Assembly (NCBI GenBank): GCA_024137785.1
Contig: JAHRHZ010000012.1
Span: 42,008,966-42,072,965 of the forward strand
Direction of reading: 5' to 3'
Length of the DNA: 64,000 bases
Source of the DNA: Ginglymostoma cirratum
Taxonomy: Eukaryota
The position numbers and the translations under genes were made by a program. Positions 1 through 64,000 of this stretch are shown here, piece by piece; within the stretch, counting starts at the first letter, position 1, and the number at the start of each line of letters is the position of its first letter. The notes beneath the pieces were generated by a model, which saw only the letters and a list, made by a program, of their open reading frames with translations, was not told the origin of the DNA and made no database searches.

Positions 1-12982: not shown

Positions 12983-13700
12983 ACAACTGAAATGTGCATT
13001 AATCTTTCAAGCACAGCTTTCGGAATTCCAGGGTTAAGCAGGGAAACAGAAATGATTTTTAAGAGGGTTTGCCAGTGAGTTGGTCTATATGAAAATAAAA
13101 TCAAGCTTATCTTCTATATAGCGATCGCAGGAGGAACAGAAACCTGTGAGAGTCTAAACCCTATGTTGAACATCATCACAAGTGTGCCAGTTATTCAGAA
13201 TTCCACACAGGAACATAATGCGCAGAAGCAGGGCCACACCTTGACTGTAATTAATTACGCTTGTCAGTTTGTGGAACACAGTTTGGTGGAACCAAATGTT
13301 TCAATTGCACTTTGAAAAATAGCTGTCGATGTCATATATTCCTGTGACAAACTTTTAGTTTTTGGATTGTCAGAGACTAAATGTGCAATCCAAGATGTGT
13401 GTTGAGACTGAATATTAGAGTCTGAAACTTTAGACAGTTCTGTGGCTCTTACTCAGATAGTTACTCAGGAAATGAAAGAATGATTAAAATATAGTCTAAT
13501 TCCTGGATAACTACCATAACTAACACATCTATTACACTCACATAGTGCCCCCGACTCACCTTCAACTATCTTTCAAGTCCCCTCCAACTTCACACTATTT
13601 CTTTACCTGACTACTCCACTGCCATTATGTCTTCCAACTATGGTAATCCCTGACCCACCCAGTCAAAACCGGACCGGACCCAACTACACTCACTAGACTT

Positions 13701-13911
13701 ACCCACCCACCAGTCTACAGCCTTTGCAGACCTCATTCACTTACTAGCATCTACGTCTGCCAACCTACCCACCTGCCACTCTGTTCCTTCCCCACTTGTG
13801 TCACCCACTTACCTACTTCCCTCACTCATCATAAACATCCTTCCCAGTCAAAACGGACAAGCAAATTTGAACTGCAAATTCATAGCAGCTAGTGTCTTAG
13901 AAAGGCGGTCT
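13701..13911 (+). repeat. Source copy of a 211-bp local duplication (second copy 14747-14957)
   Basis: Manual alignment shows 14 substitutions and no indels over 211 bp at offset 1046. It explains the paralogous ORFs 13798..14100 and 14844..15068. Confidence 0.95.
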
Positions 13912-14610
13912 CCCCATCCCCAAAACGGCACTGTATTAGAACTCTTCAATGGACACTGTGTGCACATTCTAGGGAACCTGGGCTCAGAAGACCTATCAAG
14001 AAATGCTGAGCAGTGTCCAGACATGGAAATCATTAAGCAGAACAGCAATCTGACAATCTTGGTTCATGGAAGCCACAGGCCACATTTTCCGTCTCCTTAA
14101 AACATCAGTTTTAACTGCTCATGAGCACCTTTGTAAGGCATGCTGGAATATGTTTGTAGAATAATTATAATGTGCTACATGTTTTACAGCATTAGAAGTG
14201 AGGGGACGTTCACATCTTGTCTGAAAAGAAACAACACCTTGACAAATCCTTAAAGATGAGAAATGCAAAATATTTGCAACACAATAGCGATTCTCTCCAT
14301 GACCAAAAAGTGAGAATTCATTTTGTTTTACATTTCCTGGACCAAAACACATTTTTGGTATTACTGAAAAAAGAAATGATTGCAATGTTAGCAATCTTAA
14401 AAATTTAGCTGCGTTTATGTAAGGGCACAGTTGGGTAGTTCAGTCGTGATGTGGAAAAATCACTGCTCTTATGAAAAAATGCAGTTCAAATCATTGCAGA
14501 GCAGTTAGCTGAACATCACTGCTAGGAAACCACTTTATTCATAACTCAACATCAAACTAGTCAATATTGTGAAGTGAAATACTTGAACAACGAATAATGG
14601 ATTTGTTAAA

Positions 14611-15055
14611 GAGATAGTAGGAACTGCAGATGCCTAAGAATCTGAGATAACAAGGTGTAGAGCTGGATGAACACAGCAGGCCAAGCAGCATCAGAGGAGC
14701 AGGAAAGCTGACATTTCGGGTCTATACCCTTCTTCAGAAATCACCCACCCACCCACCAGTCTACATCCTTTGCAGACCTCATTCAATTACTAGCTTCTAC
14801 ATCTGCCAACCTACCCACCTGTCACTCTGTTCCTTCCCCACTTGTGCCACCCACTTACCTACTTCCCTCACCCACCATAAACATCCTACCCAGTCAAAAC
14901 GAACATGCAAATTTGAACAGCAAATTCACAGCAGCTAGTGTCTTAGAAAGGCGGCCTCTTCTTCTGAAGAAGGGTCTAGGCCCAAAATGTCAGCTTTCCT
15001 GCTCCTCTGATGCTGCTTGGCCTGCTGTGTTCGTCCAGCTCTACATCTTGTTATC
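14611..15055 (-). mobile_element. PLE-derived inverted-arm element (family A) enclosing captured local DNA
   Basis: Perfect 14-bp TSD atggatttgttaaa (14597-14610 and 15056-15069). Arms 14646-14740 and 14961-15055 are reverse complements, with an unpaired 35-nt tail at 14611-14645. The interior 14747-14957 is a copy of 13701-13911. Confidence 0.9.
14710..14737 (-). ncRNA. Minimal type-I hammerhead ribozyme-like core
   Basis: Minus strand reads CUGAAGA-A-GGGU-AUAG-ACCC-GAAA-UG-UC: CUGANGA box, 4-bp stem II, GAAA box and GUC triplet. Helix III is essentially absent and no stem-I 5' strand is evident. Activity is untested. Confidence 0.55.
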
Positions 15056-15464
15056 ATGGATTTGTTAAAAGTGGGTGAGGATGACATCATTTTAAGTTTT
15101 TAATGCGTGTTAATTTGGACAGATAAACAAGAGTGATTCATATAATGGGAACTATTTTTGTTTTCAGGTCAGGACAATTTCCAACTTTAAACCTGAAATC
15201 ACATCCCATTAGACACCCAACATAACCTTTGTAACAATGGTTTACTCATACTAAGGGAGTAACATGTGCAACATTTAAGGATGAAACTTTCAATTTTTAA
15301 AAAAGGCCTTAACTGTCAGGTGATCATTATTGAAAAGGACCATTTCCCTCCACTGGGTGCAGTAAGGGGGAGGGCATAGTCTTAAGCAGGATGGAACTCA
15401 ACAAACTTCATGTACCTACTATTCATCACTATTCCAGTACCACCACCTTCACAAATCAAGAATT

Positions 15465-15670
15465 CTCTCCAATGTGTCTCATGAGGCTTGTTAGAAAAAT
15501 TCATATCTCTGGTTTAAGAGCAAATATATTGTCATGGGTACAAAGTTGGCTAACAAATAAGAAGAAAGAAATTGATTAAATAGGTGATACTCAGACGACT
15601 GAAAAAGAATTTGAAATCTGTAATATCCCAAGAGTCAGTGCAAGATTCCCTTATGTTTTCAGTGTATATG
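15465..15670 (+). mobile_element. Old CR1 RT fragment
   Basis: MRLVRKIHISGLRANILSWVQSWLTNKK followed by a decayed PQESV (PQGSV) motif. Confidence 0.7.
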
Positions 15671-16068
15671 TAGATAATTAGGAGGAAATGTATGCAGTGT
15701 TCTCAGGTACATTCTGATTGACTCTTCACTTGGTGAATTAATTGTGTTGTAGTCAATCTTAGAAAGAAAGCTTTGCAGTTGTGCTGGGATACATAAAAAT
15801 AACAAATGCAATACCAGTACTCTTCATTAATATATAACACAATGAAAGCATTAAAAAAATTAGTGCAGAAAATGACAGTCAGACACTTCTTGCAACAGAC
15901 TAGTTAATGTGTTCATGATAACTTAATATCTGCAGTATTTTAACCCATATAGTTAATACAAATGCATGAATTAGTGCAGCAAAAATAAAATTGGAGTCAA
16001 AATAGCCTAGTCCTTCTGATTCAGTCCAATCACAACTTCAATTCCTACTTAACACTAAAAGTTCTCAC

Positions 16069-16211
16069 TTGGCATAGTTTGGGCACAGCTTTAATTTCCT
16101 CTGCAAAAGCCTGGAATAATTAGAGGATGTTTCTTCCTGATGAAGATTCCTTGATCTCAAATTAATTCAGTGCAAGCTTGACCTCTTCTGTGCTCATTGA
16201 GGCAAATGGAT
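16069..16211 (-). other. Candidate non-coding exon (143 nt)
   Basis: Acceptor tttcctttctttttctgttgcag|ATCC and donor CCAA|gtgaga on the minus strand. All three frames contain stops. Confidence 0.25.
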
Positions 16212-17999
16212 CTGCAACAGAAAAAGAAAGGAAATCTGTCTTTGCTACATTAGGTTGTATCTTCTGAAATCCAGGGCAGTTTGACTTAAATCTATGATGT
16301 GCATCAAGATCCTATACTACAATTGCCTAGGAAGCTTAAATTTCAGTGGGCTGAATCACATTGCCTATATGAAAAAGTTTCTAACTCTCAAAAACTTGGA
16401 CCCAGAAACAACTTGTAATGGGAGGGAAAGGGGCAGGTTGTGACTCACATGAGGGAAACCCAAAGTTAGATAGTCTATTTGAATTCTGTGCTGAATTCAA
16501 ACATGCTCATTTTTAATTGTAGTCAGAGTCTAACTTGAGGAGTGCAAGCTACAGATTTTTAGAATAAATGTTAAATATTCCTGATGCATGGGTGAAAACA
16601 AATTGTGAAGTTAGTTGAATCCCAAGTACTTTTAGAAATTAAAAAATAGATTTCCTATAATAGTGTGAAATGAGAAAAATTCTGTTCAAGCAGTTACAAC
16701 AGCAATGTGTTGACATTCCTCCAAGGGCTTTTATTATTATTTTATATTTAATGCTTGGCTTCCTTCCAAAACCTATCATTACCTTAGCAGAGGACACCCA
16801 AGTTCATAGTTTGGTTGACAAATCATTGAGGTTGTTAATGGATTAGCTCGCTTTGTGATATCATGAAGACAAGTTTGTTTGCTTTTGTAAGTGATTAATT
16901 ACCTGATAGGATTTAAAGACTTTGAATTGGTTTTCATGAATGGGTGTTTTCTTTCTAATTTAGTAAAGGTTATAACAGACATTTAGAATTTTATTTTACC
17001 TAAACCTGCGTCTTGAAATCTGCCCCACTGACCCCATTGGGTGAGCTGGCATGGAGCATGTAGGAACAAAAGAAATATAAGGGGCCATGAAAGCATGCAG
17101 GTACTTTAAATTGTCCTGGAGACCATGAGGATACATTTGGGTGGGTGAGGGGCATGGACTGGTATTGCATCTTATATAGCACATGGGGAGAGATGAAGGG
17201 TGCAGGTTAGAGGAACTAATAATTAGCAAAAAGCTGAAATTCCAGAGAGCCATGGTGGGCTATTAATCAACCCACTTTGGTACACAGGCTACCCCTTTGA
17301 TCTGTATCCCAGGATGGCAGGTCTGACTCCATTCAGCACCTTTTCCATGTTGCCCCAGAGTAAAGAGCCTGCCATTCAGGTGATTTACTCCTGATACTGG
17401 TGCAGTAAGTTGAAAAATTTCCCAAATCCTACCCAGCTCAGGAGTGAAAGCAAGACTGTTGGGCTAGATACATGAGACTCTGCCAAGTACATACCCAGCA
17501 AGTCTTATTTTGGTTAATACCTGTATGCCTCTGATATTCACTGGTACGATTGAAACAAACACCACAACCAACGCTGCAATCACTTCCCTGAATCTGGGTA
17601 AACTGTCTTTCATACAACCTCACTCTAACTGAATAGCAACTGTGACCCAATTACACCTGAAACCTGACTTGACTAAACTCTGATGTGAGTCTACCCTGAC
17701 CCTTGCTAACTTTCTAACCTCACCACTGACTCCCTCCACATATCACTAATCCATTCATTCATGTACTTGATCATCCACTCATTTACTCACTGAAAGACTT
17801 AAGGCCTTTAATTGGCAATAAAGGAAACATGTCCACTCTTTGCTCATCTTCTTCAGTATTTACCCAAGTTCACTTTGAAAGGTTCTGCTAATCCAGCTCT
17901 GTTGCATCAGTATCTGCAATCCCAGCTGAGAAGCACAAAAAAGGTTAGGGTGCAGAAATCTAGCTCTCTTTGGCTAAAATAGTACGTCACAGATGCAGG

Positions 18000-18094
18000 A
18001 TAACAAGGTGTGGAGCTGGATGAACACAACAGGCCAAGCAGCATCATAGGAGCAGGAAAGCTTGACGTGTCGGGCCTCGACCCTTCATCAGAAA
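18000..18094 (-). mobile_element. PLE-derived short element (family A), single arm
   Basis: Minus strand tttCTGATGAagggtcgaggcccGACAcGTCaagctttcctgctcc...ccttgttat, homologous to the arms of 14611-15055. The GAAA box is mutated to GACA. Confidence 0.85.
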
Positions 18095-19919
18095 ATGCAG
18101 GGTCTGAATTAATGTCAGGTGGAATTGCCAGCGGAGTGGGCATAGATTAAAGTCAAGAAAGCTGTCCAGAACCCAAAGAACATTTTCTGTGGTATTTTGT
18201 CCCATTTTTAAAGGAGTCTGATAAAAACACTTCTCTGGGGAAAGCCAGACACACGAACTCTCCACCTCCTGAATGGAAGCAGTATTTGAATTTCCAACTG
18301 CATGAGTCTGGCAAATACCCAAGATATGCCACTGTGGCATACACCACAGTCCATACACCAGTCTAATGCCCTTCCATTATTTCCACCTGTTACGTTAGTG
18401 TCAGAGACATGACCCCTGGCTAACTGCAGGGATTTTATGCTTTTTGGGTATTTTGTCCATTTTCTGATTCCACATTTACAATGTCTATTCATTTCATTTT
18501 ACAACGTAATGGTTGTGATTACAATTGTGTACATTGTTCTAAATGTGGTCTCATTATAAACATATTAACAAGTAGAAGAATAGCTGGTTATTAAATCCTC
18601 TTCAACTCTTGGGGCTATATGTTCAAAGTCACACCTCAGCTTTGTCACTTTCTAATACAGCTTTTGACTATAAATGCCTCAATTGTGCAGGAGCCAAGAT
18701 CAGTGCCGAGTTGTTGTGCCAAGCACCTCCAACAGGTGAGAGCTACCTGGTTGGGGCCAGTAACAAATGTAGATGGCAGCTATGTTGAGGCCTGCTACTG
18801 CCTTTCAAAGAAAAGCAGGCACCTCCTAAGATGGTCAGGAGGATAAATGCTTCAGAATAAGGGTGAACAGGGTTTTCCCCATAATGGGAAAACAAAACTA
18901 GAAACTGTTGTCACCAACAGATGCTAGAAGCTTCCTATTCACCTGGAAAACATAGCTACCTTGTATTTAGCCTATTCCCACATTTGAATGATTTAAATGC
19001 ATGTTGCTAAATCTGTAAAACAGAAATAATCTATCAATAGAAGTGGAATCCACCTCTTTAATTATTTTGCATATTACTATGGAGTATCAATATCACTTAA
19101 TTTCACTGTTGTATACCTCAGCATATTTTGTGAATTACTCTTTCACAATTTGACACATTTTAGTATTTGGTCTTGTAGGCATTTCTTCCACTCAGTCTTC
19201 TTTAATGATGCATTTGTGAAGTGTAATCACTTTTCCTATTTTTAGCACCAAAAGAAATGTGCTACAACACATGTTTGTATGCGCAAACTTCACCGTAGAA
19301 TACAAAACTTACAATTAGGAAGACAAATGACGCTATACCTAACAGTTCAAACATTTGAAATGGTTTATGCATTTAGCTCCATCTGGTTTGTAATGTGATT
19401 TCCTGTAGTGGAACTTTTTCTACAAGCGAGACATATTTTAATAATTGTCTTCATAAGCATAATGTATCATTGAATGTCTCTAGAGATTTGCCACAAGGGT
19501 TTGGTAAACCCAAAACAAAACACAATCAGTTTAGTCAAAGTATACTTCCTGAAAAAAAAGCCTTTGCAGCTTTCACTGAATCAAGTAACCACTTACTTTT
19601 AATCATATATTTGTAAAATTATGTCACACTAATTAAGCTACTTTAATGATTGATAATTTAAGTCGCCTTAAATGAACCACCGGTTTCTTCTGAAAACAAT
19701 ATTATCTGACATTTTGTAAGCTTAGAACATTATAAATACAGTTTGGCCATATTTTATGGATGATAATATTGGTTTTCTGACACTTTTATAATGGAAATTA
19801 AATCAACATAAATTTGAACTAATATCCTACCATATTTTACTAGTTACTTGCTTGTGATACAACAGCAAATCATGCACTGGACTGATGCTTTTCTTCTATG
19901 TAGAACAGGCTTAGATCAT

Positions 19920-20235
19920 GGATGGTATGGTGGCTTGGTGGTCAGCACTGTTACCTCACAGTGCCAGGGACCTGGGTTCAATTCCATCCTTAGGTGGCTG
20001 TCTGTGTGGAGTTTTCATGTTCTTCTTGTATCTGAGTGGGTTTCTTCTCCCAGTCCAAAGATGTGCAGGGATTTGCTGTGCTAAGTTGCCTGTTATGTCT
20101 AGGGTTGTGTGGGCCAGGCAAATTAGCCATGGGAAATGCAGTGCAAAAGGCAAGGGTGGTTGAGTTTGGGCTGGATGCTCTTCATAGAGTCTGTACAAAC
20201 TGAATGGCCTGCTTCCACACTGTAGGAATTCTATG
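19920..20235 (+). mobile_element. tRNA-derived V-SINE (HE1-like shark SINE)
   Basis: A box tggcttggtgg (19931), B box gggttcaattcc (19974), V-domain ctgtctgtgtggagttt...gggtttc...cagtccaaagatgtgcagg, and a CR1-like tail ending ctgtaggaattctatg. Confidence 0.88.
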
Positions 20236-22634
20236 TTCACAGTGCTACTTTCTTAGCAATGGTAAAGGTTTTATCAGAAGATATATTGGTTGCCTCAAGC
20301 CTCATTTACACTACAGCAGTAAATCTAAATCTATTCCATATTTACAGTCATTCTGATTTAAAATGTACCACCTAAAGGGAGCAGCTAAACACAAGCAAGC
20401 ATCAGTTCAGATAAAAAAAGACTGCTGTCTGTCTTCTAGGTTGAAATAGTCTAATCTGACTGTTTACTCACTGCTTGCTCCATAGTGCATGTTAGTTTAT
20501 GTGTCACATTTATGAATTCCTGTCTTTGATTCCAGATTAATGTGTTATAAGATCATTTCGGTCTAAATACTGAATTGGTATACTGTGTATCACCTGTTTA
20601 TAAAATACACAAATGTTGTTTTGTCTGTTCCCTGACTGATTGGACATTTGTCTCCAACTACTGTATGCTACACATTACAATTGTACCAGAGGTTTCTTTT
20701 TTTATTTTTTACAGCATTGTTTTTTAATATTCTGTTTTGTTTTCCTCACTTAGTCCAAAGGTCATCACCTGACAAATGTTGCAATCAATGTTCCTAGCCC
20801 TTCGGGACAGGTTGGTCAGAGATGATTTATATCTGAAAAAAATCAGGTTACCTTCTCCATTTCACCTGGTAAAATCAATTTAATTGTTACTTGTGATAAC
20901 CTTCAGTAGTTCTATTGTTTTTATCTGAATTTTACCTGACTTGGACATGGCTTCTCCACATTCTTTTTCTTAGCTTAGCTGTTTCTTGGTCATTTTCAGA
21001 ACATTTACAAATTTGTAAGTTCACATTGTTCAGGCTTATACTTGCCTGGGAATGTAATTTCATTTGAAGGAATTTTTCGAAAGGAACCAAATACAATTTA
21101 ACTGTGATCACAGTTATCAAGTAATTAATTTCTTGGGTAGTATTATACACTGAGGGGGTGTTTCCTCTATAATGGATAAATGTTATGTCATTTACAGTTA
21201 ACAGGCTTAGTACACCTTTTCAAATGACAAACCTTTAATTATTATGAGCCAAGAATTCCGTCACACTCCAGGAGGCCCATTGGAAGTCAGTGGCTCTGCA
21301 ACATGGGGAATAATAAACACTGCTAGTTCTATATCTAGGCCACAGAGGAGGTGTTCAGTGAAGTTCTCAGACCACCAGGTAAGTACAGGATCTCACTGGG
21401 ATCAGGCTAGCTCGACCCAGCATTGGGTTGGACGGATATTTTGGGGAGGGTGAATACAGGGAGGGAAATCTGTGGTGTTTGTGCCTCAAATTGATATCAG
21501 AGCACAGAAAAGAGGCACCCCAAGACCTCCAAGCACTGCACCACCACCACCTAATACCCTAGAACTCTCACTCCTCTAGTCAATAATTTGGAGTCAAAAC
21601 TGCCAGGCTGCATGTTGAGCACTGGCCTCTCCCATTTCCTGTTCAATTACGAACATCAGCAAGATGAGACCCTTAAGTGAGCATTAATTTCCCATTAAAG
21701 AGCTTCATTTGGACAACAGGCACCAAAGAAGCACTACTCATTGGTGGGAGCTCAATGCTTCCTCTCCTGCACACCACCAGATGCCATGACACTCATCTGC
21801 TTTCTCACCCACAAATGACACATAATATCCAACCAATAATGTAGAATTTTATAATACAAAAGAAAGATATTTAGCATTTTAGGTCCAATGCCAGGTTTTT
21901 GAAAAAAACATTCTTTGTGTCCAGTGCATAACTGTTTCATGCAACCTATAAAAATTCAAACACTTGTCCACTTTGCTTTAAAATTAAAATGGATACAGAT
22001 AGCATGTGTGAGAGCACTTCCAGTCACAACAATCCTCTGAATAACAAAACTTGTATTGTTTCTCTGTTATTTCAGAGGTTGAATTTATAACCTCTAGTTA
22101 CTGATTCCCCAACCCCTGGGTAGTTACCCAGGCAAACTTTTAAAAACTTTACTGATCTTGCTGTAGAATTGTATGCATTTTAGTTTCATGAAATTTTAGA
22201 AACATCAGGATTTTTGAAGAACCCAAAACCTGTTCAAATGAATCATCCACTTTTAGGAGTCGGGAACAAACATTCACAGCTCCCATCCATGAGCATGCTT
22301 CTCCTTGCTGTCATCTAAACCCTGCACAAAATAAGTTTTGACTTTCATTTAAATAATGATATTATTACAATGTGTAAAACAACTGCACCTATTTCTGAAA
22401 TTCTGCATCATATCTAGCACCCGATGAAACTAAAGTTGATGCCTATAATTGGATATAATATAAATTGTTATTAGAAATATTGTGCGCCATCTTCCTTCTT
22501 CAAGTTGCTTTTTGACAAGACCTTGGTAAATTCATTAGTTCTTTATGCGGTCTGCAAAATGTGCAAAGAATTTCTTGTATCGATAGGCTTTTAAATCCAT
22601 TGTCAAATTAATTAAAATTAATATTGGAATATTA

Positions 22635-23010
22635 ATGTTTTATTGTTTGCAAATGTTGGAGAAGGATGACCTTCCTACATTTATGTCTATTTACAGAATT
22701 CAGAGACATCTAACATCGCTGTTCAATCTATCCGTAATCTACATCTTTCTAACCTTTTCTCAACTGCTTCTAACAGCAAGGACTCAAACTTTCGAATATA
22801 ACCATCACATCTTATTGCTTTTTCTCAGCAACAAATGCTATCACTATCTTCTTCCTGTCCATCCTGAGAACTTCTTCATTGCGTTTATCTTCTCTCCAAC
22901 TGATCCACTCCATCTTTCTCCAGAATTGTATTCCAAAGCTTCCGGGACCTTAGATGTCCTCTTTCTTCAAGTTCGTCACAAATTGACCTCATATTTTGAC
23001 AGCTGTATTT
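22635..23010 (-). mobile_element. RTE-clade LINE, C-terminal/3' part
   Basis: Minus strand reads (W)xLKKEDI...EAL...FWRKMEWISWREDKRNEEVLRM, the typical RTE C-terminal WTL..E..RLEAFEMW..RRML.ISW....NEEVL signature. Confidence 0.75.
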
Positions 23011-23014
23011 CAAT

Positions 23015-23750
23015 GAAGATCTGTATGACAAGAACGGCAAGCCAACTGAACTAGAGCCAGGAAAAGAGGACACTTCCCAGAATGATTTTGAACCTGGTCT
23101 TTTGGAATGTGAAATATTTAGAGTTATAAAAGAACTGAAGCCAGGAAAATGAGAGAATATGAAAGAATTCCTGCAAAAACTGTTGAAAGGACCCAGAATG
23201 AAGGCAAACAAAGAATTGCTTAACTTTTGAAAGGAGAGAGATAGCAAGGAATCATAATTTAAGAAGCACAATAGTTCCACTGGAGAAGAAGATAGATACT
23301 ACAAAATGTGAAGTGCATCGTATCATAACTTTGATTACAAATACAACAAAGTTAATGTTAAATATTGTAGAAAATAAATTGGAAACCAAAACAAGCTATT
23401 GCATTGGCTGCGATCAATTCAGTTTTTAACAGGATAGTGGACCCAGAGAGGCTATGGCATGTGATGAAGGTGTTAAATGAAATAAGCATAGAAAACCAGC
23501 AAGAAGTATACACCTGTTTTGTGAATTATGGAAAAAGCTTTTGACAGAGTGAACTGGCGAAATCTGTTGAAAGTGCTGGAGGCGATCAGAGCTGACTGGA
23601 GAGATGAAAGAATGATTGTACTTCTGCACCTGGGATAGACTGCTTCAATCAGGACAGTATTTAGTGAAACTGAGACTGAGTGTAATTGGCACAGAGTGAG
23701 ACAAAGGCATGATTGCTCTTCAACATCTATACAGAAACTGTGATGAAAAA
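23015..23750 (+). mobile_element. RTE-clade LINE, RT N-terminal part, inverted relative to 22635-23010
   Basis: TIVPLEKKIDTTKCEVHRIITLITNTTKLMLNIV...DQFSF...PREAM...QQEVYTCFVNY/KAFDRVNWRNLLKVLEAIRADWRDERMI...VRQ...LFNIYTETVM. Confidence 0.85.
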
Positions 23751-23769
23751 AAAGTCATACTAACTAAAG

Positions 23770-24015
23770 AATAAATATTGGCCAGAACACCAGAGATAAT
23801 TACTCATTCCTCTTCAAATCTGTGGTGTATGATCATTTATGTCCTGAGAGAGTAGTTGTGGCCATGGTTTAATGTCTGAGGTGAGACGTGGCAGCTCTAA
23901 CAGCTCTGCCCTCCCTCAGTATTGCACTAAAATTTTAGCCTTGGACTTTGTGCTTGAACTCGCAAACTTTAAAAATTAAAGCCCAGAGCACAACTGACTC
24001 AACAATGGCTGACAC
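23770..24015 (-). mobile_element. DeuSINE (SacSINE1/AmnSINE-like), decayed
   Basis: Minus strand starts gtgtcagcc... and contains the Deu-domain-like gtgcaatactgagggagggcagagctgttagagctgcc...cagacattaaaccatggcc...ggtgttctggccaatattta. Confidence 0.7.
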
Positions 24016-24169
24016 ATTGGAATTTATTTTAGCCCCTAACATTTGTTGAATTACAGTTGTATGAGATTTTAAAATTATAAAGGTTACAAACATAACCACA
24101 ATCCAAATTAACGGGTGGGTGGGGGAGCTGAGACAAGAGGCAGTGGGATGATAATTCAAATGTTGTAAT

Positions 24170-24722
24170 TAATGAATGGACAACCTGACATCTACCCAAG
24201 CATCAGAAATTTCAACCACAAACTCCACCCTGTTAACCCTGCAAATTCTTTTATGCCAATATTTGGAGGTCAGTGCAAAAATTGGGTGAGTTGTCTCACA
24301 GACTAGTCAAACAACAGCCTGATGTTGTCTGTAAAGAATGATTCATGAACAATGATAAAATCCCAGACAACACCATCACTATGTCTAGTTATGTTTTGTC
24401 CCACTAACAGAGGTAGCAGTACAGCGGGGTGCATTGAAGAGGGCATTGCCCTGGGAGTGCTCAACTTTAATTCTGGACTCCATGAAGACTCATGGCATCA
24501 GATCAAACATGGACAAAGAAACCTCCTGCTAATTGCCATGTACGGCCAGCCCACCACCACCCATCCAGCTAGTGAATCAGAATTCCTCCACATTGACAGG
24601 AGAATTTGGAGAGACTGAGTGAATGGGTTAGGATATTGCAAATGTAAAATAATGTGGTAAATTGTCCACCATCTAGAAGGCACAGGATTGTGATAGAATA
24701 CTCTCCATTTGCCTGGATGAGT
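24170..24722 (+). mobile_element. Internally deleted copy of the CR1/Jockey-group LINE (endonuclease 5' part joined to a near-3' piece)
   Basis: Similar to 28465-28700 (HEDSWHQIKHGQRNLLLI vs EHGQGNLLLI). It ends with tgatagaatactctccatttgcctggatgag, which matches 30528-30558. Confidence 0.8.
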
Positions 24723-25020
24723 TAATATTACACTGTGTTATCTCTGACTACAGTATCGGCAGTTCTTGTTATCTCTCCTTGACCAGGGAAACCTTTGTCC
24801 CAGTCTACAATCTACAAAACAATACTGGAAATAAAGGAAGGGAACTTTTATTGACAGATGGACACTGTTGGTTTCCATAATTCGGTTTGCATCATGTACA
24901 TCAGTTGCATTACAATGACTTGCAAGATGTTTGTGTGGCAAAGCTTTCCATTGCAAGTCATATCAAAAAGATGCATACCACAGACAGGTGGTTATACCTG
25001 AGAGGAATAGAACTGCTGTC

Positions 25021-25219
25021 GGATCAAAAAACCAAGAACTACAGGTGCTGAAAATCTGAAACATAAATAGAAATTGTTGGAGAAACTCAGTAGGTCTGGC
25101 AGCAGCTGTGGATCAGCTGATGAAGAAGGTTCACTGGACCTGAGACATTAATTCTGCTTTCTCTCTACAGCTGCTACCAGACCTGTTGAATTTCTCCAGC
25201 AATGTTTCTTTTTTGTTTC
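25021..25219 (-). mobile_element. PLE-derived inverted-arm element, family B
   Basis: 12-bp TSD agaactgctgtc (25009-25020 and 25220-25231). Inverted arms ctgaaaca...ggtctggcagcagctgt / acagctgctaccagacc...tgtttcag, a 35-nt unpaired tail at 25021-25055, and a decayed core gaagaaggttcactggacctgagac. Confidence 0.85.
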
Positions 25220-25339
25220 AGAACTGCTGTCAGTTTGTGTGAAGGTTTGATGATAAAATTGTTGGGCAATATATTATGGCATGCAGATCACACCCCTACC
25301 AAAAATTCACAAATTTTGACATTGTTTTTCTAGTGAGTC

Positions 25340-25683
25340 TTTTTTTAACTTCATGGGTGTCAATGGCAAGGCCAGCATTTATTGCCCATCCCTAGCTTCC
25401 CAAAGGGCAGCTAAGAATCATGCGCATTGTTATTGGTCCAGAGTCACATGTAGGCCAGAGCAGATAAGAACAGAATTTTCTTTCCTACAGGATGATAGTG
25501 AACTAAATGGGCTTTGCTGATAATTGACAATGGTTTCATGGTCATCATTAGACCGTTATTTCCAGATATTTATTACATTCATATTCCTTCACCTGACATG
25601 GCAGGATTCATATCCAGTCACTAGATTACCTAGGTAGCTGAATAATAGACGAGCAATAATATCACTAGTTCATTGTCCCACCT
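25340..25683 (-). mobile_element. tRNA-derived SINE (second shark family), decayed
   Basis: Minus strand has a decayed A/B-box head, the body ctggcctacatgtgactctggacc, and the tail gggatgggcaataaatgctggcc followed by an A-run. The same tail occurs at 57660-57810. Confidence 0.75.
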
Positions 25684-25692
25684 TGCAACAGC

Positions 25693-26300
25693 AAGTATTC
25701 ACATTTATATAGCACCTTTTAATATAATAAAGCTTCACAGAAGCACTTTAAACAAAGTTCGAAACTGAGTCACTAAGGGAGATACTAAAGTAGATGAAGA
25801 CAAATAGTAGCCAAATATATAGGTTTTGAGGAGCATCTTAAAATTGAAAAGAGAGATAGAGAGAGATAGGGAGGTATTGCAGAACACTAACCTTGGCAGC
25901 TGGAGTGAAATGATTGAAGTTAGGGATGCTGAAAAGACCAGAAATACAGAAGTGCGGATCTCTTAGAGATTCACGTCATTAAGGAGATTCCAGAAATAGA
26001 AAAGAGAGAAATCCATGGAGGAACTGAAAAAAAGAAACTTGAGAACTTTAAAATTGAGATGGGAACCGATATAGATCAAAGAGCACAGAAGTGGTGCTGG
26101 CAAATGAGACTAGGTTAATTTAAAAGGTCTGGTCAGCCTGGATGAGTTGGACCAAAGATTCTGTTTCTGTGCTGTACAACTCAATGACTGTATGATGAGT
26201 GAGTGGAACTTGATGTTAGTAACTACATGAACACTAGAGTTTAGAGATATACAATATGGCCGGCCGGCCTTCAGTACATTGGAATAGTTTGGGTTTGACT
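25693..26300 (-). mobile_element. L2 LINE 3' end with a nested CR1 tail (~26110-26195, plus strand)
   Basis: L2-type terminus aaaggtgctatataaatg on the minus strand (~25700-25718). The nested piece ggatgagttggaccaaag...ctgtgctgtacaactcaatgactgtatga is a CR1 3' end. Confidence 0.65.
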
Positions 26301-26459
26301 ATTCCAACACAGTCCTGAATGGTAACCCATGTTGTACACTCCATAACGTGACAAATGGAGTCAGAAAATAAACAAAAACAACAACCAATAAGAAAACTGC
26401 TGATGCTTCTTAATTTGTTAGTTAAGGTGTTCTGAATCTAAGACTTATAGACTCAAGTG

Positions 26460-26675
26460 TAGGTAGTACTGCTGTAGCGTGTGTTTCATTCACATGAACT
26501 GGCCATAAAGTGCTTGATGAATAGTGGGCGCGGTATGGATAATGCTAACTTTCTGCTATACAGGTATAGCGATTTCCCTATAAAGCAATTTTCTATGACG
26601 ATTTTCTATAGCGTGATTTTCTGTACCACAAGGTCACATAAGAACGCAACTATTGCGTTACAGGGGAACTACCTG
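26460..26675. mobile_element. Tc1/mariner (Tigger/pogo-like) MITE
   Basis: TIRs taggtagtactgctgtagcg and cgttacaggggaactacctg (reverse complement caggtagttcccctgtaacg; 15/20 match). Internal short tandem gcgattttctata-like units; 216 bp. Confidence 0.65.
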
Positions 26676-26724
26676 AAATAGCAAGCCAACAGAAAACATC
26701 ATGATTAAAACTAAAATAATCTTT

Positions 26725-28110
26725 AGAGGATATAGCAATAGACGTAGGCCATTCAGCCCCTCGAGCTTGCTGCAGCATTCAATGTGATCATGGCTGAGCT
26801 GTGGCCTAACTCCACTTACCTACCTTTGGCCTGTGTCTTTATTTCAAAAGGTACAACAGTTAGCAAAAAATAATAGAAGGAGGTAGTAGTTCTTTTAGGA
26901 ATAAAATGTTTCAAGGAGAACCATTCTCTGCATCCACTCTGTGAAGCCACTTAAGAATTTTATATGCTTCAATAAAGTATCCTTTCATTTTTCTAAACTC
27001 CAATGATTACAAGCCCAACCTGCTCAACTTCCTCACAAGAAAAGTCTTCTATTCCCAGTATCAACCTAGTGAACCATCTCTGGACTGCTAACAATGCCAC
27101 GATGTCTTTGCTTGGATAAGGGGACCAAATCAAGTATTCCACCTGTGGTTTGACGAGTGTTTTGGGCAGTTTTAGCAAGACTTCCCTATTTTTATACTCT
27201 ATTCCCTTGAAATACAAAACAAAATTGTCTTCCCTATTACTTGTTGAACTTGGATGCACACTTTATTTTGTGATTCATGCAAAGGACTCCGAAATCATTC
27301 TTGTGTTTCACTTTCTGCAGTGTCTCTCATTTTAAATAATATTCAGCTCCTTTATTCCTCCTGTCAAAGTACATAACCTTACATTCTCCCACATTTTATT
27401 CCATTGTCCAAGTTTTGCCCTCCCACTTAACTTATCCTTCTGGAGATTCTTGTGTCATCCTCATTTCTTGCTTTCCTACCTGTTTTTGTCTCATCTGCAA
27501 ACTTGTTGTACCTTCACTGTCCTCATCCAGGTCATTAATAGATATTGTAAATAATTCTTATCCTGGTGGCACTCTACTAGTTACAGGCTGTCATCCCGAA
27601 TATTCGATACTTCAACTGGTGAAGGCAAGCATGCTATATGCCTTCTTGACCAGCTTATCCACTTGTGTTGCCACCCTTGGGGATCTGTAGACCTGTACAC
27701 CTCGATCCATCTGTACATTGATGCCGCTAAGAGTTCTGCCATTCACTGTCCTTCCAAAAAGTCACATACCCCTGAAGAATTTTTTTCCCACCCTTGATCT
27801 CCTTACAAGCTTGTATCCTTAATGGTGAGAAGATCACATTCTTTAACCTCTATTTGTGCCACTTATTCCTTTACCTAGTTTGGAATACTATGTGCATTTA
27901 AGTAAAGACCCACAAATTTTGTCTTTTTACCATTTTTACTCCTTTGAGCATATTTGTTGCTGTGTATGTAAGATTAAAAAAGTCCTTTCCTGTCCCACTC
28001 TAGATATTATTGCCTAAAAAGATACCTTGGATTGCTGCTGTGTCCTTTTGCTTTGGAATCCAACATTTCCCCTCTCCGAACACTCCCCTCCACCATTTAG
28101 TTTAAATCCC
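26725..28110 (-). mobile_element. CR1 LINE fragments (3' tail, ORF2 C-terminus, and an ORF1/ORF2 junction remnant at ~27760-28110)
   Basis: Tail gtaggccattcagcccctcgagc. Minus strand reads KGIEYKNREVLLKL.KTLVKPQVEY..WSPY.SKDIVAL.AVQRWFTRLILG. tttaaactaaatggtggagggg on the minus strand near 28100 resembles the ORF1 end. Confidence 0.85.
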
Positions 28111-28449
28111 TGCGTATAATGTTTTCTTACAACGCAAACGTTTATGGGCATTCATCTAAACACAACCAATAGAGTCCTGTGTTTGTTGGCAAGTTAAGTT
28201 CATATTAAAACTGGGCTTGGCTTCAAAGTACTTCAAACATACTACTTAATGGTTTCAATTATATCAAAGTATTAAAAAAAAGTATGTTAGGAAGATATTA
28301 AAGCGCCAGAATTTTACTGGCTGCACATATAGCTATGCAGTCACTCACATCTGCATATCTACCTGTCACTGACCAAAGGAAATTTGTTCTTCAACCTGCA
28401 GCATTAGGAAGCCAGTTCAAAGCTGTACCATCCGTTCTAAAGTCTCAAC

Positions 28450-30678
28450 AACAAAATGAAACTGGATGGATCGCCTGGCATTGACCTCGGCACCACAAAG
28501 GACAATGGCCAAAACAGCCCTGCCGACCTAACAATGCCCTCCTTACTAATGTCTGGGGGTTAGTGTCAAAATTGAGATAGACCCAGCAATGGTGGCAGGA
28601 CAGTGGTACACATTCAGAACATTGATCCAGGCCCCATGAAGTCTCGTGGCTTTAGGTGGAACATGGGCAAGGAAACCTCCTACTGATTACCACTCCTCCA
28701 TGTGAACAACACTTGGAGGAAGCACTGAGGGTGACGAGGGCACAAAATATACTCTGGGTGGGGAATTTAAATGTCCACCAAAAGTCGCTCGGCAACAGCA
28801 CTTCTGATCAAGCTAGATGGGTCCTAAATGACATAGCTGCTAGACTGGGTCTGGGGAGATAGTAAAGTAACCAACAAGAGGGAAAGACATTCTTGACCCC
28901 ATCCTAACCAATCTGCCTGTTACAGACGCATCTGTCCATGGCAGTATGGGTAAGAGTTACCACTGTACAGTCCTTGTTGAGATGAAGTCCTACCTTCACA
29001 TTGAGAATATCTTCCATTGCGTTGTGTGGCATTTTCACCATGCTAAAAAGGACAGACTTTGAACAGATCTAGCAACTCAAGACTTGGCATCCATCAAATG
29101 CTGTGAGTCACCAACAGCGGCAGAATAGTACGCTGAAAATCTGCAATCTCATGACTTGGCATATCCCCTCAATCCCTACTATCAAGCCAAGGGATCAACC
29201 CTGGTTCAATGGAAAGTGTGGGAGTGCATGCTAGATGCAGCACCAGGCATACTTTAAACTGAGGTGCTGACCTGGTGAAGCTACAAAACAGGACTAGGTG
29301 CATGCCGAACAGCATCAGCAACACATGATAGACAGAGATAAGCGATCCCACAACCAATGGATCAGATCTAAGCTCTGCAGTTGTGCCACATCCAGTCATG
29401 AATTGTGGTGGACAATTAAACAACTCACTGGAGGAGGAGGCTCCACAAATATCCCCATCCTCAATGATGGAAGAGTCCAACACTTTGGTGCAAAAGATAA
29501 GGCTGACACACAAGCAACAATGATATGAAGAAATGGTTGGAGGCACTGGATACTGCAAAGGCTATGGCTCTTGACAACATTTCAGCAATAGTACTGAAGA
29601 CATATGTTCTAGAACTTGACATATCCCTAGCTGTTGCAGTACAGTTAAAATACTAGCATCTACCAGACAATGTGAAAAAAAATGCCCAGATAGATCTTAT
29701 ACACAAAAAGCAGGACAAATCCAACCCAGTCAGTTACCATCAGTCTATCCTTGGTTATCAGCAAAATGATGGAAGGCGTCATTAACCTTTTCAGTGATGC
29801 CCAGTTTGGGTTCCACCAGGGCCATTCAACTCCTGACCTCATTACAGCTTCGGTTCAAACATGGGCAAAAGAGCTGAATTCCAAAGGTGAGGTGACAATG
29901 ACAGTCCTTAACATCCAGTTTACATTCAACTGAGTGTAGCATCAAGGAGCCCTAGCAAAACTGGAGTTAATGGGAATCAGGAGGCAAACTGTGCACTAAT
30001 TGGAGTCATATCTGGCACGTAGGGAGATGGTCATAATTGTTGGATGTGTGTCATCTCAGATCTAGGACATCTCTGCAGGAGTTCATCAGGGTAGTGTCTT
30101 CGGCCCAAACATCTTCAGTTACTTCATCAATGACCTTCTCTCCATCATAAGGTCAGAAGTGGGGGACGTTCGCTGATGATTGCACAATGTTCAGCACCAT
30201 TCATGACTCCTCAGATACTGAAGCACTCCATGTTCAAATTCAGTAAGATCTGGACAAGTGGCAAGTAACATTCATGCTGCACAAATGGCCAGCAATGACC
30301 ATTTCAAATAAGAGACAATTTAACGAGCCCTTGAAATTTAGTGGTGTTACCATCACTGAATCCCTCACTCTCAAAATCCTTACCACTGACCAAAGACTCA
30401 AGTGGACTTGCCATATAAATACAGTGACTACAAGAGAAGGTCAGAGGCTGGGAATGCTTAAGTGAGGAACTCACCTCATGACACCCCAGTGTCTGTCCAA
30501 TACCTACATGGTATAAGTCAGGAGGCATGATGGAATACTCTCCACTTGCCTGGATGAGTGCAGCTCCAACAACACTCAAGAACCTTGACTTCATCCAGGA
30601 CAAAACAGCCCACTAGATTGGAACTGTCTCTCCTGCCTCCACCACCGACACTCAGTAGTACCAGTGTGTACTATCTAC
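28450..30678 (+). mobile_element. Long decayed LINE (CR1/Jockey group) with APE endonuclease and RT; many stops and frameshifts
   Basis: Endonuclease motifs WVGNLNVHQ, PTRGKDILD.ILTNL, S.H.TV; linker QPWFNG; RT motifs ISKMMEGVIN, DAQFGFHQGHSTPDL, QGSVFGP, FADD (ttcgctgatgat at 30169-30180). Confidence 0.92.
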
Positions 30679-30812
30679 AAAAGTACCAAAGTGCTGGGGA
30701 TGCTGGAAATCAGAAACAAAAACAGAAATTGCTGGAAAATCTCAGTAGGTCTGTCGGCACCTGTGGAGAGAAAGTGGAGTTAACATTTTAGATCCAATGA
30801 CCCTTCTTCAGA
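30679..30812 (-). mobile_element. PLE-derived short element (family B), single arm with tail
   Basis: Minus strand tCTGAAGAagggtcattggatctAAAAtgttaactcc...ttttgtttctgatttccagcatc, homologous to 25021-25219 and 62778-62927. It sits at the junction of two LINE fragments with no clear TSD. Confidence 0.8.
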
Positions 30813-31435
30813 CCCTTCTGGGTGAAAATGATTTTCCTCACATCTCCTCTAAACTTCCTGCCTCTTGACTTAAATCTATGCCCTCTGGTTATTGATCCTC
30901 CATCAATCATACCCCCTCTCAATCGACTTCATTCTGAGAAAAACACCCCCAGCCTGATCCATTTCTCTTCATAACTGAAACTCTCCAGCTAGGAAATATC
31001 CTGGTAAATCTCCCCAGCACTCACTCGAGCATTATCATATTCACTCTATACCGTGGATTCCAGAACCGCACACAATACTCTAGCTGTGACCGAACAAAAG
31101 TTTTATACAGTTTCAGCATAACCTCCCTGCTCTTAAACTCTATGCCCCGAATAATAAAGGCAAGTGTCCCAAATGCCTTCTTAACCTCTTTATCAACATT
31201 TCCTGCTACCTTAAGGGACTGGTGGACATTCACACCAAGGGCCCTCTGATCCTCAGTACTTTCCAGGGTCCTACCATTCAAACCATATTCCATTACACAA
31301 GAGTTGGTCCTGTCCAGTGCATTACCTTGCATTTACCAGATTGAATTTGCCACTGATCAGCCCATCAGACCAGCACATCTATATCCTCCGATAATCCCAC
31401 ACTAATTTTTGAATCATCTCCGAATTTACTGATCT
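30813..31435 (-). mobile_element. CR1 ORF2 C-terminal fragment
   Basis: ORF 31021..31332: YGLNGRTLESTEDQRALGVNVHQSLKVAGNVDKEVKKAFGTLAFIIRGIEFKSREVMLKLYKTFVRSQLEYCVRFWNP. Confidence 0.92.
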
Positions 31436-32325
31436 GGAGGATAAGATTTGAGAGCTGATGAAATTTGCTCAGTTTTTGGAGATGTCATGACCATGGATTA
31501 TAATCCCAGATCACCTGTGGGTCTCCAGAAATTTTCTTTCAAAAAGAAGCCACAGCCCTGAGGTGACTGCGGATGGAAATCCAGTGGTTGCCTGGAGAAG
31601 AATTTTGGGAATGTTGCCCATGTACAGAGTCAGGAAAGGATCAAAGGGAAGGATTAAAAAGGAAGTGATAGTGAGATGCTGACTCCCCAGCACATCCAGA
31701 CATGTTTGTGTTTTTACCCTGCCAGAATATACAAAAACAAGAGTTAAAAAGAAGCTGCTACACAAGTAAGTGTGTGTCTCAGAGGCCTGACATCCTATTG
31801 TTCAGATAAGTGTGCAATGAAGATCACAGTTTTGCAGACAACCAGTAAAAATCCCTGCACTGTAGGCAAAGAAAGGAAAATGATACTCAATTGACTGTTG
31901 CCAGACCAAAATAACTCAGGACAAAAAAAAAAATTAATCAGTCTTCAAAACCAACGTTCTCAAAATTGTGTTCACATACCAATGTCAATGTTACTGGCAA
32001 CATCTATTGTAATGGTTGTAGCATTCCACTCTTTATGAATAACTTTGAGAATGATACCTTTTAACATTTAACTTTTTTCTGGGCTCACTACTTATTCAAA
32101 ATCTGCATATAGATGTCGTATTATTATTTCCTCTAGCCCTTAATAACGAATATATACACTCTTCTGTTAACTTGTGAAAGCCTTGTTAAATTTTCTCCTT
32201 TTAAAACCTACATTTTTTTGGTCTTGAATAAAGACCACAAAGGAGAAGATCCATTTTAAATGAATCTTCTTGCAACTAATTGTGGGTGGGTGAATAAAGA
32301 TGAGAGTTAGTTCATCTTTCCTCAC

Positions 32326-32551
32326 CTGAAAGCTTATCAGAATGGGGCATCCTATCTGGAACTATAATGTGTTGGAGAACCTTGATTGTGGACTGACTGA
32401 ACAGAGGAATCTTACTGCTTCCATCTTCTCCTACTCCATCAGGATTTACTTGTAACAATATCCAGGACGGCCTCCCCAAGGCAGTCAAGGCCTGTATATT
32501 CAGATCTCCTCAAGTTCAGCTGTTTCCTTATTTTGCAAGTATATTGAGATG
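32326..32551 (-). other. Candidate non-coding exon (226 nt)
   Basis: Acceptor ttcttctccttacag|CATC and strong donor TCAG|gtgagg on the minus strand. All three frames are closed. Confidence 0.2.
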
Positions 32552-34823
32552 CTGTAAGGAGAAGAATTCTGTACAAATGACAGATGTGTGCACAATTTCA
32601 CATACAGACCATTTCACACTCATGGAAAGGCACATTGCCACCCATCAAAGTTGCTTGGATGCTGCACAGCTTTGTCAATCGGCCACAGAATCTGTCTGAG
32701 ATTTACATTTTTTTTTGTTCACTTTTGAAATGTTGCAAAATACATTTAATCTATCGTCAGCCTTTTTAAATAGATGAGATAATTATGATCCTGCATGATC
32801 ACTTGCCTTTAAATGGTTGCATCTCTTTAAAGGACTGCAGCCATTAATTCGAGGCTAATAATTCAAACAACTATCCACCTGCTTTGAGCAAAAGGCCAAT
32901 CTGGGCAGCAGATTATTACACAAAGCCAGTTAGGGCTGCACACAAGAAATCTCAAATTCAGCGTTGTGTTTGCACTGCTGGGCACTGAAACTTTTTATGC
33001 TATTAGTCCATGATCAAACTCTCCAACAGACATCCTTCACCTCTGATTGTGTTTCTCAATTACAAAAATACCTGATAATTTAAGGAAATAACTGTAACTA
33101 AAATGGCCAGTAATACCCAGAAATGCCTAATGGCATCCGCAATGAATTATATTGAAATTTCCTGAAAATTTTGAGCTTTTGTCAAGATAGTTATTGTAAA
33201 ACATCAGAACTGATTTTGGGGTACTGTTCTGCATATGATTCTATGATTTCCTGATTTCATGATTCAATGTTTCTTTGAAATTTACATTTCATTCAGAACT
33301 GGCAAAAAAACACAATGAGCTCTTACTTTTATACTGCAGTGAGCTACGCTAGCAAGAGACAGAGTGCCTTGGCAAAGGAATCATAGAGTTAATATGAAGC
33401 TTGTATCATAAAAAGAGGTATGCTACATATGCCCAAATTATTTCTATCTATTGCTGGCTGCTTTCAGGAAAACATTATCTACATTCAACCTAATCAGCTG
33501 TCATTAAAGGGACTGCTGGAGGTCATTACCACAAAGCTGAGATGGTTTAATAAGTGCTTGCCTAATTGTTGAACAGCAAGAAGCATATGTGTCCATGACC
33601 ACAAGAAATTTCTACTCATCCTTTTCCAAAATGTCCCTCCCATTCAATCACTTTCCTCCCTTTCTCTATTGCTCCCCCCTGCTCCCATCACTTCCCTCGC
33701 TGAAATGAGGTTCCGAGATCAATACTGGGTATGCCCCTGACCTATCTGTTCTGGTACAGAGTATACTGTCAGCAGGAATCCAACTTCTAACCCTTTGAAT
33801 TAATATTTAGTATTTTGTTCTCTCTTGTTGGATTCCTACGCTCTAGCAGTTCATAGCACTGTCAGTTAAAATCCAGATGATAGGAATTAAGGACCATGAG
33901 GATGCAAATTCCTGCTCTTCCTGGCTCCACATGAACTTAAAACAAAAAATGTGCTCTGTGGTTCAGCCACTTGTTAGTCTCCATCCATGCTTGGAAAGTC
34001 TAAGTCTGATGCCTGCTGTGCTCAGGAGAACTAATTTCCCTGAGGGGTTTGTGAGGAGCCCTTATTAGCATACACATAAGAGCATAGTGCCTGTTTAAGG
34101 TGGTTGCCTGGATACCTGAACTTCTTCCATGGCTAATTTGGGATTGGAAATTTTTCAAATATCCTTGGACTGCAAGATGCAACCCTGCACAATTATTCAT
34201 TTTTGCTGCCCATTTCCATCTGGAAAATGGTCACAACGACAACTAATTTGCATCACTTGCTGACAAAAATCATATGTTATGGCATAATTAAGGTAGGGTC
34301 AGTTTTAACTCAGTAATGGTCCAAAAATGAAAGCAAGTCTCTTACCATGAACTTACTCTGGCCTTCCAGATGCTAGAATCTTGAGATATTTGGGGAAGGC
34401 AGCTGGATTTTGACAAGAGACCATTTGTAAGATTCAAATTATGACTTAAATAGGATGCCAATTATAACTTGAAGTTAAACATGTGTGGAGTGTTTGCAAC
34501 AAACATACTTTTATTCGTTTATCAGCTGTAGAGCAATGAATCCACCAGCAGAGTTTAGGATGAACAGCTCTCCATTTCTATTGAATGAAGTTTGCCTGCA
34601 AATATGAGAATTGATCAGGCCTTGTGCCAATATCATTGAAGGGCGATATCCCCTTCCATTGCCAATCCAGTGTATACGAGATAAGAAAAGCAGCAAAGAT
34701 GTCTATCTGCCTGCTCTCATGGCTCTATTGAAAGAAGACCAGATTAGTTCTTCAGGTGCCTTTACCAACATTCATCCTATACCCAACAGATTAACTGATC
34801 ACTCCCTCATTCAGTTTGCAATT

Positions 34824-35005
34824 GAGGTATATCACATGTTAAAGAGGATTGACAATGTAGATATAGAGCCAACGTTTCCCCAACATGGCGCAATCTAGAA
34901 TGAAAGATCTTAGTTTCGACTGAGGGATAGCTGATTTAAAACAGAGATGAGGAGGAATTACTTCGCTCAAAGGGCCATGAACTACAGAATTCACTACCCC
35001 AAAGT
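34824..35005 (+). mobile_element. CR1 3' fragment
   Basis: IEVYHMLKRIDNVDIEPTFP...FKTEMRRNYFAQR...NSLPQ. Confidence 0.8.
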
Positions 35006-35934
35006 ATTTTGGATGGAAGGACACCTCAATGATATACCTCAATTGCAAAGTGAATGAGGTAATGATCAATTAATCAGCTACAGGGTTGCCTATATACAAT
35101 CATAACTGACTCTCCAGTTGGTAGAATGCAGAAGTGCACTCTATCCACAGGAGAAAGGTCTTTAATACACCTGAGTTTTTATTTTTTTCTTATATCTAGA
35201 AGCGTTATCACACACGATCAAAAGGCTTTTTGCCTATCACCATTGAATCACCTGTGTTTTCCAATTAATCAGGTTTTGTGCAATGCTCGGCAAGGGAAAT
35301 GCAGACAACCAAAGGGAAGGAACTCTTACACAATACTTTTCAATTGACTATTCTCTTTTGCCTTTTAAGGACAAGGCCCTATGATTAATCACTGCATTGT
35401 AAACATCGTAAGAGCCATACCAAATCCTGAAAAAAATTAAGTATATGTTTAAAACATTTATCATACACCATTGAAATATCTTTTAAATGTGCATGACACT
35501 GAAATCCAACTCCAAGAAGATGCAAACCAACACGCAGAGAGAATCAACTTGACATGTTTGTGCCTCAGGAGTCTTAGGAGCTTATGTTAGTTTGTGTCAC
35601 AGTGATGAGCTATATGTGATATGGAATATTAATTTTTAGTTTCATCAGCTGGTGAAAGGCTTTGGATTGTTTTTAAAATGGAAAGAACAACTTGAGCTGC
35701 TAGGAGTGCTTTAATATGGTTGCAAAAGTCACCTGGGCTACAAATTGGCCACATTTCTTGAAGCTTCTAAATTCTGTATTAACAGCAGACGTGCCTGGAC
35801 AGATATCTTGCAGAACTTCATGCATGTGATTGAAGCCACTGAAATAACTAACGATGATGAGCTACGACAAATTTCAGCTGCAGAAACTGCCAGGAACAAA
35901 GAAGGTCAACCAAAACCTGTTGTGCAAAGAGGGT

Positions 35935-37590
35935 TCTGAGAACCTCCTCTCTGTTTTGATGGCAGCTTCATAGTTTGATAATGGGAGATCAAAGCTTAAT
36001 CTTCTTAATAGAGATTCCATACAGTATGTGACAATAGCAAGTTAAGATGACCAAAACTGCACACAACATTCCACGTGATCTCTCCAAGATCCTATATAAT
36101 TGTAGCAGGGCATTCCTGCACCTTTACTCAAATCTTCTCACAATGAAGGCCAATATACCATTTGCCTTCTTTACTACCTGCTGCACTCACATGCTTACCT
36201 TCAGTGAGTGGTACACAAGAACATCTAGGTGTTGTTACACATTTCCCCCTCTCAATTTCTAGTTAGTCATTAAAAAACAATAATCTGGCTATCAATTTTT
36301 GCTACCAAAGTGGGTAAGCTCACATTTATCCATATTATGCTGCATCTGTCATGCGTTTGCCCACTCACTCAACACGTCCAAATCACATTGAAACACCTCT
36401 GCAGCCTCCTCAGAGCTCACACTTTCACCCAGCTTTGTGTCATCTGCAAATTTGAAGAGATTAGATTTAGTTTCCTCATCGAAGTCATTAACATACGTTG
36501 TGAATAATTGGGGTCCAGAACTGATCCTTGCAGTACCCTACTAGTCACTGCCTGTCATTCAATAAAAGACCTACTGTTTATTTCCTGTCAGCCAACCAGA
36601 CTCTTTTTCGTCTCAATACACAATCCCTAATCCCATGCACTTAAATTTCACACACATCCACTGGCTCACATCAACGCTACTAGTCACATCCTCAAAGAAT
36701 TCTAGTACATTTGTCAGCATGTTTTCTCTTTCATAAATCTATGCTGACCCTTTCCAATCCATTGTTTTCCAAGTGCAATGCTATTAAATCTTTATAATGG
36801 ATTCCATTTTTTCCCCACATTAGGCTGACTACTTAGAATTCCCAGTTTTCTCTCTGCCTCTGCTCTTAAATTGACAGTTACAGTAGTTACCCTCCAATTC
36901 GTAGAACTGCTCCAGAGTCTATACAATCTTGTGAGATGATCACCAATGTATCCATAATTTCTAGGGCCACTTCCTTAAGTACACTGGGATGTAGATTATC
37001 AAATGCTGGTGATTTATTTGCCTTCAATCTCATCTAGCTCCCCAACACTATTTCTTTATTTTTACTGATTTCCCACAGTATTTCCTTCACTCAACCCTGT
37101 GTTCCTCGATATTTCTGGCGTATTATTTGTGTCCTCCATGACCACCAAAGTGTGTATTAAGTTGGTCAGCCCTTTCTTTGATCCCCATTTTAAATTTCCC
37201 TGTTCTTGGCTTTAAGAGACTTACATTTGTCTTCACCAATCTTTTTGTCTTCTCGTACTTATAGAAATTCTTACGATCAGTTTTTATGTGGCTTACTCTA
37301 TTTTTCCTTCCTTAATCTATCCCTTTGCCCTCCTTCACTGAATTCTAAACTGCTCCCTCTACTTGGAATTTTTTTTTCTGGATAATTTGTATGCCTCTTC
37401 CTTGGATCTAATCTTCTCTAAATCTTCTTGTTAGTCATGGTTTGTCCACCTTTCCCGTTTTACTTTTGTTCTAGACAGGAATGAATAACTATCACAATTT
37501 ACCTGCGCACTGCTTCAATGTTTGCCATTGTTTTTCCACCAGCATCCCTTTAAAATTCCCAGTCCATCACAGCCAGCTCATGCTTCATAC
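35935..37590 (-). mobile_element. CR1 ORF2 fragment (~1.6 kb, decayed)
   Basis: Minus-strand RT motifs: tttgcagatgacaca (FADD, ~36437-36451), VLQGSVLDP, and VSMxVQQVVKKANGILAFIVRRFE. The upstream tether region reaches ~37590. Confidence 0.9.
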
Positions 37591-38269
37591 CATGTAGTGT
37601 GTCACTGCTTCCGCAATCAGAAACATCAGAGAGGTGTGAGTATTTGTAATAGCTTGTGTGGATAGGATGTAAGGACAATATTTGCATGGCTTAAGGTGAC
37701 CATAAGGCATGGGTGCGAAAGTGCAATCAGCTAAGGAATGTAGGTTATTTATATGGGGATGTGAGAAGCCGGCATATAAAGGGGTAAGAGGAGCTGCAGA
37801 GTATCTTGTTGTTCTGACAAGTGCTGAGCCAGAGAATGCTAGGGAAGTATAAGCATGGGCTTTCCTATCTGGTAGTGTTAAGCTACTCACTTTTCCAAAC
37901 ATTCTAAGATCCAGGATCCTTGTGATTACTGTCTTTAGCTCTGAGGGACCTGCTGACTTCCTCAATCAATTTCATTCCCTTCTGCTTGAATGGAGAGGAT
38001 GTCTTCTTCCTACCATCCTTGGGACAGATCACTTCATTCTTACTGCCTCTGACCCTTTAATCTCTTCTCTATTCCTGTCCTTGCTGCAGTTTTAAAATTC
38101 CAAGTACTGGTAAGCTCTTTGTGACCCATTTTGTGGTCCCTTTAGTTAGAAATCCATCCGAAAACCAGAATGGATATGTCTAACATTAGCATCGCAATGA
38201 TGCAGAAGTTAGTAGCAATGATGTGAAAAGAGGCAAATGCTGGCCAAAGGCATTGCATCACATGCGAAA

Positions 38270-38660
38270 CTTCAAAGGGAACTGTGGGAGGTGGAGATGA
38301 TCACTTCATCATCTGTAATGTAAGTATTACAATGGACTCTACTGAATGCAATGAATGATCGATGTGGGTCTGGAGTGGGCAAGGGCTCAAAGAGCAGCTG
38401 GGAAATCCCTTTTAGATGTAATATGTTGGTCATTCAGCCGGTGCAGCACCTTCACCAGATTGGAGCACATGTTACAACCAGGATCCTGTTAGGGCAAACA
38501 ATGGTGCTCCAGTATAGGCCAGTGTTAGTGTGGGCTGCACCATTCTAGTGCACTGTGCTCTGCACAATCAGAGCAGGCAACGAGGCAATGTGATAAGTGC
38601 TGAGGAACAGGAGCAACCTTCTGAGGTGGAGGAGGATAAGGACACTGGGGAGGAGCAAGC
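38270..38660 (+). mobile_element. Harbinger transposase C-terminal remnant
   Basis: LQYRP (ctccagtataggcca ~38508) followed by HCALHNQSRQRG (cf. HARBI1-type LQYSP...CCALHN...RG) and an acidic gaggag-rich stretch. Confidence 0.45.
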
Positions 38661-38670
38661 TGTCCTTGAC

Positions 38671-38797
38671 AATTTTTCTGGGTCTAGACCCGAAACGTAG
38701 CTTTCCTGCTCCTCTTATGCTGCTTGGTCAGCTGTGTTCATCCAGCTCTACACCTTGTTATCTCAGATTCTCCAGCATCGGTAGCTCCTACCATCTT
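38671..38797 (+). mobile_element. PLE-derived short element (family A), single arm with tail
   Basis: 10-bp TSD tgtccttgac (38661-38670 and 38798-38807). Core tttctg[deleted]ggtctagacccGAAACGT, followed by the family A body and the tail ctcagattctccagcatc. Confidence 0.88.
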
Positions 38798-52215: not shown

Positions 52216-54214
52216 TTAAATAGTTTTTCAATCACTGACGATAAAGAGAGGAAATTATTTTCATGTCTCTCCTGCACACTTCCAGCAGCTGAATTCAAGT
52301 GTGCATTGTTTGAGAAATGGGAGTAGTAACCATAGTTATTGCTACAGTATGTAGTATAGATATAGGAATGTAATAGATACAGGATAAATGATCTGACACA
52401 GGTCTAAATAAAAACTGACTCTTTCCAATCTAACCATTTTCTTATAATTTCCAATTTTGATGCTAGCTGGAAAACTATTGTCTATATAAACCTGTTAGAA
52501 AGTCCGTGCTCAGTTTATTAAATGTATCAGTTAAGTGATCCAACTATAAAACTGCATCACCCAACGTGTTTTTTTTCAATTACAATGAGTATGCTAATAT
52601 CTCTTTTTACAACACCAATCACCTACTCTGTTGAAAAGAATTGTACTTCTCAACAGAAATTATTTTTCAGTGAATCCAACAATGCGAGATTTCATTTGAA
52701 GCAGTTATGTTTTCCAAAATGTTATGCCTACGTGGTCATAGATAACAACTGTGCTATAAAAATAAAACAAATGCTATCTTAATTCATAGCCCGTTGCTTA
52801 TTCTGATCTAATAAGTCTGGCCAGTTTTATGATACTATAGCCGAGTCATTGCATAAAAGTTTGCATTTGGAGTCATGTCATTTACTTCTAAGAACTAGGT
52901 AAGCTTACATTAATATTTTGGGGTGTGCAGAAGCCCAATGCAGTTTACAGAACATTGGATTGATTTGCTAAAACCAGCGGCATTGAGGTCAAGTGTTCCG
53001 TCTAATAAGACAGCATTTTACACAGATGTAGAGCCAGAGACGATTCTGTCAGTCCGACAGTAGCGGCTGTTAAGGTTCTGCTCATCGTTCTAAGTGGTGC
53101 AGAGGTCAGTAGTAGAAAATAAAATGCCAGTTCAAGTTTGCTTTCATCAGTTCTCAGCCAGGTCATTAGGTGGAGTATTCCACCAGGGAAAACTACATAC
53201 TTCATCCTGATTTGATGCAGTGATATGCTCCTGCTGGACAATATAGCCAGCAATGCGGATTTAGCAAAGCTGTAGTTCCAAAGTCTGCTTCACTGTGGAG
53301 GGAGCAAGTATCTCCATTACATTGAATTTTTGCAACATTGTTAAATGTTAATATCTGAGACATTTTTTATTGAAATGATTTAAGAATTGTTGCTTTCTTT
53401 AAAAATTAATTTTTATAGCAGGGCTGACAAATAAGTAAACGAGAGGACTCTCACAGCTAATGGATAGATTAATCATCAGTTTATCGATCAAAACACACAG
53501 ACAGCAGAGAAAGTGTAGATAGTGCCTTAACTAAAGTTACCATTTTGTTCACCACAACAAGTGGAGGGCTGGGCAATATATGTATAGCTCTAAAACAGAG
53601 CAACTCCATTGCTTTCCTTCCCCACCTTGTCCCTAACCCCTTCCCAATTGAGCCTGTCCAGTGGGTAAGTCAAGTTGCAGGAAAAGGCAAGATTTAAAGA
53701 CTGAGAACGGTGAATAAAGTGAACCTGTTTTCTCACTTTGAGTTCTGAGATAGGCAGTGTTCTACATAACAATAAACAACAGATCAACAAATATCATAGT
53801 GAGGGAGTGAGCAAGAGATTCAAACACTCCTATTCACCATTTACTTCATTCTTTCCACCCTCTTTTTATAACTTCATTATCTTATTGAACCATTTAAGCA
53901 GAGAAAAAAATTAGAAATTAAAAATGTTTCCAACCTAGATAACACAAACCATCAGGAACAGTTAGCATCTTGCATTAATATTAGTTTAAAATATTTAGCC
54001 GATATAAATTTGAACTGGACATTTTTTCATCCAAGTGTCAGAATTCCAGATGAACAAATAGAGGTGAAATGATTTGGGTTGGCAGCCCACAAATATTGTA
54101 AACAGATTATCATTCACTAATCAAGAAAATACAATAGCATTTTAAAGAGAAAAAAAGCAAACATTTTCCCCCGCATTGGACACTTTTATGAAGTAAATGG
54201 AATGGAACAAGGAA

Positions 54215-55149
54215 CATCTGCATGCAATTATAAATTGTCACTGGGAAATCCAATATAAATGATGTGGATGTGAACATAAGAGGTATGGTTAGTAAATTTG
54301 TCGATGACACTAAAATAGGAGGTGTAGTGGACAGTGAAGAAGGTTATCTCAGAATACAATGAGATCTTAATCAGGTGGGCCAATGGACTGAGGAGTGGCA
54401 GATGGAGTTTAATTTAGATAAATGTAAGATGTTGCAATTTGAAAAGGTAAATGAAGGCAGGAGTTATACACTCAATGGTAAGGTCCTGGGGAGTGTTGCT
54501 TAACAAAGAAACCTTGTAGTGCAGATTCATAGTTCCTTAAAAGTGGAGTTGCAGGTAGATAGAATAGTGAAGAAGGCATTTACTACACATGCCTGTATTG
54601 GTCAGTGTGTCAAGTATAGGAGTTGGGAGGTTGTTGTGGCTGTACAGGACATTGGTAGTATGTTGTGAAACTAGAGCTGGTTCAGAAAAGATTTATGGGG
54701 AGGTTGCCAGGGTTGGAGGGTTTGAGCTATAGGGAGAGGCTGAACAGGCTGGGCCCATTTTTCCTGGAGCATCGGAGGCTGAGGGGTGACCTTAAAGAGG
54801 TTTATAAAATCATGAGGGGCATGGTTAGGGTGAATAGCCAAGGTCTTTACCCCAGGGTAGGGGAGTCTAAACTAGAGGGTATAGGTTTAAGATGAGATGG
54901 GAAAGATATGAAAGGGGTCTAAGAGGCAAATTTTTCATGCTAAGGGTTGTACGTGTATGAAATGAGCTGCCAGAGGAATGGTGCAGGCTGGTACAATTAC
55001 AATATTTAAAGGGCACCCGGATGGGTATATGAATAGAAAAGGTTTAGAGGGATATCGGCCAACTACTAACGAATAGGACTAGATTTATATGGGAGGTCAG
55101 GTCGGCATGGAGGGGTTGTTTCTGTGCTGTATATATCTATGACTCTATG
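54215..55149 (+). mobile_element. CR1 LINE, 5'-truncated
   Basis: INDVDVNIRGMVSKFVDDTKIGGVVDSEEG...WTEEWQMEFNLDKC...VQKRFMGRLPGLEGLSYRERLNRLG..LEHRRLRGDL, ending in the tail ctatgactctatg. Confidence 0.93.
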
Positions 55150-55747
55150 TCATTAATGGGTGGAATTTTCCCAGCCATGATCAGAATGGGCAGTAGTAAG
55201 GAAGGTGGGAAAATATGGTGAGAATTAAAACATCTAATTCCCGTGACGAGAAACAGTATTTCCAGTTTTCCCCCAAAAGTTTTAATTGTGAGTTCTGAAT
55301 CTCACTAGAAAGTGATATCTACCTTATTCCTATCTATTTGCATCTCATTATTAGCTAATGTCACCTCATTTATGTGCAGTTTGTGATTTGTCCATTCAGT
55401 GCTGAGAAATTAGACGCCATCAATTCCCAACTTAAAATGCAGTGCAGTTACTTGGCAGATGGTGATTGCTACTTGCTTCTCCATTTAATATCCCTTCACC
55501 AACATGTCCTTGAATACTGCATGCTCCCTCCTCTAGCTTTTGTCCACCAAAGCCAGCATTGGATTGGTAAACCATCAGCTTCAGTACATTATCACAGCTG
55601 ATTCCCGGAACAACTCAAAATCAACTTCAGCCTTTCAGCACTTCACTTTGGAGATGAGGGATTCATTTGGCTTGCATGCTCCTGCTAGATCACTTTGTTT
55701 TCAGGAACACATAGCCAACTTGGTCATTCACGAGGAGGCATTGTTTT

Positions 55748-56018
55748 AGGGTAAGCGGCAGGAAATTCAGAGGGGATATGAGAAAAAACATTTTCACTCA
55801 GAGAGCGATGGGAATCTAGAATACACTGTTTGGAAAGTTAGTGGAGGCCTGAAACTTTATAACCTTTAAGAAGTATTTGGATGAGCAGTTGAATTATCAA
55901 GGATATGGGAGAAGTGCAGGAAATTAGGATTGGCACACCTTTATTGTAGTTATGTCAGTGAGGACTTGATGGGCCAAAAGGCCTTTTCTGCGCTGTATGA
56001 CCCTATGACTCAATGACT
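55748..56018 (+). mobile_element. CR1 3' end
   Basis: RGDMRKNIFTQR...FKKYLDE, followed by gatgggccaaaaggccttttctgcgctgtatgaccctatgact. Confidence 0.85.
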
Positions 56019-57068
56019 TTATCTTCTTCATCTATAAAGGATGGAACTTATGGCTTTTAGCTGCAATTCTTAGTGCTCAATCACTTTGTGGTTATTTGAA
56101 GGCTGCCTTTATGGATTGCATTGCATTTTAGCCAGACAGCAGCAAGAGTTTGTAGTAATGGAAGATGAGGTGGTGAGAGCCGCTGAGTGGAGATACTGTG
56201 TACAATAGCGAGATTGGTAGTCCATTAGTGTTGGTGAGTTCATATGAAGTGGCAGAACTGGAGGCACTTAAGTCTTGATGAGTGCAGAACATCATTGTCC
56301 TTTCTCCTGGGCTGCAGTGCACTCTTACTGACCCTGGAGACAGCACTGACCTAGGACGTTTCCTATGTCCAGATCAGCTGGCAAGATTCAATATCTTGAC
56401 CTCCTCTGATGATCCACCAGATACAGGATGGCCCTCCTTTCAACTATCCCATCCACTAGGACCTCGAGATCTCATCTAGAAATTGGAGGGCCATCCTCCT
56501 TTTCTGAGACATTTAGGTTTCTACAGAAGGCAGTGTGCAAGGTAGTTGCTGGCTTGCAGCATCTGAAGTTGTCTATAGCTGCCTTTAAAAATGGTGACAG
56601 CAACAAAATTTTGCCTCTCCTGCATGAGAAGGATGCGAAAGTAGCTAGTTATATAATTAATGAGATGAGGAGTGGAAGCTCAGGAGAGAAATCCCACTGT
56701 GAGCCATGACAGGATATCTTCCATGAAACTCCCTGAAAATAACATAACACTAATAAATGGGAAGCTCCAGTCCAATGTAACAGATGACAGTTCATTGTTT
56801 CACCTCTTACTAATCCGCTGACAGGTGTTCTACATACACCAGTGTAAGGGATTATCTATGATTAATATCTATGATTATTTTCTATAGATTTTTTTACATT
56901 CACACTCATAATGAAATCTGCCTGCTTAAATTTGGTCTGTTGTGATTGTACCTTTCTACTGGTGGCATCTTGCAAATTATAGCAGCATGACAGAGCAGAT
57001 TTTTGGACAACAATGTCCAGATTGGGACAGTAAGGAACAGGATGTATAAACATTTAGAAAAGCAGTAA

Positions 57069-57251
57069 TATCACAGTGTGGAGATGGAAGAACACAGCAG
57101 GCCAGGCAGCATCAGAGGAGCAGGAAAGTTGACGTTTCAGGTCGGGACCCTTCTTCTCCTGCTTCCCTGATGTTCCTTGGACTGCTGTGTTCTTCCAGCT
57201 CCATACCGTGTTATCTCTGACTCCAGCATCTGCAGTTCTTGCTATCCCCAT
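57069..57251 (+). mobile_element. PLE-derived inverted-arm element (family A-like)
   Basis: 11-bp TSD aaaagcagtaa (57058-57068 and 57252-57262). The left arm is antisense and carries gaagaagggtcccgacctGAAACGTC; the right arm is sense with an unpaired ~36-nt tail at 57216-57251. Confidence 0.88.
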
Positions 57252-57469
57252 AAAAGCAGTAAGTAGTGTCACAGCAGGATAAACGGGAAAATGGCACAAC
57301 TAATGGCTCTTTACTTGAAAGTGACTAATATTCAAAACAAAACAAATGAATTAATGGCACAAACACTGAAAAATGGGTATGATCTTACAACCATAGCACA
57401 GACATGGTGATAAGGAGATCAAATCTGAGGACTAAATATTCAGGAGAATGTGACCTTTTGAAAGGACAG

Positions 57470-58612
57470 GAAGGATGAAAAGAATTGTGGGGGACCATTG
57501 TTAGTGCAGCAAGGAATGAGTACCAAAGCAAAAAATGACCCGAGATCAGAAAGTGTAGAACACGTGTGGGTGGAGATAAGAAATAACAAGGGGAAGAAGA
57601 CATTGGTAGGAATAGTCTGTAGGCCTCTTAATGATAGCTATTCAGTATGACTGAGAATATATCTACCATTCTTACCTGGTTAGGTCCACATGTGATTCCA
57701 GACCCACAGCAATGTGGTTGACTCTGAACTGCCCTCTGGACAGGTGTGGATTGGCAATAAATGCTGGCCTGACCAGTGATGCCCACATTTCCAGAAGGAA
57801 TAAAAAAAAGGGCATGTAACAACATACATTAACCATGGGTGAATCAAATCTTCAGGTAGATTGGGATAGACTAATTGGCAGAGATAGCCACAAGGAAGAA
57901 TTTGTAGTGTGTGCTCAAGACAATTTCATAGAGTTATAGAGTAATACAGCATGGAAACAGGCCTTTCAACTTACCATGGCTATGGTGACTAACAAATACC
58001 AAACTACACTAATCCCATTTACCTGCAATTAGTCCATAGCCTACTATGTCCTGGCATTTTAGGTACTCATTAAGATGCTTCTTAAATGTTGTGAGAATAT
58101 TTGCCTTCACTGTCTTAGGCAGCACGTTCCATAGTTCTGCCACCTTCTGGGTGAAAAAAAATTCTTTCTTCGATCTCCTCTAAACCACTTGCTCCTCGTC
58201 TCAAAGTTATGCTCTCTAGTCTTAGACATGAGAGACAACTTCATTAAAACATATAAGATTCCTAGGGACCTTGACAGGGCAGATGCAAGAAGATTGTTTG
58301 TCCTTCTGGGAGAGTTTAGGACCAGAGGACGTAATCTCAGAATAAGGAGCCACCTTTTTAAAACAGAGGTAAGGGAAATTTTGCCACTCAGAGAGTAGTG
58401 AATGTGTGGAATTCTTTACCACAGAGGACTATATAGATTAGGTTGCTATATGTTCCACATTGAGATAGACAGATTTTTAGTCAGTAAAGGAATCGGGATT
58501 ATGGGTAAAAGGCAGGAAAGTGAAGCTGAGGATTATCAGATCAGGCATGATCTCATTGAAAAGCAGAGCAGATTTGATGGACTGAATGGCCTGCTTCTGC
58601 TCCTACATCTTA
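57470..58612 (+). mobile_element. Fragmented CR1 (endonuclease piece and 3' end) interrupted by a SINE tail and an inverted CR1 tail
   Basis: VEHVWVEIRNNKGKKTLVGIVCRP and MGESNLQVDW (endonuclease). The 3' part 58226-58612 reads MRDNFIKTYKI...FKTEVR and ends ctgcttctgctcctacatcttat. A minus-strand CR1 tail occupies 57927-58225 (catagagttatagagtaatacagcatggaaacaggcc). Confidence 0.8.
57660..57810 (+). mobile_element. 3' part of the SINE family seen at 25340-25683
   Basis: cttacctggttaggtccacatgtgattccagacccacagcaatgtggttgactctgaactgccctctg...ggcaataaatgctggcc...aataaaaaaa. Confidence 0.8.
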
Positions 58613-60812
58613 TTAAATTTGTACTTCTGAACTCCTCAGCTTATATTGTATGTAAGCACCAATGCTGTTTAACTACAAATCGTTGTCATACATAAATCTA
58701 AGTACTGACAGTGTGATTTTAAAGTGAAAAATGAATAACATCACATGTCTGGACCTGATTATCCCCATTATTTCAACCTGTTTCACCTGAGGTTTTAACT
58801 CTGTGTCCTGTGGGAGATCAACTGGCAAACTTTCAGCAGTTTTGAGAAATATTACAAAACTTAGGCATGTTTATCCTATTTTTGCTCATGAAAAGAGAAA
58901 ATGTTATGAAATAGTAGAGCAATTACTATGCACTATGTTAATATTTTAGGAATTTGTTGTCGACAAAAACTACAGTGGAGCTTTAAGAAACTTTCTGCAC
59001 AGTTTATGTCAGCCCATCAAAATTCTAATTCACTACTTTTTGCTGGTTTTACTTGCAAGAAGAATGAGATTTTCATACTTTGGTATGGGAGTGCGTGCAG
59101 TTCTTGCATTTTGCTGTCCATGGTGCACTAATCTGTGTGCTGAGTGCAGCTGAAGTTTAATTATTGCTTCTTGGCCTTTTAGATGTTAGTTGTGATTGTG
59201 CCTGCTGGTCTCAAAACTTTTCCTCGCCACCATTAATAGGAAACCATACCATGTGTACTTTCAGTCAGCAAATGCTCCAATATATCATAGACACTTGCTC
59301 AACTCACCTTTGCAGGGCAAGTCGAGCATGTTATTTTCTGTTTAGATCTGAATTCTGAGCCTATCAGTCAGTCAGGCTTTCCAATTCTGATTAAAGTGAG
59401 TCATATAAACCTGAAGTGTTCACACATGGTCTCATTAGAGTGCTGGCTGTCATGACCTCAGGCCTTCTAGTACGAAGCTCTGAGTGAACTTCAAATATTA
59501 GAGTGCATCAATCAGATCTAAGTCAGGCTTTTCTTTCCTGTCATCTTTTTATTTAACTTTAATCTGTACTAGAGGATACAATGCAGGAGCATTGGTGCAA
59601 TGGCACCATATGTTTTCATCTTTCCAAAATAATTAATTTATTAAATTAGCTCTCTGTGAAAGTGCATTTAGCTTTCACATCAAATTACTGTGCTTTGGTG
59701 CTTTAGTTTTGACAAACAGAGGATAACATTTCCCATCGATCTGAGCAGCCAGTTTCTAAGCTTATCCACACACATCTGCATCTCTAGCCAGGACTAACTG
59801 GCCGCAAACAGCTTCTGTATATGACTGCAATTAGGGCTGAAATTAAAATGTGCAATGTGTCCATAAGCAAAGGCAAATTAAAGAGGTACTGTTTATATTC
59901 CAGCGTTTAGTGGACGCATCAAGAAAGTCGCAAGTTGAATTCTTGCTCTGCCCTGAATTAAATGTTCTCTGTCAAGTCTAGTGTGAGTGTTAAAGATGGC
60001 CTTCATGTCCTGGTTACAGAGCAGAAAAATAATAGTGGGAGCTCACTGTTATTGATATTTAATATCCCAGTTTGAAATTCGTATTTGTGGATATTAAAGC
60101 AGGATTGATTTTAACTGTGATGTTTCATAGCCACACAGGTTTCTGACCTTACACTATAGGCTTACATGGAAAACGATCAATTATACAAGCCAGCAGAGGG
60201 TTTCCATTATCCCTTGTTCCTTGTGTTAATTAATTAATTTTGGAATAGAATAGGGTGGGATGAGGAAAGGCTCACCATCATGGCCAATGTGACATGCTGT
60301 GAGGATTTTGCGGCTGCTATGCTGTTTTTCTGGTTATGTCTTTCCCTAACTCTAAACACGCTGTAGAAATTTCCCAGCCTGGTGTATGTGGGTTCTGATG
60401 CCTGCTGTATTTGAAAAATATATCTGATTGTGACCCGATGTTATCTCATTTCCTTCTAGATTTTGCTGCAGTGTGTTCCAAGTCCTGCAGACAACCTCCA
60501 GGGGTCTAGCAGGAAAACAATTGAGCCAATTAAAAAGGCAATTTGAGAGCTTTTTATATCACAAATTCCTTCTTTCTGCGTTGTGCCTGAACCTTGCCAG
60601 GTTCACTAAGAACAATGCATAAGGGAAAGAATTTCAGTGAAACCGATAAACTGGGAAGGCTTTGATCAGTTACACTGAAGAGCTCCTGCCGTAGCCATTA
60701 AGAGATGGTTGTGCAAAGCTTTTCCTTCCTCAGTGCTGGTTTCACTACTTGAGAAGTGATTTCTAACTTCTTGGGTGTTATTTCACTTGTCTAGCGTTTT
60801 GCTCCCCTTCAG

Positions 60813-61074
60813 CTGGACTTCCAACAGACTTCAACAATGACATGCAGGCAGCTGAAACAGCTCCATCTTTCAACGTTACTGAGGAGAAACAGTCAAAGCC
60901 ACACCACCATCAACATCAGCGGAACCTGCCTGTTCCTCAACTGTACAATCCTTCATGGGCAGATAGTTCGCTGCGATCCTTCAGCAATAGTTCCAGACAA
61001 GAGGGAGATATCTCGGAAGCAACATTCCAAAGTCTCTTGTTCATTCTTGTGGTTGCTGCAAGATCAGTAAGCTG
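60813..61074 (+). other. Candidate exon of unknown product
   Basis: Acceptor gttttgctccccttcag| at 60812 and donors tca|gtaagc (61066) or ctg|gtgaga (61074). Two of three frames are open for ~250 nt. No recognisable domain. Confidence 0.2.
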
Positions 61075-62777
61075 GTGAGACCTCATAACTCGTACTGTAC
61101 CCCTTGAAATGAGAAATACTTCCTTTAACAGAATGGATGGGTCATTTCACCTATCTTCGCCAATGGGTGAATAAGCTTGGATTTGGAATGCTAATCTCAT
61201 CATTCTGGCCAAAAGTCTCGGTCAAACACAACTATTGCAAAATCAAGTATCCTGCATTAAAATGGTCCCACCATCCTAGAAGGGACTAAGTGAACAGAAA
61301 TCCACCCCCAGATTCTGCTCAAAACATTCGCAGGGATGTGGCTGAAAGAAGTAATTTGGGGAAATGATGGATCAGGAGCATCTAACTACAATGTACAATT
61401 TGTAATGGATGATTAATGCAGTTCATTTCAGTGTTGGAGCATGGTATCACTCATTACCTAGATATTTAAAGTAGGATGGATCTGCAATTATACTTTGTAG
61501 TCATTCATCCTCAGTTTTGAGATTCTGGGCGAAAGCTTTGGCATTACAATTGTGTCAATTATTGTACAACGAAAAAAATTGCTGTACTCTGACAACTGGC
61601 TATTCGTAATTAAAGGTGTATATCAAATACTAAATTATTATGTTATTAGTAATTTAAATTATTGATGACAGCAATAGAATCATGACAAATTCATAACGTC
61701 AATTACATTTGGTGTTACAGATTTATTATTTTAATCTCATTTGATTTTTTTTCTCTTATTTTACCCTTCATTCTGAACACAATTTATTCGTCAGTGTGAT
61801 TTGGCATTCAAAAAATTGCCCCATCCCGAGAGTCTCAAAAATTGATTGATTAGTCTTTCTGTGGAAGCCTGGATAGTGATGACAGACTGTAGTAGATGTC
61901 AGAAGTGAGTCTAATCCTGATCTCTATTTCCTCTGCATGGAGCAGCCATTGGAACTTTTTGGTCCACGTATTTTGGTAACACATGCTACAACACTTGCAC
62001 TGAGGAGAATCTTTAATTAAGTTAAAACTTTTGAGCGGTTTGGAAACACTTGCACTATATTCTATGAAGTGACTTTATGACAGTATTTGGACAAATATTT
62101 AACAAATCTCCACTCCTAATATGGAACCTCATCTGGGTTGACTGCATGATTTCAGTCTGGACAAATTGTGGGAGAAAGGTACAAATTCCTGATCTACAAC
62201 CATGCCAGATTGAGGCTGCACATAAATGGTGGAAATTTATCAAACTTCCATAGGTCCATAGGACCTCCTGGGTGAAACATATTTACCACATCAGTCAGGT
62301 AGGTGCCACAGCAACACTGTCCATGGCTCCATATGAAAACCCCACATTGTCAGTGACACACAGCACAAATGTTTCCTCAAGACCCTTTCTGTATGTCTTT
62401 AGCTCTGGTATGAAGCACTGTTAAGCTATCGCAAAAGATGACCTGCGATTTCTAGTTTCTAGTGAGGTACGTGAGCAGAGTAAAGAAACGGCAATGGAAA
62501 CAGTGTTTCAATCTATCTTTGTAAGTTTAAAATAGACTTATTTGCTGTTGTTACTAATGTCTTTCAACTGGAAGAAAGGTGTTGTTCTGTTTTCGTATGC
62601 TAGGTGTCACTGATGGAAGTCTCAACTATCTGCTAGACATCTGCGTCGCATTGATATTAGGATCTTGCAGGTATTTTGCATGCAGTGGTTATGCTGATAC
62701 ATAATGCAAAATAAGTAAGTCTTCATACTAATGCTGTCGTTTGGAAGCCTGTTAATAGTAACCAGAAGATTTTGGAA

Positions 62778-62927
62778 AAAAAGGTGCTGAAGAAGGGTGA
62801 CTCAACCCAAAACATTAACTCTGATTTCTCTCCACAGATGCTGCCAGTCTTGCTGAGTTCTTCCAACAATTTCTGTGTTTGTTTCTGATTTCCAGCATCT
62901 GCCGTTCTTTTGGGTTTTTTATGTTGA
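62778..62927 (+). mobile_element. PLE-derived short element (family B), single arm with tail
   Basis: 12-bp TSD aagattttggaa (62766-62777 and 62928-62939). Core CTGAAGAagggtgactcaacccAAAAcattaac, followed by the family B body and tail. Confidence 0.88.
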
Positions 62928-64000
62928 AAGATTTTGGAATCTAGGTTGGATGACATTTTATTGTTCCAAGCATGTTACTGAGTATAGTCGTTACTGAAAG
63001 TAAATCTGCGGCTTGATGGTTACAGGTAATTGAAGAGTTAACGAATTTTATGAAATTCTTGAAACAAGCGGCACTCCTTGTCTGTTATGAGAGGTTCAGT
63101 GCCTCTAATGATAATGTTTAGGGACAGTACACTGGTAATTTACAATTCCTGTTGTACCCTCCATAGGGATTGATAGTGAATTATTTATGCACCTTATTCA
63201 GACAGAATGGAGATATTTTAGTTAAACCTAATCACTCATAGGCTTGAAACTACTGGCGCCTTTTTGCTATAAATGTTCTCAGCCTCTTGTGGTTTATAGC
63301 ACAACATTTCATTTCCAGTAAAATATGTTGTCCCACAGAGACAGTGATACAGTATAATAAGATGCTATCGCACTAGAAACCTTTCAGGGTGCATTTACAC
63401 TGCAAGCTTCGCATCAGTGTAAAGTGATTTTAGCTTCGCACTAACATTAAACCAGCATTGTAAATCCAGAGTCAGGTCAGGAGTGAAGTAGAGTTAGAGT
63501 CCCTGGAGGGAACAGTCACACGGTGTTTTCGTTTGCCACTGCCTAGAATCTAAATCCAATGTGGTGTCAATCTCACCTTACCAAAGTATGCCTGAACACT
63601 TTGTAGCACCACCCAATTTTAATTTACATGTTAAGAGTGTAGGGATTCTCCACTTTCAGCTTTCCCCAGCCATTTAAATATTTGAACCGTTGTGAAGCAG
63701 CTCAGTCCCTGCCGTTACACAAGCGTGCAAACAGCTCCCTCCTGGGCAAGACTGTCACTATTTCAGCCAGTCAGGAGCCAGGTAACATAAACAAGGACAG
63801 CTGCAAGTAAAAATGCATTTTTAGTGGGCTTTATGGATTGGACAGTTGGCTTTACTGCATATTCAACATTTATCCAAACATCCTGAATAATTTGACAAAG
63901 TAATTTTTTTGCAACATCATTAAAGTCTTTTAATAATGCCTCTCCCGACCAACTTCTTTCCTGTTTTACTCCTTTCATGAAAGCATTATTTCTTCATTCT

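Follow-up and report, generated by a model that had tools for sequence, protein, structure and literature searches.

The window, that is, the whole 64-kb stretch of DNA that was analysed, contains an insert with inverted arms at 14597-15069. The 14-bp sequence ATGGATTTGTTAAA stands at both borders as an exact TSD that cannot be extended further, and the insert between the two TSD copies (14611-15055) is 445 bp long. It consists, in order, of a 35-nt tail, a 96-nt antisense arm, a 5-nt filler, a 212-bp copy of upstream DNA, a 3-nt filler and a 94-nt sense arm (Table 1). The left and right arms differ at 5 of 94 sites. A preliminary description of this locus had the perfect TSD, the insert length and the 35-nt tail right. 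Its 211-bp copy and 95-nt arms were off by 1-2 nucleotides.

Table 1. Features of the insert and its source (positions of the window)
Feature	Position	Strand	Remarks
Source DNA	13701..13912	+	C-rich single-copy host DNA; end 684 bp ahead of TSD
TSD, left copy	14597..14610	+	14 bp
Tail, 35 nt	14611..14645	-	Transcript positions 97-131; at left end only
Left arm, 96 nt	14646..14741	-	Transcript positions 1-96; reaches inferred start A(+1)
Hammerhead-like minimal core, left arm	14710..14737	-	CUGAAGA, 4-bp stem II, GAAA, GUC
Junction filler, 5 nt	14742..14746	+	C plus one additional ACCC unit of the source's opening repeat
Captured copy, 212 bp	14747..14958	+	Direct copy of 13701-13912; 14 differences
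Junction filler, 3 nt	14959..14961	+	Repeats arm end
Right arm, 94 nt	14962..15055	+	Transcript positions 3-96; without tail
Hammerhead-like core, right arm	14964-14991	+	Broken at 14984, GAAA to AAAA
TSD, right copy	15056..15069	+	14 bp

Three further members of the arm family were seen by eye in the window. At 57068-57246 a head-to-head pair is fused with no filler between the arms and has an apparent 11-bp TSD. A solo arm lies at 17999-18094, and a solo arm with tail and apparent TSD lies at 38680-38796. The inverted pair at 12846-12984 (59 nt, 78% complementary, 21-nt gap) is unrelated and probably represents another small repeat family.

The captured DNA had been described as a copy, in the same orientation, of sequence 1046 bp upstream. 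Alignment of the two was gapless and direct, with a start-to-start distance of 1046 bp and 14 differences in 212 positions. A search of the organism's own genome (4.36 Gb) returned source and copy as the sole two matches, a count that is a lower bound as the search passes over very common words. This result speaks against a repeat nested by chance, the alternative raised in the preliminary description.

Contigs of a close relative, organism A, cross the flank-tail junction in runs X1, X6 and X5, which come from three studies. In runs X1 and X6 contigs also cross the arm-copy junction and the junction of the right arm with the flank; this junction support comes in separate pieces, none of which covers the entire unit. 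As these assemblies were made independently and contain the junctions, an artefact of assembly is ruled out for the unit. The source of organism A has the letters of our copy at 13860, 13873 and 13883, its copy has the letter of our source at 14786, and its copy and source agree at 13749/14795. Polarised by relatives, 5 of the 14 differences are later mutations, as would be expected if copy and source started identical. In organism B the contig ends at 14591 and in organism C the flank has no coverage, so that no empty site was recovered from an outgroup. Further to the right, a 151-nt contig of organism C (run X14) matches 15175-15325 with 0 differences, the adjacent flank being uncovered; this is possibly a conserved or transcribed stretch.

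The arm and tail open an autonomous unit. At sister loci L184, L186 and L187 they pass straight into an ORF, starting at base 1 of the arm in L184 and L186, and all three have the pLTR feature, an identical sequence that opens and closes the unit as partial tandems. Locus L168 shows an RT-GIY-YIG frame followed by a body segment, arm and tail. The frame of L098 matched RVT_1 with an E-value of 4e-6 (27 bits, below the cut-off of 29.6) and GIY-YIG with an E-value of 2.6e-5, above the cut-off. A C-x4-C-x2-C motif lies in its RT-EN linker; judged by this motif only, the element would resemble the Neptune clade, of which a Zn-finger-like Cys motif in the linker is characteristic. Like an EN+ Penelope-like insertion, the window locus has an inverted 5'-truncated copy, a tail at one end and a TSD, which bears out the Penelope-type anatomy recognised earlier.

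Of the 8 body-linked loci checked, 7 have a TATTTA that starts at -31; in the eighth it starts at -37. Together with CCATTTC around +1, this forms what we take to be TATA and initiator motifs. When 60 arm copies in flanks, outside the pattern selection described below, were inspected, 30 stopped a few bases from +1 and 30 continued into the body. We infer that the unit starts where a promoter defines the 5' end of the RNA. It is likely that the arms are complete cDNAs that run from two internal start sites (+96 and +131) up to this end, because TATTTA keeps its position and half of the flank copies stop near +1. Short arms in many loci have at least one extra A (cDNA sense) ahead of the terminal T, which is absent from the body-linked copies listed and which we read as slippage by the RT or at transcription start. 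A C beyond the arm end (24 of 39 A-T ends) was considered as a copy of the cap. This idea was dropped because the search filter excludes G there and re-copying of the arm end also yields C.

The preliminary description placed a hammerhead-like core in each arm, which holds at the level of the motif. In the left core the letters of CUGANGA, stem II, GAAA and the UH site are intact and stem I is unconvincing; the right core carries G12>A. Six arm starts were folded. Stem II formed in 4 of the 6 shown, and none of the six folds was better than shuffled sequences (z-scores of 0.02-0.96). An Rfam scan of 13000-19000 gave no hammerhead match at E<=5, the sole match being a chance snoRNA; minimal hammerhead motifs are expected to score poorly in Rfam. 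The hammerheads are thus present here as motifs and putative as ribozymes.

We ruled out three kinds of mobile element for this unit. A non-LTR retrozyme would have tandem, same-strand arms, and the arms here are inverted with one core broken. A self-propagating ribozyme element does not fit cores on opposite strands, one of them broken. A self-propagating non-autonomous element with cargo does not fit a window filler that is present at source and copy only; among the 121 loci analysed below, a single pair (L144 and L146) shares a filler between two contigs. In place of the mini-element family of the preliminary description, the unit is a side product of insertion that is made afresh on every occasion, always out of the opening part of the autonomous transcript.

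We searched the genome with exact patterns for inward-facing arm ends that required 26 unmutated bases. The unfiltered pattern gave 216 loci at gaps of 200-230, most of which continue into the element body. With a filter against body continuation, 212 loci were obtained at gaps of 31-86, 78 at 86-146, 70 at 176-236 and 49 at 237-297, so that the filtered search covered spacers of 31-146 and 176-297 bp. Reversed-pattern controls gave 0 loci. The patterns select arms intact to +3, and events with eroded inner ends escape. Because the patterns demand 26 unmutated bases and omit several length ranges, the true count of such units is likely several hundred.

Stretches of 10 kb were analysed around 121 loci, drawn from the first 50 matches listed per gap class. 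In the class of 176-236, 46 of the 50 listed loci were used, including the window locus, and 4 with N were omitted. In the class of 237-297, 35 of 49 were used, 3 more fell in other classes, and 11 were omitted as short or as element-filled by their first letters. The class of 86-146 gave 39 of 50 listed loci, 11 being omitted on the same grounds, and the unfiltered set at gaps of 200-230 added one locus. Element sequence or N was found in 47 of the 121 fillers, and 74 were free of both.

A local source, defined as covering at least half of the filler at >=82% within the same 10-kb stretch (radius ~4.7 kb), was found for 51 of the 74 element-free fillers and for 2 of 328 random element-free flank windows. 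This is the genome-wide comparison of spacers with flanks outlined in the preliminary description, and it agrees with the template switch onto neighbouring DNA or a local transcript suggested there. A TSD encloses 42 of the 51 local copies (33 by strict and 9 by relaxed matching; chance, 0 of 150). The TSDs of sister loci are 13-16 bp long in 52 of 61 cases, and their AT fraction is 0.64. Of the remaining 23 fillers, 13 have no TSD, mostly have divergent arms (71-93% alike) and are likely independent insertions. The 10 with a TSD comprise 4 partial or two-piece local copies, 1 pure fold-back, 2 with sources on other contigs and 3 (L069, L152 and L157) that could not be placed within their own 10-kb stretch.

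Junctions were tabulated in 51 rows, with L102 left out and L052, which has a piece of local element as filler, taken in. The source lies to the left in 26 rows and to the right in 25, and is inverted in 30 and direct in 21. Its distance to the unit has a median of 629 bp, a 10-90% range of 130-1611 bp and a maximum of 4279 bp within the search radius of ~4.7 kb. In 46 of the 51 rows the tail is at one end only. Among the matches listed, short fillers are mainly of fold-back origin or repeat the end of an arm. Of 20 fillers picked by hand from the 50 listed in the short class, 11 (1 of them ambiguous) have a local source, 114-1863 bp from the arm junction.

Copy-source divergence correlates with arm-arm divergence (rho 0.46, p 9e-4, n=50), and in young loci arms and copies are both 98-100% identical. 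This correlation and the single TSD support the earlier proposal that duplication and insertion were one event, which we regard as highly probable.

The fillers at the joint include fold-backs, arm repeats, element pieces, local DNA, distant DNA, spliced mRNA and telomeric repeats. The filler of L051 (G000:C52:24263699) lies inside a TSD and consists of three exons with GT-AG at both joins; its source is on another contig (G000:C87:12558288-12563490), with introns of ~3.2 and 1.85 kb. It is a fragment of spliced host mRNA, a tiny retrocopy made at the joint from an RNA template, and this one case means that jumps of the RT onto host RNA do occur. In L143 (G000:C9:21635063) and L219 (G000:C13:13315504) the fillers are snap-backs: each begins in the tail of its own unit, crosses the TSD and continues into the flank. 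Because such a strand arises only upon insertion, these two fillers were copied from a DNA template on the new strand.

At locus L233 (G000:C4:6798337-6798406), a cDNA 3' end bears four telomeric repeats, the sole such tract in 10 kb. The repeats start with the AT of the template of the genome's own telomerase RNA (RF00024 match at G000:C17:53039016-53039599) and end at the template boundary. In this one case the repeats were likely added by telomerase; cDNA ends are therefore accessible to host enzymes. Penelope-like elements are the sister group of telomerase.

Both fillers taken to a genome-wide search, those of L122 (96% identity) and L051, map to other contigs, and no arm lies within ~0.8 kb of these distant sources. 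The local origin claimed earlier is thus recurrent and is not universal. In L146 and L168 two-piece local fillers unite one piece from the left with one from the right, both on the same strand and in the order that they have in the genome. A splice reading was rejected here, as the joins are not exact GT-AG. With such collinear pieces a simple model of a resected overhang fails; a through-running RNA or the sister chromatid could give them.

Loci L144 (G000:C9:28422154; left end unreadable) and L146 (G000:C12:60608140) carry an identical 88-bp filler on different contigs. Because both filler sources flank L146 only, this captured unit was copied onward, either by a jump of the RT onto the unit's transcript or by gap repair from the unit. 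At L225 (G000:C18:4511733 and 4512286), identical arm-filler-arm cores lie 553 bp apart, and the filler source is 1.9 kb off.

The junction with the longer filler was on the target-nearer end of the source in 30 loci and on the other end in 10 of 48 (p 0.004; 3 multi-piece loci dropped). The polarity would then be set by the break, and we count it in favour of bridging by flanking DNA. Loci of known direction disagree on what the longer filler stands for, the beginning of synthesis or its end: it is at the priming end in L051 and at the finishing end in L219. No excess of arm-source microhomology was seen at either junction (6 and 8 of 51), which counts against such bridging, and microhomology was rejected as a mark of the primed junction since the junctions do not differ. 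Counting fold-back or repeat fillers at each junction gave 16 versus 10 of 51 and was uninformative.

A mechanism can be proposed from these data. Both strands of a staggered cut likely primed reverse transcription of the element RNA. Judging from the literature and the anatomy, the enzyme would cut both strands and extend them from a pair of internal start sites that lie 35 nt apart, and the outcome would be a tail at one end and a 13-16-bp TSD. Both cDNAs would run off the RNA 5' end. Because two cDNA ends of the same sequence cannot anneal to each other, the joint needs end-joining. For the local class, the template may be flanking DNA within ~2 kb, either an opened or resected flank or the sister chromatid. 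From it 40-280 nt would be copied by a host repair polymerase or by the element's own enzyme, followed by release and joining. We give slightly better than even weight to flanking DNA as the bridge between the two free cDNA ends in the local class, including the window locus. This weight, like that of the transcript reading below, concerns the class as a whole; the window locus itself shows neither template directly.

The strongest competing explanation also starts from a twin-primed event and has the element RT jump from its own RNA 5' end onto a nascent transcript of the host that is tethered close to the target. We hold it to be a real possibility, though clearly the less probable. The GT-AG-joined exons of L051, drawn from another contig, speak for such jumps, as do the many fillers made of internal element pieces (47 of 121 with element sequence or N) and the collinear copies of L146 and L168, which span the target. 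Proteins of R2 are also described to switch templates (PMC11371274). On the other hand, L143 and L219 require a DNA template, and exact intron skipping was not seen in local fillers (two-piece cases inspected). Furthermore, most sources are no more than 1.6 kb away, a reach far below the length of introns. In a weak test, Pfam found no host gene in 27 of the 45 longest frames of the window, with 1 weak match below cut-off.

Alternatively, the arms could have been inserted first as a near-perfect palindrome, with a later break at the apex patched by templated local DNA. Head-to-head units with no filler do exist (57068-57246), and the divergence correlation is merely moderate. However, the arms mostly reach +1, with extra A's and re-copied arm ends exactly at the RNA 5' boundary, arms and copies of young loci are equally fresh, and an mRNA filler requires RT at the joint. 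We consider this order of events improbable.

Even less credit is due to a pre-formed arm-host-arm RNA, made by read-through or by antisense self-priming as proposed for rotifer elements, that is mobilised as cargo. PMC3846280 reports unrelated sequence between TSD-flanked solo pLTRs together with mobilisation in trans, and the shared 88-bp filler of L144 and L146 would suit such a cargo. But the window source has no adjacent arm, so that this reading is largely refuted there, and the distant sources of L122 and L051 also have none nearby. Cargo from a single donor should recur, yet the fillers are locus-specific, and 51 landings within 2 kb of the source would be unexpected. Chance, in the form of two independent insertions, a nested repeat or an assembly artefact, is hardly credible: the 13 of 74 element-free fillers that have neither TSD nor local source resemble independent insertions, but at the window locus chance is refuted by the single TSD around the whole unit, the uniqueness of the copy and the junctions in the relative's assemblies.

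The fillers have wider consequences. The accessible parts of PMC8557442 and PMC11167929 describe the finishing of PLE insertion and the origin of inverted ends as open. The fillers offer an answer that can be tested at genome scale, in which cDNAs from both cut strands are joined centrally and no antisense self-priming is involved. They also show a recurrent way in which a large vertebrate genome gains local duplications of 40-280 bp, pieces of mRNA and interstitial telomeric repeats; L233 is one case of a route to interstitial telomeric sequence. As a warning, PLE-class enzymes used for RNA-templated gene writing would be expected to produce inverted ends and to capture sequence of the host.

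A doubtful extension is that Penelope-type integration always closes at a central joint of two free cDNA 3' ends, which would make the joint a natural recorder in this lineage. If so, hundreds of germline insertions would have sampled the flank within ~2 kb, the sister chromatid, spliced mRNA and telomerase, the fillers would serve as a germline map of resection and of the chromatin close to breaks, and onward copying would have carried some of the captured units to other chromosomes.

In our literature search, with subscription papers largely outside it, no account turned up of PLE insertions that often capture local DNA from kilobase distances at their central joint. The inverted pLTR, the tail and the templated insertions of L1 are already known; the frequency, reach and template mix seen here were not found in print. 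The sources compared below are cited from their accessible parts.

EN+ Penelope-like elements have an inverted pLTR, a 30-40-bp tail at one end, a TSD and TATA/Inr-like motifs in the pLTR (PMC8557442, PMC3846280). According to PMC3846280, solo pLTRs with TSDs have in a few cases captured unrelated non-coding sequence between them; its source is untraced there and mobilisation in trans is the explanation given. Here, we mapped the source, which is usually local. Head-to-head junctions are ascribed to antisense self-priming in PMC3846280, whereas here the joint acts like a repair site with two ends. The two start sites read from the arms fit the Poseidon element PAc of Anolis, which cuts and extends both strands in vitro and whose tail is the interval of two internal RT start sites (PMC11167929). 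The AT-rich TSDs in our survey resemble its AT-rich targets. In the accessible text of PMC11167929, neither the joining of the two cDNAs nor host capture is described, in contrast to the fillers found here at the joint. The Cys-rich RT-EN linker of the present family is a further difference from PAc.

In Schistosoma, dual hammerhead motifs lie on opposite strands, 100-700 bp apart (PMC4209133); section 5 of that paper is silent on the DNA between them. The motif of the arms is, like the minimal hammerheads of PLEs (PMC4209133) and those of retrozymes (10.64898/2026.07.22.740005), of the minimal type I and from the pLTR. Retrozymes carry tandem ribozymes on the same strand (10.64898/2026.07.22.740005), whereas the cores here face opposite ways and one is broken.

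Junctions with 'snap-back' and 'extra template' are known from R2, whose cDNA 3' ends prime on themselves, on nearby DNA or on other RNA (PMC11371274), and the extra nucleotides of zebrafish LINEs are templated local insertions (PMC4760211). Unlike the joint described here, these cases join one cDNA end to the flank, have a short reach and come from engineered or cell-culture systems (PMC11371274, PMC4760211). A parallel is also seen in L1, which shows twin priming, switching at the inversion joint and chimeric inserts that duplicate nearby DNA (bioRxiv 2024.08.27.596794; 2024.12.14.628481), as well as local inverted duplications (bioRxiv 2024.12.14.628481). Templated insertions of L1 were 22 of ~3,600, shorter than 250 bp and no farther than 15 bp from the insertion site (bioRxiv 2024.08.27.596794). 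Compared with L1, the sources here lie much farther off and on both sides, and the patch stands between two cDNA ends and not at a 5' flank junction. As in the L1 type of templated insertion at a twin-primed joint, a template that is not the element was copied inside the TSD, and this is what the TSD-enclosed majority of the local copies shows.
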